Translations under genes and position numbers: made by a program
Source of the DNA: a virus
Lineage: Duplodnaviria; Caudoviricetes
Reading direction: 5' to 3' (one strand)
DNA: 53,112 bases
IMG/VR virus record: IMGVR_UViG_3300032312_001042
Location: 1 to 53,112 of that record
Part shown: positions 1 to 53,112 of the stretch, piece by piece
How the letters are laid out: every line of letters begins with the position of its first letter
Position numbering within the stretch: the first letter of the stretch is position 1
The notes under the pieces: generated by a model
The model's database searches: none
Seen by the model: the letters and a program-made list of their open reading frames with translations, nothing else
What the model was told of the DNA's origin: nothing

Positions 1-1
1 A

Positions 2-166
2 ACTTGGACAGACCTTTTGGGCAAGCCTCAAGGTAATGAAAGTGTTGATGGGAAAGATATTGTGAGGGAAGTTAGCCTTCATCAATTTAGAATATTGTGG
101 TCATTTAATAGTAATCAAGAAGCTAATCGAATTTATACCTATTGGACAACTATGGAGAATAAATAA
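2..166 (+). CDS. Hypothetical protein, 5'-truncated by window edge
   Basis: Open frame from base 2 (TWTDLLGK...TTMENK*); TAA overlaps the next ATG at 166. Confidence 0.6.
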   Translation, partial: TWTDLLGKPQGNESVDGKDIVREVSLHQFRILWSFNSNQEANRIYTYWTTMENK

Positions 167-357
167 TGACAACTACAACTCATCCGCACTATACTATTGA
201 TAAAGATATTAGTTTAGAAATGTTTATAGGGGATGACAATTCTGTTTATGTTTCGATCTATAATGATCGTAAAGATACTAGCGTAGCATTTCAAACATCT
301 ATAGATAATATGAAACTTTTGGCCGGTTTTATCTATGAGAGTATTGGAGAAAAATAA
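166..357 (+). CDS. Hypothetical protein (63 aa)
   Basis: GGAG RBS upstream; TAATG coupling at both ends. Confidence 0.7.
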   Translation: MTTTTHPHYTIDKDISLEMFIGDDNSVYVSIYNDRKDTSVAFQTSIDNMKLLAGFIYESIGEK

Positions 358-521
358 TGAATATACTACTAGAAAAACATGATATGTTTCTAATTCTCGA
401 CGCTCTAGATTCTTACCAATTAGATGTTGAGCATGGAGAAGATAATGGTTATAATTTTGCGTGGACAGAAAAAGAAATTGAAAATCTAAAAAACTTGATA
501 AATAAATATCTGGAGGATTAA
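357..521 (+). CDS. Hypothetical protein (54 aa, not in ORF track)
   Basis: MNILLEKHDM...NKYLED*; GGAG RBS; TAATG overlap; fills the gap exactly. Confidence 0.65.
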   Translation: MNILLEKHDMFLILDALDSYQLDVEHGEDNGYNFAWTEKEIENLKNLINKYLED

Positions 522-522
522 A

Positions 523-870
523 ATGGGTGCCGCATTTGATTACAGGGTATATGAAAGTGATAACAAAAAAGATATACAAAAATGTTGGCTAGATGATCGC
601 ATAGACGCAATAAATGATTATGTAGATAATTATTTGTGTGATGATGAAGATGCCTCATATGAAGATGCTATGGACAATATAGGATATTCTGGAGAAATAA
701 ATACGCTGGGAGAAGAAATAGAGTGGGTCTATATTCCAGCATTTGATAGTGAAAGAGAAGCAGCTGATTATATAGAAAGCAAACATAAAAAATGGGAAAA
801 TCCTCTTGGTGTTCCATTTATGAATGGTGAAAATATAAATTATGCTGTTGGTGGTTGGTGTTCAATTTAA
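523..870 (+). CDS. Acidic hypothetical protein
   Basis: GGAGG RBS; 115 aa ORF. Confidence 0.7.
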   Translation: MGAAFDYRVYESDNKKDIQKCWLDDRIDAINDYVDNYLCDDEDASYEDAMDNIGYSGEINTLGEEIEWVYIPAFDSEREAADYIESKHKKWENPLGVPFMNGENINYAVGGWCSI

Positions 871-886
871 AAAGGAGAAATGATTT

Positions 887-1105
887 ATGAAGAATTTTAT
901 TTTTGCAATGATTGCTACGTTTATTTTTACTGGTAGTTCATTTGGTGGTGAGTGCCTAAACGGCGTTTGCAATCTACGTTCTAGAACTGTAAGTGTAACA
1001 AAGGAAATTGTTAATGTTCCAGTAGTAGTTACAAAGAAGGTTGTGGATACAACACGTAATGTTGGAAAGAGAACAGTTAATCGCGTTCGTAATATTGTTC
1101 GTTGA
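887..1105 (+). CDS. Small exported protein (signal peptide, CxxGxC, basic tail)
   Basis: AGGAG RBS; MKNFIFAMIATFIFTGSSFG signal-like start followed by GECLNGVC. Confidence 0.7.
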   Translation: MKNFIFAMIATFIFTGSSFGGECLNGVCNLRSRTVSVTKEIVNVPVVVTKKVVDTTRNVGKRTVNRVRNIVR

Positions 1106-1130
1106 ATTCTTTAAGTTAAAGGAGTAACTT

Positions 1131-1469
1131 ATGAAAACTTTGTTCTATACTTTTACATTGATGATATTTGCTATTTCAGCAAATGCGTCAAATCCTATTT
1201 ATAATCATAATGGTCAAGCTATACATTATAAGCATAGCACAAATACCATGATTGATCAAGATAGGTGCCAAGCAGAAGCAAACCACATGGCCGCTAATAA
1301 TATTACTGGTCATGTTTGGGGTGTAATAGGTAATTTTGAAGGGGTAGGTTATGGTAATAGTCCTAATTGTCAAACCTGTACTCCAAATTCAAATATGAAA
1401 ATTACAGGAGATGCTTCAGCTTTAGGTAGAAATGGTAAATGGTATAGAGTTAGAAGTTGGCGTTATTGA
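1131..1469 (+). CDS. Exported small protein, possibly CAP/SCP-like
   Basis: AGGAG RBS; signal peptide ending ANA; AxxMA..GH, FEGVG, Cys pair, GRNGKWY. Confidence 0.55.
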   Translation: MKTLFYTFTLMIFAISANASNPIYNHNGQAIHYKHSTNTMIDQDRCQAEANHMAANNITGHVWGVIGNFEGVGYGNSPNCQTCTPNSNMKITGDASALGRNGKWYRVRSWRY

Positions 1470-1477
1470 AAAAAAAC

Positions 1478-1506
1478 TTGACACTGGGGTAGATGGGTAG
1501 TATACT
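1478..1506 (+). promoter_or_regulatory. Sigma70-type promoter for tRNA-Glu/Thr
   Basis: TTGACA-17-TATACT preceded by an A-tract. Confidence 0.8.
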
Positions 1507-1518
1507 TGTAGTGTCAGT

Positions 1519-1591
1519 GGCCCTATCGTCTAATGGTTCAGGACTTCGGATTTTCGTTCCGAATATCGGGGTTCGAATCCCCGTAGGGTCA
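1519..1591 (+). tRNA. tRNA-Glu(TTC)
   Basis: Acceptor GGCCCTA/TAGGGTC; anticodon arm TCGGA-TTTTCGT-TCCGA; T-loop TTCGAAT; no encoded CCA. Confidence 0.93.
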
Positions 1592-1595
1592 CTTT

Positions 1596-1667
1596 GCCGA
1601 TGTAGCACAACGGTAGTGCAATTGATTTGTAATCAATAGGTTGAAGGTTCAAATCCTTTCATCGGCT
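1596..1667 (+). tRNA. tRNA-Thr(TGT)
   Basis: Acceptor GCCGATG/CATCGGC; ATTGA-TTTGTAA-TCAAT; T-loop TTCAAAT. Confidence 0.93.
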
Positions 1668-1702
1668 CTGCTGATAAAAAATAACACAAGGAGATAATTA
1701 AA

Positions 1703-2752
1703 ATGACAACCACTATGACGTTCAATCCATTTGATATAGCAAACAATATAAACGATTTCAAAAATGAAAGACTTAAATTCTTTCAGTCTTTTGGTGATAA
1801 TCATATATTGTGCTACAACAATAACCCAAAAGTAAAACTTAGCGGTATGAATCACACTACTAATATTGAAGAAGTAATGAATTCAAATGTTAGAAATAAT
1901 TCTGACGCATATTTTTATGTGAATGGTGCAAGAAAGAAAGACGATATTAATATCGTTCGTTCATGCTATATAGATTTAGACGCTGGAAGAGATGATAAAG
2001 GCCAGTATCTCAGACCAAAGGAAGTGTCTGAATTCAAGAAAGCGTATCTTGATAAGATAAAGAATTTCAAGATTAAGCCAAGCTGGATTGTTGATACTCG
2101 TAATGGATATCAAATTTATTGGATTTTTAACGACAATGATCACAAAATGGGACTTACAAAAAATAAAAAGTACTGGAATGGTATCCAAAAGAAGCTTGCT
2201 AACTATTTTAACGCAGATATTCGTGCTATGAAGATTAATCAAATATTCCGCATACCATTTAGTTGGTGGCGTAAGCCTTGGGAGGGAAAGAAGTCTTACT
2301 TTTCTACATTGTTGAGTGGATATAATGGTGAAAAGGTTAGCATTGTTAATCTACAAGAAGCTCTTACTGGACAGTCAGCACAGGTTCATGTTCAATCTGC
2401 TAATAGTAGTGACGCTTGGTATGAATCTTGGAGAAAAGTTTCTAATAATGAAAATACTGTGCCAATTTCAGTAAATACAGCTTCCACTATACTTAATAAG
2501 TTAATTACGGAAACAGCACAAGTGATAGGTGAAAATGAAGATATTCCAGATTACATAGACGATGAAAACGACACTAATGATATATTGAATGTGCAATTTG
2601 TACCAAATGACAATCAACTCAAACTATTGCATAGCGTTGTAGATTTTCTTAATCAAGTTGCTACTCCGCTGTATTTCAGTAATAACAAATTTCTTTCTAC
2701 TTCAGCAAGAGATTTGGCAGCTAAAGTAAGCGATCAATTTTGTGTTGGTTGA
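1703..2752 (+). CDS. AEP-superfamily (RepB-type) primase-like protein
   Basis: YFYVNG, CYIDLD (DxD), DTRNGYQIYW (motif II with Q for H), IFRIP; acidic linker and C-terminal helical part; AGGAG RBS. Confidence 0.7.
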   Translation: MTTTMTFNPFDIANNINDFKNERLKFFQSFGDNHILCYNNNPKVKLSGMNHTTNIEEVMNSNVRNNSDAYFYVNGARKKDDINIVRSCYIDLDAGRDDKGQYLRPKEVSEFKKAYLDKIKNFKIKPSWIVDTRNGYQIYWIFNDNDHKMGLTKNKKYWNGIQKKLANYFNADIRAMKINQIFRIPFSWWRKPWEGKKSYFSTLLSGYNGEKVSIVNLQEALTGQSAQVHVQSANSSDAWYESWRKVSNNENTVPISVNTASTILNKLITETAQVIGENEDIPDYIDDENDTNDILNVQFVPNDNQLKLLHSVVDFLNQVATPLYFSNNKFLSTSARDLAAKVSDQFCVG

Positions 2753-2777
2753 CAAAGCGTAGCCCTCGTAGTATAAT
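2749..2777 (+). promoter_or_regulatory. Perfect sigma70 consensus promoter for tRNA cluster
   Basis: TTGACA-17-TATAAT. Confidence 0.85.
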
Positions 2778-2798
2778 GGTACTACATTTAGTCGGCTT

Positions 2799-2869
2799 TA
2801 CGGGATGGTGTAATGGTAGCACGAAAGATTTTGGTCCTTTCTGTTTAGGTTCGAATCCTAATCCCGTAA
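2799..2869 (+). tRNA. tRNA-Gln(TTG)
   Basis: Acceptor TACGGGA/TCCCGTA; loop TTTTGGT; one A-C mismatch in anticodon stem; TTCGAAT. Confidence 0.88.
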
Positions 2870-2879
2870 TGATAAATAT

Positions 2880-2954
2880 TGCCCCGTAGCACAATTGGTA
2901 GTTTGCAAGCGACTGTTAATCGCTGGGTTGTTGGTTCGATCCCAACCGGGGCAG
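2880..2954 (+). tRNA. tRNA-Asn(GTT)
   Basis: Acceptor TGCCCCG/CGGGGCA, G discriminator; AGCGA-CTGTTAA-TCGCT. Confidence 0.92.
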
Positions 2955-2958
2955 TTTT

Positions 2959-3045
2959 AGAGGTCAGGCAGATATTGGCTTGCTGCACCGCTTTGCTAAA
3001 GCGGGCCGGATAAAACTGGTGAGAGTTCAATTCTCTCGGCCTCTG
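2959..3045 (+). tRNA. tRNA-Ser(GCT)
   Basis: Acceptor AGAGGTC/GGCCTCT; CCGCT-TTGCTAA-AGCGG; long variable arm; G discriminator. Confidence 0.9.
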
Positions 3046-3066
3046 TTCGAATAATATCCTCCGCTG

Positions 3067-3077
3067 GTGTATAATAC
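3067..3077 (+). promoter_or_regulatory. GTGTATWWW motif (putative late promoter)
   Basis: GTGTATAATAC about 20 nt before the HNH start; motif recurs upstream of other genes. Confidence 0.5.
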
Positions 3078-3096
3078 TACACACATAGGAGACTTT

Positions 3097-3534
3097 ATGA
3101 AAAAAACACTTAAAGAACAGATATTAGAATTAAAAGAAAAGGGATATTCATACAATCAGATTAAAGAAAAACTTGGATGTTCTAAGGGTACGATTGCGTA
3201 TCATGTAGGTATAGGACAAAAAAATAAAACTATTGAAAGAAATACTAACAGAAGAAATAAAATAGTAAGATTTATCCAAGAGTATAAAGCTGGTAAAAAA
3301 TGTGCTGATTGTGGAGAAAATTATCCATATTGGATATTAGAATTTGATCATCTACAAGATAAAAATTTTACAATAGCACATTTTCGTTGTACTACAATGT
3401 CCCTTGAGATTGTTAAGAAAGAAATAGAAAAGTGTGATGTTGTATGTTCAAATTGCCATAAAAATAGAACATTTAATAGATCTCTTAAAACTCTTGATGG
3501 TGTAGGATTTGAGTACTGCGAGTATGCGGAATAA
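3097..3534 (+). CDS. HTH + HNH endonuclease (tRNA-cluster homing-type)
   Basis: N-terminal HTH (GYSYNQIKEKLGCSKGTI), CADCG, LEFDH, CDVVCSNCH; AGGAG RBS favours ATG 3097. Confidence 0.85.
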   Translation: MKKTLKEQILELKEKGYSYNQIKEKLGCSKGTIAYHVGIGQKNKTIERNTNRRNKIVRFIQEYKAGKKCADCGENYPYWILEFDHLQDKNFTIAHFRCTTMSLEIVKKEIEKCDVVCSNCHKNRTFNRSLKTLDGVGFEYCEYAE

Positions 3535-3550
3535 ATCCTCAAGTTTCAAC

Positions 3551-3579
3551 TTGACAAATGCCGATCTATAGGATACAAT
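3551..3579 (+). promoter_or_regulatory. Sigma70-type promoter with GCCGAT spacer motif
   Basis: TTGACA-aatGCCGAT...-TACAAT (17 nt spacer); only 6 nt to the ATG. Confidence 0.8.
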
Positions 3580-3585
3580 CAGCTT

Positions 3586-3843
3586 ATGATGTGGAAAGAA
3601 ATAAAAACTTGGGCTACTAACAAAGGTTATAAAGTAGATCGTAAATCTATTGATGGAGTTGAGAAAAAATATCTCTATTCATGGACGTATAATAGTATTG
3701 AAGGAGTTGCATATAGCACGAATGAATTGGCATTAAACATATACAATCATATGACAGACAATAAATTTGTAAAACATCAAGAAGAATACAATAAAAATCA
3801 AGTTGCAGAAGATATTTATATTGCGAGTGTAGCTCAATGGTAG
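3586..3843 (+). CDS. Hypothetical protein, probably leaderless; 3' end overlaps tRNA-Gly
   Basis: 85 aa ORF, no SD, ATG 6 nt after the -10 box. Confidence 0.65.
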   Translation: MMWKEIKTWATNKGYKVDRKSIDGVEKKYLYSWTYNSIEGVAYSTNELALNIYNHMTDNKFVKHQEEYNKNQVAEDIYIASVAQW

Positions 3844-3896
3844 AGCAACTGCCTTCCAAGCAGAATACGAGGGTTCGATTCCCTCTACTCGCTCCA
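3823..3896 (+). tRNA. tRNA-Gly(TCC), encoded CCA
   Basis: Acceptor GCGAGTG/TACTCGC then T-CCA; CTGC-CTTCCAA-GCAG; TTCGATT. Confidence 0.93.
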
Positions 3897-3919
3897 TACA
3901 ATTTTATATAGGAGTAAAA

Positions 3920-4186
3920 ATGACAGTCAAAGAACTACGTTCAATAGGATTTAAAGTTAGAGTATTGCATTTTCGAAAGCCATCTACTAAATTTAGGATC
4001 AATGGAGAAAAATTTGAGGATTATTCTACACCAAGTCCAAAGGGTGGAGCAACTAAAGTTGTCATAGATAGTCCAGATGGACAGCACTTTGAGGGTAAAG
4101 CCAAGTGTAGTGACGATGATAACTATGACAAGAAACTTGGCATAAGAATTGCTCTTGGTAGGGCGGGATTAAACTATAGCTTTTAG
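3920..4186 (+). CDS. Small phage protein resembling N4 gp49/Sf6 gp66-like family
   Basis: T-x-V-V-I...G.A.C...DNYD..LG..IA..RA pattern; AGGAG RBS. Confidence 0.45.
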   Translation: MTVKELRSIGFKVRVLHFRKPSTKFRINGEKFEDYSTPSPKGGATKVVIDSPDGQHFEGKAKCSDDDNYDKKLGIRIALGRAGLNYSF

Positions 4187-4195
4187 GAATATTAT

Positions 4196-4516
4196 ATGCC
4201 ATATATTAAACAAGATAATCGCATTATTCTAGATAGATATATTAATGATCTATCTGAAGCAATTAGTGATAAGCGCTCTAACGAAGATATTGTAAAGGTT
4301 ATGGGGGATCTGAATTATACCATTACAAGACTTTGTGCTAAACTTGTTGGAAAAGATGTTAGTTATACTAAGATAGGAATTATTACAGGCGTTCTTGAAA
4401 ATGTAAAACAAGAATTTTATCGCAGAATAGCAGTTCCATACGAAGAAAATAAAGTTGTTGAAAACGGTGATATTAAAGAATTTGAAGAAATAGATTTTTG
4501 GAAATCCAGCACTTGA
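4196..4516 (+). CDS. Conserved phage hypothetical protein (DUF6899-like)
   Basis: MPYIK...GDLNY...EFYRRIAVPYE...NGD. Confidence 0.6.
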   Translation: MPYIKQDNRIILDRYINDLSEAISDKRSNEDIVKVMGDLNYTITRLCAKLVGKDVSYTKIGIITGVLENVKQEFYRRIAVPYEENKVVENGDIKEFEEIDFWKSST

Positions 4517-4540
4517 CAATTGAATTTTGTGTGATAAAAT
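4513..4540 (+). promoter_or_regulatory. Sigma70-type promoter
   Basis: TTGACA-16-TAAAAT with TG extension. Confidence 0.65.
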
Positions 4541-4565
4541 AATCATAAACAAAAGGAGATAAATT

Positions 4566-4757
4566 ATGACTTGGCTTGAATTGTATAAGTTTTTGAATGA
4601 CAATGCTAATAACTTGAATAAGATTGAAGATATGTCACAGTTTTGGAATCAAGAAGTAGTTATTTATGATTTGACTGATGGCGATAAATATAAGTGTGAT
4701 ACTCTAATTATAGATGATCAAGAGCTTGTTCTTTCTATTAACAATGAAAACAATTAA
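4566..4757 (+). CDS. Hypothetical protein
   Basis: AAGGAG RBS; 63 aa. Confidence 0.7.
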   Translation: MTWLELYKFLNDNANNLNKIEDMSQFWNQEVVIYDLTDGDKYKCDTLIIDDQELVLSINNENN

Positions 4758-4758
4758 T

Positions 4759-5184
4759 ATGATGAACATCAAGCACTATCCAATCACAAACATTTCTACG
4801 GTTGAAAAACTTTATTCTGAAAAAGATGGAGTTCCAATTAATCATGTTTGCACAACAGAATTTGGTAATGGAGTCATAGCCGATATCTTCTATCGCTCAA
4901 CTCCACATCCAAAGTTTGGTAATAAATATTTTGCTATCTTATTTCGTGACAATGTTCCATATATTGCCAACGCTGATCAAGTAGAAAACCTTACATTTGG
5001 AATGGTTGAAAATGATGATGGAGATTTAGAATACAGCAGAAGTCGCCATGATTATAAGACTTTTAAAAACGAAAACATGATTGACGGTGGGCGTGATTAT
5101 ATTCGTTCTAATGGAAAAGTTAAGGTATTTGTAATTCGTAATGGTAAAATGGAAAACTTTGGAGTAAATGCAAATGATAGTTAA
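4759..5184 (+). CDS. Conserved phage hypothetical protein
   Basis: YSRSRHDY...MIDGGRDYIR motif; start chosen just after the upstream stop. Confidence 0.7.
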   Translation: MMNIKHYPITNISTVEKLYSEKDGVPINHVCTTEFGNGVIADIFYRSTPHPKFGNKYFAILFRDNVPYIANADQVENLTFGMVENDDGDLEYSRSRHDYKTFKNENMIDGGRDYIRSNGKVKVFVIRNGKMENFGVNANDS

Positions 5185-5395
5185 ATTTGAATTCAATCTT
5201 CCAGACGATCAACATGAATATGAAGTGATGAGTCAAGCCACTAAAATGCAATCTTTTTTATGGGATTTTAGTCAACAGCTGAGAAGTTGGCAAAAATATC
5301 ATCACGATTTTAAAGATGCTGACGATGCATTAGATAAGATTCGTGAAGAATTTTATAGCTTAGTAAATGGACATGGAATAAACATTGATCTATAA
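5168..5395 (+). CDS. Hypothetical protein
   Basis: GGAG RBS; FEFNLPDD...LRSWQKY. Confidence 0.7.
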   Translation: MQMIVKFEFNLPDDQHEYEVMSQATKMQSFLWDFSQQLRSWQKYHHDFKDADDALDKIREEFYSLVNGHGINIDL

Positions 5396-5402
5396 AAACT
5401 AA

Positions 5403-6074
5403 ATGACTGACGCAATAATCATTAGCGACATACATCTTGGTAGTAAAGTTTGTGAAGTTCATCTATTAAATGACTTTCTTACAAATATACATAAGCAAAC
5501 CCACAAGTTAATTATTAATGGGGATTTATTTGATAATTTAGATTTTAGAAGATTAGATAAACATCACTGGGAAACATTAAATATACTACGCAGAGTAAGC
5601 AAGCGTATTGATGTTATATGGATTAGAGGCAATCATGATGGTGAAGCAAAAATCATATCTAATTTAATTGGCGTAGATTTTGTAGATGAATTTTTCTTTG
5701 ATAGTGGCGATAAGATAATATCATGTTTACATGGTGATCGGTTCGATGATTTTATCTATAAGTATCCAAATACTAGCAAGTTAGCAGACTATATTTATAG
5801 ATTAGTACAAAAGGTAAATAGAAATGTTTTACCCAAACTATTGAAATCTAGCTCTAAAATCTATCTTCGATGCGTTGAACACATTCAAAATAAATCAATT
5901 GCATACGCTATAGAAAAAGAAGTAGACATCGTTTGTGTTGGACACACACATAAGCCAACAATTGAGGTAGTAAAAAATACTACGTATGTAAATAGTGGCT
6001 GTTGGACAGAAAAACAATGTACATATATTGAAATAAAAGACGGGAAAGCAAATCTTAAATACTATATATCTTAA
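5403..6074 (+). CDS. Calcineurin-like metallophosphoesterase, LpxH/YbbF-like
   Basis: SDIHLG, NGDLFD, GNHD, HGD, GHTH, NSGCW. Confidence 0.85.
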   Translation: MTDAIIISDIHLGSKVCEVHLLNDFLTNIHKQTHKLIINGDLFDNLDFRRLDKHHWETLNILRRVSKRIDVIWIRGNHDGEAKIISNLIGVDFVDEFFFDSGDKIISCLHGDRFDDFIYKYPNTSKLADYIYRLVQKVNRNVLPKLLKSSSKIYLRCVEHIQNKSIAYAIEKEVDIVCVGHTHKPTIEVVKNTTYVNSGCWTEKQCTYIEIKDGKANLKYYIS

Positions 6075-6183
6075 TCATTTTAATCTTTTGAATTTCAATG
6101 ATTCTCGTAAAGTTTGCAGTGTAGACTTTTGGCTGCAAGCTGTATAATAGATTGGGCAGGATAGAATTCATTGGAAATTTAAT

Positions 6184-6363
6184 GTGAATAATTTATTGCA
6201 GATAAGTGAGCATATTTATAAGAGTGTATATGGATACTTTATACTTAGAAACAATAAGTGGATGTTTACTCCACTAGAAAAAGAATTTGATACTGACGAT
6301 CTAATGAATATATCAGACATTCTTAGAAATTTAAACGAAAATGAACTACGAACAATTTGTTAA
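6184..6363 (+). CDS. Hypothetical protein (59 aa, GTG start, not in ORF track)
   Basis: MNNLLQISEH...NELRTIC*; fills gap downstream of a TGTATAAT box near 6140. Confidence 0.45.
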   Translation: MNNLLQISEHIYKSVYGYFILRNNKWMFTPLEKEFDTDDLMNISDILRNLNENELRTIC

Positions 6364-6398
6364 AACGGTTGATCAAGTCTTAAGTTTCTTAAAGAAGA

Positions 6399-7076
6399 AT
6401 GGATACTATCAAAATGAGTAATTATTTAAATTTTGATATACCTATATTTACATCTTATTTGGATTCATCTTTTCTATATAATAAGCCTTCAAACATAAAC
6501 GCTAAACGTATTCCAGTAGAAGTTTTTTCTTATACAAGTATACCACAAAGATGCGGTTTGTTTTCTATAATGACTGAGTACGGCAGTCAACACGCTAGAG
6601 TTCCTATTCATTATTTAAGAACGGATGAAATCGGAGGAACAGACTATCCTTTAGATTGGATTCAACTGTGGGATAGCTTAAGTTACTATGGAAGTGTCAA
6701 TATTAATGCCTATACTAAAAATAGGGCAGCTAATATAATACTAAAAAATAAACAGATTGAAAAAGTTAAATACTTATTTACAATTGATTGGTGTTTTGGT
6801 ACACATTATCAATTTAATTATGGAGAGATGGCAGCAGGACATAAATGTGGTCATGTATTTGAAGGCGACGGTCAGTATTTTATACAACCAAACAATAGAG
6901 TATTATGGATGGATGGCGGTAGCTGGATAGCGAAAAAATTTGATAAAAAACCAGATTGGAAAGTTTTTAGTCAAGAATTTAGTTGCGAAAACACTGGCAG
7001 TAGATGGATTAGCGAATCAACAGAAGAAGAATACTTTTACTCATTTAAAGAAATAGACAATAATGTTGAAAAATAG
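6399..7076 (+). CDS. Conserved phage hypothetical protein
   Basis: QLWD, YLFTIDW, GHKCGH, QPNNRVLW; start may be 6414. Confidence 0.75.
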   Translation: MDTIKMSNYLNFDIPIFTSYLDSSFLYNKPSNINAKRIPVEVFSYTSIPQRCGLFSIMTEYGSQHARVPIHYLRTDEIGGTDYPLDWIQLWDSLSYYGSVNINAYTKNRAANIILKNKQIEKVKYLFTIDWCFGTHYQFNYGEMAAGHKCGHVFEGDGQYFIQPNNRVLWMDGGSWIAKKFDKKPDWKVFSQEFSCENTGSRWISESTEEEYFYSFKEIDNNVEK

Positions 7077-7824
7077 ATTTAATTATTGGACTTGTAGCAA
7101 ATTCGCAGACTTTATTCGCGGAATAGAAAAACCATTTGCTTTAGAATTGAAAGAGTGGGACGAATGGAAAGATACACAAAAAAAAGAACGTCCAATTAGA
7201 TTTTGGTTAAGTGATAAGCTATTGGGATATATGCAGGATGTAATATATTTTCCTTATGACATATATAGCCATTGTAAACACTATATACGAAACAGGTGGA
7301 TTGATAAAAGGCATTATCTTAAAACTGGATTAAAACCTGGACATTATTATGAATTCGATGAAAGAATTCTACACGGTCTTTTTAATGAACTAATTGATTA
7401 TGTTGAGATTGAGTGCGCCCACTTAAGTCTTTTTAATGAAGACAAAAAGTACACAGTTAAAAATGGAAGATGTATAGAAGCTGCCTATGATTACTTTGAG
7501 TGGTCTAATAATCTTAAAGAAGAAGGTGAAGATAATAATGAAACATTATCTGAACAAGCAATACAGTCCAGAGAGTTGCAAGAATTGTATGAGTGGTGGA
7601 AACTAAAGAGGCCACTAAGAAAAGATCCATATGAATTAAGTGGGTGGAAAACTCACTGTGAGATAAGTGAAGATCATCTATTTAATAATGATATTTCAGA
7701 AGAAATAATAAAAGAAGTTAATCAAATTCTAACGACGCTTGATAATATAGAGCAGTCTCAATATGATGAAGATACAAATATGCTAATAAGACTTATAAAG
7801 TTAAGGAGACACTTATGGATATAA
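7063..7824 (+). CDS. Conserved phage hypothetical protein
   Basis: 253 aa Trp-rich; LFNELIDYVEIE...LIRLIKLRRHLW. Confidence 0.8.
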   Translation: MLKNRFNYWTCSKFADFIRGIEKPFALELKEWDEWKDTQKKERPIRFWLSDKLLGYMQDVIYFPYDIYSHCKHYIRNRWIDKRHYLKTGLKPGHYYEFDERILHGLFNELIDYVEIECAHLSLFNEDKKYTVKNGRCIEAAYDYFEWSNNLKEEGEDNNETLSEQAIQSRELQELYEWWKLKRPLRKDPYELSGWKTHCEISEDHLFNNDISEEIIKEVNQILTTLDNIEQSQYDEDTNMLIRLIKLRRHLWI

Positions 7825-8291
7825 AATATTCTACATCTCCAGATAAAGGCTCTTTTTATAAACAGATTTGGGATAAACAACTTGAAGAAGGAAAAACTAG
7901 CAGAGATATATATGATGCCATGATGGCTATTCTAAAAGAGCGAGAGGATATTGAAGTGACAATTGATAAAAAATACAAATTAGAATACGATTTACGATCT
8001 AGTCAAGATATATTAAACAAGGCTAGAAATAGCAATGTTTATAGTCAAAATCTTTATGCAGCATTATGCAACAATCAATTCTTTTACAGCGACAAGAAAT
8101 GGAGTTGTTCTTGGAGATGTGCTGGTGGAATAGTTGCCGATATTTTAGAACGCGGAGATTATATTGATTGGTATTGTAGTGGAATGGAGGCTGACATAAC
8201 TAATGGTTATGTTCCAGAGGGAGAAATCACAGAAGAAATTAAACTAGATTTAATCAAACTAGGATGGATTGTGAGAGAAGAATATGAGTGA
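7815..8291 (+). CDS. Conserved phage hypothetical protein
   Basis: YSQNLYAALCNN, WSCSWR, GDYIDWYCSG; AGGAG RBS. Confidence 0.8.
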   Translation: MDIKYSTSPDKGSFYKQIWDKQLEEGKTSRDIYDAMMAILKEREDIEVTIDKKYKLEYDLRSSQDILNKARNSNVYSQNLYAALCNNQFFYSDKKWSCSWRCAGGIVADILERGDYIDWYCSGMEADITNGYVPEGEITEEIKLDLIKLGWIVREEYE

Positions 8292-8403
8292 AAATTTACC
8301 AGATAGTAAAATTCCCTGGTGGGATAATGAATATGAAGGAGTTTACAGTGATGATCCAGAAGATGGATATCCATATGACATGGGAACAAAAGTGCAGGAA
8401 TGA
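8284..8403 (+). CDS. Small acidic hypothetical protein (39 aa, not in ORF track)
   Basis: MSENLPDSKIPWWDNE...; overlaps both neighbours, ATGA coupling with next gene. Confidence 0.5.
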   Translation: MSENLPDSKIPWWDNEYEGVYSDDPEDGYPYDMGTKVQE

Positions 8404-8684
8404 GAACCTTTAAAGAAAAAACAATCAAAGTAATTGATGATGTACACTGTGATGGTTGTGGTAAAAGCACAACTAATTTTGTTGATGTTGGGCCAGACTA
8501 TGCAACTTTAGAAAGTTGTTGGGGATATGGGTCAAATAACGATGGTACAAAATACAGTATTGAGCTTTGTGAAACTTGTTTCTTTGAGGTTCTAAACTTT
8601 ATTAAGAACAAAAGAAGGAAAGCTTTGGGACCATTTAATTATCCTTACGATAAAGACCCTCTACTTGGTCAAGATTATTTTTAA
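8400..8684 (+). CDS. Zn-finger hypothetical protein
   Basis: CDGC...CETC. Confidence 0.7.
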   Translation: MRTFKEKTIKVIDDVHCDGCGKSTTNFVDVGPDYATLESCWGYGSNNDGTKYSIELCETCFFEVLNFIKNKRRKALGPFNYPYDKDPLLGQDYF

Positions 8685-8693
8685 TGTTCCCAC

Positions 8694-8721
8694 TTGACAG
8701 TGCCGATAAATGAAGTATAAT
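8694..8721 (+). promoter_or_regulatory. Sigma70-type promoter with GCCGAT spacer motif
   Basis: TTGACA-gtGCCGATa...-TATAAT (16 nt spacer). Confidence 0.8.
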
Positions 8722-8754
8722 CAAGAGCAGACAAAACATAGATATGGAGGCGAT

Positions 8755-9117
8755 ATGGCTAAACAGAGGAAACAAGTCTCTTTAGATTTTATTGAATATA
8801 CGCAAAGAACAATTAATGACTTGCTTGCTAGTGAGATACCACAATTTGCAAAACATAAACTTTGTATAATGATGGAAAAACTTCTTAGAGATATGAAGCA
8901 AGAAGAAAACAATTATAAATATCTATATTGGAATCGTTACGGAAAGTTAGATTGGGATGCAGAAAAAAACATACATCTTAAAAAGCTTTCTATAGGTGAT
9001 AAAATTAGCATACCAAAAGAATATATAACTGGACCAGAATATAACAAAATTAGAGATGATGACAAAGATAATTATATTCATCCAATAGAGGGTGAGTGGT
9101 CAAGAGAATATTGTTAA
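8755..9117 (+). CDS. Hypothetical protein
   Basis: GGAGG RBS before ATG 8755; ATG 8710 lies inside the promoter. Confidence 0.7.
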   Translation: MAKQRKQVSLDFIEYTQRTINDLLASEIPQFAKHKLCIMMEKLLRDMKQEENNYKYLYWNRYGKLDWDAEKNIHLKKLSIGDKISIPKEYITGPEYNKIRDDDKDNYIHPIEGEWSREYC

Positions 9118-9127
9118 GGAGATAAAA

Positions 9128-9412
9128 ATGGATAGATATAAAAATGTAAATTTTGATTTCGGTATACCAAACAGGTTTGATCTTGAGCAGGCTATTACAG
9201 GTCAACTCAGTGTTAATGACAACCTACAAGTAATTATCGAAGATGTTCTTGAGGGTAACAACCTATGTCTTGATAGTGATGAATTGGTCAATACTCTTCA
9301 GGGCGTAATAAATCTTCACCAAATGCGATACAACAAGCTATGGGAAGTGTTTACCGCACTGTTTAAACTTGATGAACATAACGACGAAAATTTTAAAAAG
9401 GAATACGAATGA
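9128..9412 (+). CDS. Hypothetical protein
   Basis: AAGGAG RBS; RFDLEQAI motif. Confidence 0.7.
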   Translation: MDRYKNVNFDFGIPNRFDLEQAITGQLSVNDNLQVIIEDVLEGNNLCLDSDELVNTLQGVINLHQMRYNKLWEVFTALFKLDEHNDENFKKEYE

Positions 9413-9594
9413 AAAAGAAACTTGTAAAAATAGTACTGTGCGATCCGCCGGGAAGTTATTGTAACAATGAAGCATTTGAAGTAAAGAAAGTTATTAATAC
9501 TCTTGAGGTTAAGGTTGGCGAATATGTTGATGAAAAACTTGTAAATGATTGGATTCGCCGCAGGGATAATTGGAACATTGAATTTGTCAGGTGA
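9409..9594 (+). CDS. Hypothetical protein
   Basis: ATGA coupling; AAGGA RBS. Confidence 0.65.
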   Translation: MKKKLVKIVLCDPPGSYCNNEAFEVKKVINTLEVKVGEYVDEKLVNDWIRRRDNWNIEFVR

Positions 9595-9608
9595 TGCTAA
9601 AGAATTGC

Positions 9609-9637
9609 TTGACAGGGGCCGATAATAGTTGTATGAT
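9609..9637 (+). promoter_or_regulatory. Sigma70-type promoter with GCCGAT spacer motif (tRNA-Leu/Arg)
   Basis: TTGACA-gggGCCGATa...-TATGAT (17 nt spacer). Confidence 0.8.
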
Positions 9638-9651
9638 GGAGAAGCCAACGC

Positions 9652-9724
9652 GGGAGTATAGCCCAACGGCAGAGGCAAAGGACTTAAAATCCTTCAAGTG
9701 TCGGTTCGAATCCGACTACTCCTA
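9652..9724 (+). tRNA. tRNA-Leu(TAA) with short variable loop
   Basis: Acceptor GGGAGTA/TACTCCT, A73; AAGGA-CTTAAAA-TCCTT; 5-nt variable loop. Confidence 0.9.
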
Positions 9725-9728
9725 TTTT

Positions 9729-9800
9729 GGCCCCATAGTTAAATGGATATAACAGGACTCTTCTAAAGTCTAGTTAGAGGTTCGATTCCTCTTGGGGCTA
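9729..9800 (+). tRNA. tRNA-Arg(TCT)
   Basis: Acceptor GGCCCCA/TGGGGCT; GGACT-CTTCTAA-AGTCT; TTCGATT. Confidence 0.92.
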
Positions 9801-9831
9801 TTTTGTGCAACTGTTCTGAATCTCAGCTATA

Positions 9832-9861
9832 ATATTGTAGAGAATGGAATCTCTGCAATAT
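9832..9861 (+). other. 12-bp hairpin between tRNA-Arg and thioredoxin
   Basis: ATATTGTAGAGA-atggaa-TCTCTGCAATAT (one G-T pair); followed by GTGTATATTAT at 9866. Confidence 0.55.
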
Positions 9862-9903
9862 ATTAGTGTATATTATCATAGCACCACTCTTAAGGAGATA
9901 GCT

Positions 9904-10251
9904 ATGATAAAAAATAGTTTAGCCAACGTATTATTAATTTCTGCACTAATATCAATAGTATCTTTATTTTGTTTTGCTGGTGATATATCAAATCAAAAAG
10001 TATTAATTATCTTTTCAGCCGATTGGTGTGCTTATTGCCAAAAAGTTAAAGATGATATAAACCATGATCCAGAAATTTCAGAAATTATTAAAGATTATGA
10101 AGTAATTATTGTTGATTTTGATAGAGACAAAGAATTAGTAGAAGGGTATGGAGTGAAGTCTTTACCTACAATTATTAAAAAATATCAAGGTAAAACATTT
10201 ACTAAAGTAGGGTATAAAAACAAAAGGGATTTAAAAAACTTTCTTAAATAG
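9904..10251 (+). CDS. Exported thioredoxin-family protein
   Basis: AAGGAG RBS; N-terminal signal/TM; FSADWCAYC; GVKSLPT. Confidence 0.85.
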   Translation: MIKNSLANVLLISALISIVSLFCFAGDISNQKVLIIFSADWCAYCQKVKDDINHDPEISEIIKDYEVIIVDFDRDKELVEGYGVKSLPTIIKKYQGKTFTKVGYKNKRDLKNFLK

Positions 10252-10603
10252 GGCCGACAAAGGTATCGATTGGATAAAAATTAGTATAATTAGCAAGTAG
10301 TAGGTGGTATGGTGGCTACTTTAAAACCATACTAAACGCTTTAACTGGCGAAACACAGTTAGCTCTTGCAGCTTAATTAAGCTGTAACAATCTTAGGAAG
10401 CGATGCGGGGAGCGTCCAAAAGATTGTCGTAAAATCCTGCTGGATTAGAGTGGTCAACTTATTCTAATTGAGATAAATAGGTTGAAAAGTCTATTTAATA
10501 TCTTGTTCGTTAGAGCTTAAATAGTCTGATAAATAACGAAATAAACTTGTAGAGATTATCCTAATATTATCGCAAGACACGGGTTCGACTCCCGTTCGGT
10601 CCA
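10251..10603 (+). ncRNA. ssrA: tmRNA; tag (A)GETQLALAA
   Basis: Acceptor GGGCCGA/TCGGTCC-A with G3-U; T-arm ACGGG-TTCGACT-CCCGT; TAACT then tag ORF GGC...GCT TAA at 10347-10376; about 353 nt. Confidence 0.93.
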
Positions 10604-10617
10604 CTTAAAGTGTATAT

Positions 10618-11028
10618 ATGTTTAGGTTTATAGATAATTTTGGTAGATCATCTTCTTGGAATAAAGTTAGAAATGACTACATTAAAAATAATCCTAAATG
10701 TGCAGCTTGTGGAAAAATTAAAAACTTAGAAGTTCATCACATAATTCCATACAAGATAGATAAAACTAAAGAATTGGATATAGACAATTTAATCACTCTT
10801 TGTAGAGATCATTGCCATTTTGTATTTGGTCACTTCATGGATTGGAAAAGTTATAATCCAGAAGTCAAAGAAGATGCCTCAAGATACCTAGCAAAAATAA
10901 AACAAAAATCATATCTAGAAGAATTTCAATCACAGATGAGTGAGAACGCATATGATAAAAATAATTTTTTCCATAGTGTTATATGCTATATTGACAACAT
11001 TGTTAAGTGCTGGTACAACAGATCCTAA
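10618..11028 (+). CDS. HNH endonuclease
   Basis: WNKVR...CAACG...LEVHHIIP...NLITLC..CH; GTGTATATATG directly at start. Confidence 0.85.
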   Translation: MFRFIDNFGRSSSWNKVRNDYIKNNPKCAACGKIKNLEVHHIIPYKIDKTKELDIDNLITLCRDHCHFVFGHFMDWKSYNPEVKEDASRYLAKIKQKSYLEEFQSQMSENAYDKNNFFHSVICYIDNIVKCWYNRS

Positions 11029-11716
11029 CATAAGTGACGTCAAGTACGTTGAATATGGAACAAAACATGAGTGCGTTGTATCTATTTTTGGAACAATAAC
11101 TGAAGATGATAAGGAATTCTTTGCTTCAGCTGTTTTAATTAGACCAAAAATAATTATTACGGCAGCTCATGTAATTAAAGATACGTATAAGTCTTTCATC
11201 AAATTTAAAGATGAAGATATCAAAATTGAATATGTTATTTATCCTAAAGCATTTAATGAAAACAGCATTAACAAATTTGATATTGCTATATGCTTATTAG
11301 AAAAACCCTGTAATATTGATTTTTATCCAGAACTATATTGCGATGATGACGAGTTAGGTAAAGTGTGTAGCATTGCAGGATTTGGTATGCACGGCACTTA
11401 CGATAAGGGTATAACATCTTATGACGGAAAGAAGAGGGCGGGAGCAAATATAGTAGAAGAAATATCAGATGATATGCTTTTTTGCACACTGTCAAATAAA
11501 AAAACTAATTTAGAAATATTAGCATCAACTGGTGATAGTGGTGGTGGTTTGTTTATAAATCAAAAACTTGCTGGCATAAATTCTATTGTTTGGACAAAAG
11601 AAAAAAACGGTAAACTAGATTCAAACTTATTAGATGGTTCTGGACACACAAGAATTAGTTTACATATAGATTGGCTTAAGAAGGTAATTGCGGCACTAGA
11701 AAAAGTTGAAAAATGA
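10952..11716 (+). CDS. Exported trypsin-like (S1) serine protease
   Basis: Signal peptide; TAAHV, DIAI, GDSGG triad motifs. Confidence 0.9.
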   Translation: MIKIIFSIVLYAILTTLLSAGTTDPNISDVKYVEYGTKHECVVSIFGTITEDDKEFFASAVLIRPKIIITAAHVIKDTYKSFIKFKDEDIKIEYVIYPKAFNENSINKFDIAICLLEKPCNIDFYPELYCDDDELGKVCSIAGFGMHGTYDKGITSYDGKKRAGANIVEEISDDMLFCTLSNKKTNLEILASTGDSGGGLFINQKLAGINSIVWTKEKNGKLDSNLLDGSGHTRISLHIDWLKKVIAALEKVEK

Positions 11717-12351
11717 ATTCAGTTAAATTTATTAGCATTACTCCAAATGCAGAGAAATTAATTGCGTATTGTGCTAGGGTATCTAATCCTAGTAATCAAG
11801 AAAGTGAAAACTACGCCAAGTTAATTGAATATTGTATAAAAAACAAGCACTGGAGCATATTTGAACAAGCTTTTATGACTGTGGAAATTATTACCACAAG
11901 GGGTATTGCTGCTCAAATTTTAAGACATAAGAGTTGCAACTTTCAAGAGTTTAGTCAAAGGTATGCAGACACAAGTATTCTTAATGAAGATATCCCACTA
12001 TTTGAATTACGCAGACAAGATAATAAAAATAGACAAAACAGTATTGATGATGTAAGCGATGAAATAAAAGCAAAGTGGAATACGAAAATACGCGAACATT
12101 TTGCAAAAAGTAAGGCTTTATATGACGGTATGTTAAAGGATGGCATCGCTAAAGAAAGTGCAAGATTTGTTTTGCCAATAGCAACACCAACAAAGATGTA
12201 TATGAGTGCTAGCATTAGATCATTTATACATTGGATTGAACTAAGAAGTTCTAATGGTACACAGAAAGAACATATGGATATAGCAAATGCTTGTAAGGAA
12301 ATTTTCATAGAACAATTACCTATTATTTCGGAGGCTCTTGATTGGCGATGA
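11713..12351 (+). CDS. thyX: Flavin-dependent thymidylate synthase
   Basis: ARVS, HWSIFE, RHKSCNFQEFSQRY, ESARFVLP, LRS...QKEH. Confidence 0.95.
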   Translation: MNSVKFISITPNAEKLIAYCARVSNPSNQESENYAKLIEYCIKNKHWSIFEQAFMTVEIITTRGIAAQILRHKSCNFQEFSQRYADTSILNEDIPLFELRRQDNKNRQNSIDDVSDEIKAKWNTKIREHFAKSKALYDGMLKDGIAKESARFVLPIATPTKMYMSASIRSFIHWIELRSSNGTQKEHMDIANACKEIFIEQLPIISEALDWR

Positions 12352-12740
12352 TTGAGGTTCATATAACAGAAAATGATATTGTTAAAGCTATAAAAAATAC
12401 TTCCCTTACGCCATATGGAATAGCGCTTTGTAGAGCATTTAGTTGCTCTTTAGAACAGATAGAAATTAAAAATCACCACATAAATGTGTGGTTAAATGAT
12501 GACTCAAGTTATATTGCTTTTGAGTTTAGCACAAAAGAAGATAGATATCTTTTTGAATATTTCAAGGATAAGTGGGAAGAGTTTTTTGAATCTGATAGTG
12601 AAGAATTTTTAGAAAGCCCAATTAAAATATTTTTAGATGGTGATGACGAAGCTTTGAAAGTTGATTGCACTAGATTTATAGATCGCCCAAGTGCTGATAA
12701 AAAAAATCCAAAGTTCCGCTTGACAGATGACGATGAATGA
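12348..12740 (+). CDS. Hypothetical protein
   Basis: ATGA coupling with thyX; GGAGG upstream. Confidence 0.65.
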   Translation: MIEVHITENDIVKAIKNTSLTPYGIALCRAFSCSLEQIEIKNHHINVWLNDDSSYIAFEFSTKEDRYLFEYFKDKWEEFFESDSEEFLESPIKIFLDGDDEALKVDCTRFIDRPSADKKNPKFRLTDDDE

Positions 12741-12748
12741 TGTATACT
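12720..12748 (+). promoter_or_regulatory. Sigma70-type promoter with GACGAT spacer motif (rIIA)
   Basis: TTGACA-gatGACGAT...-TATACT (17 nt spacer). Confidence 0.8.
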
Positions 12749-12789
12749 TGAAGCATAAGTTTTGAAGCATTTAAAGGAGATTTTGCCAA

Positions 12790-14910
12790 ATGAAATTGCA
12801 CACTGGTACGCACACTGTTGAAAAGTCTGAAAATTTTGAAGAGAATCGTTTTAGCATTGAAGCGTCAGCTAAAGCTTTTATGATTCTTTCTGATGGACTT
12901 TATTCTAATAAAATTCTTGCCGTCGTGCGAGAGTTGTCTACAAACGCTTATGATTCACATGTTGACGCTAAGTGTGTAGACAAACCTTTTGAAGTGCATC
13001 TTCCCACTCGTATTGAGCCATATTTTTATGTGCGTGACTTTGGTACTAGCATGTGCCATGAAGATTGCATGACACTTTATACAACATATTTTCGCAGTAC
13101 TCGAAATAATAGCAATGATTCTGTCGGATGTCTTGGTTTGGGAAGCAAGGCACCGTTCGCCTATACAGATAGCTTTACTGTTGAGGCTTATTTCAACAAC
13201 GTAAAGCGTATATATTCAGCACATCGTGATAATAATGGCAATCCGACATTTTCACTTATGGATACAGTAGAAACAAATGATCCTAATGGCATCAAGGTTT
13301 CTATGCCAGTTAAGGCAGATGATATGGATACTTTTCAGGAAGAAGCTGAGAATGTTTTCCAATATTTTAAAGTTAGGCCGACACTTACTGGAAACAATGA
13401 AATCTATTATAGTGACGAACAAACTCTTTTGAGGTCAAATGACAATACGTGGGAGTTTAATACTGGCGATCATTCTAATAAGATCATTATGGGACAAATT
13501 GCTTACCCAATTAATAATGATAGTATCTCTTCACGATATAGTGATGATGATAAGATTGGTAATTTTCTGTGGCATTCTAGTGGACTCAGACTTTATGTAA
13601 ACATTGGCGATGTAGATATTACTCCTAGTCGTGAATCTTTGTCATATACTCCAGAGACAAAGAAGAATATTAGGAATCTTTTAAACAAGGTTATTAATGA
13701 TATCAAGGAGACTGTGGAAGATGCTATTAAGTCTCAACCAACACTGTATCTTGCTAGAAAGAAGTTTCTAGATATTGAAAGTCAGTGTGCGTCAGTAAAA
13801 TCTGCAATGGATAGTCTTAATAATGCTATTGAGTGGAACGGTCAAAAGATTTTTGACTCAATGGTTGGCAATAAGATTAAAGCTGAAAATATGGGCATAA
13901 AGCAAATTCACAAGTCTGGCTATCGCTCTAAGTCAGAGACTAATAAAGATATCAAAGAAATTACCATGAATAAGACTATCAAGTTTTACATTGATAACTG
14001 TGTTCGCGGTGGAATGGGTAGGATAAGGCAAGACCTAAAGGAAAACTATGGTTCTAATAGTTACACAGCCTATATCTATGTTCTTGGTGCTGTCGAAACT
14101 GTAGACAACAATAGGTTTCTTGATATTCTTGGTAATGCTACTAAAGATGATGTGGTATTGACAGAATCTTTGCCAAAAGTTCAACGTAATAATAGTGGTG
14201 GTGGGTCTGGATCTACCGTTGATTACTCAGAAGTTAATTATTACGATCAAGAAGCAGCAAAAATCCTTACTGATAAAATGAGCGTCAAGGTTGAAAACGC
14301 TGTATATATCCCAACTAAGAAGGGTCAGTGCCATATTCAGGGAAGGGTATTTGACATGACTCAAATTGCTAATATTATTGGATATATTTATGAAGATATT
14401 GATACAGATAAGACGTTTTACTTCTTAACTCCATCCCAAATTAAAGCTAGGAAGTTGGACGAGCGTGATAACTGGCTATCTGAAAACCACCTGTTTGAGC
14501 TTATTAAAGAAATCGGTGATTATTACGCTGATGATATCAATAAGATAAAGCACCAAGACCAGATTGGTTATGGTTACAAGTGGAAGGAAGTTTTTAAGAA
14601 GACAAAGACTAATAATAAAGCTAAAGAAATTATCATGGAATATGAGGAATACAAAAGTTCTATTGACAAAATGAGTGACAAGTGCGAAAATGTATTCAGC
14701 GTTTGTCGATCTTTTGGAATGAATATGCACTCTTCAAATCCAAATGTGAACTATAAAGCCCGTTTTGAGAATCCTCTTAACAAAGAAATTTCAAAATATC
14801 CAATGCTTTCAGGAAATGTTCTGAATACTTTGTGGTCAGATGAGCAACAGAGGGTTGTTGCAGAGTATATTGATATTGTAGAAGAAAACGCTAAACTGAT
14901 TGAAGCATAA
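12790..14910 (+). CDS. rIIA: rIIA-like protein (GHKL/HSP90-type ATPase N-domain)
   Basis: LSDGLYSNK, VRELSTNAYDSH, RDFG, GCLGLGSK, TPSRESLSY; adjacent rIIB. Confidence 0.88.
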   Translation: MKLHTGTHTVEKSENFEENRFSIEASAKAFMILSDGLYSNKILAVVRELSTNAYDSHVDAKCVDKPFEVHLPTRIEPYFYVRDFGTSMCHEDCMTLYTTYFRSTRNNSNDSVGCLGLGSKAPFAYTDSFTVEAYFNNVKRIYSAHRDNNGNPTFSLMDTVETNDPNGIKVSMPVKADDMDTFQEEAENVFQYFKVRPTLTGNNEIYYSDEQTLLRSNDNTWEFNTGDHSNKIIMGQIAYPINNDSISSRYSDDDKIGNFLWHSSGLRLYVNIGDVDITPSRESLSYTPETKKNIRNLLNKVINDIKETVEDAIKSQPTLYLARKKFLDIESQCASVKSAMDSLNNAIEWNGQKIFDSMVGNKIKAENMGIKQIHKSGYRSKSETNKDIKEITMNKTIKFYIDNCVRGGMGRIRQDLKENYGSNSYTAYIYVLGAVETVDNNRFLDILGNATKDDVVLTESLPKVQRNNSGGGSGSTVDYSEVNYYDQEAAKILTDKMSVKVENAVYIPTKKGQCHIQGRVFDMTQIANIIGYIYEDIDTDKTFYFLTPSQIKARKLDERDNWLSENHLFELIKEIGDYYADDINKIKHQDQIGYGYKWKEVFKKTKTNNKAKEIIMEYEEYKSSIDKMSDKCENVFSVCRSFGMNMHSSNPNVNYKARFENPLNKEISKYPMLSGNVLNTLWSDEQQRVVAEYIDIVEENAKLIEA

Positions 14911-14924
14911 ATAAAGGAGAAGTT

Positions 14925-15791
14925 ATGAGTTATATAATTGCTAATGATGGTAATGTTACTGCTGTTATGGCTGGAGAAGTTTACACTTTTGGTAAATCGC
15001 ACCCAAGATATGAACGCTTGATTCAGCATATTAAGAACAATAATATTGAATATTTTGAAGCCACATACGATGTTGTTTCACAGATTAATGAATATTGTGA
15101 TGGTTACGTTAGTGCGAACGGTGGTAAGATGCAATGGGATGGCATCACCATGCCCGATATGTTCACAGGAACAATTATGGATATGATTCAACAGGGTTAT
15201 CCTTTTGAGCCAATGCTTAATTTTCTTGATAACATGAGTCAGAATCCATCTGATCATGCCATTGTTGAATTGTTTGAGTTTATGGAAAACAAGAATATGC
15301 CAATCACACCTGACGGACACTTCTTGGCATATAAAGCTGTGAAGGGTAACTACAAAGATATTTACTCTTCAACGTTTGATAATTCAGTTGGTAGCGTTTG
15401 TTCTGTTCCACGTAATCAAGTTGATAGCAATCGTAATAATGGTTGCGGTAAAGGCTTGCACGTTGGAGCATTTGATTATGCTAAGTCCTACGGTGGAATT
15501 GATCTTGATGATAATGAAGGTGGTGCTGGTAATAAGCTTATGATTTGCAAGGTAAATCCACGCGACGTTGTAAGTGTTCCAAGCGACCATCGATTCCAAA
15601 AGCTTCGTTGTTGCCGATACGAGGTTGTTAGTGAATTTGAAGATTTGTTCAAGACTGTTGTTCACATGACCAAAGATGATATCGCACATGAAAATCTTAA
15701 GAAGCGTAATCGTGAGTGGGTTGTTGAAGTGACAGCAAAACTTGAACGTGTAAATAAGGTTCTTAAGAAGAGAGAGTTAGCAAACGTCTAA
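14925..15791 (+). CDS. rIIB: rIIB-like protein
   Basis: ITPDGHFLAYKAV, CGKGLHVG, KVNPRDVVSVP, KLRCCRYEV. Confidence 0.9.
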   Translation: MSYIIANDGNVTAVMAGEVYTFGKSHPRYERLIQHIKNNNIEYFEATYDVVSQINEYCDGYVSANGGKMQWDGITMPDMFTGTIMDMIQQGYPFEPMLNFLDNMSQNPSDHAIVELFEFMENKNMPITPDGHFLAYKAVKGNYKDIYSSTFDNSVGSVCSVPRNQVDSNRNNGCGKGLHVGAFDYAKSYGGIDLDDNEGGAGNKLMICKVNPRDVVSVPSDHRFQKLRCCRYEVVSEFEDLFKTVVHMTKDDIAHENLKKRNREWVVEVTAKLERVNKVLKKRELANV

Positions 15792-15798
15792 TTTATTA

Positions 15799-15832
15799 AT
15801 GGGTAGTGGGGTAGAAATACCCCATTACTCAT
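15799..15832 (+). terminator. Stem-loop after rIIB (probable terminator)
   Basis: ATGGGTAGTGGGGTA-GAAA-TACCCCATTACTCAT; weak U-tract. Confidence 0.7.
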
Positions 15833-15848
15833 ATATTATGGAGAGTAC

Positions 15849-17000
15849 ATGAAAATTATACAGGAAACAAAGCTAGATTTTGACGATGTTTTGATAGTGC
15901 CACAAAGGTCTACATTAACAAGTAGATCAGAAATAAAACTTGAAAGAACTCTTCAATTTTATCATAGTACTAGATCTTGGACAGGTATACCTATCATGTG
16001 TGCAAACATGAGTTTTTGCAGTTTTAATATTGCTAAGACTTTGGCCAAATATAAAATGATAGCATGTCTTCATAAATATCACAAAGTAGATGAAATTGTA
16101 CAATACTTTCAAGAGTATCCAGAAAATCTAGAGTATACATTTGTTTCTATTGGTTATAAAAACAGTGAAATCAATCACTTGTTAGAGATTAAAGATAAAC
16201 TTGGTAAGCAACCTAATATATGTATAGATGTTCCTAATGGTCATATGGATGTATTTGTAAAATACTGTAAGAAGGTAAGAGATAATTTTCCAGAATCAAT
16301 TATAATAGCAGGAAATGTTACAAACCCATCATCAACTCAAGAGTTATTGATATATGGTGGAGTAGATATTGTAAAAGTTGGCATTGGTGGGGGATCAGCA
16401 TGTAGTACAAGATTCGTTACTGGATGTGGCTTCCCTCAGTTGTCTGCCTGTTTAGAAAATTCATACGTAGCTCACGGGCTACAGAGCGGAATTAAAAAAC
16501 TGGGCCTCGTATGCTCTGATGGTGGACATAAAAATACTGGCGATGTAGCCAAAGCTCTATGTGCTGGTGCGGATTTTATAATGTTGGGTGGATATTTTGC
16601 TGGAACAGAAGAGTGCGATGGAGAATGGGAGTATGAATATAAATCTAGAACAACAAACAAAAATATAGATGACTATAGTGAAGACATGTGGTGGCAACCA
16701 ATCGATCCAGGATATCCTACCAACAAAAGAAAAATTAAGTTTACTTATTATGGAATGAGTACTCATATAGCTCAAAATACTTATGAGAAAAATATTAAAA
16801 ATTATAGAGCCAGCGAAGGTACAAGAATTGTGGTAAAATATAAAGGGGAACTAAAACAAGTAATTCAAGAGCTTTTGGGTGGAATAAGATCTTGTTGTTG
16901 TTACATAGGGTCGGATTCTATTAAAAATATGCCAAGGTGTGCAGAATTATGCGTAGTAAATACGTTACATAACAATAAAAATCCAACACTGGGTGTTTAA
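15849..17000 (+). CDS. guaC: GMP reductase
   Basis: KLDFDDVLIVPQRSTLTSRS, ICIDVPNG, AGNV, KVGIGGGSACSTR, SDGG, YGMS, YRASEG. Confidence 0.92.
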   Translation: MKIIQETKLDFDDVLIVPQRSTLTSRSEIKLERTLQFYHSTRSWTGIPIMCANMSFCSFNIAKTLAKYKMIACLHKYHKVDEIVQYFQEYPENLEYTFVSIGYKNSEINHLLEIKDKLGKQPNICIDVPNGHMDVFVKYCKKVRDNFPESIIIAGNVTNPSSTQELLIYGGVDIVKVGIGGGSACSTRFVTGCGFPQLSACLENSYVAHGLQSGIKKLGLVCSDGGHKNTGDVAKALCAGADFIMLGGYFAGTEECDGEWEYEYKSRTTNKNIDDYSEDMWWQPIDPGYPTNKRKIKFTYYGMSTHIAQNTYEKNIKNYRASEGTRIVVKYKGELKQVIQELLGGIRSCCCYIGSDSIKNMPRCAELCVVNTLHNNKNPTLGV

Positions 17001-17158
17001 TGGCTATACCAGCTTTAGTTATATCGACATTGTGTTATTTAATTACATGTATTAGCTGTTTTGTTCAAAAAGATCATCCACACGGTATGATGTGGGCTGG
17101 ATATGTTTTTGCTAATATAGGATTATTATGGTATGAGTATTCAAAATTGGGATCATAG
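17000..17158 (+). CDS. Small two-TM membrane protein (52 aa, not in ORF track)
   Basis: MAIPALVISTLCYLITCISCF...WAGYVFANIGLLW; TAATG coupling. Confidence 0.65.
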   Translation: MAIPALVISTLCYLITCISCFVQKDHPHGMMWAGYVFANIGLLWYEYSKLGS

Positions 17159-17567
17159 ATTTTTAGTTCTAGCCAAACTAATAGGATCATGGTCAAAAGA
17201 CCCGTCCACTCAAGTTGGGGCTGTTATTGTTGATGAGAATAATCGTATTGTATCTGTGGGATACAACGGATTCCCTCAAAATATAAAAGATGATGATAGA
17301 CTTTATGATAGAGAAACAAAATACAAAATTGTTGTTCACGGAGAAATTAACGCTATATTATTTGCTAACAGATCAATAACTGGATGTACATTATATACAT
17401 TTCCATTTGAACCGTGTCCAAGGTGTGCTGGGTTAATAATTCAGTCTGGTATTAAGAGAGTAGTTTCTTTGGTAAATAATATTGATAGGTGGGAAGAAGA
17501 CTTTAAGGTAACGAGGCAACTTTTTAAAGAAGCAAACATTGCAATGGACTACTACGATGGAGTATAA
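17133..17567 (+). CDS. dCMP deaminase (ComEB-like)
   Basis: SKDPSTQVGAVIV, GYNG, HGEINA, PCPRC. Confidence 0.92.
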   Translation: MSIQNWDHRFLVLAKLIGSWSKDPSTQVGAVIVDENNRIVSVGYNGFPQNIKDDDRLYDRETKYKIVVHGEINAILFANRSITGCTLYTFPFEPCPRCAGLIIQSGIKRVVSLVNNIDRWEEDFKVTRQLFKEANIAMDYYDGV

Positions 17568-17760
17568 TAAAGAGGAAAAACTTGAGTCTATACGCAGATT
17601 GGTTAATGATTGCTATATTAGTAATAATGGTAATATTCTAGCAGAATTAATATTTAAACTAGAAAAAGACTATGTAGAATTAGCAGAACTATCGACCGAT
17701 GGAGCGTATAATAGAAACTGGACGCATGAAGAAGTATTAGACTATTTAACATATTCATAA
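17557..17760 (+). CDS. Hypothetical protein
   Basis: ORF overlapping the deaminase stop. Confidence 0.6.
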   Translation: MEYNKEEKLESIRRLVNDCYISNNGNILAELIFKLEKDYVELAELSTDGAYNRNWTHEEVLDYLTYS

Positions 17761-17769
17761 GGAAATAAA

Positions 17770-17946
17770 ATGTCAATATTAGCTATGGCAGAAGCGCATG
17801 TAGAAAATGTAAAACAAAAAATCATTGAGCTACAGGCACAAAAAAATATGATAGATACAGAAATTGTAAAACTTAGTAATTATTTGAAAGATTGTCACAC
17901 AGAACTTTCTAAAGAAGTTACTAGAGATAATGTAGTAAGTGAGTAA
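17770..17946 (+). CDS. Small coiled-coil protein (58 aa, not in ORF track)
   Basis: AAGGA RBS; MSILAMAEAH...VVSE*. Confidence 0.65.
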   Translation: MSILAMAEAHVENVKQKIIELQAQKNMIDTEIVKLSNYLKDCHTELSKEVTRDNVVSE

Positions 17947-17971
17947 ATTTTTAAAGCAAAAGGAGATAAAT

Positions 17972-18289
17972 ATGAATATATCAGATTTTCTAGATCGACT
18001 ATACAACATTTCTGGATCGTATAGATGGTCAATTGATAATAAGAAGGTTTCAGCTGAGATTCAGAGCGGCCCTCTACGTGGCTTTACATTAAATCCAATT
18101 ACTGCACTTGCTCATAAGTCTGGTCTTGGATTGTTTAGCAACACAAGAGAAGGCACTGAATTTGCAGCTAGTCTTCTAGGTCTATCACGTAGTGAGGCAC
18201 GATCTATATATAGTGCTATTCTTGGTAGTTTTAATCACGGTAATACTCAGGTAGTTAGAGGTCGTATTCGCTCTACACTGGAGGTATAA
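17972..18289 (+). CDS. Hypothetical protein
   Basis: AAGGAG RBS before ATG 17972. Confidence 0.7.
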   Translation: MNISDFLDRLYNISGSYRWSIDNKKVSAEIQSGPLRGFTLNPITALAHKSGLGLFSNTREGTEFAASLLGLSRSEARSIYSAILGSFNHGNTQVVRGRIRSTLEV

Positions 18290-18636
18290 TGAATATTAAC
18301 ACTTGGCTTGGTTGTGGAAGATTAACTAAGGATGCTGACTTTAATGTAACCCAAAAGGGTACATCTATGGCAAAGTTTAGAATGGCTGTTAATGATCGTA
18401 GAAACGATGAAACTCTTTATCTAAATGTGCTATGCTTTGGTAAGATGGCTGAATCTTTAAAGACTCATCTAACAAAGGGTAGATTAGTTGGTGTTCAGGG
18501 TAAGATCAAGGTTGAGGATTATCAAGATAAAAATGGTAATCCTAGAAATTCAGTTTGCGTAATGGCAGATGATATTTCTCTTGGGCCAGCAAGCACAACA
18601 ACTGCTAACAATGAAGAGAATGTCACAGAAGAGTGA
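18289..18636 (+). CDS. ssb: Single-stranded DNA-binding protein
   Basis: GRLTKD, FRMAVN, FGKMAE, LTKGRLVGVQG; acidic tail. Confidence 0.93.
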   Translation: MNINTWLGCGRLTKDADFNVTQKGTSMAKFRMAVNDRRNDETLYLNVLCFGKMAESLKTHLTKGRLVGVQGKIKVEDYQDKNGNPRNSVCVMADDISLGPASTTTANNEENVTEE

Positions 18637-18656
18637 TATTTTTATTTTAACAATTC

Positions 18657-18697
18657 AGTCCATCTCTATCAATTGGTAGGGATGGATTGTTTTGTTT
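18657..18697 (+). terminator. Rho-independent terminator
   Basis: CAGTCCATCTCTATC-aatt-GGTAGGGATGGATTG then T-rich run. Confidence 0.7.
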
Positions 18698-18708
18698 AAA
18701 GACGATGC

Positions 18709-18736
18709 TTGACAAATGACGATAATCTGGTATAAT
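18709..18736 (+). promoter_or_regulatory. Sigma70-type promoter with GACGAT spacer motif
   Basis: TTGACA-aatGACGATa...-TATAAT (16 nt spacer, TG extension). Confidence 0.8.
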
Positions 18737-18755
18737 GCAAGCAAGGAGACTCTTT

Positions 18756-19214
18756 ATGAATCAACAGCCATTTGAGGGATTGACTCAAATCCTAGCTTCT
18801 GTTTTTATTTTATACACACTGTACAACTTTGTTAAATACAGTCAGAACCCAAACGCAAAAGGCTTTAGTGATATATATGAGTTGGGATATGTATATGAAA
18901 AAACTCCAACAAGCGCTGTTGCAATTAATGCTACTGTAAGTTTGCCAAAGATCAAAAAAGCACAGCCACAGAAGCAAACGAGAAAGCCAGATGTAATAAA
19001 GCCCACTCACGAAAAGAAAGAAAAGACAACGGAGGTAGTTAAAAAAACTCCAAAGCGTTATAATCAACTTCAACAAGATTGTTATGACGCTCTAATCTCT
19101 CTTGGTATGAAAAAGAAGGAAGCGACGTTTGTTGTGAATTCTACATTTAATAAGACTGATGTTTCGACCGTACAAGATTTTCTAAAAATTGCACTAATAA
19201 GACCTAACAAATGA
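18756..19214 (+). CDS. Membrane-anchored protein with RuvA domain III-like C-terminus
   Basis: N-terminal TM; Lys/Pro/Thr linker; DCYDALISLGMKKKEA...VQDFLKIAL; AAGGAG RBS. Confidence 0.6.
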   Translation: MNQQPFEGLTQILASVFILYTLYNFVKYSQNPNAKGFSDIYELGYVYEKTPTSAVAINATVSLPKIKKAQPQKQTRKPDVIKPTHEKKEKTTEVVKKTPKRYNQLQQDCYDALISLGMKKKEATFVVNSTFNKTDVSTVQDFLKIALIRPNK

Positions 19215-19621
19215 ATATACTTGAACAATCTTACAATATTTCATTAGGGTTACTTCCAAAAGCCAAACAAGCAAGAAATACTAAGAATAAATTTTTCCAT
19301 TTTGCTTTTGCTTATAAAAAGAACAAATTGTTGGCAATAGGACAAAACAATCCTGAAAAAACTCATACTCAAGCATTGATGCTCTCTAAAAGGTTTTTAA
19401 ATGAGGAAACTGATTATCCCTACCTACACGCAGAAACAGATGTTATATCGAAACTGTGGGGAAAATATTATATAGATAACGCAGTTAAATTAGTGATAGT
19501 TAGACTTAATAAGCGTGGAGCATTAAGATGTAGCAAACCATGTGAAAGATGCGACGAAATTATTAAATCTTTAGGTATAAATAAATTATGGTGGAGTATA
19601 GATAATGGATTTGACAAATAA
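19211..19621 (+). CDS. Zn-dependent cytidine/deoxycytidylate deaminase-fold protein
   Basis: HFAF, GQN, HAE, SKPCERC. Confidence 0.8.
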   Translation: MNILEQSYNISLGLLPKAKQARNTKNKFFHFAFAYKKNKLLAIGQNNPEKTHTQALMLSKRFLNEETDYPYLHAETDVISKLWGKYYIDNAVKLVIVRLNKRGALRCSKPCERCDEIIKSLGINKLWWSIDNGFDK

Positions 19622-20162
19622 TCTACAAGGCATGAGAACATATCTTGTTGGTGCTATGGATAGAGTACCAGACGGCGGTATACAGTGGAGAGATAAGATA
19701 ACTCCACTTCTTGAACAAATGAATGTAAATGTCATTAACCCTTGCAATAAACCAATATATTCAGTTACAGAAGACGAAGAAACTCGCAGTAGTATTGATA
19801 AACTTAAAAATTTAGAACAATATGACACAATAAGGCAAATGTATGGAAATATCAGAAATGCAGATTTAAGATGTGTAGACATATCAGATTTTATAGTTTG
19901 TCACATAGATATATCTATTCATGCTTGTGGAACATATGAAGAAATTGTTACTGCTAATAGGCAAAAAAAACCTGTTTTAATATGGTGCGAACAAGGCAAA
20001 AGATATGCTCCAAATTGGTTGTTTTTTATGTTACCTCACGAACATATTTTTAACACTATGGAAGAGTTAGTGGATTATCTAAAACATATAGACACATTAA
20101 AAAATACTGAAAATCTTAGTAGGTGGTTCTTTTTCAAACAACACATCGTAGGAAGATTATGA
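19605..20162 (+). CDS. Nucleoside 2-deoxyribosyltransferase-like protein
   Basis: YLVGAM, WR, INP, DLRCVDISD, GTYEE, KPV. Confidence 0.75.
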   Translation: MDLTNNLQGMRTYLVGAMDRVPDGGIQWRDKITPLLEQMNVNVINPCNKPIYSVTEDEETRSSIDKLKNLEQYDTIRQMYGNIRNADLRCVDISDFIVCHIDISIHACGTYEEIVTANRQKKPVLIWCEQGKRYAPNWLFFMLPHEHIFNTMEELVDYLKHIDTLKNTENLSRWFFFKQHIVGRL

Positions 20163-21220
20163 ATATAAATATCATTGGACCAATAAATCAATTAGGCTAC
20201 GGTATTACATCTCTCAATATCACAAAAGCTCTACATAAAAATAATAAAGTTTCTCTATTTGTTATAGGTCAACCTCAAGTAACTAATCAAGAGGATGCTG
20301 ATATAGTATCTGAGTGCATAAAAAATAGTAAGTTTTTTGACTACGATGCTCCATGTGTTAGAATATGGCATCAAAATGATATGTCTCAATTTGTTGGTCG
20401 CGGCAACCATATAGGATTTCCAATATTTGAGCTTGATACTCTAGATGATTTGGAAAGACACCACCTTTCATATCCAAAAAAAATATTTGTGTGTTCGCAA
20501 TGGGCGAAAGAAGTCTTAGTTAATAACAATATTAACCAAGAGATACACGTTGTGCCTCTTGGAGTAGATCAAAATATTTTCAAGCCATGTTTACCTAATC
20601 TTAATCCAAAGACTGTGTTTTTTAATTGCGGCAAGTGGGAAATAAGAAAGGGTCATGACATATTACCAATAATTTTTAATAAAGCGTTTGAAGAAAGTGA
20701 TAATGTTGAACTATGGATGATGAATAGCAACCCATTCTTATCAGAGCAAGAAACCAAAGAGTGGCAAAGAAAATATATCAATACTAAATTAGGCAATAAG
20801 ATAAGATTTATACCTAAAAAGAACACGCAGGAAGAAGTGTATAATATCATATCTCAAATTGATTGTGGTATTTTCCCATCCAGAGCAGAGGGTTGGAATT
20901 TAGAAGTTCTTGAAGTCATGGCTTGTGGGAAACATGTGATAACCACAAATTATTCAGCACATACAGAATTCTGCAATCATCTTAATAGCTTATTAATTAA
21001 TGTAACATCGCTAGAAAAAGCTTTTGATAATAAATGGTTTTTTAATCAAGGAAATTGGGCGCATATGGGCGATGAGCAAGTAGAACAATGCTTACATCAC
21101 ATGAGACATATTCATAATCAAAAACAAAATGGTTCATTAGGTGTAAATATTAATGGAGTAGATACGTCTAATAAATTCACTTGGGATAAATCAGCAGAAA
21201 AGATACAAGAATATGTTTAA
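20159..21220 (+). CDS. GT-B (GT4-like) glycosyltransferase
   Basis: LGYG, PLGVD, GKWEIRKG, FPSRAEGWNLEVLEVMACG (EX7E), FTW. Confidence 0.9.
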   Translation: MNINIIGPINQLGYGITSLNITKALHKNNKVSLFVIGQPQVTNQEDADIVSECIKNSKFFDYDAPCVRIWHQNDMSQFVGRGNHIGFPIFELDTLDDLERHHLSYPKKIFVCSQWAKEVLVNNNINQEIHVVPLGVDQNIFKPCLPNLNPKTVFFNCGKWEIRKGHDILPIIFNKAFEESDNVELWMMNSNPFLSEQETKEWQRKYINTKLGNKIRFIPKKNTQEEVYNIISQIDCGIFPSRAEGWNLEVLEVMACGKHVITTNYSAHTEFCNHLNSLLINVTSLEKAFDNKWFFNQGNWAHMGDEQVEQCLHHMRHIHNQKQNGSLGVNINGVDTSNKFTWDKSAEKIQEYV

Positions 21221-21596
21221 AAATTTTCTAGACAGTTGGTTTAAAAAATCTGAGCAAGAAAAATTAGATCAAGTTGCAGATCAGAAAAGTGGTGTTGTCG
21301 CAATAACTTTTTATACGGACAAAAACGCAATACCTTTTATTGATATAATTTTAGAAGAATATGATGATGCCACACTAACCGCTCTTTGCAAATTGTTGGA
21401 CGTTTTAAATGGAGAAAATTGTTACTTACAAGTAATAGACATCATTAAAAATGCCATGTTGAAAGATGGCGAAGAGGAAAAATTAATACAAATCTTAAAT
21501 CACATTAGTCAACAAAAAAAATCACAATTAGAAAGGTACGCAAAGGACAAATTAAAGGACGAACCTTGCATAAAACCTTCAGATATGATTAAATAA
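21213..21596 (+). CDS. Hypothetical protein
   Basis: 127 aa ORF in operon. Confidence 0.7.
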   Translation: MFKNFLDSWFKKSEQEKLDQVADQKSGVVAITFYTDKNAIPFIDIILEEYDDATLTALCKLLDVLNGENCYLQVIDIIKNAMLKDGEEEKLIQILNHISQQKKSQLERYAKDKLKDEPCIKPSDMIK

Positions 21597-21606
21597 AGGA
21601 GTCCTT

Positions 21607-22020
21607 ATGAAAAAAGCAATCGGCTGGCAAAAATATGAAGATCATTTAGACAAACAAGTATCTTCTCCATTCTTGCAAAACATTATGATGAAAATAATGT
21701 CTAACAGACTAGTAGATGAGGAAGAAAGCGAAGAAGAGGAAGAAGAAGATGGCGATATAATAAATGATTCACATCAAAATATTATGATGCCAATATCTCC
21801 ACAGCTATTAAATGATATCCAAGTAATAAGCACTTTTGATTGCTGGATTGGTCACACAAATTTTGATATTACCAACTTAATAAAGGATAAGCTTAATAAA
21901 GTAGATGGCATTGAGTTACTTAAAATATATAGTAGATATAGATTTTTGATAGGCGTAGGCCACATGTTCAACTTCAAAGAAGTAAGAAAAAGTATTGAGA
22001 AAACACTATTAGAGGAATAA
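21607..22020 (+). CDS. Conserved phage hypothetical protein
   Basis: AAGGAG RBS; WIGHTNFDIT, GIE, SRYRFLIGVG; acidic tract. Confidence 0.75.
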   Translation: MKKAIGWQKYEDHLDKQVSSPFLQNIMMKIMSNRLVDEEESEEEEEEDGDIINDSHQNIMMPISPQLLNDIQVISTFDCWIGHTNFDITNLIKDKLNKVDGIELLKIYSRYRFLIGVGHMFNFKEVRKSIEKTLLEE

Positions 22021-22022
22021 AT

Positions 22023-22496
22023 ATGAAAAACATTGTTGCAAATATAGATTTTGAAAAGGCGATTAAAAATAAAGACTATGTTAAGATCATGAATAAGGCG
22101 TCTCAGAGATTTAGAAACCAATTAGATGCAGATATTATTAATTCATGCCAACTTACAGCATTATGGAAAGCTTTACAAGCATTCGATAGCTCAAAGAATG
22201 TCAAGTTTACCACTTTCTTATATAAAGGAGTCTTTATAGAGTGCATGAAGGAAATAAAGATATACAATAAGGGTAAGCGGTGTGCTGGTAAATTACACGA
22301 TAATATACCTCAGAGTTTCTATAATCAAGAAATATTAGAATTAAAGGATGAGTTAGGTAGTGAGGAAGATTACCAATTATTAGTAGATAGATTTATTTCA
22401 AGAATGACTATTAACGAAATAGCGATATCTAAAAAAACTAATAGGGAGAAGATAAGAAAAAGGATAAATAGGATAGTAGAAAAATTGGTACAATAG
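22023..22496 (+). CDS. Small sigma70-family sigma factor
   Basis: Region-2-like ALWKALQAFDSSKNVKFTTFLY; region-4-like MTINEIA...REKIR. Confidence 0.7.
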   Translation: MKNIVANIDFEKAIKNKDYVKIMNKASQRFRNQLDADIINSCQLTALWKALQAFDSSKNVKFTTFLYKGVFIECMKEIKIYNKGKRCAGKLHDNIPQSFYNQEILELKDELGSEEDYQLLVDRFISRMTINEIAISKKTNREKIRKRINRIVEKLVQ

Positions 22497-22507
22497 GTGT
22501 ATTAATA
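22497..22507 (+). promoter_or_regulatory. GTGTATWWW motif (putative late promoter)
   Basis: GTGTATTAATA opens the putative structural/lysis block. Confidence 0.5.
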
Positions 22508-22573
22508 AACTAGGAGTCTGGACTTTGCAAGGAAAATAGGAATATTTTATATTTGAACTATGGAGAAAATATT

Positions 22574-23215
22574 ATGGCTACAACAAAAGCAAAGTCTGCA
22601 AACGCAGTTAAAAACAATGGCGGTACGGTTGTAAATGGTGGAACAGTAGAGGCTGGCACACCAATTACAAACAATGTAAACCTAAATGAACTTACTCAGT
22701 CAAATGATTATGGCTCAAAAGTAGTGCAAAATAGCGCAGTAAGTGACGGATTTTCAGATCCAGATGGCGTAACAAAGGCAAAAAGCAGTGGAACTTTTGC
22801 TTACTTTCCAAACGCAAGAACTGGCGAAAGAAATTTCCTATTGAAGACTGCTGGTGAAGCATCTTCAAAGATAAATAATGTAGCAACTGATCTATTAAAT
22901 ATTCCCGGCTCACAATACGCAGGAGTAAGCCGCGACAGTATTCATAAGACTGTTAGTACAAGAAGAATTGGCGAATACGCAAGTACTAAGTTTGATCTTT
23001 TAGCTCCACCCTCAAGCGGAGTTGTCCCAGGAAGAACACGCGGAGCAAACTCTGGCGCTAATTCAAACTTTGTTCAGAAGAATGGTTCTACAGCAGCAGT
23101 AGACGATGCTGCAAGTCCAACAAGGGCTGTTCCCGGCGAACTTACTTACCATTTTGGCGGTTTAGCTAAACCATTTAGCACAACCTACAAGGCTAGTGAT
23201 TCATACGAATCCTAA
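22574..23215 (+). CDS. Putative virion structural protein
   Basis: Ala/Gly/Ser/Thr-rich; PTRAVPGELTY; GGAG RBS; own terminator. Confidence 0.55.
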   Translation: MATTKAKSANAVKNNGGTVVNGGTVEAGTPITNNVNLNELTQSNDYGSKVVQNSAVSDGFSDPDGVTKAKSSGTFAYFPNARTGERNFLLKTAGEASSKINNVATDLLNIPGSQYAGVSRDSIHKTVSTRRIGEYASTKFDLLAPPSSGVVPGRTRGANSGANSNFVQKNGSTAAVDDAASPTRAVPGELTYHFGGLAKPFSTTYKASDSYES

Positions 23216-23228
23216 TTTTATTATAGAT

Positions 23229-23252
23229 TCTAGCCCCCTTCGGGGGGCTAGA
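23229..23252 (+). terminator. GC-rich hairpin with UUCG tetraloop
   Basis: TCTAGCCCCC-TTCG-GGGGGCTAGA, perfect 10 bp. Confidence 0.85.
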
Positions 23253-23270
23253 CATTTGTAGGAGTATTAT

Positions 23271-23852
23271 ATGCTTAATTTAAATCCAGAATATATAACT
23301 ATTTTTTTGACCATTGTTGGCGGTTCATGCACTTTTGGTAGTCTAGTATGGATAAAATTTCTAAAGCCAGTACTAAAACTAGTTAAAAATCAAGATTTTT
23401 TTACAGAATCAGTAAAAGAATTGCGCAAAGAATTAATGACAAATGGCGGAAACAGCTTAAAAGATTCTATAATAGAGCTTAAAAAAATATGCACTATAAT
23501 AGATAAAAGACAAAGAGTTATAGAGCAAAGAACAAGAGCATCGATGCACTATAATGAGATAGCATTGTTTGAAACAGATCATGATGGAAGATTAGTATGG
23601 AATAATATTCATCTTCACAAGTTTATAGACGAAAGTAATCTATTCCTAGAAGGATACGATTGGATAAATATAGTTAATGAAGAAGAAAGAAGTGATGTAT
23701 TAAGTGAATTTAAATCTTGTATAGAAATGAATAGAAGATTTAATAAAGTAACACATAACTCCGATGGCAAGCCGCTAAGATTAATTGGTTATCCATATAA
23801 AATTAGCGATGAAGAGCATGGGGGATTTTTAGTCAGCGTATCCGAAACATAA
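23271..23852 (+). CDS. Membrane protein with coiled coil and C-terminal PAS domain
   Basis: TM about aa 9-31; NGGNSLKD; LFETDHDGRLVWNN...LEGYDWINIVNEEERSDVLSEF; AGGAG RBS. Confidence 0.75.
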   Translation: MLNLNPEYITIFLTIVGGSCTFGSLVWIKFLKPVLKLVKNQDFFTESVKELRKELMTNGGNSLKDSIIELKKICTIIDKRQRVIEQRTRASMHYNEIALFETDHDGRLVWNNIHLHKFIDESNLFLEGYDWINIVNEEERSDVLSEFKSCIEMNRRFNKVTHNSDGKPLRLIGYPYKISDEEHGGFLVSVSET

Positions 23853-23863
23853 GAGGTATTAAA

Positions 23864-24070
23864 ATGGAACAATCATCAAGATTTTCTTTAAATGTAAACG
23901 ATTTAGTCAATCTAGGAAAAAACGCATTACTAGTTGGTGCTGGATCACTTTTAACATATGTATTAGAAAATATCAACACTATAGATTGGGGTTCAACTGG
24001 AGTATTACTCGTTCCATTTGTAACACTAGTTCTAGACAGTGTTGTTAAGTGGTTGAAAGGCCCAAGATGA
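23864..24070 (+). CDS. Holin-like small two-TM protein
   Basis: 68 aa, two hydrophobic segments, basic C-terminus; ATGA-coupled to peptidase. Confidence 0.55.
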   Translation: MEQSSRFSLNVNDLVNLGKNALLVGAGSLLTYVLENINTIDWGSTGVLLVPFVTLVLDSVVKWLKGPR

Positions 24071-24993
24071 CTGTAGAATTTAATAAACCTATTGATCTTC
24101 TAAAAGCTTATCGTGAAGGTTTTATGGGATCGTGGTGCGATCCTAAAGACACTGATAAGTTATTAGGAGAGCTTCCACATCCACTGTTTGGTGCCGCTGC
24201 ACACGACCTGTATGGAAGTGGAAAGGGTAAACTAGCACTACCATTTAAAAACGTGTTAACATTTGATCCTAACTTTGGACCATCTGAAAAACAGGTTCAG
24301 GGCGACTGTGTTAGTCATGCAACACGAAACGCTGTAGATGTCACACGTTCGTGTGAAATTATTGGTGGTGAAAGAGAAGAATTTGTTGCTAGGGGAGCCG
24401 TAGAAGCTATTTATGGCTCTAGAGGTCATGGTGGCGAAGGTATGTCATGCTCAGTAGCAGCAAGGTTTGTAAATAAAGTGGGTGGTTTATTAATTCGAAA
24501 ACAGTATGGTGATATAGACTTATCCACTTATTCTGGCGTGGGTGGCAAGTGGGGAAGAAGTGGTGTTCCAGAATCATTACTAAAAGAAGCAAAGAAAAAT
24601 CCAGTAAAAACTATATCATTAATTAACACAATAGAACAGGCAAGAGATGCTATTGCTAATGGTTATGGTATTAGTGTGTGTTCTATGTCTGGATTTTCTA
24701 GTAGACGCGATAAAAATGGTATAGCGTCTAGAAGTGGCTCTTGGGCGCACGCGATGGCTTGGGTTGGTATGGACGATACTCATGAAATATATAACGAAAC
24801 ATTATTTTTGGTACAAAATAGCTGGGGTATCTGGAATAATGGCCCAAAACGTCATGACCAACCAGAAGGTAGTTTTTGGATTAGGGAAAAAGATGCAGCG
24901 GAAATGCTTTCTGGAAATGGATCTTGGGTATTTAGTGATGTAGATGGATTCCCACCAAGAAAAGTAAACTGGACAATAAATACAGTCTTTTAA
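24067..24993 (+). CDS. Papain-like (C1) cysteine peptidase
   Basis: QVQGDCVSH, WAHAM, QNSWG. Confidence 0.88.
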   Translation: MTVEFNKPIDLLKAYREGFMGSWCDPKDTDKLLGELPHPLFGAAAHDLYGSGKGKLALPFKNVLTFDPNFGPSEKQVQGDCVSHATRNAVDVTRSCEIIGGEREEFVARGAVEAIYGSRGHGGEGMSCSVAARFVNKVGGLLIRKQYGDIDLSTYSGVGGKWGRSGVPESLLKEAKKNPVKTISLINTIEQARDAIANGYGISVCSMSGFSSRRDKNGIASRSGSWAHAMAWVGMDDTHEIYNETLFLVQNSWGIWNNGPKRHDQPEGSFWIREKDAAEMLSGNGSWVFSDVDGFPPRKVNWTINTVF

Positions 24994-25005
24994 GAAAGGT
25001 ATCAC

Positions 25006-25227
25006 ATGGCAGTAACAACAACAGACGTTTGTACTAATGCTGTTTCTGGCGTAGAAACACAAAGAAATGGAACAGTAATAGTTTCATGTTCTAACACGGG
25101 AACTTATAAAACAATTACTTCTATCGATACTAGTATCAGTTATAATAATCTAGAAAACAAGCTTACAAATAGATTTGACGATGTTACATATTATACCATT
25201 GGTAATGCCACAATAGTGGGAGCTTAA
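25006..25227 (+). CDS. Hypothetical (probable virion) protein
   Basis: AAGG RBS; Thr-rich. Confidence 0.6.
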   Translation: MAVTTTDVCTNAVSGVETQRNGTVIVSCSNTGTYKTITSIDTSISYNNLENKLTNRFDDVTYYTIGNATIVGA

Positions 25228-25230
25228 TAA

Positions 25231-26280
25231 ATGAGTATTAAAAGAATAAATCAATTACCGGATGGAAGTGGTAATTTAAGCAATGATGATTTATTTATAT
25301 TTATGGATAATCCATCTGCTAGTGGAGTAACCAAAAAAATAAGCTTAAGTCAATTAAGTAATGCTATAGGTGGCGGTGGTGGAATTTCTAACATTGTAGA
25401 AGATTCAACTCCACAGCTTGGTGGCAATTTAGATTTGAATAATAGTAATATTACTGGTACTGGCAATATTAATATTAATGGTAGCGGCTCTTTTTACGAA
25501 ATATCATTTAATACTTCTCTTGGTGATCCAGATTTAATTATTGGTCAATTGGCTTGGAATCAATATGAGGGAACCTTAGACCTTGGACTAAACGATAACT
25601 ACAATATGCATCTTGGTGAAGAGATGCTATACAGAGTAAGAAATGGCACTGGATCAACAGTATTAGCTGGCACACCAGTGTATGCTAGCGGTTCAACTAC
25701 TGGCGGTCATAATAGAATAAATATAGCTCCTCACGTTGCTGACGGAGTTGTTAGAGAAATAAGATTCATGGGGTTGATGACGGAAAATTGTGATACTGGA
25801 ATTAATGGATATGTTACTCATTTTGGATATATAAGATCGCTAGACACCCGTGGAGATGCTAATACTAATGGTTATGCTAATAAGCTTTGGGCTTCTGGCG
25901 AACCTATTTGGTCAGAAGGAGATGTATTATATGTACACCCAACCGTAGCGGGCAAATTAACCAAAGTTGAACCAAGGCACAGTATTAGCGTTGCTATAAT
26001 ATTAAATCGTCATCAAACTCAGGGTAAAATATTTGTAAGACCCACAAGTTTTGGACATTTAGAAGATGACCATGATGTTAATATTAGCGGAGTAGCACAT
26101 AATGATATTTTAGTATACAATAGTGGGACTCAATATTGGGAAAATAATAGTAGTGTGGTATTTAGTAATATCACAGGAATAACTGGCGCTAGCGGCATAA
26201 ATAACATTGTACAAATAAATCAAGCAGACTACAACGCTTTAGTTAATAAAGATCCAAACACTGTGTATTTTGTGGTATAA
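25231..26280 (+). CDS. Tail fibre-like protein
   Basis: MSIKRINQLP..TKKISLSQL start; EDSTPQLGGNLDLN; DVNIS..NDILVYN..WEN; C-terminal QADYNAL..KDPNTVYFV. Confidence 0.75.
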   Translation: MSIKRINQLPDGSGNLSNDDLFIFMDNPSASGVTKKISLSQLSNAIGGGGGISNIVEDSTPQLGGNLDLNNSNITGTGNININGSGSFYEISFNTSLGDPDLIIGQLAWNQYEGTLDLGLNDNYNMHLGEEMLYRVRNGTGSTVLAGTPVYASGSTTGGHNRINIAPHVADGVVREIRFMGLMTENCDTGINGYVTHFGYIRSLDTRGDANTNGYANKLWASGEPIWSEGDVLYVHPTVAGKLTKVEPRHSISVAIILNRHQTQGKIFVRPTSFGHLEDDHDVNISGVAHNDILVYNSGTQYWENNSSVVFSNITGITGASGINNIVQINQADYNALVNKDPNTVYFVV

Positions 26281-26281
26281 T

Positions 26282-26470
26282 ATGAGTAAAATAGGCAGTA
26301 ATAACTTTAGTATACGAATTGGAAATAGTCTAGTAAGTACATTATACTATGGTTCTAAGTTAATTTATTCAGGAATATTAAGTTTATTTGAATATTCATA
26401 TAAAATTATGGGTTTAACATATATCACAAAAATTGAAAGTAGTATCTATAATTTAGATTATGATACTTAA
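26282..26470 (+). CDS. Small tail-fibre-associated protein
   Basis: IRIGNSLVSTLYYGSKLIY motif typical after such fibre genes. Confidence 0.55.
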   Translation: MSKIGSNNFSIRIGNSLVSTLYYGSKLIYSGILSLFEYSYKIMGLTYITKIESSIYNLDYDT

Positions 26471-26487
26471 TAAAAAAGGAGAAAAAT

Positions 26488-26847
26488 ATGGCTAATGTCA
26501 ATCTTAAAAGTCTCACCACTGTATTAGGTGAAAACGCTAGTATAGCGGATATTCCCACAAGTGCTAGTGGTATAGTCACCTGTTCCAGTAATCAAGTTTT
26601 AAAAATCAACAGTCTTTATGTTGCTAATATTGACGGTACTAATAGTGCTAATATAACCGCTGATCTACACAATGGCAGTGCCGTATTATCACACTTGGTA
26701 AGAAATACGACAATTGGTGCTGGTGGGTCAATCAATATTATAACAGCTGGATCACCAGTATATATTACAGAAGGTCAGACGGTAAGATTGTCAGCTAGCA
26801 CAAGCGGCGATCTTAGTGGATTTGTTAGTTATGAGAGGATAAGTTAA
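26488..26847 (+). CDS. Putative virion beta-protein
   Basis: AAGGAG RBS; KINSLYVANIDG...SYERIS. Confidence 0.65.
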   Translation: MANVNLKSLTTVLGENASIADIPTSASGIVTCSSNQVLKINSLYVANIDGTNSANITADLHNGSAVLSHLVRNTTIGAGGSINIITAGSPVYITEGQTVRLSASTSGDLSGFVSYERIS

Positions 26848-27080
26848 TGAATAGAGCTGGCAAAAATTTTGTTCATCCCAAAGAACCTACAAAAACTACT
26901 AACCTAGATGGCTTATGGGGCTTGAATGAAATAAATAACCATATCAAGAATAATAATTGGCCTGACTTAAATATACCTGTAAATGAATATAATGTAGGAT
27001 TAGCTTATATAAATTATCTAGCTCAAGGATTAAAACCAAATTATAACATTGGCGCTATTTACATAAATATAATATCTTAA
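26847..27080 (+). CDS. Small fibre-associated protein, paralog A
   Basis: GxW..NEI....NWP; two NxGxxYIN repeats. Confidence 0.7.
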   Translation: MNRAGKNFVHPKEPTKTTNLDGLWGLNEINNHIKNNNWPDLNIPVNEYNVGLAYINYLAQGLKPNYNIGAIYINIIS

Positions 27081-27092
27081 GGGTTAAATCAA

Positions 27093-27374
27093 ATGATAAG
27101 ATCTGGAAGAGGCTTTGGTTGGATTAAAGATCCAACAAAAACTACAAATTTAAGCGGGAGATGGGAAATAAATGAGATTAATAATCATATAATTAATGGC
27201 AATTGGCCAAGGTTAAATGAATCACCAAACGAATACAATGTAGGGGCAGCTTATATCAACTATATATCTCAGGGTTTAAAACCAAGATATGATATTGGTG
27301 CTACATATCTAAATGTAATCCACTCTGATCCAAAACTAAATATAGGCACTGCCTATCTAAATATTTTATACTAA
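27093..27374 (+). CDS. Small fibre-associated protein, paralog B
   Basis: Clear paralog of 26847 (PTKTTNL, NEINNHI, NEYNVG, QGLKP); three repeats. Confidence 0.7.
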   Translation: MIRSGRGFGWIKDPTKTTNLSGRWEINEINNHIINGNWPRLNESPNEYNVGAAYINYISQGLKPRYDIGATYLNVIHSDPKLNIGTAYLNILY

Positions 27375-27386
27375 AGGAGAATTAAT

Positions 27387-28775
27387 ATGTCAGTATTAGA
27401 AATTGAAGGTTTTGAAAAGTATAGTAGCTTGAATGATATATTATCTCACTATAAGTATGCAACACACCAAACCCCTGTTATAATATCATCAGCAGACTCA
27501 ACGGGCGTTACCCCAAGAAATAACTTATCTTGTCTAAAAATGACAAGCACACAAACCAATATATTAGGCGGCGATGTAAATTTTAGAATGATTAGATTTC
27601 CTAAGTTTGCTATGCAAGAAATACCGGCACATACAAATGGAGTTTTGGGATTTTCATATTACTCCTATGTTCCAACGGGTGGTTCATTTGCTCCCTTTAC
27701 TCCAATAGCAGCTGTTTGTGATCCAATAGGAAGGCCGCACTTTTTTATCTGTGTTAATGGAAATAGACAGGTAGAATTAAGAAGATGGAATACTAGTGCT
27801 AGTATGGGAACAAACGCAGGATTGTCAGCAGCTAATATTACTTGGGACGTTGACCCAAATAACTATTCCAGAGCAATAGTATACGGTATGTATTGCAGCG
27901 ATGGCACTGTAAATATAAAAGAACATTTTTTTAGCGCACCTTCTTCTGTAAGTCATTGTAACGGGACATTTAATATGACTTATGCTGGTAACGCAATTAA
28001 TACAAGTGCTTTTACATTAGTTCATACATCAACAGGAACTTTAAATGCTTCATCTTGGAATTATATTGAAGTAGAATATGTAATCTCGTCCTCTTCAACT
28101 GGTAGCTTTAAAGTTAGAATAAATAACTTACCATCAGATAATAGTAATACTATTGATAGTCAAGTTAGTAATGTTGCAACTACAACACAATCTAATGGAA
28201 ATGTTGGGCAAGTAGCTTTTGGAACTTTTTGGGCGCACAGAGCAGACGGTTTGGCTTCTTTTTATAGCGATAAAACCACAAGTACAACAGTTCATTGGAT
28301 AACATACTTTGACGATATATATCTGTTGCGCAAAGATTCTACGTTACCAAATAATTTCTTAGGAAGTGTTAGTTGCCTGAAGGGCGATTTTGATACGCTG
28401 GTTAGCAACACAGCGTCTAGTGGAAATCTAGCAAGTATAAACGACGCTACAATATCGGCAAGTGGTCATATGACTAATAGAGTAGTAATAAATAATTACA
28501 ATCAAAATATACAAGTAAGATGTTCTGGTCTTGCGGTTGCTGACTCAACAAATGTAAAATTTGTACAGCCAGTAGTTTTAGGCTATGATCTAAGTAGTGT
28601 TCCTTTAAAAGTAAGAGCAACACTCAATAGCGCTTCATCTGACAGCGAAATGGTTTTAGAAGGTAATACCATAACTGGAAATGCTAAACTTGGACCAGCT
28701 TTTGTTGTTGATCCAAGCAATAACAATTGGACAGGAAGCGGCGTGAAAAACACAATATTTCTTTTCGGAGCATAA
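27387..28775 (+). CDS. Putative virion/receptor-binding beta-sandwich (LamG/ConA-like) protein, paralog 1
   Basis: EGFE, RPHFFIC, WNYIE, FDDIY, FLGSVSC; AAGGAG RBS. Confidence 0.65.
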   Translation: MSVLEIEGFEKYSSLNDILSHYKYATHQTPVIISSADSTGVTPRNNLSCLKMTSTQTNILGGDVNFRMIRFPKFAMQEIPAHTNGVLGFSYYSYVPTGGSFAPFTPIAAVCDPIGRPHFFICVNGNRQVELRRWNTSASMGTNAGLSAANITWDVDPNNYSRAIVYGMYCSDGTVNIKEHFFSAPSSVSHCNGTFNMTYAGNAINTSAFTLVHTSTGTLNASSWNYIEVEYVISSSSTGSFKVRINNLPSDNSNTIDSQVSNVATTTQSNGNVGQVAFGTFWAHRADGLASFYSDKTTSTTVHWITYFDDIYLLRKDSTLPNNFLGSVSCLKGDFDTLVSNTASSGNLASINDATISASGHMTNRVVINNYNQNIQVRCSGLAVADSTNVKFVQPVVLGYDLSSVPLKVRATLNSASSDSEMVLEGNTITGNAKLGPAFVVDPSNNNWTGSGVKNTIFLFGA

Positions 28776-28776
28776 A

Positions 28777-29406
28777 ATGATAAATCAAATAATAGGATTA
28801 AATGGACCACACATTAATGTAATGTCTCATCTTTTAAAACTTTCTGGTTTTTATTTTAATGAATCATTAGATCAAGATGATCTAGAAAATTATACTAAGA
28901 GTGACACCTTGTATTCATTTTATGGACATGTGCCTTATGATTCTTTTGATTTAGATCAGCCTTATATTAATGAACTTTTTGGATTCTTAAGAAAAGCAAA
29001 CGATTTTTCAACAAATAACTTTAGAGATATAGTTTGCACACAATATCTTTTAAACACTCCATTTATTGGAAGAGTGATATATATAAAATATACTTTTGAG
29101 GACTTAAAAAATAGCATTGGTGAAATTGTAGAACAAAATTTTTACGAACAAAATAAACAGCAACTAGAAGACTTTATCAGAAAGTGTGAAGATAGTAATT
29201 GGCAATTTATAGAAATAGACTATAAACAATTTACTCAAGATCATGAATATAGAAAAACCATCTTGGAAAATTTATCTTGTGATATAAACAATATAGAAGA
29301 CCTGTGGAAAAAAATAAACAAAGAATCAGAAATAACAAAATTTGATGATTTGATGGAAAAATATAATGACCTATATGTTAAAAGGTATATTGCGACAAAT
29401 CTATAG
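28777..29406 (+). CDS. Possible degenerate sulfotransferase-fold protein
   Basis: IIGLNGPHINVMSHLLKLSG at the PAPS-loop position; IDYKQF akin to VxYEDL; context. Confidence 0.4.
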   Translation: MINQIIGLNGPHINVMSHLLKLSGFYFNESLDQDDLENYTKSDTLYSFYGHVPYDSFDLDQPYINELFGFLRKANDFSTNNFRDIVCTQYLLNTPFIGRVIYIKYTFEDLKNSIGEIVEQNFYEQNKQQLEDFIRKCEDSNWQFIEIDYKQFTQDHEYRKTILENLSCDINNIEDLWKKINKESEITKFDDLMEKYNDLYVKRYIATNL

Positions 29407-29412
29407 TTTCCG

Positions 29413-30213
29413 ATGGCTGCAAAAATAACAATACCAATCCTTGAATATCATTTGACAAATTCTTGCAATTTGGCTTGTGAAAGCTGTAGCCACTATACAA
29501 ATATACTAAAAGGAAATACAAAAAAACCAAGCGATTTAGAAGAACACCTATTATCTTGGTCAAAAATATTAGATATAAAACAATTCAATATACTTGGCGG
29601 TGAACCATTTATAAATAAAAATATTGGTGAATTTTGTTTTGTTGCTAGAAGCATATTTCCAAATTCTAAGATAATAATTTATACAAACGGTTTGCTTCTT
29701 GATAAAATAAAGAACATGGATGTCATACTTCAAAGTATAATTAATAACAAAATTAATATTCAAGTTACTATACATAGCACATCAAAAAATTATGCTGACG
29801 ATTTGAAACCAAATCTAGAAATATTAAAATATTGGAAGTCTTTAGGAGTAAATGTAGGTAAAAAAGACGGCGTGACAAATTGGACAAAAAGATATCACAC
29901 TAATACTGATGGGACCATATCTCCATTTGAAGATAATGATCAAGAAAAAAGCTGGAATATATGCCCCTGTAAATATTGCGCAATTTTAATTGACGATAAA
30001 ATCTATAAATGCGCACCGTTAGCTTACTTGCCGGAAATGAAAGAAGTAAATAAAACAACGCCAGAATTTGATCAGTATCTCAAATATAAACCAATATCTT
30101 ATTCTGAGCCAATAGAAAAAATTCAAGAGTTTTTTGACCGTAACTATAAATCAGAAAGTTTTTGTAGCATGTGTCCGTCACAGATGATAAAAATAAAGAA
30201 CAAGCCAATATGA
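29413..30213 (+). CDS. Radical SAM protein with C-terminal Cys cluster
   Basis: CNLACESC (CX3CX2C), GGEP, TNG, CPC..C..CAP..CSMC. Confidence 0.92.
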   Translation: MAAKITIPILEYHLTNSCNLACESCSHYTNILKGNTKKPSDLEEHLLSWSKILDIKQFNILGGEPFINKNIGEFCFVARSIFPNSKIIIYTNGLLLDKIKNMDVILQSIINNKINIQVTIHSTSKNYADDLKPNLEILKYWKSLGVNVGKKDGVTNWTKRYHTNTDGTISPFEDNDQEKSWNICPCKYCAILIDDKIYKCAPLAYLPEMKEVNKTTPEFDQYLKYKPISYSEPIEKIQEFFDRNYKSESFCSMCPSQMIKIKNKPI

Positions 30214-31010
30214 TAACGCTGGGATTAGTAGTCAAAGATGAATCAAAATATTTAAAAGAGTGGATACTGTACCACAGATTAATTGGCGTTGATAATTTCT
30301 CAATTTACCTTCATAACAATACAGATAATTCTGCGGACATTCTTGGGGATTTGGGAGTTAACTTTAAAAATGTGTATAGCGAATCTCTTGGATTTGAAGT
30401 AAAAAATAAACTATACACAGAAATAATACAAGAAGCAAGCACAGAATTTGTTTGTTGTTTAGATATAGACGAATTTATTGTACTGCCAGAGTGCGGTGAT
30501 ATAAAAGATCTTTTGAGTTCTTCATTATTTAATGGATTCGGAGGCATAATTTTACATCAAAATATTTTTGGATCAAATGATCATCAAGCTTCACCAAGCG
30601 GATTAGTGATAGATAACTACACAAAAAGACACTCAGACAACTTTGATTTCCCTAAAAACTACCCAAACTTTAAACAACCATACGACTTATTCAAAATCAT
30701 AAAGACCATTGTTAGGAGAAGAAGTCTTAAAAAGGTTCTAAATAGTCACGAATACTTAACACACACCCCTATAGTTGACGAGAATGGTCAGTTGTACAGA
30801 AAATATACTTGCAATAGAACACTCTCTAAGATAAAACTAAGCCACTACTTTACAAAAAGTTTAGAAGATTGGACTTTTAAGACAAGTAGACCAAGATTCA
30901 GTAATTCTCCCAAATATCCAAATGAATGGTTTGATTATTTTAGCTCTTTTGACTATCAAGATAATTATTTAAGTGCAAAATATTCATCAAAAATAAAAGA
31001 ACTGTTATGA
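30210..31010 (+). CDS. GT-A glycosyltransferase (GT92/GT2-like)
   Basis: VKDESKYLKEWILYHRLIGVD, LDIDEF (DxD), HYFTKS; ATGA coupling. Confidence 0.88.
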   Translation: MITLGLVVKDESKYLKEWILYHRLIGVDNFSIYLHNNTDNSADILGDLGVNFKNVYSESLGFEVKNKLYTEIIQEASTEFVCCLDIDEFIVLPECGDIKDLLSSSLFNGFGGIILHQNIFGSNDHQASPSGLVIDNYTKRHSDNFDFPKNYPNFKQPYDLFKIIKTIVRRRSLKKVLNSHEYLTHTPIVDENGQLYRKYTCNRTLSKIKLSHYFTKSLEDWTFKTSRPRFSNSPKYPNEWFDYFSSFDYQDNYLSAKYSSKIKELL

Positions 31011-31696
31011 AAACACTAATCACAGGATTTCCAAAATCTGGCACAACTTGGTTATGCAGAATATTAGATTGCTTGTTGAAGGATGAGTATAGAATATCAA
31101 AACATATATCATTAAATGTTAAAAGACTTTATAGATCAAAAGATCATACAGTCATTTTTTCATATTTAAACAACTCATTGCCACTATGCAGTGAATCTAT
31201 TACAGTTCCTAATCACGACAAATGTATTATCCTGTATCGTGATTTCAAAGATATTGTGGTTAGTTGTTACTTCCAGCAAAAATATAGAGAATCAACAAAC
31301 TATAATGGGACAATAAGTGAATTTATAGATTTTGACAACGGGGGAATAAAGAGTATAATTAACTTCTATAAAGCCGTTGAAGAACAGGGCAAAGACAAAG
31401 AGTACTTGTATTACGAGAAAATGGAAGAGTCTATTAAGTCTCTTTCTATATTTGATAAGACAAAGCTAGATACTTGTTTGGAGCTAAATAGTTTTGATAA
31501 TATGAGACAACAAGAAATAGCAAATTATTCTGATGCCCAAATAACAGGCTCAGATTTGATTGAATTATGCCCAAAAAATATAAATAATATCAATTCATAC
31601 AAGACTAGAAGTGGTAAAGTTGGCGACTATATAAACTACTTGAGCAAAGAAGATATAGAAAAAATAGATAAAATTTTAAAATATAGTAGTGTATAA
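31007..31696 (+). CDS. PAPS-dependent sulfotransferase
   Basis: GFPKSGTTW, RDFKDIVVS, YEKM, SFDNM, RSGKVGDY. Confidence 0.9.
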   Translation: MKTLITGFPKSGTTWLCRILDCLLKDEYRISKHISLNVKRLYRSKDHTVIFSYLNNSLPLCSESITVPNHDKCIILYRDFKDIVVSCYFQQKYRESTNYNGTISEFIDFDNGGIKSIINFYKAVEEQGKDKEYLYYEKMEESIKSLSIFDKTKLDTCLELNSFDNMRQQEIANYSDAQITGSDLIELCPKNINNINSYKTRSGKVGDYINYLSKEDIEKIDKILKYSSV

Positions 31697-31699
31697 TAG
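31689..31699 (+). promoter_or_regulatory. GTGTATWWW motif (putative late promoter)
   Basis: GTGTATAATAG about 40 nt before paralog 2. Confidence 0.5.
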
Positions 31700-31736
31700 T
31701 CTATATCGTATTTCTATTACACAAAAGGTATAAATT

Positions 31737-33899
31737 ATGTCACTTATTTTTTTTGAGGGTTTTGATAATTGCTCTAGCTTCAAAGATGTTAGTGGAATTT
31801 TTAAAATTGCAAGTAATATGCTAGATGATCCTAGAACTATTAACCCAGTTCTTTCAAGTGGCTACGTGGAATCTATAAGTGCTAAAAATAGTGGAAATAT
31901 GATAGTTCTAGAATCTTCTTATAGTTTACCATCTACTAGCGGTCTGGCTACAATAGCTAATAATCAATCTATTAATATAACTGGATCTGGCAATTCAGCA
32001 TCTAAATTTACTGTTGCGGCTAATTTTTCCTATACGAATTTTCCTATATTTAAAATTAACAAAAATGGTACTTTTAATATTGAGGCAGGAGATTTTAATT
32101 ATACTGACGCAGAAGGTGATGCTCAAGGTCAACCTATTATTAATATTACTAGAACAAGAAATGGATCATCAGTAGATACACCAATTTATAGAAACGATAG
32201 TTCTTATTATGGTGGTTATACTAAATTTATTGGAAGTGTTCCAGTGAAAAGTGGTGATCTTATATCAATAAAGGAAAAAAATCTAAGAGTTGTAAGACTT
32301 AATCCAAACGATACAAACTCTTTAGCATTTACTGCTTGGGCGGTAGAAAGTACTGGAGTATTTTTTCCATCAATAGGTATAGACTTAGGAAAAAATTTGA
32401 CACAAGGAGTAGTTGGATTTTCATACGCTCCAATATTACCACCAAGCGGTAATTTTGGAAACGGTACAGACAATTTTACACCAATTGCGTGTTTAACAGA
32501 TGATCAGTATAGGCCACACTTCTTTATTTGTAATACTAGCACTGGGCAATTACAGTTAAGAAAATTTAATTCGTCAAATTTTAGTAATGATCTTCAATCA
32601 TTCTATAATTATAAAATTGGTTCTGCTAATACAGACGGCGTTCAGCAAACTTATCCAAGGTTTTTAAAATCTACAACAGATCCAACATTAACAATTGGTG
32701 GAAATGGAACAAACTTAACACTAATAGCAGAAAGCACAGTAGAAAAAAATACACTCGTAAATAATTTTTGGAATTATATAGAGTTAAAATTTGATATGAA
32801 TACACAAGACGCGGCATTGAGAATAAATAGAAAAAATACATCAACAAAAAATGACTTAGAATTTAATGGACAAAATATTAGTAACTTAGGATTATTAAAT
32901 AATGCTTTGACTATTGCTAGCGGATCTGCTTCTGGAAATGGTACATATACATCCCCATACATTACTGCAAATCCAAGCGTTGGAGTTTTTAGAGTAAATC
33001 AAGATGGTGTAATCACACTTAGATTTGTTGGAACTTGGAGAACCGCTACTTCTGGTCCACCTATAAACAGCTTTGCAAATATATATAAAAATGGCACAAT
33101 CATACAAAATATACCAAAACCTCCAGGTTCTATATTTTTTCCTGGTTTTTATCTTTCATCATCTGATAGTTTTTACTCCTTTTCAACATCTTCTGGAGAT
33201 GTATTTGGGATTGATTTCAACTTGGGAACAGCTGGAACTGCACAGGCGGGTGATGCTAGTCAATCAGCATTTTTCTCCCCAGTTGCAGCTTTATCAGATC
33301 AATTAGATAAAACTGTAAGATATTTGGTATTAGGTACAATGTGGGGTCAGGATATTAACTCAGCTTCTCCAGCTGCTCACCTTGGATGGAAAACCTTATT
33401 AGATGATATTTATGTAGTAGATGCATCTGGTTCAATTTTACCCAATGATTTTTTGGGATCTGTATCTTGCAGGAGAATACCATTCAATCAACAGGTAAGA
33501 AATACTACATCTAGTGGAAATTTAGCTAGCGTTTCAGATGTATTATCTGGTGCTAGTGGATTTGCTACACCTAGTGGTAACGGAACATTGTTTTTTGATG
33601 CAGTAAATCAAGAATTTAATGTCAAATCTAGTGGCTTCTCTGTAAATAATAATAACATAATAGGACTACAAATTAATATGAACGGCTTTTCTCTGAATAC
33701 AGAGGATTACATTGGTGTTGGATTAGAAATAGAAAACGGCTCTGGATCATATGATTTTTCACCAGTTGTATTATCAAGAAATAGCACTACTGGAGGATAT
33801 GCGCGTGGGCAACTTTATACAACAAATCCCAGCGGACTCCCTTGGACAGAAGAAGCTATAAGAAATACTACTTTTAAACTAAAATCATTGAGTGAATAA
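31737..33899 (+). CDS. Putative virion/receptor-binding protein, paralog 2 with two inserted beta-domains
   Basis: Shares EGFD, GVVGFSY, FTPIA, RPHFFIC, WNYIE, DDIY, LPNDFLGSVSC, SSGNLAS with 27387. Confidence 0.7.
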   Translation: MSLIFFEGFDNCSSFKDVSGIFKIASNMLDDPRTINPVLSSGYVESISAKNSGNMIVLESSYSLPSTSGLATIANNQSINITGSGNSASKFTVAANFSYTNFPIFKINKNGTFNIEAGDFNYTDAEGDAQGQPIINITRTRNGSSVDTPIYRNDSSYYGGYTKFIGSVPVKSGDLISIKEKNLRVVRLNPNDTNSLAFTAWAVESTGVFFPSIGIDLGKNLTQGVVGFSYAPILPPSGNFGNGTDNFTPIACLTDDQYRPHFFICNTSTGQLQLRKFNSSNFSNDLQSFYNYKIGSANTDGVQQTYPRFLKSTTDPTLTIGGNGTNLTLIAESTVEKNTLVNNFWNYIELKFDMNTQDAALRINRKNTSTKNDLEFNGQNISNLGLLNNALTIASGSASGNGTYTSPYITANPSVGVFRVNQDGVITLRFVGTWRTATSGPPINSFANIYKNGTIIQNIPKPPGSIFFPGFYLSSSDSFYSFSTSSGDVFGIDFNLGTAGTAQAGDASQSAFFSPVAALSDQLDKTVRYLVLGTMWGQDINSASPAAHLGWKTLLDDIYVVDASGSILPNDFLGSVSCRRIPFNQQVRNTTSSGNLASVSDVLSGASGFATPSGNGTLFFDAVNQEFNVKSSGFSVNNNNIIGLQINMNGFSLNTEDYIGVGLEIENGSGSYDFSPVVLSRNSTTGGYARGQLYTTNPSGLPWTEEAIRNTTFKLKSLSE

Positions 33900-33910
33900 A
33901 GGGAACCTAT

Positions 33911-34297
33911 ATGAAAAATAAAAACTATGTCATGTATTTTGTATTAATTACCAGTTTATTATTATTGCAATATAATTTTTTTGTATCTAATAATAATTGC
34001 TGTACTTTAGAAACTAAAGATATAGCAAATATGTATGAGAATTACATAGAAGATTGGAAAAATAAATCTAAAAGAGCTTTTGATGAAGCAGAAGCAAAAA
34101 TTTTTACTACTCCAAAACCTCCAGTAGTAATCATACCAATGGAAGATCCAGACCCAGCAAAGTGCATATGCAAAGGTACGGGTATAATAACTCATGGTGA
34201 TGGTCACAAAACGCCGTGCCAATATCATGGAGTAAATAAGCAATTACTTAAAGACAAAGAATTAAAATACAAACAACTTATAATTATTGGAGAATAA
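33911..34297 (+). CDS. Membrane-anchored protein with Cys motif
   Basis: N-terminal TM; Pro-rich linker; CICKGTG..GDGHKTPC. Confidence 0.7.
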   Translation: MKNKNYVMYFVLITSLLLLQYNFFVSNNNCCTLETKDIANMYENYIEDWKNKSKRAFDEAEAKIFTTPKPPVVIIPMEDPDPAKCICKGTGIITHGDGHKTPCQYHGVNKQLLKDKELKYKQLIIIGE

Positions 34298-34549
34298 ATG
34301 AACATTGACAACATCTTAAGAACCATAGCTATTTTAGCAGCTGTAGTTCTAATACTTTCAAATGTAAATTTTGAATACATTTATCAATTTTTACTACAAA
34401 AATTTCAAAGTAAGACTAATAATTTTATTGAAATAGTTAACTTGTGGCATATCTTAAGAGAAAAGTGCGATCAAGCAAATCTAAAAGACGCTGTTGTAAA
34501 GTTAGATGAAACATTTCCATTGTTAAATAACGAGGAAGACAATGTATAA
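34298..34549 (+). CDS. Small membrane protein
   Basis: GGAG RBS; N-terminal TM. Confidence 0.7.
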   Translation: MNIDNILRTIAILAAVVLILSNVNFEYIYQFLLQKFQSKTNNFIEIVNLWHILREKCDQANLKDAVVKLDETFPLLNNEEDNV

Positions 34550-35006
34550 AAATATTATTGCCATAGCACTTATTCTATATGCTGTATTTGGCAGTGGACT
34601 AGTTGACCTATTAAAAAATATTAAACCTATTCCACAACCACAACCAGCATCAATACTAAATATTGATAAACCAACCAATGACGTAATACTTAGAGTAGAA
34701 AGATTTTCTAATCTAATTACAGATCCAACAGATAGAGCTAAAATAGCTATATTTAATTATGATTTTGCTAATAGAATAAAAACTTGGAATACAAATAACC
34801 AACAAGTCAATGATGTATATACATTAGCTGGTAAGATATTTTTCCAAGATTCTTTAGTTAATAAATACAGTGGTTTATCTACAGAGATTACTGATTTGCT
34901 AAAAGAATTATTGACTGACGATAATCATATTTTATCTGAAGAAGAAAAAAATAAAGTAAATCAATACTTTGCTGGCATAGCTTGGGTTTTAATACAAAGG
35001 AAATAA
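34542..35006 (+). CDS. Membrane-anchored protein
   Basis: N-terminal TM; PIPQPQP linker; helical domain. Confidence 0.7.
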   Translation: MYKNIIAIALILYAVFGSGLVDLLKNIKPIPQPQPASILNIDKPTNDVILRVERFSNLITDPTDRAKIAIFNYDFANRIKTWNTNNQQVNDVYTLAGKIFFQDSLVNKYSGLSTEITDLLKELLTDDNHILSEEEKNKVNQYFAGIAWVLIQRK

Positions 35007-35007
35007 T

Positions 35008-35628
35008 GTGAATCCAGAAGAAATAAAATCTACGTTAAATAATATATTCTCACCAGATGGATTTATTTTAAATGGCTTTAATGTAAAGTGCAACACGCCG
35101 TTAGATGTAAAAATTGAAAATAAAGATAACAACATACTTATTACATTTAATAACAACACTCCTAAAGCCTCAATTAAAAAATTCATCACACTGTCTGCAA
35201 ATATTGAACAACTATGTTTAGAAAATACTGGCGGTTATATAAAGTTTAAATACTTTCCAGTTATTAGATTTTCATACGACAAAGTTTTTGGTGAGTGCAA
35301 AAATAATATAAACTTAGATCCAATATATTTAGAAATCGAAAATAAGTATGGAAATAAACAAGATCGTGAAGTTGCAAAAATGTGTTTGCACTTTGCGAAC
35401 GAGTGGGTTATAATATGTCAATCGTCTGATCTTGACTTTGCTAGTGCTGATCTTGAGACACGAAAAAAATTAAGAAAAGAATGCTACTCATTTGTAAAAG
35501 AAAACGTACATGAGGAACTGAAGAAAGAGCATGGCTCAATTGTACTAACGTGGGTGCTTGTTTATATAGCACTCCCAATGATGATTAGATGGATCGTTGC
35601 AAGGATTTTAAGTAGATTATATAGTTGA
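35008..35628 (+). CDS. Protein with C-terminal membrane anchor
   Basis: GTG start with AAGG RBS; GSIVLTWVLVYIALPMMIRWIV. Confidence 0.7.
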   Translation: MNPEEIKSTLNNIFSPDGFILNGFNVKCNTPLDVKIENKDNNILITFNNNTPKASIKKFITLSANIEQLCLENTGGYIKFKYFPVIRFSYDKVFGECKNNINLDPIYLEIENKYGNKQDREVAKMCLHFANEWVIICQSSDLDFASADLETRKKLRKECYSFVKENVHEELKKEHGSIVLTWVLVYIALPMMIRWIVARILSRLYS

Positions 35629-35647
35629 ATAGGATATAGGATAAATA

Positions 35648-37888
35648 ATGAATGTAACTAAACGTAATGGAAATATCGAAACATATAATGTTGAAAAAAT
35701 TCACAAGGTTGTCGATTGGGCGATTTGCGGCTTAAATAATGTCTCTCTATCAGAAATAGAAATGAACGCTAATCTATCTCTTAGAGATTGTATTAGCACT
35801 AAAGAGATACATCAAATTCTAATTAAGTCTGCAAATGATCTTACTTCTCCACAAAATCCAAACTACCAATATGTAGCTTCAAGATTATTAAATATGTCTC
35901 TGCGTAAAGACTTGTGGGATAAATATGATTGCCCACCATCTTTATTTGATCATGTTAGCAAAAATATTGAAAGCGAAGTATACGACAATAATCTATTGCA
36001 AAAATGGACAAAGGATGACATAGAAGTAATTGAAAAGTTTATTGATCACAACAGAGATTATTTATTTACATATGCTGGACTACAACAACTAATAGATAAA
36101 TACCTTGTAAAGAATAGGGCTACTGGTAAGATATACGAAACACCACAGTTTGCATACATTTGTATAGCAATGGCCCTTTTTAATTCTATTGATGAAGTGA
36201 AAGAAGCGTATGAGTGTTTTTCAACATTCAAGATCAATCTGCCAACACCAATCATGGCTGGAGTTAGAACTAACATTAAGCAGTTTGCTAGTTGCGTACT
36301 TGTAGATGTTGAGGATAATTTAGCGTCAATATTTTCTAGCGTTCACGCTGTCGGTAAATATACAGCTAGACGAGCGGGAATAGGTTTAAATATTGGTAGA
36401 ATTCGCCCCATCAACTCTAGTATTAGGGGTGGCGAAGTTATACACACTGGATTAATTCCATACCTAAAAATATTTGAGTCAACAGTCAAGGCCACAAGTC
36501 AGAATGGTATTCGTGGCGGCTCTGCAACAGTACACGTTCCATTTTGGCATTATGAAATTGAAGACATTATGGTATTAAAGAACAACGCTGGAACTGACGA
36601 TAATAGAGTTAGAAAACTCGACTACTCCGTACAGTTTAACAAGTTATTCTATGAACGCTTAATTAAAAATGAAGACGTTACTTTATTTAGTCCAGAAGAA
36701 ACTGGCGGTCTTTATAGTTCCATGAATGACAATGAAGACTTTAAAAAGCTATATGAAAAGTATGAGAATAGCCGCTACGTTAAAATGAAAAAGAAGATTA
36801 GTGCTAGAAAGTTAGCAGAAATATTTGCTAAAGAAAGACTAGAAACTGGACGTATATACGTAATGAATATCGACAACGCTAACGAGCATGGTTCTTGGGA
36901 TGCTCCTGTTTATATGAGTAACTTATGTCAGGAAATAATCCATCCAACTAAACCCATTTCATCTATTGATGATGCAGAGGGCGAAATCGGTATTTGCATT
37001 TTGTCTGCACTTAATCTTCTTGAACTACAAACTGATGAGAATATAGAAAGTGCTTGTAGCATGGCGGTTAAAATGCTAGAATCTATTATAGATTATCAAG
37101 ATTATCCCATTTTAGCTGGAGAAAACTTTACGAAGAATCGTAGATCTTTAGGAATTGGAGTAACTAATTTTGCAGCCTTTTTAGCAAAGCATAAGCTTAA
37201 ATACGAAGATGCAGAAACATTAAAACTAGTACACCAAACGATGGAAAAAATTCAATGGTACTTACTAAACGAGTCTTGTAAACTTGCAGAAAAATTAGGG
37301 CCGTGTAATAAATTTTCAGAAACCAAATATTCTCGCGGACTATTGCCCATAGATTGGTACAAAAAAACAGTTGACGAATTAGTGTCTCCAGACTATACTA
37401 TGGATTGGGAGGGGCTTAGAGAAAGAATTAAAAAGTTTGGCCTGCGTCACTCCACCCTGACTGCTATCATGCCTTGTGAGTCATCCAGTGTCATCCAGAA
37501 CAGCACAAACGGCATTGAGCCAGTAAGAAGCTTAATGTCGTATAAAAAGGCAAAGAACGGAATATTGAAACAGTTAGTACCCAATTATTCTAGTCGTAAA
37601 AACTATTACACGCTAGCTTGGGATATGAAAGATAATAAAGCAATACTTAATATTTGCGCAATTTTACAGAAGTTTGTAGATATGAGTATTAGCGTTAATT
37701 TGTATTATAATTATGCACATTATTCAGAAGGAAATATCCCATTGAGTGTATTAATTAAAGACCAGTTGTACGGTTTTAAATATGGCGTCAAGAATTTTTA
37801 TTACTGTAACACTCCAGACTCTGACGGTGATACAGAAAAAGATATGCATAAAAAAGAAACTTGTGAAGGAGGTTCATGCGCTATATGA
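35648..37888 (+). CDS. nrdA: Class Ia ribonucleotide reductase alpha
   Basis: ATP cone (VTKRNG), PTPIMAG, QFASCVL, SNLCQEI, YY, C-terminal CEGGSC; uninterrupted. Confidence 0.97.
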   Translation: MNVTKRNGNIETYNVEKIHKVVDWAICGLNNVSLSEIEMNANLSLRDCISTKEIHQILIKSANDLTSPQNPNYQYVASRLLNMSLRKDLWDKYDCPPSLFDHVSKNIESEVYDNNLLQKWTKDDIEVIEKFIDHNRDYLFTYAGLQQLIDKYLVKNRATGKIYETPQFAYICIAMALFNSIDEVKEAYECFSTFKINLPTPIMAGVRTNIKQFASCVLVDVEDNLASIFSSVHAVGKYTARRAGIGLNIGRIRPINSSIRGGEVIHTGLIPYLKIFESTVKATSQNGIRGGSATVHVPFWHYEIEDIMVLKNNAGTDDNRVRKLDYSVQFNKLFYERLIKNEDVTLFSPEETGGLYSSMNDNEDFKKLYEKYENSRYVKMKKKISARKLAEIFAKERLETGRIYVMNIDNANEHGSWDAPVYMSNLCQEIIHPTKPISSIDDAEGEIGICILSALNLLELQTDENIESACSMAVKMLESIIDYQDYPILAGENFTKNRRSLGIGVTNFAAFLAKHKLKYEDAETLKLVHQTMEKIQWYLLNESCKLAEKLGPCNKFSETKYSRGLLPIDWYKKTVDELVSPDYTMDWEGLRERIKKFGLRHSTLTAIMPCESSSVIQNSTNGIEPVRSLMSYKKAKNGILKQLVPNYSSRKNYYTLAWDMKDNKAILNICAILQKFVDMSISVNLYYNYAHYSEGNIPLSVLIKDQLYGFKYGVKNFYYCNTPDSDGDTEKDMHKKETCEGGSCAI

Positions 37889-38964
37889 AAACAATACTAA
37901 ATAAAAAAAATGTAGATTATACATCACAGCCATTGTTTATGGGTGAAGACCTTTCACTACAAAGATATGACAGGTTCAAATATCCAGTATTCTTTGATCT
38001 TTATAAGAAGCAGCTTGAGTTCTTTTGGAGGCCAGAAGAAATTGAACTTAAAAAAGATCGCAACGATTTTAAAAATGACGATATAATGAGTCCAAATGAG
38101 AAGTTTATTTTTACTTCTAATCTATTATATCAAACAGCTTTGGATAGCGTTATCTGTCGCGGAGTACCAACACTGCTACAACATGTATCTAATCCAGAAC
38201 TAGAAGCTTGCATGAACGTTTGGCAGTTTTTTGAGCAAATTCATAGTTATAGTTATACATATATCATTAAGAATGTATACAGTAATCCTACAGAAGTATT
38301 AGATAGCTGCCTAACAAATGAAGAGATATTAAAGAGGTCAGAGGTAGCGGTCAGAGAATACAACTCACTTAGAAATATTGGGCATTCAGGTAAAAAAAAT
38401 GACATTAAAAAACAAATCTATCTTACGCTAATAAGTGTAAATATATTAGAAGCAATAAGATTTTATGTGTCATTTATATGCGCATTTGCTTTTGCTGAAA
38501 ATAAGAAAATGATAGGTAATGCAGATATAATAAAACTAATAAAGCGTGATGAGGCATTACATTTGTATAATACTCAAGAAATAATTAAGATACTAAGAAC
38601 AGTACCAGAAGAAGGTTTTGTAGACATCGCAAAAGATTGCGAAGAAGAAGCTTGCAACATGTTTGATTCTGCCGCCAGTGAAGAAAAGGCGTGGGCAGCA
38701 TACTTATTTAAAGATGGATCTATAATAGGGTTGAATGAAAAAGTTTTGTGCGAATATGTAGATTGGCTATGTATGAGCAGGCGTAAGAATATAGGATTAC
38801 CATATGAAAAGGGTAAGAAGAATCCTATATCTGGCTGGACTGACCCTTGGATGAATAGCGAAGCTGTACAGGTAGCACCACAAGAGCATGAGATAACATC
38901 ATACAAAATTGGTGCAAGTACAAACGATCTTGAACAAATTGACCTTGGAGAATTTTCACTATGA
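37885..38964 (+). CDS. nrdB: Class Ia ribonucleotide reductase beta
   Basis: FFWRPEE, EQIHSYSY, LEAIRFYVSF, RDEALH, APQE. Confidence 0.97.
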   Translation: MKTILNKKNVDYTSQPLFMGEDLSLQRYDRFKYPVFFDLYKKQLEFFWRPEEIELKKDRNDFKNDDIMSPNEKFIFTSNLLYQTALDSVICRGVPTLLQHVSNPELEACMNVWQFFEQIHSYSYTYIIKNVYSNPTEVLDSCLTNEEILKRSEVAVREYNSLRNIGHSGKKNDIKKQIYLTLISVNILEAIRFYVSFICAFAFAENKKMIGNADIIKLIKRDEALHLYNTQEIIKILRTVPEEGFVDIAKDCEEEACNMFDSAASEEKAWAAYLFKDGSIIGLNEKVLCEYVDWLCMSRRKNIGLPYEKGKKNPISGWTDPWMNSEAVQVAPQEHEITSYKIGASTNDLEQIDLGEFSL

Positions 38965-39389
38965 AATATTCTATTAAAGTAACACCAGTAGATGTGCTAG
39001 CACAAGTTCCAACAAAGGCTCATCATAATGATGCTGGTTTTGATTTATATTCTACAGTTGATATCGTAATCGAACCAAAACAAAGAAAGACCGTTAGTAC
39101 TGGGATAACACTACAAATGCCAGACAATTTAGCTGGTTTAATATGGCCAAGATCTGGCCTATCTGTTAAACAGGGCATAGATGTTTTAGCTGGAGTAGTA
39201 GATAGTGGCTATAGGGGAGAGATAATGGTATGTCTATATAATACATCAGATAATGATGTGGTTATACGTACCGGGGATAGAGTCGCACAGATTATATTCC
39301 AAGAGGTTCCTCATGTAATTATGGAGGTCCATGAATCGTTAGGTTCCTCGCAACGCGGGAGTAACGGCTTTGGCAGCACAGGCACATAA
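38961..39389 (+). CDS. dut: Trimeric dUTPase
   Basis: AGFDL, PRSGL, GVVDSGYRGE, GDRVAQ, RGSNGFGSTG. Confidence 0.97.
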   Translation: MKYSIKVTPVDVLAQVPTKAHHNDAGFDLYSTVDIVIEPKQRKTVSTGITLQMPDNLAGLIWPRSGLSVKQGIDVLAGVVDSGYRGEIMVCLYNTSDNDVVIRTGDRVAQIIFQEVPHVIMEVHESLGSSQRGSNGFGSTGT

Positions 39390-40047
39390 CAACAGAAAAA
39401 AACGTCAAGAAGAAAAAAAACCTAAACAAAACAATCTGGAAGCCAAGACAGAGAACCAAAAAAAATATATAAGACTAATTGTAGAAAATGATATTATTTT
39501 TTGTTCAGGCCCGTCTGGAAGTGGCAAGTCATTTATTGCTGCTGGATTAGCAGCACAAAAATTACTTAAAGATGAAATAGATACACTAATTATTACTAGA
39601 CCGCTAGTATGCACTGGTAAAGATATAGGTTCATTACCTGGAGAATTAGGAGATAAAATCAAACCATATTTACAGCCTATGGAAGAGAATTTAAAATACT
39701 TTCTAGGAAGAGATAAGTTTGGTTTATATTTTAATCAACGTAGAATTAGGTTTGAGCCACTAGAAACAATGAGAGGCTCTACATTTCATAATGCATTTAT
39801 GATATTAGACGAAGCTCAAAATTGCACACTAGAACAAATAAAAATGTTTATTACAAGAATGGGTCAAGATTCTAAAGTAATAATTAATGGAGATATTAAA
39901 CAAACAGATTTATATAGAGATAGCGGACTAGATTTCTGTATAGATAGATTATCTCAAGTTCACGGTGTAGGTATATGCAAATTGGACTATAATGATATAC
40001 AGAGAAATGGAATACTAGGAGCTGTTTTATACGCCTTGGAGAAATAA
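39370..40047 (+). CDS. phoH: PhoH-family ATPase
   Basis: GPSGSGKS, TRP, LPG, MRG, LDEAQN, TRMG, GDIKQ. Confidence 0.95.
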   Translation: MAAQAHNNRKKRQEEKKPKQNNLEAKTENQKKYIRLIVENDIIFCSGPSGSGKSFIAAGLAAQKLLKDEIDTLIITRPLVCTGKDIGSLPGELGDKIKPYLQPMEENLKYFLGRDKFGLYFNQRRIRFEPLETMRGSTFHNAFMILDEAQNCTLEQIKMFITRMGQDSKVIINGDIKQTDLYRDSGLDFCIDRLSQVHGVGICKLDYNDIQRNGILGAVLYALEK

Positions 40048-40382
40048 TGTTATACGATTATAAATGTCAAGAATGTGGATATTTTATGGAAGATGTTTAT
40101 CAATCTATAAAAGCTGAAGCCTTAAAAAAATGCCCATCATGTAACAAAGATTGCCTGTCTAGGGTAGTATATGGTGGGCTAGGCTCATTCGTTAAGGACT
40201 TAAGGACCGTTGGACAAATTGCTGATAGAAATTGGAAGACAATGGGTTCCTATAAGCGTTCTGAGATTGAAAACAAAAATAAAGACTTGTCAGAAAGCAA
40301 TAAAAAGAGTAAGCTTATTAGAGAAATTAATAAGATGACAACTGAGCAGAAAAAAAACTTTATCATAAAGGGTGAAAAATGA
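40047..40382 (+). CDS. FmdB-type zinc-ribbon protein
   Basis: YDYKCQECG...CPSC. Confidence 0.8.
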   Translation: MLYDYKCQECGYFMEDVYQSIKAEALKKCPSCNKDCLSRVVYGGLGSFVKDLRTVGQIADRNWKTMGSYKRSEIENKNKDLSESNKKSKLIREINKMTTEQKKNFIIKGEK

Positions 40383-40702
40383 AATTTATTAACGCATACA
40401 ATAAAGATGACTTCAAAGAAGATATAACTACAGTCCATTATGACAAACTGGGTCAAGTTACCAACAATGAAGAAGAATCATTTGCCAAAACCGTTTCTAC
40501 AAATGGTAATGAAAAATATTTTGTTACAACATTTAGAAATATTATTTATGATCCATATGGTATAGATTCTCATAGGGAAAATTATTTAGAACTACAAACT
40601 AAAGACGTTGCTAAAAAAACATTTGACCTATACGTTTTATATTTGCGGACAAGAAATGGTATATACTTAAGTAAATCGCAAAGGAGTTTTATAAATGGTT
40701 AA
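40379..40702 (+). CDS. Hypothetical protein
   Basis: ATGA coupling; YDPYG motif. Confidence 0.7.
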   Translation: MKFINAYNKDDFKEDITTVHYDKLGQVTNNEEESFAKTVSTNGNEKYFVTTFRNIIYDPYGIDSHRENYLELQTKDVAKKTFDLYVLYLRTRNGIYLSKSQRSFING

Positions 40703-40991
40703 AAAGGGTCCACTTGGTAAAGTTGAAATATTTTACCTAGAGAAGAATATAGAGCTAGGCTTGAGTCTAGATCAAATTGCTGTTGACTTAAATAGAAATC
40801 TAAGTACAATTAAGAATTACATAGATAAACACTATACTAAGCCAAGTAATAGTAATCCTTTTAACGTTGGTAGTCAGTTTATAAGCCAAAATGGCGCAAC
40901 AATAATGACAGAAAACGCATCGGCTTTGTCTGATAGCACAAAGAAATTAAGTCGCAAGCAGTCTCCATGTACTACCAAGATAAAGAGATGA
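40695..40991 (+). CDS. HTH-containing hypothetical protein
   Basis: LSLDQIAVDLNRNLSTIKNYI; AAGGAG RBS. Confidence 0.65.
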   Translation: MVKKGPLGKVEIFYLEKNIELGLSLDQIAVDLNRNLSTIKNYIDKHYTKPSNSNPFNVGSQFISQNGATIMTENASALSDSTKKLSRKQSPCTTKIKR

Positions 40992-41425
40992 AACAGTTTA
41001 TACATACTTATAGTGATTGGCTGACAGAGTATAAAAAAAATAAGACTTTAACTTGGTTTAAAGTTACTCTTTCTGACAAATTAGATTACTATTTTAATCA
41101 GTACGAAGATTGGTTTGATATAAAAAAGATTTGTCAATCTTGTAAACTAAATATCATTTCTATAGGCTTACAGTATAAATCAAATTCATGTAATATTGAT
41201 ACTATAGATGCGGATGGAGTATACTTAATACGTTCAGCGCTTGGTGCCATTGGTGAAGCAACCAAGCAAACTATAACTATAGGTAAATTGCATAATAGCA
41301 TAGTATATAAAACTATGTGGGTTGTTCCAGAGTTGGTTGAACAATTAAATGATCAAGATAAAGTTGAAAACTGTTTTGAAGAAGCAATCATTTACAATGA
41401 CAAACAAAAAACCGAGACTGTTTAA
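40988..41425 (+). CDS. Hypothetical protein
   Basis: ATGA coupling. Confidence 0.7.
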   Translation: MKQFIHTYSDWLTEYKKNKTLTWFKVTLSDKLDYYFNQYEDWFDIKKICQSCKLNIISIGLQYKSNSCNIDTIDADGVYLIRSALGAIGEATKQTITIGKLHNSIVYKTMWVVPELVEQLNDQDKVENCFEEAIIYNDKQKTETV

Positions 41426-41930
41426 CAAAGAGTTCCAAAAAGAATGGTCTGAAGAGTACAGTTATAAGCACATTCACACTGGTGAATATTGTACATTTGA
41501 GGCATACTTAGCAGAATTTTTGATATTGAGATGGACAGAAGCTTTTAAGATGGACAAACCATCTTATAAATTCTGGACAATTGGAGACAAATATCATGAT
41601 ATGTTCATGAGAAATATGAAAGCTGCTAATTCTCTAAAAAAGAAGTTTGAAGAAAAATTAATTCTAGAAGCAGTTAAGTCTAAACACTTTGATAAAATTT
41701 ATCACATAGGCTTGAAATGCTATGGTCCTCGCGGATGGAAGTATAATCAGTTAGCCGTTAAGGCTATAGAGAACTATAAAAAGGAAATCAAAGCGGCCAA
41801 TAAATCTAAAGAGATAGAGAAGACTGCAAATGAAATAGATATAGTTCAAAACATAGAAGACACTAGGACTAGGCGTACTCAATCTATCATCAAAACAAAA
41901 TCAATGATAAACAAACTGAGGGATTTATGA
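41397..41930 (+). CDS. Hypothetical protein
   Basis: ORF preceding recA; start uncertain (41349 or 41397). Confidence 0.7.
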   Translation: MTNKKPRLFNKEFQKEWSEEYSYKHIHTGEYCTFEAYLAEFLILRWTEAFKMDKPSYKFWTIGDKYHDMFMRNMKAANSLKKKFEEKLILEAVKSKHFDKIYHIGLKCYGPRGWKYNQLAVKAIENYKKEIKAANKSKEIEKTANEIDIVQNIEDTRTRRTQSIIKTKSMINKLRDL

Positions 41931-43036
41931 AAAAGAAAAAGGACGGATCATCAAGTAAGTTTTCGGAAGATGCAATAACTAGCTCAATACTAAGCAAGTA
42001 CGGTGACATTGTACGCAGTGGCACTGAGGTATTAGAGTCAATCAATAACTTAAAGGTTATTAGTATTTCTCCAGCATTAGATATAGCACTAGGTGGAGGA
42101 TTAAGAGAAGGCTCTGTTGTTGTTATGACGGGAGATCCTAAGAGTGGTAAAACCACTACAGCATTGCATTTCGCCGCCAAGTGTCAAAAGCAAAATAAAA
42201 AAATAGTATATGTCAATACTGAAGGTAGATTATCTAAACAAAACTTTGAGGGCATCAAGGGCTTAGATTCTGATAAAATACTTATAGTAGAATCAACTGA
42301 TGATAGAATTCTAACTGCGGAAGATTTTCTAAACATAGTAGAATATTATATTAATAATGATCCCGGCTGTGTTATTATTACCGACTCATTATCAAATATG
42401 GTTCCCGCCTGTGAACTAGAAGGAGAAGTAAGAACTGGAGTGCGAAACGCTTTACCAAGATTACTTTCCATGTTCTTTAAAAGAATTAGTGGCACGTTAA
42501 TGAAAAATCAAACCATCCTTATTTGTATCACACACAACATAGCAAATACTGGTGGATCGCCATATGCGCCAGCAAAGATGGCAGACTGTGGCAACATGTT
42601 ACAATATCAAGCCGGAACTAATATGGTTATTACTCATAGGGGTAAGTGGCAAGTACCCAAAGATACTGGGCCACACGTTGGTCAAATAGCTAACTGGAAT
42701 ATAAAAACTTCTTGCTCTGGAGGTAAACCTAATAGCACAGCAGAAAGTTGGATAAGATACGGGATTGGTGTGGACGAGGTACAAGAAATAACGCAAATAG
42801 CTTGTGAGTTTAGGTTAATCAAAACTTCTGGAGCTTGGTATACAATACAATGCGCAGTAGACAACAAAGACAATGAAGTTGTGCAAAACTTATTAAAGTC
42901 TAATAATGTTCAAGATACTCCAGAAGACATAGAAAAATTCTTTAAGTTTCAAGGTTCAAATAATCTATATGAATTCTTAACAAACAATGAATCTCTAGCA
43001 AATTTTGTATACGAAAAGATAAAGGAACTTTATTAA
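41927..43036 (+). CDS. recA: RecA/UvsX-like recombinase
   Basis: LDIALGGG, GDPKSGKTT, NTEGR, TDSL, SGAWY, KFQG. Confidence 0.9.
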   Translation: MKKKKDGSSSKFSEDAITSSILSKYGDIVRSGTEVLESINNLKVISISPALDIALGGGLREGSVVVMTGDPKSGKTTTALHFAAKCQKQNKKIVYVNTEGRLSKQNFEGIKGLDSDKILIVESTDDRILTAEDFLNIVEYYINNDPGCVIITDSLSNMVPACELEGEVRTGVRNALPRLLSMFFKRISGTLMKNQTILICITHNIANTGGSPYAPAKMADCGNMLQYQAGTNMVITHRGKWQVPKDTGPHVGQIANWNIKTSCSGGKPNSTAESWIRYGIGVDEVQEITQIACEFRLIKTSGAWYTIQCAVDNKDNEVVQNLLKSNNVQDTPEDIEKFFKFQGSNNLYEFLTNNESLANFVYEKIKELY

Positions 43037-43458
43037 TGAAGGTAACTGGCTTAAACGGCAAAGTGTATTCTTGGAATTTAAGTGGATATGATATCAAATT
43101 TGATGATAATAGAAAAAGGTCTAAGTATCACTTAAGAGCTAGAAGCTTGCTAAAAGAAATATATCATAGTTACAGAATACTAGAAGAAGTAAAATTACCT
43201 GGGAGTACAGCTAGTCATAGAAAAGGTGTGCTATATCTAGACTTTTATATACCACAGATTATGAAAGCCATAGAAGTTCATGGTCAACAACACTATGAAT
43301 TCTGTAATTTTTTTCACAAAAATTTAGCTCATTTTACACTTGCAAAAGCCAAAGATGAGGATAAAATAGAGTGGTGCGCCCTGAATAATATAGATATAGT
43401 TGTATTAAAATACTCACACACGGATGAAGAGTGGAGACATCAAATTGAAAACAGCTAA
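43036..43458 (+). CDS. Vsr/DUF559-like PD-(D/E)XK endonuclease
   Basis: LYLDFYIP, AIEVHGQQHY, DEDKIEWC. Confidence 0.75.
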   Translation: MKVTGLNGKVYSWNLSGYDIKFDDNRKRSKYHLRARSLLKEIYHSYRILEEVKLPGSTASHRKGVLYLDFYIPQIMKAIEVHGQQHYEFCNFFHKNLAHFTLAKAKDEDKIEWCALNNIDIVVLKYSHTDEEWRHQIENS

Positions 43459-43906
43459 AGAAACTGTTGAGCATTTTCTAAAGTCTTTAGATGATTTTAT
43501 ACATCAGACAAATACTAATTTTGCTCACTTTAGAGAAGAATTTCTAATAGTGTCTGACTTGTCTGATGAGCAACTAAGGAAGTTAACAAAAGAAGAATTG
43601 TTTGATGCATCCTATATGTTATATAGTTATGCTTCATACATACAAGATCAAATAAATAAACAGAAGGTAGTTTATGATCTATGTACAGACCAACTAGAAA
43701 AACTAGTGGCGCAACATAGTGAAGAATTTAGCAAGTATACTAAGCACGAAGCAAAGATACAGCTAGTAATAAATGAAAATGAGTATGCCAAATCTATAGA
43801 TAATTATCGGAGTATAGCACACGCTAGATTACAAAGTCTTGATGGCAAGGTATATGAATTGAAACGTAAGGCAGATATACTATTAGAAAAGGGTAAGAGG
43901 TCATGA
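43424..43906 (+). CDS. Helical hypothetical protein (possible recombination mediator)
   Basis: Coiled-coil-like; sits between recA and dnaB; function inferred from context only. Confidence 0.55.
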   Translation: MKSGDIKLKTAKETVEHFLKSLDDFIHQTNTNFAHFREEFLIVSDLSDEQLRKLTKEELFDASYMLYSYASYIQDQINKQKVVYDLCTDQLEKLVAQHSEEFSKYTKHEAKIQLVINENEYAKSIDNYRSIAHARLQSLDGKVYELKRKADILLEKGKRS

Positions 43907-44262
43907 ATATAGATAAGTTTATAGAAACGCTAAGTCCAGAGCAAATAGAATCGTTGAAGTCTGCGTTACTTAAGACACAACAAAAAGAAGAATTAGTAGA
44001 AGACAATAAGAATGATTTTCGTATGAATAAATCTATAGATAACAAGAACAAGAGAAAAGAACAAGTAAAGGCTAAAGAGAATACCTGGGTAGACACTGGC
44101 GAAAAAAGAGATATTACCACACCAGAATTTACCCCAGTAGCAAGAACTAGAGAGGCTCCAGAAAAAATTAAAATTAAGTGCCACATATGTGGCAGAACAA
44201 CTGAAGTAGATAGTAGATTTGTTTGTGGCGAATTTTATAGATGCAATAACTGCACGGGGTAA
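43903..44262 (+). CDS. Hypothetical protein with C-terminal Zn ribbon
   Basis: CHICG...CNNC. Confidence 0.7.
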   Translation: MNIDKFIETLSPEQIESLKSALLKTQQKEELVEDNKNDFRMNKSIDNKNKRKEQVKAKENTWVDTGEKRDITTPEFTPVARTREAPEKIKIKCHICGRTTEVDSRFVCGEFYRCNNCTG

Positions 44263-44264
44263 AA

Positions 44265-45725
44265 ATGGCAAAACTAAATGATATTGGGGCAGAAAGAGCA
44301 GTCTTAGCTGGTATACTTCAACACGGAATTGATGGATACGTTACCGTATCTGATTTAATATCTGTAGACACGTTTGATCATACCAATAATCAAATTATAT
44401 ATAGGTGCCTAGAGCATATTATAACTAACGATCAAAAAATAGATATACCTTCTATCTTCGCTTCGGCAAAGTATCTAGGACTAGAAGACGCAATAAACAC
44501 AGAGCAAGAATTAAAGTATATCAAATCATTAATGGTATTTCCAATTAATGTAGATAACATACTACCATTTGCTGCACAAATTAAAAAGTTTGAATTTGCT
44601 AGAAAGATACATAAACTAACTCAAAAGATACATCAAGATATAGAAAAGATAGATGGAACAGAAAAAATTTCAGATATAATAAGTATATTGGAAAGTCCAG
44701 TTACTGATTTCCTAAGAGAAGATGAAGGTGGAGAACATCCAGAAAAGATAGGAAATAAAATAAATGATTACATTGAATTCTTAGCTGAGAACAAGTGTGA
44801 CATTATAGGTATACCAACAGGATTCCAAAAGTACGATGAGGCTATAGGTGGCGGTCTTAGAAGAAAGTGTGTAGATTTAGTATCAGCTAGACCAAAGGTT
44901 GGAAAATCCGTTTTTGCTGATAATGTTGCACTAAATGTTTCATCTAAGAATATACCTGTTCTTGTATTAGACACAGAAATGTCTAAAGAAGATCACTTGA
45001 ATAGACTTATAGCAAACTTGAGTGGCGTCCCAATCAATGAAGTAGCTACTGGTAAATTTGTTGATAGCAAGGAGAAGCATAATAGTGTACAGGAAGCTGT
45101 ACAAAAACTGTCATCTATACCATACAGCTATATTAGCGTAGCGGGAAAACCATTTGAGCAAATACTCAATTTAATTAAAAGGTGGGTAGCTCAAGAAGTT
45201 AAAACAAATGAATATGGACAAACCAATGAGTGTCTAATAATATATGATTATTTAAAGCTGATGTCTTCTGAGTCAATTAATAATCATATGCAAGAATATC
45301 AAGCGCTAGGATTTCAAATTACCTCACTGCACAACCTATGCGTTAAACTTGATATACCATGCCTATCGTTTGTTCAGTTGAATCGTGATGGCATCACAAA
45401 AGAAAGCACAGACGCTGTAAGCGGATCAGATAGATTAATATGGCTATGTACATCCTTTAGCATATTCAAGATCAAATCTCCAGAAGAACTTGCAGAAGAC
45501 GGTCCAAAAGCAGGGAATAGAAAACTTGTTACAGTTGTGACTCGTCACGGTGCTGGATTAAACGACGGCGACTACATAAATATGCAGATGGATGGATCAC
45601 ACGCAAAGCTAATAGAGTTAAAAACAAGAAATGAATTCAAAAACCAGCCCGTTGGAGATGCTGGGCTAGTTGATAAAGACAAAATGAAGAAGATAATAAA
45701 TGAACTTGCAGAATCTGAAGTCTGA
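44265..45725 (+). CDS. dnaB: Replicative DNA helicase
   Basis: AERAVL, GIPTGF, ARPKVGKS, DTEMS, YDYLKL, VQLNR. Confidence 0.95.
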   Translation: MAKLNDIGAERAVLAGILQHGIDGYVTVSDLISVDTFDHTNNQIIYRCLEHIITNDQKIDIPSIFASAKYLGLEDAINTEQELKYIKSLMVFPINVDNILPFAAQIKKFEFARKIHKLTQKIHQDIEKIDGTEKISDIISILESPVTDFLREDEGGEHPEKIGNKINDYIEFLAENKCDIIGIPTGFQKYDEAIGGGLRRKCVDLVSARPKVGKSVFADNVALNVSSKNIPVLVLDTEMSKEDHLNRLIANLSGVPINEVATGKFVDSKEKHNSVQEAVQKLSSIPYSYISVAGKPFEQILNLIKRWVAQEVKTNEYGQTNECLIIYDYLKLMSSESINNHMQEYQALGFQITSLHNLCVKLDIPCLSFVQLNRDGITKESTDAVSGSDRLIWLCTSFSIFKIKSPEELAEDGPKAGNRKLVTVVTRHGAGLNDGDYINMQMDGSHAKLIELKTRNEFKNQPVGDAGLVDKDKMKKIINELAESEV

Positions 45726-46716
45726 ACTTAATGTAAATATAGAGTCAGTGCTTAAAAAACTTGACATGGATTATGAAAAGTTTTCTGACAACATTTACTC
45801 TAATTGTCCAGCCCATGAAGAAAGTGACAATCCTAGAGGATTCTCATTTTCTACAAAGAAATGTATATGGAAGTGCTGGACTAGAGATTGTCAAAATGAT
45901 TTTAGTAATGATGTGTTTGGATTAATAAGGGGCGCATTATCTAAAAAATATGGTTACAATGTTGATTTCAAAGAAATGCTGAAGTGGGTTAACGCAAACG
46001 TAAAGCAGCTAGACAATAAAAAGATTAAGCAACCCAAAAAGGAAAACGTAGAAGAGAGCGAATTCTTTGACATAGTAAGAATATTTAGCCCCAAAGCATC
46101 ACAATCAAACGAAAGTGTCGTAGATTATGAATATACAAAACCTTCAAAGTATTTTATAAGCAGAGGATTTTTGCCAAGCACTTTAGAGTACTTTGGAGTA
46201 AGTGACCGCTGTAACCATGAAGCTTTAAAAGATAGGGCTATAATACCCATACATAATAGCGATGGATCAAGCGTGGTTGGCTTATTAGGAAGGTCTATTA
46301 AAGAATATAAAGACCCAAAGTTTTTATTTTATCCAAGCGGATTTAACAAAAATCAGTATGTCTATAACTACCACAGGGCATATAATGAGATATGCAAGAC
46401 TAGAACTGTCATAATAACAGAGGGGCAAAGTGATATCTGGAGACTTTATGAAGCCGGTATTGAAAATGTTATTGGGATTTTTGGCAAGTCTATTATAGAA
46501 AATCACGAAGAAATTTTACATAAGCTACCAATTATAAATATAGTCGTAGCTACCGATAACGATCAAGCTGGTAATGAGTGTAAAATAGAAATTTTTCGCA
46601 AACTTAATCGTAGTTATAATCTTGTTTTTCCAAAGATATCAGACAAAGATATTGGAGAGATGAGTGTAGAGTTGATAAAAAGGGATTTCATTCCACAAAT
46701 TAAGGGTTTAATATGA
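45700..46716 (+). CDS. dnaG: DnaG-type primase (Zn finger + TOPRIM)
   Basis: CPAH..WKCWTRDC, YFISRG, IIPI, GR, TEGQSD, DNDQAG, KDIGE. Confidence 0.9.
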   Translation: MNLQNLKSELNVNIESVLKKLDMDYEKFSDNIYSNCPAHEESDNPRGFSFSTKKCIWKCWTRDCQNDFSNDVFGLIRGALSKKYGYNVDFKEMLKWVNANVKQLDNKKIKQPKKENVEESEFFDIVRIFSPKASQSNESVVDYEYTKPSKYFISRGFLPSTLEYFGVSDRCNHEALKDRAIIPIHNSDGSSVVGLLGRSIKEYKDPKFLFYPSGFNKNQYVYNYHRAYNEICKTRTVIITEGQSDIWRLYEAGIENVIGIFGKSIIENHEEILHKLPIINIVVATDNDQAGNECKIEIFRKLNRSYNLVFPKISDKDIGEMSVELIKRDFIPQIKGLI

Positions 46717-47453
46717 AGATTATAGGAATATCTGGAAGAAAACAATCTGGAAAAAATACAGCTGCCAATTATATCAATGGCGTAATCTTGAAGCAAAGAA
46801 ACATGATAGAAGACTTCAAGATAAATGACGATGGCGCTTTAGAGATATATACTACTAATAGCAACGATCAAAAGGGGTGGGGAATATTTGATGTTTGTAG
46901 AAAAGATAAAGAGTTTGTTCAATACGCAGATCATGAACTCTGGCCTTACATAAAAGTATACCATTTTGCAGACGCCCTAAAGGATATGTCTTCTTCTTTA
47001 TTTGGATTGAAGACCGAAAATCTTTATGGCACAGATAAACAAAAAAATTCTAAGACACAAATACGATGGAGCGACTTGCCAACTGAAGAGAATAGAGACG
47101 GATATATTACATACAGAGAATTTTTAGAATATTTTGGCACCAAGATTATTCGTAAAATCAAGAACGACGCTTGGGTTAACACCACCATTGTAAAAGTATT
47201 TAATGAGAATTCTGACTTAGCTATTATTCCAGATGTTAGATTCCCTAATGAAGTTCAGGCTATTAAAGACAACGGCGGCGTTGTAATAAGGCTAACAAGA
47301 AATATATGCAAGTCAACAGTAGAGTGCGAGAGTGCTTTAGATAAAGATAAGTTCGATTGGTCAATGTTTGATCATGTGATAGACAATGAAAATTTCTCTA
47401 TAACAGATACTTGTAGAGAGCTAGACAAAATTAACCATATTTGGAAATCATAA
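46713..47453 (+). CDS. Deoxynucleoside monophosphate kinase
   Basis: GISGRKQSGKNT, FADALK, REFLEYFGT, DVRFPNE. Confidence 0.88.
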   Translation: MKIIGISGRKQSGKNTAANYINGVILKQRNMIEDFKINDDGALEIYTTNSNDQKGWGIFDVCRKDKEFVQYADHELWPYIKVYHFADALKDMSSSLFGLKTENLYGTDKQKNSKTQIRWSDLPTEENRDGYITYREFLEYFGTKIIRKIKNDAWVNTTIVKVFNENSDLAIIPDVRFPNEVQAIKDNGGVVIRLTRNICKSTVECESALDKDKFDWSMFDHVIDNENFSITDTCRELDKINHIWKS

Positions 47454-48478
47454 TGCTTGTAACATACATAAGATCATCTAGCTATAATAATTACGATTAT
47501 TGCCAAATGCAATACTTTATAACCTATGTGCTTGGTCATCAAGCTATAAGTGGTAAAAAGGCAGACATTGGCACCATTGTTCATAAAACATTAGAGTTAT
47601 TAGCATCGCTGAAAAAAACACATCAAGACAGTAATAATAAGACAAAAAAATTACTATTCAATGATGACGCAGTAGGTAAGCTTTCTATAGATAAGAAACA
47701 TTTATTCTCGGATGATATAATTCCAGAGTTGCTAGATAAAAGTTTTACTTATTATTCAGAAAGTTCTCATCACGACTTCACAAAACTTGATAAAGAAACG
47801 TGTGAAACATTAGTGTGGTCTGCCCTTAAATTTAATAATGGTCAATTTGATCCTAGAAATAGAGATATTGTGGCAGCAGAGCCACATTTTGATATACCCA
47901 TTGAGGAAGATTGGGCTAAATATACATACAAATTAGCAGATGGTCAAGTAATAAATGGGCAATTAGCGATAAAAGGTACTATAGATTTAGTAACAAAGGT
48001 TGACGAAAAGGTTATCGAAGTTGTAGATTATAAAACTGGAAGAAGATTAGATTGGGCTACTGGAGCAGAAAAAGATTATGATAAATTATGTTCAGATCCA
48101 CAGCTATTGTTATATAATTATGCGATTTCTAAGCTATTTCCTGAGTACGAACAGGCTATTATGTCTATATTTTTCATTAAAGACGGTGGACCTTTTTCCA
48201 TGTGCTTTGATAAATCAGACCGTGACAAATTTCTTGATATGTTAAGAGTAAGATTCAAAGATATTCAAGAAAATAATAAGCCTAGGCCAATATCGGAAGA
48301 TAGAAGTAATTGGAAATGCACTAAACTGTGCCACTTTTGCAAGAATAAGTGGAAAGATACGGAAGAAAGTATGTGTATTTATATAGATAACCACCTTAAA
48401 AAGCATGGCATGGAAAAAACTATTGCCAATTGCACAAGGGAAAACTTTAACATAGGCTTTTACGAAGCGCCGGGATAA
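47453..48478 (+). CDS. PD-(D/E)XK (RecB/Cas4-like) nuclease with putative Fe-S Cys
   Basis: C..QY, GTIVH, GTIDLV, VDYKTG, QLLLY, CTKLCHFC. Confidence 0.88.
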   Translation: MLVTYIRSSSYNNYDYCQMQYFITYVLGHQAISGKKADIGTIVHKTLELLASLKKTHQDSNNKTKKLLFNDDAVGKLSIDKKHLFSDDIIPELLDKSFTYYSESSHHDFTKLDKETCETLVWSALKFNNGQFDPRNRDIVAAEPHFDIPIEEDWAKYTYKLADGQVINGQLAIKGTIDLVTKVDEKVIEVVDYKTGRRLDWATGAEKDYDKLCSDPQLLLYNYAISKLFPEYEQAIMSIFFIKDGGPFSMCFDKSDRDKFLDMLRVRFKDIQENNKPRPISEDRSNWKCTKLCHFCKNKWKDTEESMCIYIDNHLKKHGMEKTIANCTRENFNIGFYEAPG

Positions 48479-48488
48479 GGAGAAAACA

Positions 48489-49454
48489 ATGCCAATACCA
48501 GAAAAAAAAGAAAATGAAGAAAAAAACGCTTTTATGTCACGCTGTATGTCTGACAGCGTAATGAATAAGGAGTATCCAAATTCAGATCAAAGGATTGCAA
48601 TCTGTATGTCAAAGGCTACAGAGTTTTGTGACAAAATAGAAGCTGCTGACTTTGAATTTAATGTTAATACATATGGATATGAAGAAGAAATTACAGAAGA
48701 TAACTTCGAAGTACCAGCAGAGGCAGACTATGTAGATTTTGGCGAAGAGACAGAAGAGTATGATATTTCTGTAGCAAAGCCTGGACTTTGGGAAAATATA
48801 CGCAAAAAGAAAGAGCGTGAAGGTAAAAACTATAGGCCCGCAAAGCCGGGAGATAAAGATAGGCCAAGTAAAGACGCTTGGAAGAAAGCTCAGTCTGGCG
48901 ATGACACGATGGCTGTAGAACAAATTCAGAAGATGCACGATCAATTAATGGAAGTAGTCATGAAAGTTAAAAACTCAACTATGGAAATTGAATTTGAGGA
49001 ATGGACAAAGGACATGATTTCTAAAGCAGAAATATATGTTCAAAACGTTTATGACTTTGTAAAATATTACGAGCCGGGAAAATATGAAGACGAGTATACC
49101 TCAGAAGCCAAATATCAATATAGAGATCCAGACAGTGGAGAAATTTATACGTATAGAAAAAAGGGTTATTATGAAAAAGATGGCAATACTTTAATATACG
49201 TTGGAGAGGCAAGTGAATATCAAGGAAGAAAAGTCACTCTTAATAAACCATTTAGGACTCCAAAAGGCCCAAAGAAAATGAGCGTATACGTTAAGAATGA
49301 CAAGGGTAATGTAGTTAAAGTAAATTTTGGTGATCCTAACATGACTATAAAGAAAAATATTCCCGAACGTAGAAAAAGTTTTAGGGCCAGACATAACTGC
49401 GATAATCCAGGCCCAAAGTGGAAGGCGAGATATTGGTCATGTAGGGCGTGGTAG
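48489..49454 (+). CDS. Modular putative internal-head polyprotein
   Basis: Alternating acidic and basic small modules; C-terminal FGDP..RRKSFRARHNC..YWSC; AAGGAG RBS; GTGTATTTATA at 48373. Confidence 0.6.
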   Translation: MPIPEKKENEEKNAFMSRCMSDSVMNKEYPNSDQRIAICMSKATEFCDKIEAADFEFNVNTYGYEEEITEDNFEVPAEADYVDFGEETEEYDISVAKPGLWENIRKKKEREGKNYRPAKPGDKDRPSKDAWKKAQSGDDTMAVEQIQKMHDQLMEVVMKVKNSTMEIEFEEWTKDMISKAEIYVQNVYDFVKYYEPGKYEDEYTSEAKYQYRDPDSGEIYTYRKKGYYEKDGNTLIYVGEASEYQGRKVTLNKPFRTPKGPKKMSVYVKNDKGNVVKVNFGDPNMTIKKNIPERRKSFRARHNCDNPGPKWKARYWSCRAW

Positions 49455-49505
49455 AGCAATTTACTTGCCCGTGTGCTATAATAGTTTGAGTCGAAAGGAT
49501 CGTTA

Positions 49506-49946
49506 ATGGAAAATAATCTTTTAATTCTCGTCTTGTTAGTTATACTACTAGAAAGTAGTATTGTTGTTTTATCTTATTATTCTATGAAGTGGAGGCGTCA
49601 ATCAGAGTTACGCCCCCTCTTCATCAGTTACAAATTCATTAAAAAGGAGATAGATATGGGTTTAGTATATGCACTAAATTGTGCTGCACCAGTAGATAAC
49701 GATGTTATGGAACGTAGATTAACAGTAAAAGTAAATGGGGCTGTCGTAGCCACAGACTTTTATGCCAATACTGTAACAGATCTAGGTGAAAGAACATTTA
49801 CTCAGGGTGATAATGTTGTATTATCCCTCGTAGATGTAGACGATGTTGGAAACGTAAGTGAGCCAGCCGTTGTGGAGTTTGTTGCAAATGATACAATTGC
49901 TCCATCAGTTCCGGGACTAGAAGTTAAATTAGTTCGTGAAGAATAA
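49506..49946 (+). CDS. Membrane-anchored Ig/FN3-like protein with second internal start at 49656
   Basis: TM aa 5-26; internal AAGGAG-ATG; VDDVGNVSEP...DTIAP. Confidence 0.6.
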   Translation: MENNLLILVLLVILLESSIVVLSYYSMKWRRQSELRPLFISYKFIKKEIDMGLVYALNCAAPVDNDVMERRLTVKVNGAVVATDFYANTVTDLGERTFTQGDNVVLSLVDVDDVGNVSEPAVVEFVANDTIAPSVPGLEVKLVREE

Positions 49947-49959
49947 TTTTGTTTTTCTA

Positions 49960-49984
49960 GGGGGGTGAAATATCCCCCCATTTT
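49960..49984 (+). terminator. Rho-independent terminator
   Basis: GGGGGG-tgaaatat-CCCCCC-ATTTT. Confidence 0.75.
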
Positions 49985-49997
49985 ATATTGAGGTTAT

Positions 49998-51578
49998 ATG
50001 TTGAATTGGTTTCCGTTAAATAACTACACTCACTACAGTTTGCTAAAAGGTTTTTCAAAACCAAAAGAATTAGCAAAGCTGTGTAAAGAAAAGGGCTATC
50101 CAGCTTGTGGTATTACTGACTACAAGACTATATCTGGATGTGTATCTTTTTATAGGGCTTGCAAAGACGTTGGCGTAAAACCAATACTGGGATGTTCTTT
50201 TGATGGATATAATTTATACGCAAAGAACAAAGATGGTTGGCATAATCTTATTGAAATTATTTCATCGATAGACGAGAATGGTAATATAGACAATAAATTT
50301 GTTAAAACTATACTAAAGCAAGGTAATCTTATTTATCTTGAGCATAGTGTAGATATACCTACAAGTTTTTATTGCTACAAAGATCAAGCTAATCTACACA
50401 GGATTTTGCTTTGCTCAGAATTAAAAACAACGCTTCCAAATATTGCAAAACAAATACGTAAAAATGAACTTGATAATAATATATCTCAGTTTTTTACCAA
50501 TGAAGATCATTACGTATTGGCTGGAAAACCATCAAAGGTGCTTGAAGATATTTACAACCAGTGTGAAGACTATGATATATTGAATAAGCCAATCCTACCA
50601 AAATTTAAATGTCCAAATAATTTATCAGAAGAAGATTACTTAAAAGAGTTGTGCAGAAAGGGTTGGAAGTCATTACTAATCGACAAAGGCAAAGTGTCTG
50701 ATGAAGTAAACAAGCAAAAGTATTTAGATAGATTCAAAGAAGAGTTTGACGTAATTAAAAACGCAAATCTTTTTGGATATTTCTTAATTGTGCAAGATAT
50801 AATAAAACATGTTCATGATAGTAATTGGTTGTCTGGACCGGGAAGAGGATCGGCGGCTGGTTGTTTAATATCATATTTAATAGGCATTACTCAAATAGAT
50901 CCCATTGAATTTGATCTTCTGTTTGCAAGATTTTATAACGCTGGTAGAAATACAGATGACCATATTTCTCTACCAGATATAGATATAGATGTTCCAGCTA
51001 ATCATAGAGATGATGTTATTAAATATCTTAAAGACAAATACGGTAACGATAGGGTTAGTCAAATGATTACATTTGGTAGACTTCAAGGAAGGAGTGCTAT
51101 CAAAGAAGTATTGAGAGTAAATGAAGCTTGCTCTTTTGCAGAAATGAATGCTATAACAAAAGTTATACCAAATGAAGCAGAGATATCAGATCAGTTAGCA
51201 GAAATGGATGACGATGATAGATCTATTATTAGATGGGCATTAATAAATAATGCGGATGATCTTCAAGATTTTTGTAGAATAAACGAAGATGGATCATTAG
51301 ATGGAGACTATGCTGAATACTTTGAGCAGGCTATTAAGTTAGAGGGTACTTTTAAAACTCAGGGAAAACATGCTGCTGGTGTTGTTATATCTAAAGAACC
51401 ATTATACAAAGTATGCCCAATGGTTAAGCAGAAAGGCTCATCAGAAAAAATTGCAGGATTAGAAATGGTAGACCTAGAAGCTCTAGGGCATGTAAAGTTT
51501 GATGTATTAGGTTTAACTTTACTTGATAAGATAATGTATGTAGAATATATCACAAAAAAGGAAAATATACATGGCTAA
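49998..51578 (+). CDS. dnaE: DNA polymerase III alpha, N-terminal half (degenerate PHP + palm/thumb)
   Basis: YSLLKG, GITD, GPGRGSAAG, LLFARF, PDIDID, GKHAAG, KFDVLGL, then stop. Confidence 0.93.
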   Translation: MLNWFPLNNYTHYSLLKGFSKPKELAKLCKEKGYPACGITDYKTISGCVSFYRACKDVGVKPILGCSFDGYNLYAKNKDGWHNLIEIISSIDENGNIDNKFVKTILKQGNLIYLEHSVDIPTSFYCYKDQANLHRILLCSELKTTLPNIAKQIRKNELDNNISQFFTNEDHYVLAGKPSKVLEDIYNQCEDYDILNKPILPKFKCPNNLSEEDYLKELCRKGWKSLLIDKGKVSDEVNKQKYLDRFKEEFDVIKNANLFGYFLIVQDIIKHVHDSNWLSGPGRGSAAGCLISYLIGITQIDPIEFDLLFARFYNAGRNTDDHISLPDIDIDVPANHRDDVIKYLKDKYGNDRVSQMITFGRLQGRSAIKEVLRVNEACSFAEMNAITKVIPNEAEISDQLAEMDDDDRSIIRWALINNADDLQDFCRINEDGSLDGDYAEYFEQAIKLEGTFKTQGKHAAGVVISKEPLYKVCPMVKQKGSSEKIAGLEMVDLEALGHVKFDVLGLTLLDKIMYVEYITKKENIHG

Positions 51579-52251
51579 TAGAGACTACATAATTTTTGAC
51601 TTTGAAACGGGATCTCGTAATCCCCATAAAACTCAACCTACGCAAATTGCCGCAATAGCATTAGATGGTAGAGATTTATCTGTAAAGGGTACATTTAATA
51701 GTGAGATTAAACCATTATTAAATGACGAAGAGGCTATTGCTGCTGGGCTAGATCCAATTGAAGATGGAGCTTTAAAAGTAACTGGCAAGACTAGAGAAAA
51801 GTTAGAAGAGGCACCAGCGTTAAAGTCAGTGTGGAGTAAGTTCACTAAATTTGTTGATCAATACAATTGGAAGGGTGAGCCATTTTTTAATCCTATACCA
51901 GTTGGATATAATATCATAGGATTTGACTTAATTATTGTAAACAGATTATGCCAAGAGTTTGGCCCTTGGGATAAAACAAAAGATCAACCCAAATTATTTA
52001 GTAAAGTTTATAAAGTAGATTTAATGGATAATGTTTTTATGTGGACTGAAGCAGATCCTAGTGTCAAATCTATTAGTATGGATTCTTTAAGAGAAAAGAT
52101 GGGATTAAGTTTAGAGAATGCTCACGATGCTTTACAAGACGTAAAGGATACTGCCAATATATTTATTAAGCTTTTGAAAACACATAGAGCGGTATATCAA
52201 AACATAGAATTTGATAAAGCTTTTGCTAACGGTAACTTGTATGTTAAGTAA
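51571..52251 (+). CDS. DEDDh 3'-5' exonuclease (epsilon-like)
   Basis: DFETG, GYN..FD, HDALQD. Confidence 0.9.
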   Translation: MANRDYIIFDFETGSRNPHKTQPTQIAAIALDGRDLSVKGTFNSEIKPLLNDEEAIAAGLDPIEDGALKVTGKTREKLEEAPALKSVWSKFTKFVDQYNWKGEPFFNPIPVGYNIIGFDLIIVNRLCQEFGPWDKTKDQPKLFSKVYKVDLMDNVFMWTEADPSVKSISMDSLREKMGLSLENAHDALQDVKDTANIFIKLLKTHRAVYQNIEFDKAFANGNLYVK

Positions 52252-52585
52252 GACATGTATTTACTGTAAGAAAAAAAAGGATATAAATCAATTTCCTAAA
52301 CATAGCATGTACAAGGATAAGCTTGACATGAGATGTAGAAGCTGTATAAAAGAACACGCATCCATAAGAAGGGATCTACATAAAAAGGCACCAAGTAAAC
52401 CAAAATTATGCGAATGCTGCAAAAAGATTCCAATCAAGTGGTGTTTAGATCATGATCACGAAACTAATGAATTTAGAGGATGGTTATGCGAACGTTGTAA
52501 TACGGGGCTTGGCAAACTAGGTGATAATATAGAAGGCATAGTAAACGCATTGAATTATTTGTTGAGTAAAAATAATGGAATATAA
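52241..52585 (+). CDS. Endonuclease VII-family (His-Me) nuclease, probable homing endonuclease
   Basis: CIYC..CRSC; CECC; LDHDH...RGWLCERCNTGLG. Confidence 0.88.
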   Translation: MLSKTCIYCKKKKDINQFPKHSMYKDKLDMRCRSCIKEHASIRRDLHKKAPSKPKLCECCKKIPIKWCLDHDHETNEFRGWLCERCNTGLGKLGDNIEGIVNALNYLLSKNNGI

Positions 52586-53112
52586 TGATAAAAAAACGTG
52601 GCAGCTTTTTGCTGAAGGAAGAACTAAGGGTATTTTTCAGCTAGAAAGTAATCTAGGTAAATCTTGGTCTAAGAAATTGGCACCAAGCAACCTAGAAGAA
52701 CTTTCTGCATTAATAGCTATTATAAGACCAGGAACTCTTAAATCTATGTTAGATGGAAAGTCTATGACTCAACACTATGTAGATAGAAAACATGGCAGGG
52801 AAGAAGTTACTTATTTACACTCAGCACTTGAAGATATACTTAAACCAACTTATGGAGTTTTAGTTTATCAAGAACAGTCTATGCGTATTGCTGAAAAAAT
52901 AGCCGGTTTCAATCTACAAGAAGCTGACGTTCTTCGTAAGGCGATTGGAAAAAAGAAGGCTGACCTTATGAATGAAGTCAAAAAATCATTTATAGCGGGC
53001 GCAGAGCGCGTTGGAATCGTTTCTAAGGAAGAGGCAGAGCAGATTTTCGGATGGATTGAAAAGTCATCAAGGTACGCATTCAATAAATCACATAGTGTAT
53101 CATACGCCGCCT
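52575..53112 (+). CDS. dnaE: DNA polymerase III alpha, C-terminal half (fingers onward), runs off window; not in ORF track
   Basis: MEYNDKKTW..GIFQLES, IIRPG, TYGVLVYQEQ, ADVLRKAIGKKK, YAFNKSHSVSY. Confidence 0.93.
   Translation, partial: MEYNDKKTWQLFAEGRTKGIFQLESNLGKSWSKKLAPSNLEELSALIAIIRPGTLKSMLDGKSMTQHYVDRKHGREEVTYLHSALEDILKPTYGVLVYQEQSMRIAEKIAGFNLQEADVLRKAIGKKKADLMNEVKKSFIAGAERVGIVSKEEAEQIFGWIEKSSRYAFNKSHSVSYAA

Follow-up and report, generated by a model that had tools for sequence, protein, structure and literature searches.

The canonical lysis cassettes of tailed phages are exemplified by the S-R-Rz/Rz1 genes of lambda and by phage 21 with its class II holin S21, and to our knowledge all well-studied tailed phages of walled bacteria leave the host via a peptidoglycan hydrolase. 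In T4, lysis inhibition involves the holin T together with the antiholins RI and RIII, of which RI senses superinfection in the periplasm and RIII acts on the cytoplasmic side.

Papain-superfamily peptidase domains also occur in endolysins, as described for the RipA-like N4 and C39-like N5 domains of mycobacteriophage LysA (PMC3314691). Like CHAP and NlpC/P60, they are cysteine peptidases of clan CA that phages turn on the cell wall (PMC3314691), and in a 2023 survey xylellain-type short bacterial C1A peptidases are described as acquired by Caudoviricetes (PMC10380794). The phage peptidase presented here shares the clan of the LysA, CHAP and NlpC/P60 domains, which differ from it in that they belong to other families and occur as small units fused to a wall-binding or glycosidase domain, none of them C1A zymogen-like.

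Here we analyze a 53,112-nt stretch of DNA (hereafter the window) from an uncultured large water phage, in which three adjoining genes for a PAS-domain membrane protein, a 68-aa holin-like protein and a presumably latent papain-type protease probably help to burst the host. As in the canonical cassettes, a small two-helix membrane protein is encoded directly 5' of, and translationally coupled to, a hydrolase without a signal peptide, and the module includes additional proteins that are exported or single-pass. In contrast to those cassettes, the gene adjoining the holin-like gene encodes a C1A peptidase in place of a muramidase, a transglycosylase, an amidase or a known peptidoglycan peptidase, the 68-aa protein has no match to a holin family, ~9 kb of tail-fibre-like genes interrupt the module, and no lipoprotein o-spanin was identified in this window. 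The likeness to T4 lysis inhibition is one of concept only, in that an accessory protein would feed a signal into holin triggering; in contrast to RI, sensing would fall to a PAS domain on the cytoplasmic side, and no kinship by sequence or fold is claimed.

Gene layout and the search for a conventional endolysin

Table 1. Features of the three-gene locus, its left neighbours and the distal membrane-protein genes, in window coordinates.
Feature	Position (nt)	Strand	Residues	Description
Sigma-factor-like gene	22023-22496			Before up220; weak Pfam and PHROG sigma-like matches
up220	22553-23215	+		220-aa gene; conserved left neighbour of the PAS protein
Stem-loop	23229-23252	+		G+C-rich, UUCG loop, terminator-like; between up220 and the triad
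193-aa ORF	23271-23852	+		From the ORF list; single-pass membrane protein with TM, stalk and PAS domain; no output domain
TM helix of 193-aa protein	23295-23351		9-27	Sole hydrophobic segment (hydropathy)
Stalk motif of 193-aa protein	23430-23465		54-65	ELxxNGGxSLKD
PAS domain of 193-aa protein	23553-23849		~95-193
68-aa ORF	23864-24070	+		From the ORF list; two hydrophobic helices (~20-34 and 46-64), acidic loop, basic C-terminus
Peptidase ORF	24049/24067-24993	+		314/308 aa by start choice
C1A cysteine peptidase	24067-24993	+		308 aa, xylellain-type (fold, catalytic residues); no signal peptide
Catalytic Cys of peptidase	24307-24309	+	Cys81
Catalytic His of peptidase	24748-24750	+	His228
Further active-site residues of peptidase		+	Gln76, Asn251-Ser-Trp
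128-aa protein	33911-34297	+		N-terminal hydrophobic segment; Cys-rich CxCxGTG...HGDGH...C motif
83-aa protein	34298-34549	+		N-terminal TM helix; position matches the sister clade's 98-aa membrane protein
154-aa protein	34542-35006	+		N-terminal TM helix

An earlier sequence-only reading of this DNA had described three consecutive genes behind a terminator, with translational coupling of the peptidase gene, and both points are confirmed by the gene layout, in which all three genes lie on the same strand (Table 1). The peptidase start ATG at 24067 overlaps the TGA of the 68-aa gene as ATGA, and operon-like packing extends across related loci, with a gap of -20 to +15 nt between the PAS-protein and 68-aa genes in 27 of 29 cases and of -8 to +18 nt between the 68-aa and peptidase genes in 26 of 29. 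The stem-loop has a folding energy of -26.7 kcal/mol (z -4.82), which none of 200 shuffled sequences equals, and a G+C-rich hairpin is discernible by eye at the same site in all 28 folded related intergenic regions, with differing stem sequences; the consensus terminator scan does not list the window's stem-loop because its U-tract is weak. Beyond the hairpin, a homologue of up220, which has no Pfam or PHROG match, lies directly 5' of the PAS-protein gene in 73 of the 76 loci with room for it. On the other side of the locus, the peptidase gene of the window is followed by tail-fibre-like genes, with no membrane-protein genes directly 3' of it.

The same reading had recognized no glycosidase or amidase endolysin in the window, and profile searches agree: 13 muralytic or peptidoglycan-peptidase Pfam families gave no match in the window at E<=0.01, none of these families reached the Pfam cut-off in relatives that are 55-88% complete, and Phage_lysozyme, Amidase_2 and SLT remained without a match in six relatives of 94-100% completeness, of which two have terminal repeats. 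The NLPC_P60 and CHAP profiles likewise gave no above-cut-off match in this phage clade, and a single NLPC_P60 candidate in the relative G001 was rejected as spurious, being sub-threshold (E 0.005, 13.8 bits) and located in a tail-fibre-like gene. The controls for PF05838 and PF00182, two of the 13 families, and those for PF03420 and PF07068 were silent, and the same six-frame Pfam method found neither Phage_capsid nor Gp23 in the relatives. A capsid protein is nonetheless present, as the product of L101:14094-15098 matches PDB 6wkk with an E-value of 2.9e-7; since the Pfam method misses the capsid protein of this very clade, its failure to find an endolysin carries little weight.

The PAS membrane protein and the 68-aa protein

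The first gene had been read as encoding a TM helix, a coiled coil and a PAS-fold domain without an output domain, and this architecture was upheld by hydropathy, by structure prediction and by the fold comparison that had been put forward as its check. In the AlphaFold2 model (pLDDT 84.5), two helices (residues 6-57 and 63-93) are broken at the NGGNS motif and lead into an alpha/beta domain at residues 98-192, whose strands (98-102, 108-111, 157-162, 168-177 and 183-192) and intervening helices make up a PAS fold. Among the matches listed by Foldseek against the PDB, all are PAS/LOV-type domains (best E 1.4e-4), and in Pfam searches of 23 family members, 17 match PAS_9 (best E 1.9e-7), 10 match PAS and seven match PAS_4; the window's own protein has no Pfam PAS match at E<=1. 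The residues that are invariant in the family alignment of the PAS domain include S149, C150, R155, W110 and W131 and no histidine, and point to no cofactor. The charges flanking the TM helix, -1 before and +3 after, suggest under the positive-inside rule an N-out/C-in topology, and the PAS domain would therefore be cytoplasmic.

A tblastn search with the 193-aa protein against 50,697 phage records returned no match. Searching with a profile of the family's N-terminal half retrieved 64 proteins; those that bear a name are all metagenomic and called 'hypothetical' or 'PAS domain', so that there are no named cultured relatives among them. When the profile of N-terminal halves was searched against 711 ORF segments, it matched mu1/6 gp52, P1312_040, Sonali gp22 and BIM BV-113_00590, with E-values of 2e-6 to 5e-6. 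Three of these four actinophage proteins abut annotated endolysins, which substantiates the tie between NGGxSLxD membrane proteins and phage lysis cassettes put forward in the earlier reading; the fourth has hypothetical neighbours only. As in the 193-aa protein, an N-terminal TM is followed in the proteins of Streptomyces phage mu1/6, Thermobifida phage P1312 and Arthrobacter phage Sonali by a helix with the consensus E-L/V-x-P/T-N-x-G-x-S-L/I-K/R-D-A/S-V/I, the similarity being limited to ~30-40 residues. The actinophage proteins differ in their length of 91-153 aa, in having no PAS domain and in their position beside conventional endolysins. Their annotations read 'unknown', 'hypothetical' and, once, 'sensory protein kinase CreC', the last of which is probably a misnomer.

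In the PHROG collection, phrog_9869 is matched by 12 of the 23 proteins of the family, the best at 2e-5 and that of the window at E 0.048, and phrog_15431, labelled 'holin', by two. The N-terminal TM and the ELxxNxGxSLK/RD motif helix of PHROG 9869 are both present in the PAS-protein family, and in the window the gene stands beside a holin-like gene and a C1A peptidase gene instead of an endolysin gene.

The product of the second gene had been described as a two-TM holin-like protein, a description that stands for its second helix, which is clearly hydrophobic (1.85 over 19 residues), and less so for the first, which reaches the threshold only with a 15-residue window (1.59). The interhelical loop carries a charge of -2 and the C-terminus one of +2. 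The protein may be called holin-like by its architecture only: it has no Pfam or PHROG match, and 21 family members hit no holin family. A complex prediction for the 193-aa and 68-aa proteins scored 0.00 and gives no verdict either way.

Together, these two proteins form the constant unit of the locus, to which peptidase adjacency is a frequent but not obligatory addition. In 77 of 79 loci the gene for the PAS protein is directly followed by the 68-aa gene, and among 78 PAS-anchored loci the peptidase gene is adjacent in 63, the triad being directly contiguous in 55. In three more of these 63 the peptidase match begins 1.2-1.4 kb later, an offset probably due to an intein, and in five more a single membrane-protein gene intervenes and the peptidase gene is followed by the Cys-rich gene; in L162 and L174 a 172-173-aa gene related to that of the window's 154-aa protein (relatedness judged by eye) lies between the 68-aa-type and peptidase genes. 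No peptidase gene is found within 4 kb in 15 of the 78 loci, where ribonucleotide reductase follows the 68-aa gene instead, and six such records, themselves only 10-63% complete, show none at all. Counted from the peptidase side, the full triad is present in 29 of 80 loci, and it does not form a fixed unit.

These counts bear on the question of whether the two membrane proteins take part in lysis at all. They could instead form a non-lysis pair, acting in superinfection exclusion, membrane energetics or signalling and tied to up220 rather than to the peptidase, as their own constancy, the equally regular presence of up220 and the loci without a nearby peptidase might indicate, along with the want of a holin-family match for the 68-aa protein and the presence in the window of rIIA/rIIB-type genes, which show that this phage has other membrane-directed functions. 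We consider such a role distinctly unlikely, given that the stalk motif adjoins endolysins in three of the four cultured actinophages with a match and that the 68-aa protein agrees with class II holins in its size, topology and charge pattern; the ESM Atlas clusters nearest to it, after its own, are moreover auto-named 'Holin family protein' (0.94 and 0.93), which we take as a lead only.

The papain-type peptidase and its genomic settings

The third gene had been assigned to the papain-type peptidases without a signal peptide, and both parts of the assignment proved correct. Although the protein stays below the Pfam cut-off for Peptidase_C1 (PF00112; E 0.051, 14.1 bits against 20.7 bits), and a precomputed PF00112 hit exists for one of 120 listed homologues, a PDB profile search aligns its active-site motifs to caricain (E 1.4e-6) and its AF2 model (pLDDT 92.1, pTM 0.92) retrieves 239 Foldseek matches at E<=0.001, with xylellain (3OIS) first at E 3e-10. 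The best 50 rows of a VIA-align comparison are all C1A enzymes (Z 17-21.4), xylellain reaching Z 21.4 with an rmsd of 2.9 over 232 residues. C81, H228 and W253 are invariant, and Q76, N251 and S252 are conserved in at least 90%, of 51 sequences extending down to 32% identity; hydropathy reveals neither a hydrophobic segment nor a signal peptide.

The papain fold and the Gln-Cys-His-Asn(-Ser-Trp) active-site residues are thus shared with xylellain of Xylella fastidiosa, and its short extension at the N-terminus can be superimposed on the C-terminal portion of the pro-peptides in procathepsins B, K and L, propapain and procaricain. The alignments with solved zymogens begin at model residue 6-7 and those with mature enzymes at ~50-53, which suggests that the N-terminal ~50 residues of the modelled peptidase are pro-segment-like. 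Unlike the solved C1A enzymes, to which it has 10-19% identity, the protein scores below the Pfam cut-off, and unlike xylellain and the C1A zymogens it is phage-encoded, lacks a signal peptide and is found among small membrane-protein genes.

The clade is represented by more than 1,200 protein clusters at 90% identity, and tblastn with the window's peptidase and with the distant family member P0228 against the 50,697 phage records gave no match. Family members also occur in Pirellulales MAG contigs beside gatC-like and ketoacyl-synthase-like genes (names assigned by eye); for the genes of the Pirellulales island, Pfam and PHROG returned a PHB-esterase match and otherwise weak hits without a function.

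In 48 of the 80 peptidase loci, which represent a sister clade, the PAS protein is missing and a different small two-helix protein is present. There the peptidase start overlaps the end of a glycosyltransferase gene, and the peptidase gene is followed by four small membrane-protein genes, one of them encoding this 58-aa two-helix protein, for which PHROG yields weak holin matches (E 0.0026-0.0088). No locus has both the 58-aa protein and a member of the 68-aa family, which are present in 48 and 30 of the 80 loci, respectively. The GG motif, judged by eye, had led us to expect homology both between these two and of the PAS protein with a TM-coiled-coil protein of the sister clade; profile-profile comparison by hhalign found neither (probability 0.2-0.3%, with 0.3% for the 68-aa and 58-aa proteins), and 'replacement' in the sister clade is therefore positional only.

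The sister-clade cluster nevertheless has counterparts in the window, at the distal end of the tail-fibre-like genes. The 128-aa protein is a homologue of the gene product directly after the sister-clade peptidase (tblastn E 2e-12, L032:10924-11358), and the 154-aa protein is a homologue of a 150-aa membrane protein from the same peptidase cluster (tblastn E 1.6e-24). Between them, the window's 83-aa protein has no tblastn match at E<0.5; its relatives from L002, L005 and L016 are 31-32% identical to the 98-aa protein. The three-gene locus belongs to a larger, partly dispersed membrane module in a clade of uncultured ~145-175 kb phages.

Could the peptidase be a cytoplasmic processing or takeover protease, active in assembly, anti-defence or host shut-off, with the real endolysin encoded elsewhere and unrecognized and the adjoining membrane-protein genes serving lysis or some other end? 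Its lack of an export signal would fit, as would its sequence conservation: identity among relatives is 63-93%, far above that of its neighbours, the mean column identity is 76% in 26 sequences, and the relatives' genes carry inteins exactly before Cys81 and after His228, a combination of high conservation and inteins at catalytic residues that is commoner in core enzymes than in endolysins. C1A enzymes are, moreover, hydrolases of proteins and peptides; the sister-clade peptidase does without the PAS and 68-aa genes and abuts a glycosyltransferase gene; the family spans loci of 28 to 69% G+C per 2-kb window, including those in Pirellulales; and the Pfam method is insensitive in this clade. 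In every arrangement seen, however, the peptidase gene lies in or beside a cluster of genes for small membrane or exported proteins, its pro-segment-like N-terminus suggests an activity withheld until some later event, and three major endolysin families were not found even in the six most complete relatives. We regard a cytoplasmic role as possible, though doubtful.

A further candidate function, that of a capsid (prohead) maturation protease, is suggested by the lack of S77 and S78 Pfam matches in the relatives (the S77 control being silent) and conflicts with the position of the gene. In the closest large relative, the head genes (terminase, 668-aa ORF, 487-aa ORF, 149-aa ORF and capsid protein) lie at 8-15 kb of the record and the peptidase within 108952-129875, and the place usual for a protease or scaffold is taken by the 487-aa ORF, which has no PDB sequence match and whose closest Atlas cluster with a name is Peptidase_S77 (score 0.93, with 150 features in common), which is a weak lead. 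This function appears very improbable.

A possible route of host lysis

The sequence-only reading had the locus encode a papain-fold lysin released by a holin, and what survives of this proposal is the folds, the gene packing and the link of the stalk motif to lysis cassettes, whereas neither a fixed triad nor a holin-family match of the 68-aa protein was found. That the module as a whole serves host lysis or envelope opening is the most likely explanation, which we hold at about even odds. Two more specific ideas are tentative and, in our estimate, rather unlikely to hold in full: that lysis timing is gated by the PAS domain, and, as a separate and similarly speculative proposal, that this widespread clade of large aquatic phages lyses its hosts without a muralytic enzyme, a holin-like protein freeing a latent C1A protease against the envelope at a moment set by a lysis-cassette protein whose acquired cytoplasmic PAS domain would serve as a clock gated by a ligand or by redox state.

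Under the lysis proposal, the module would be expressed late, from transcripts that run on through the terminator-like hairpin behind the conserved upstream gene. The peptidase, with no export signal and with its N-terminal ~50 residues at the position of a C1A pro-segment in the modelled fold, would be made in the cytoplasm and kept latent by this N-terminus, while the 68-aa two-helix protein would produce the membrane lesion. Because the peptidase has no signal peptide, such a lesion would be needed for its exit from the cytoplasm and would be its only way to an envelope substrate, on which it might act alongside the Cys-rich and single-pass proteins that are exported from the genes at 33911-35006. 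The 193-aa protein would then be an accessory of the holin-like protein: its anchor and stalk motif belong to a family found in cultured actinophage lysis cassettes, and in this clade the accessory may, more speculatively, have gained a cytoplasmic PAS domain that adds an intracellular input to lysis timing.

We know of no C1A peptidase shown to cut peptidoglycan, and a literature search retrieved no paper on a C1A-based lysis module with a holin. If the proposal is true, a papain-type protease in place of a peptidoglycan hydrolase, in phages abundant in lakes and seas, would widen the known range of lysis effectors and would indicate a possible weak point of the host envelope, namely a protein open to attack by a protease of this kind. 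A PAS domain on a lysis-cassette protein would likewise mean that the phage reads the internal state of its host to time lysis. Finally, the motif shared with the actinophages offers a handle on a protein family for which, according to literature searches, no role has been studied in mu1/6 or Sonali.

Locus architecture and the lysis-cassette motif

All three open reading frames described in the sequence-only reading are present and tightly packed, with 11 nt between the PAS and 68-aa genes and an ATGA overlap between the 68-aa and peptidase genes, and the same tight packing is found in relatives. The terminator proposed to precede them stood in part: the region does contain a strong stem-loop, and a G+C-rich hairpin, judged by eye, occupies the same position in 28 of 28 related intergenic regions folded, with differing stem sequences and, in several, a T run (by eye), but the stem-loop has no good U-tract and was not listed by a consensus terminator scan. 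The terminator-like hairpin follows the gene of a 220-aa protein without a family match, itself preceded by a sigma-factor-like gene; of the PAS protein's neighbours, the 220-aa protein is the most constant.

Positions of features discussed in the text (window coordinates unless a locus handle, L, is given)
Feature	Position	Strand	Remark
Triad	23271-24993	+	PAS protein, 68-aa protein, peptidase
220-aa gene	22553-23215
Stem-loop	23229-23252	+	precedes triad; -26.7 kcal/mol, z -4.8
Deaminase-like ORFs	17133-17567, 19211-19621
77-aa and 93-aa paralogues	26847-27080, 27093-27374
462-aa and 720-aa proteins	27387-28775, 31737-33899
Downstream membrane-protein genes	33911-35006
Pirellulales MAG copies	L089:3400-8400, L090:3400-8400, L091:4200-8000		peptidase 45-48% identical
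Intein with endonuclease	L016:8641-10593		Intein_splicing, LAGLIDADG_3, Hint
P1312_040	L095:2833-3276		147 aa
Twin-arginine-like gene	L032:6055-7338, L021:6877-8274		sister clade
Capsid protein (relative G001)	L101:14094-15098		6wkk, E 2.9e-7

The 193-aa PAS protein contains one hydrophobic segment (residues 9-27), whose flanking charges suggest, by the positive-inside rule, a predicted N-out/C-in topology. Its AlphaFold2 model (pLDDT 84.5; alignment of 23 sequences) features two long helices separated by a break at NGGNS, then a C-terminal α/β domain, for which all structural matches listed are PAS/LOV-type domains (best E 1.4e-4); the PAS fold is thus supported, and Pfam PAS_9 matches 17 of the 23 family members, the window copy not being among them. 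Because the protein ends with this domain, it carries no output domain, as originally described. At the level of PHROG families, phrog_9869 (function 'unknown') matches 12 of the 23 members and phrog_15431 (holin) matches two.

The statement of the sequence-only reading that NGGxSLxD membrane proteins occur in phage lysis cassettes was borne out by a profile of the N-terminal half, which detects one ORF each in the actinophages mu1/6 (Streptomyces), P1312 (Thermobifida), Sonali (Arthrobacter) and BIM BV-113 (Glutamicibacter), every time through the motif helix (E 2e-6 to 5e-6 among 711 ORF segments). In three of the four the motif protein adjoins an endolysin, amidase or lysin A gene: in mu1/6 it is gp52, directly after endolysin gp50 and holin gp51, and the P1312 and Sonali ORFs each overlap the beginning of an amidase or lysin A gene, while the neighbours in BIM BV-113 are unannotated. 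The single-pass P1312 protein, P1312_040, which bears the lysis-cassette motif and overlaps the amidase gene start, is labelled 'sensory protein kinase CreC', probably a wrong annotation.

Of the two hydrophobic helices in the 68-aa protein one is clear and the other weak; its loop is acidic, its tail basic, and it has no family match in Pfam or PHROG. Weak PHROG holin matches from a mixed alignment belong to the two-helix 58-aa protein of a sister clade, phages with the peptidase and no PAS protein, and were discarded for the 68-aa protein. In the ESM Atlas, clusters adjoining that of the 68-aa protein bear the automatic name 'Holin family protein' (scores 0.94 and 0.93), which we treat as a lead only.

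A dispersed membrane-protein module

Synteny was compared across 80 loci from the peptidase side and 80 from the PAS side, and the triad proved only partly conserved as a unit: the PAS/68-aa pair is constant and the peptidase often adjacent, but the complete order of sigma-like gene, 220-aa gene, PAS protein, 68-aa protein and peptidase occurs in 29 of the 80 peptidase-side loci. In 48 others, a glycosyltransferase gene is followed by the peptidase and four small membrane-protein genes (Cys-rich, 58-aa two-helix, 98-aa and 150-aa); ~4 kb downstream come the sigma-like and 220-aa genes and, in most loci that extend to this point, a 100-116-aa TM-coiled-coil protein, after which ribonucleotide reductase stands in the three loci examined. 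The remaining three are cut or unclear, and the 68-aa and 58-aa proteins never share a locus among the 80. Profile comparison detected no homology between positional counterparts of the two clades.

From the PAS side, the 68-aa gene is directly next in 77/79 loci, the 220-aa gene directly before in 73/76 and the peptidase adjacent in 55/78. The peptidase match begins 1.2-1.4 kb later in three further loci, a delay that is probably an intein, and in five more a single membrane-protein gene intervenes, followed by the peptidase and then a Cys-rich gene. It is absent within 4 kb in 15 loci, with ribonucleotide reductase after the 68-aa gene in five of five examined, and absent from a 105-kb record of this kind, only 63% complete, that shares the window's upstream gene order.

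The window itself encodes, ~9 kb downstream of the triad and beyond a set of tail-fibre-like genes, homologues of two sister-clade membrane proteins and a positional counterpart of a third. The membrane module is dispersed, its parts re-shuffled yet meeting again and again, with the PAS and 68-aa proteins as the tightest pair and the peptidase, Cys-rich and single-pass proteins as a second group.

Amid the tail-fibre-like genes, adjacent 77-aa and 93-aa proteins are evident paralogues with a common N-terminal stretch (...P/DPTKTTNL.G.W..NEINNHI.N.NWP...). The 462-aa and 720-aa proteins have like starts (MS.(L/I)..EGF...) and common C-terminal stretches (...LPN(N/D)FLGSVSC...), and are probably paralogous fibre or receptor-binding proteins lying between the module's two halves.

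The peptidase and its genomic company

Although Pfam Peptidase_C1 scores below threshold against the window peptidase, its assignment as papain-type holds: a profile of 51 family members retrieves caricain (E 1.4e-6) and xylellain (0.0036) from the PDB, C81, H228 and W253 are invariant and Q76 and N251 nearly so, and the model (pLDDT 92.1) best matches xylellain (Foldseek E 3e-10; Z 21.4). Alignment to zymogen structures begins at model residue 6-7 and that to mature enzymes not before ~50-53, which places the N-terminal ~50 residues at the position of a C1A pro-peptide end; the reported lack of a signal peptide was confirmed. The family comprises 1,509 representatives (E<=0.001; library clustered at 50% identity), many of them 640-1,040 aa long owing to inteins (including P0121, P0129, P0137, P0140 and P0154). 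Where placed, the inserts lie immediately before Cys81 or immediately after His228, or at both in some proteins, and one carries a LAGLIDADG endonuclease. Xylellain-type C1A peptidases acquired by Caudoviricetes appear in a 2023 survey, in passages that give no function (PMC10380794).

Twelve loci of genome assemblies also contain the peptidase, three of them on Pirellulales MAG contigs of 57-69% G+C per 2-kb window (~66% in two of the three). Its company there, named by eye except for the esterase, is compact and includes a PHB-esterase-type hydrolase, a TM-coiled-coil protein, a Cys-rich protein of lipoprotein-like character and small membrane proteins, with gatC-like and ketoacyl-synthase-like genes flanking the group in L089 and L090; L091 has a serine-recombinase-like gene close to its copy. 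The group may represent the module in a cellular or domesticated form. It demonstrates that even very different genomes retain the association of the peptidase with membrane proteins, which does not in itself reveal the group's function.

The window (~33% G+C, long ORFs nearly all on the + strand) is a virus record fragment of 53 kb with an estimated completeness of 35%, and encodes rIIA/rIIB-like proteins, an IMPDH/GMP-reductase-type enzyme, class I ribonucleotide reductase, a RecA/UvsX-like recombinase, DnaB, primase and a Pol III alpha-type polymerase. Records of relatives sharing these genes extend to 145-174 kb; the completeness estimate is 100% for four, two of which have terminal repeats. 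A search of 50,697 phage records gave no match to the peptidase or the PAS protein, which marks the clade as uncultured; sequencing runs containing at least one third of the stretch carry the label metagenome or freshwater metagenome. Upstream of the glycosyltransferase, two ORFs show, by eye, deaminase-like Cys/His motifs (HGEINA...PCxxC and HAE...CxxC) and would act in nucleotide metabolism. A sister-clade gene of ~430-465 aa with a twin-arginine-like signal presumably resembles the DUF1501 sulfatase-like family, typical of Planctomycetes, and could be a hint to the host.

A possible role in lysis

In agreement with the earlier statement that the window holds no recognisable glycosidase or amidase endolysin, searches with 13 Pfam families of muralytic enzymes or peptidoglycan peptidases gave no match reaching cut-off, either in the window or among relatives with 55-88% completeness (E<=0.01; two of the 13 controls, PF05838 and PF00182, were silent), and six relatives 94-100% complete yielded no Phage_lysozyme, Amidase_2 or SLT. 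Six-frame searches with Pfam Phage_capsid and Gp23 likewise miss the clade's capsid protein, detected in a large relative by its match to a solved capsid protein; the absence of muralytic families is hence suggestive rather than strong, and the miss is a caution for every 'family absent' statement on the clade. That the peptidase instead serves as a maturation protease is unlikely, considering that the head genes of the closest large relative lie at 8-15 kb, far from the peptidase, and that the usual protease/scaffold position is taken by a 487-aa ORF with a weak Atlas lead to Peptidase_S77.

A lysis role of the module is the best available reading, and we give it an even chance, based on the stalk motif's ties to actinophage lysis cassettes, the gene architecture and packing, the membrane proteins that constantly accompany the peptidase, and the failure to recognise a muralytic enzyme. 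The further proposal that the PAS domain gates a putative holin appears doubtful. The PAS domain is a lineage-specific addition, and the predicted peptidase of the sister clade does without it.
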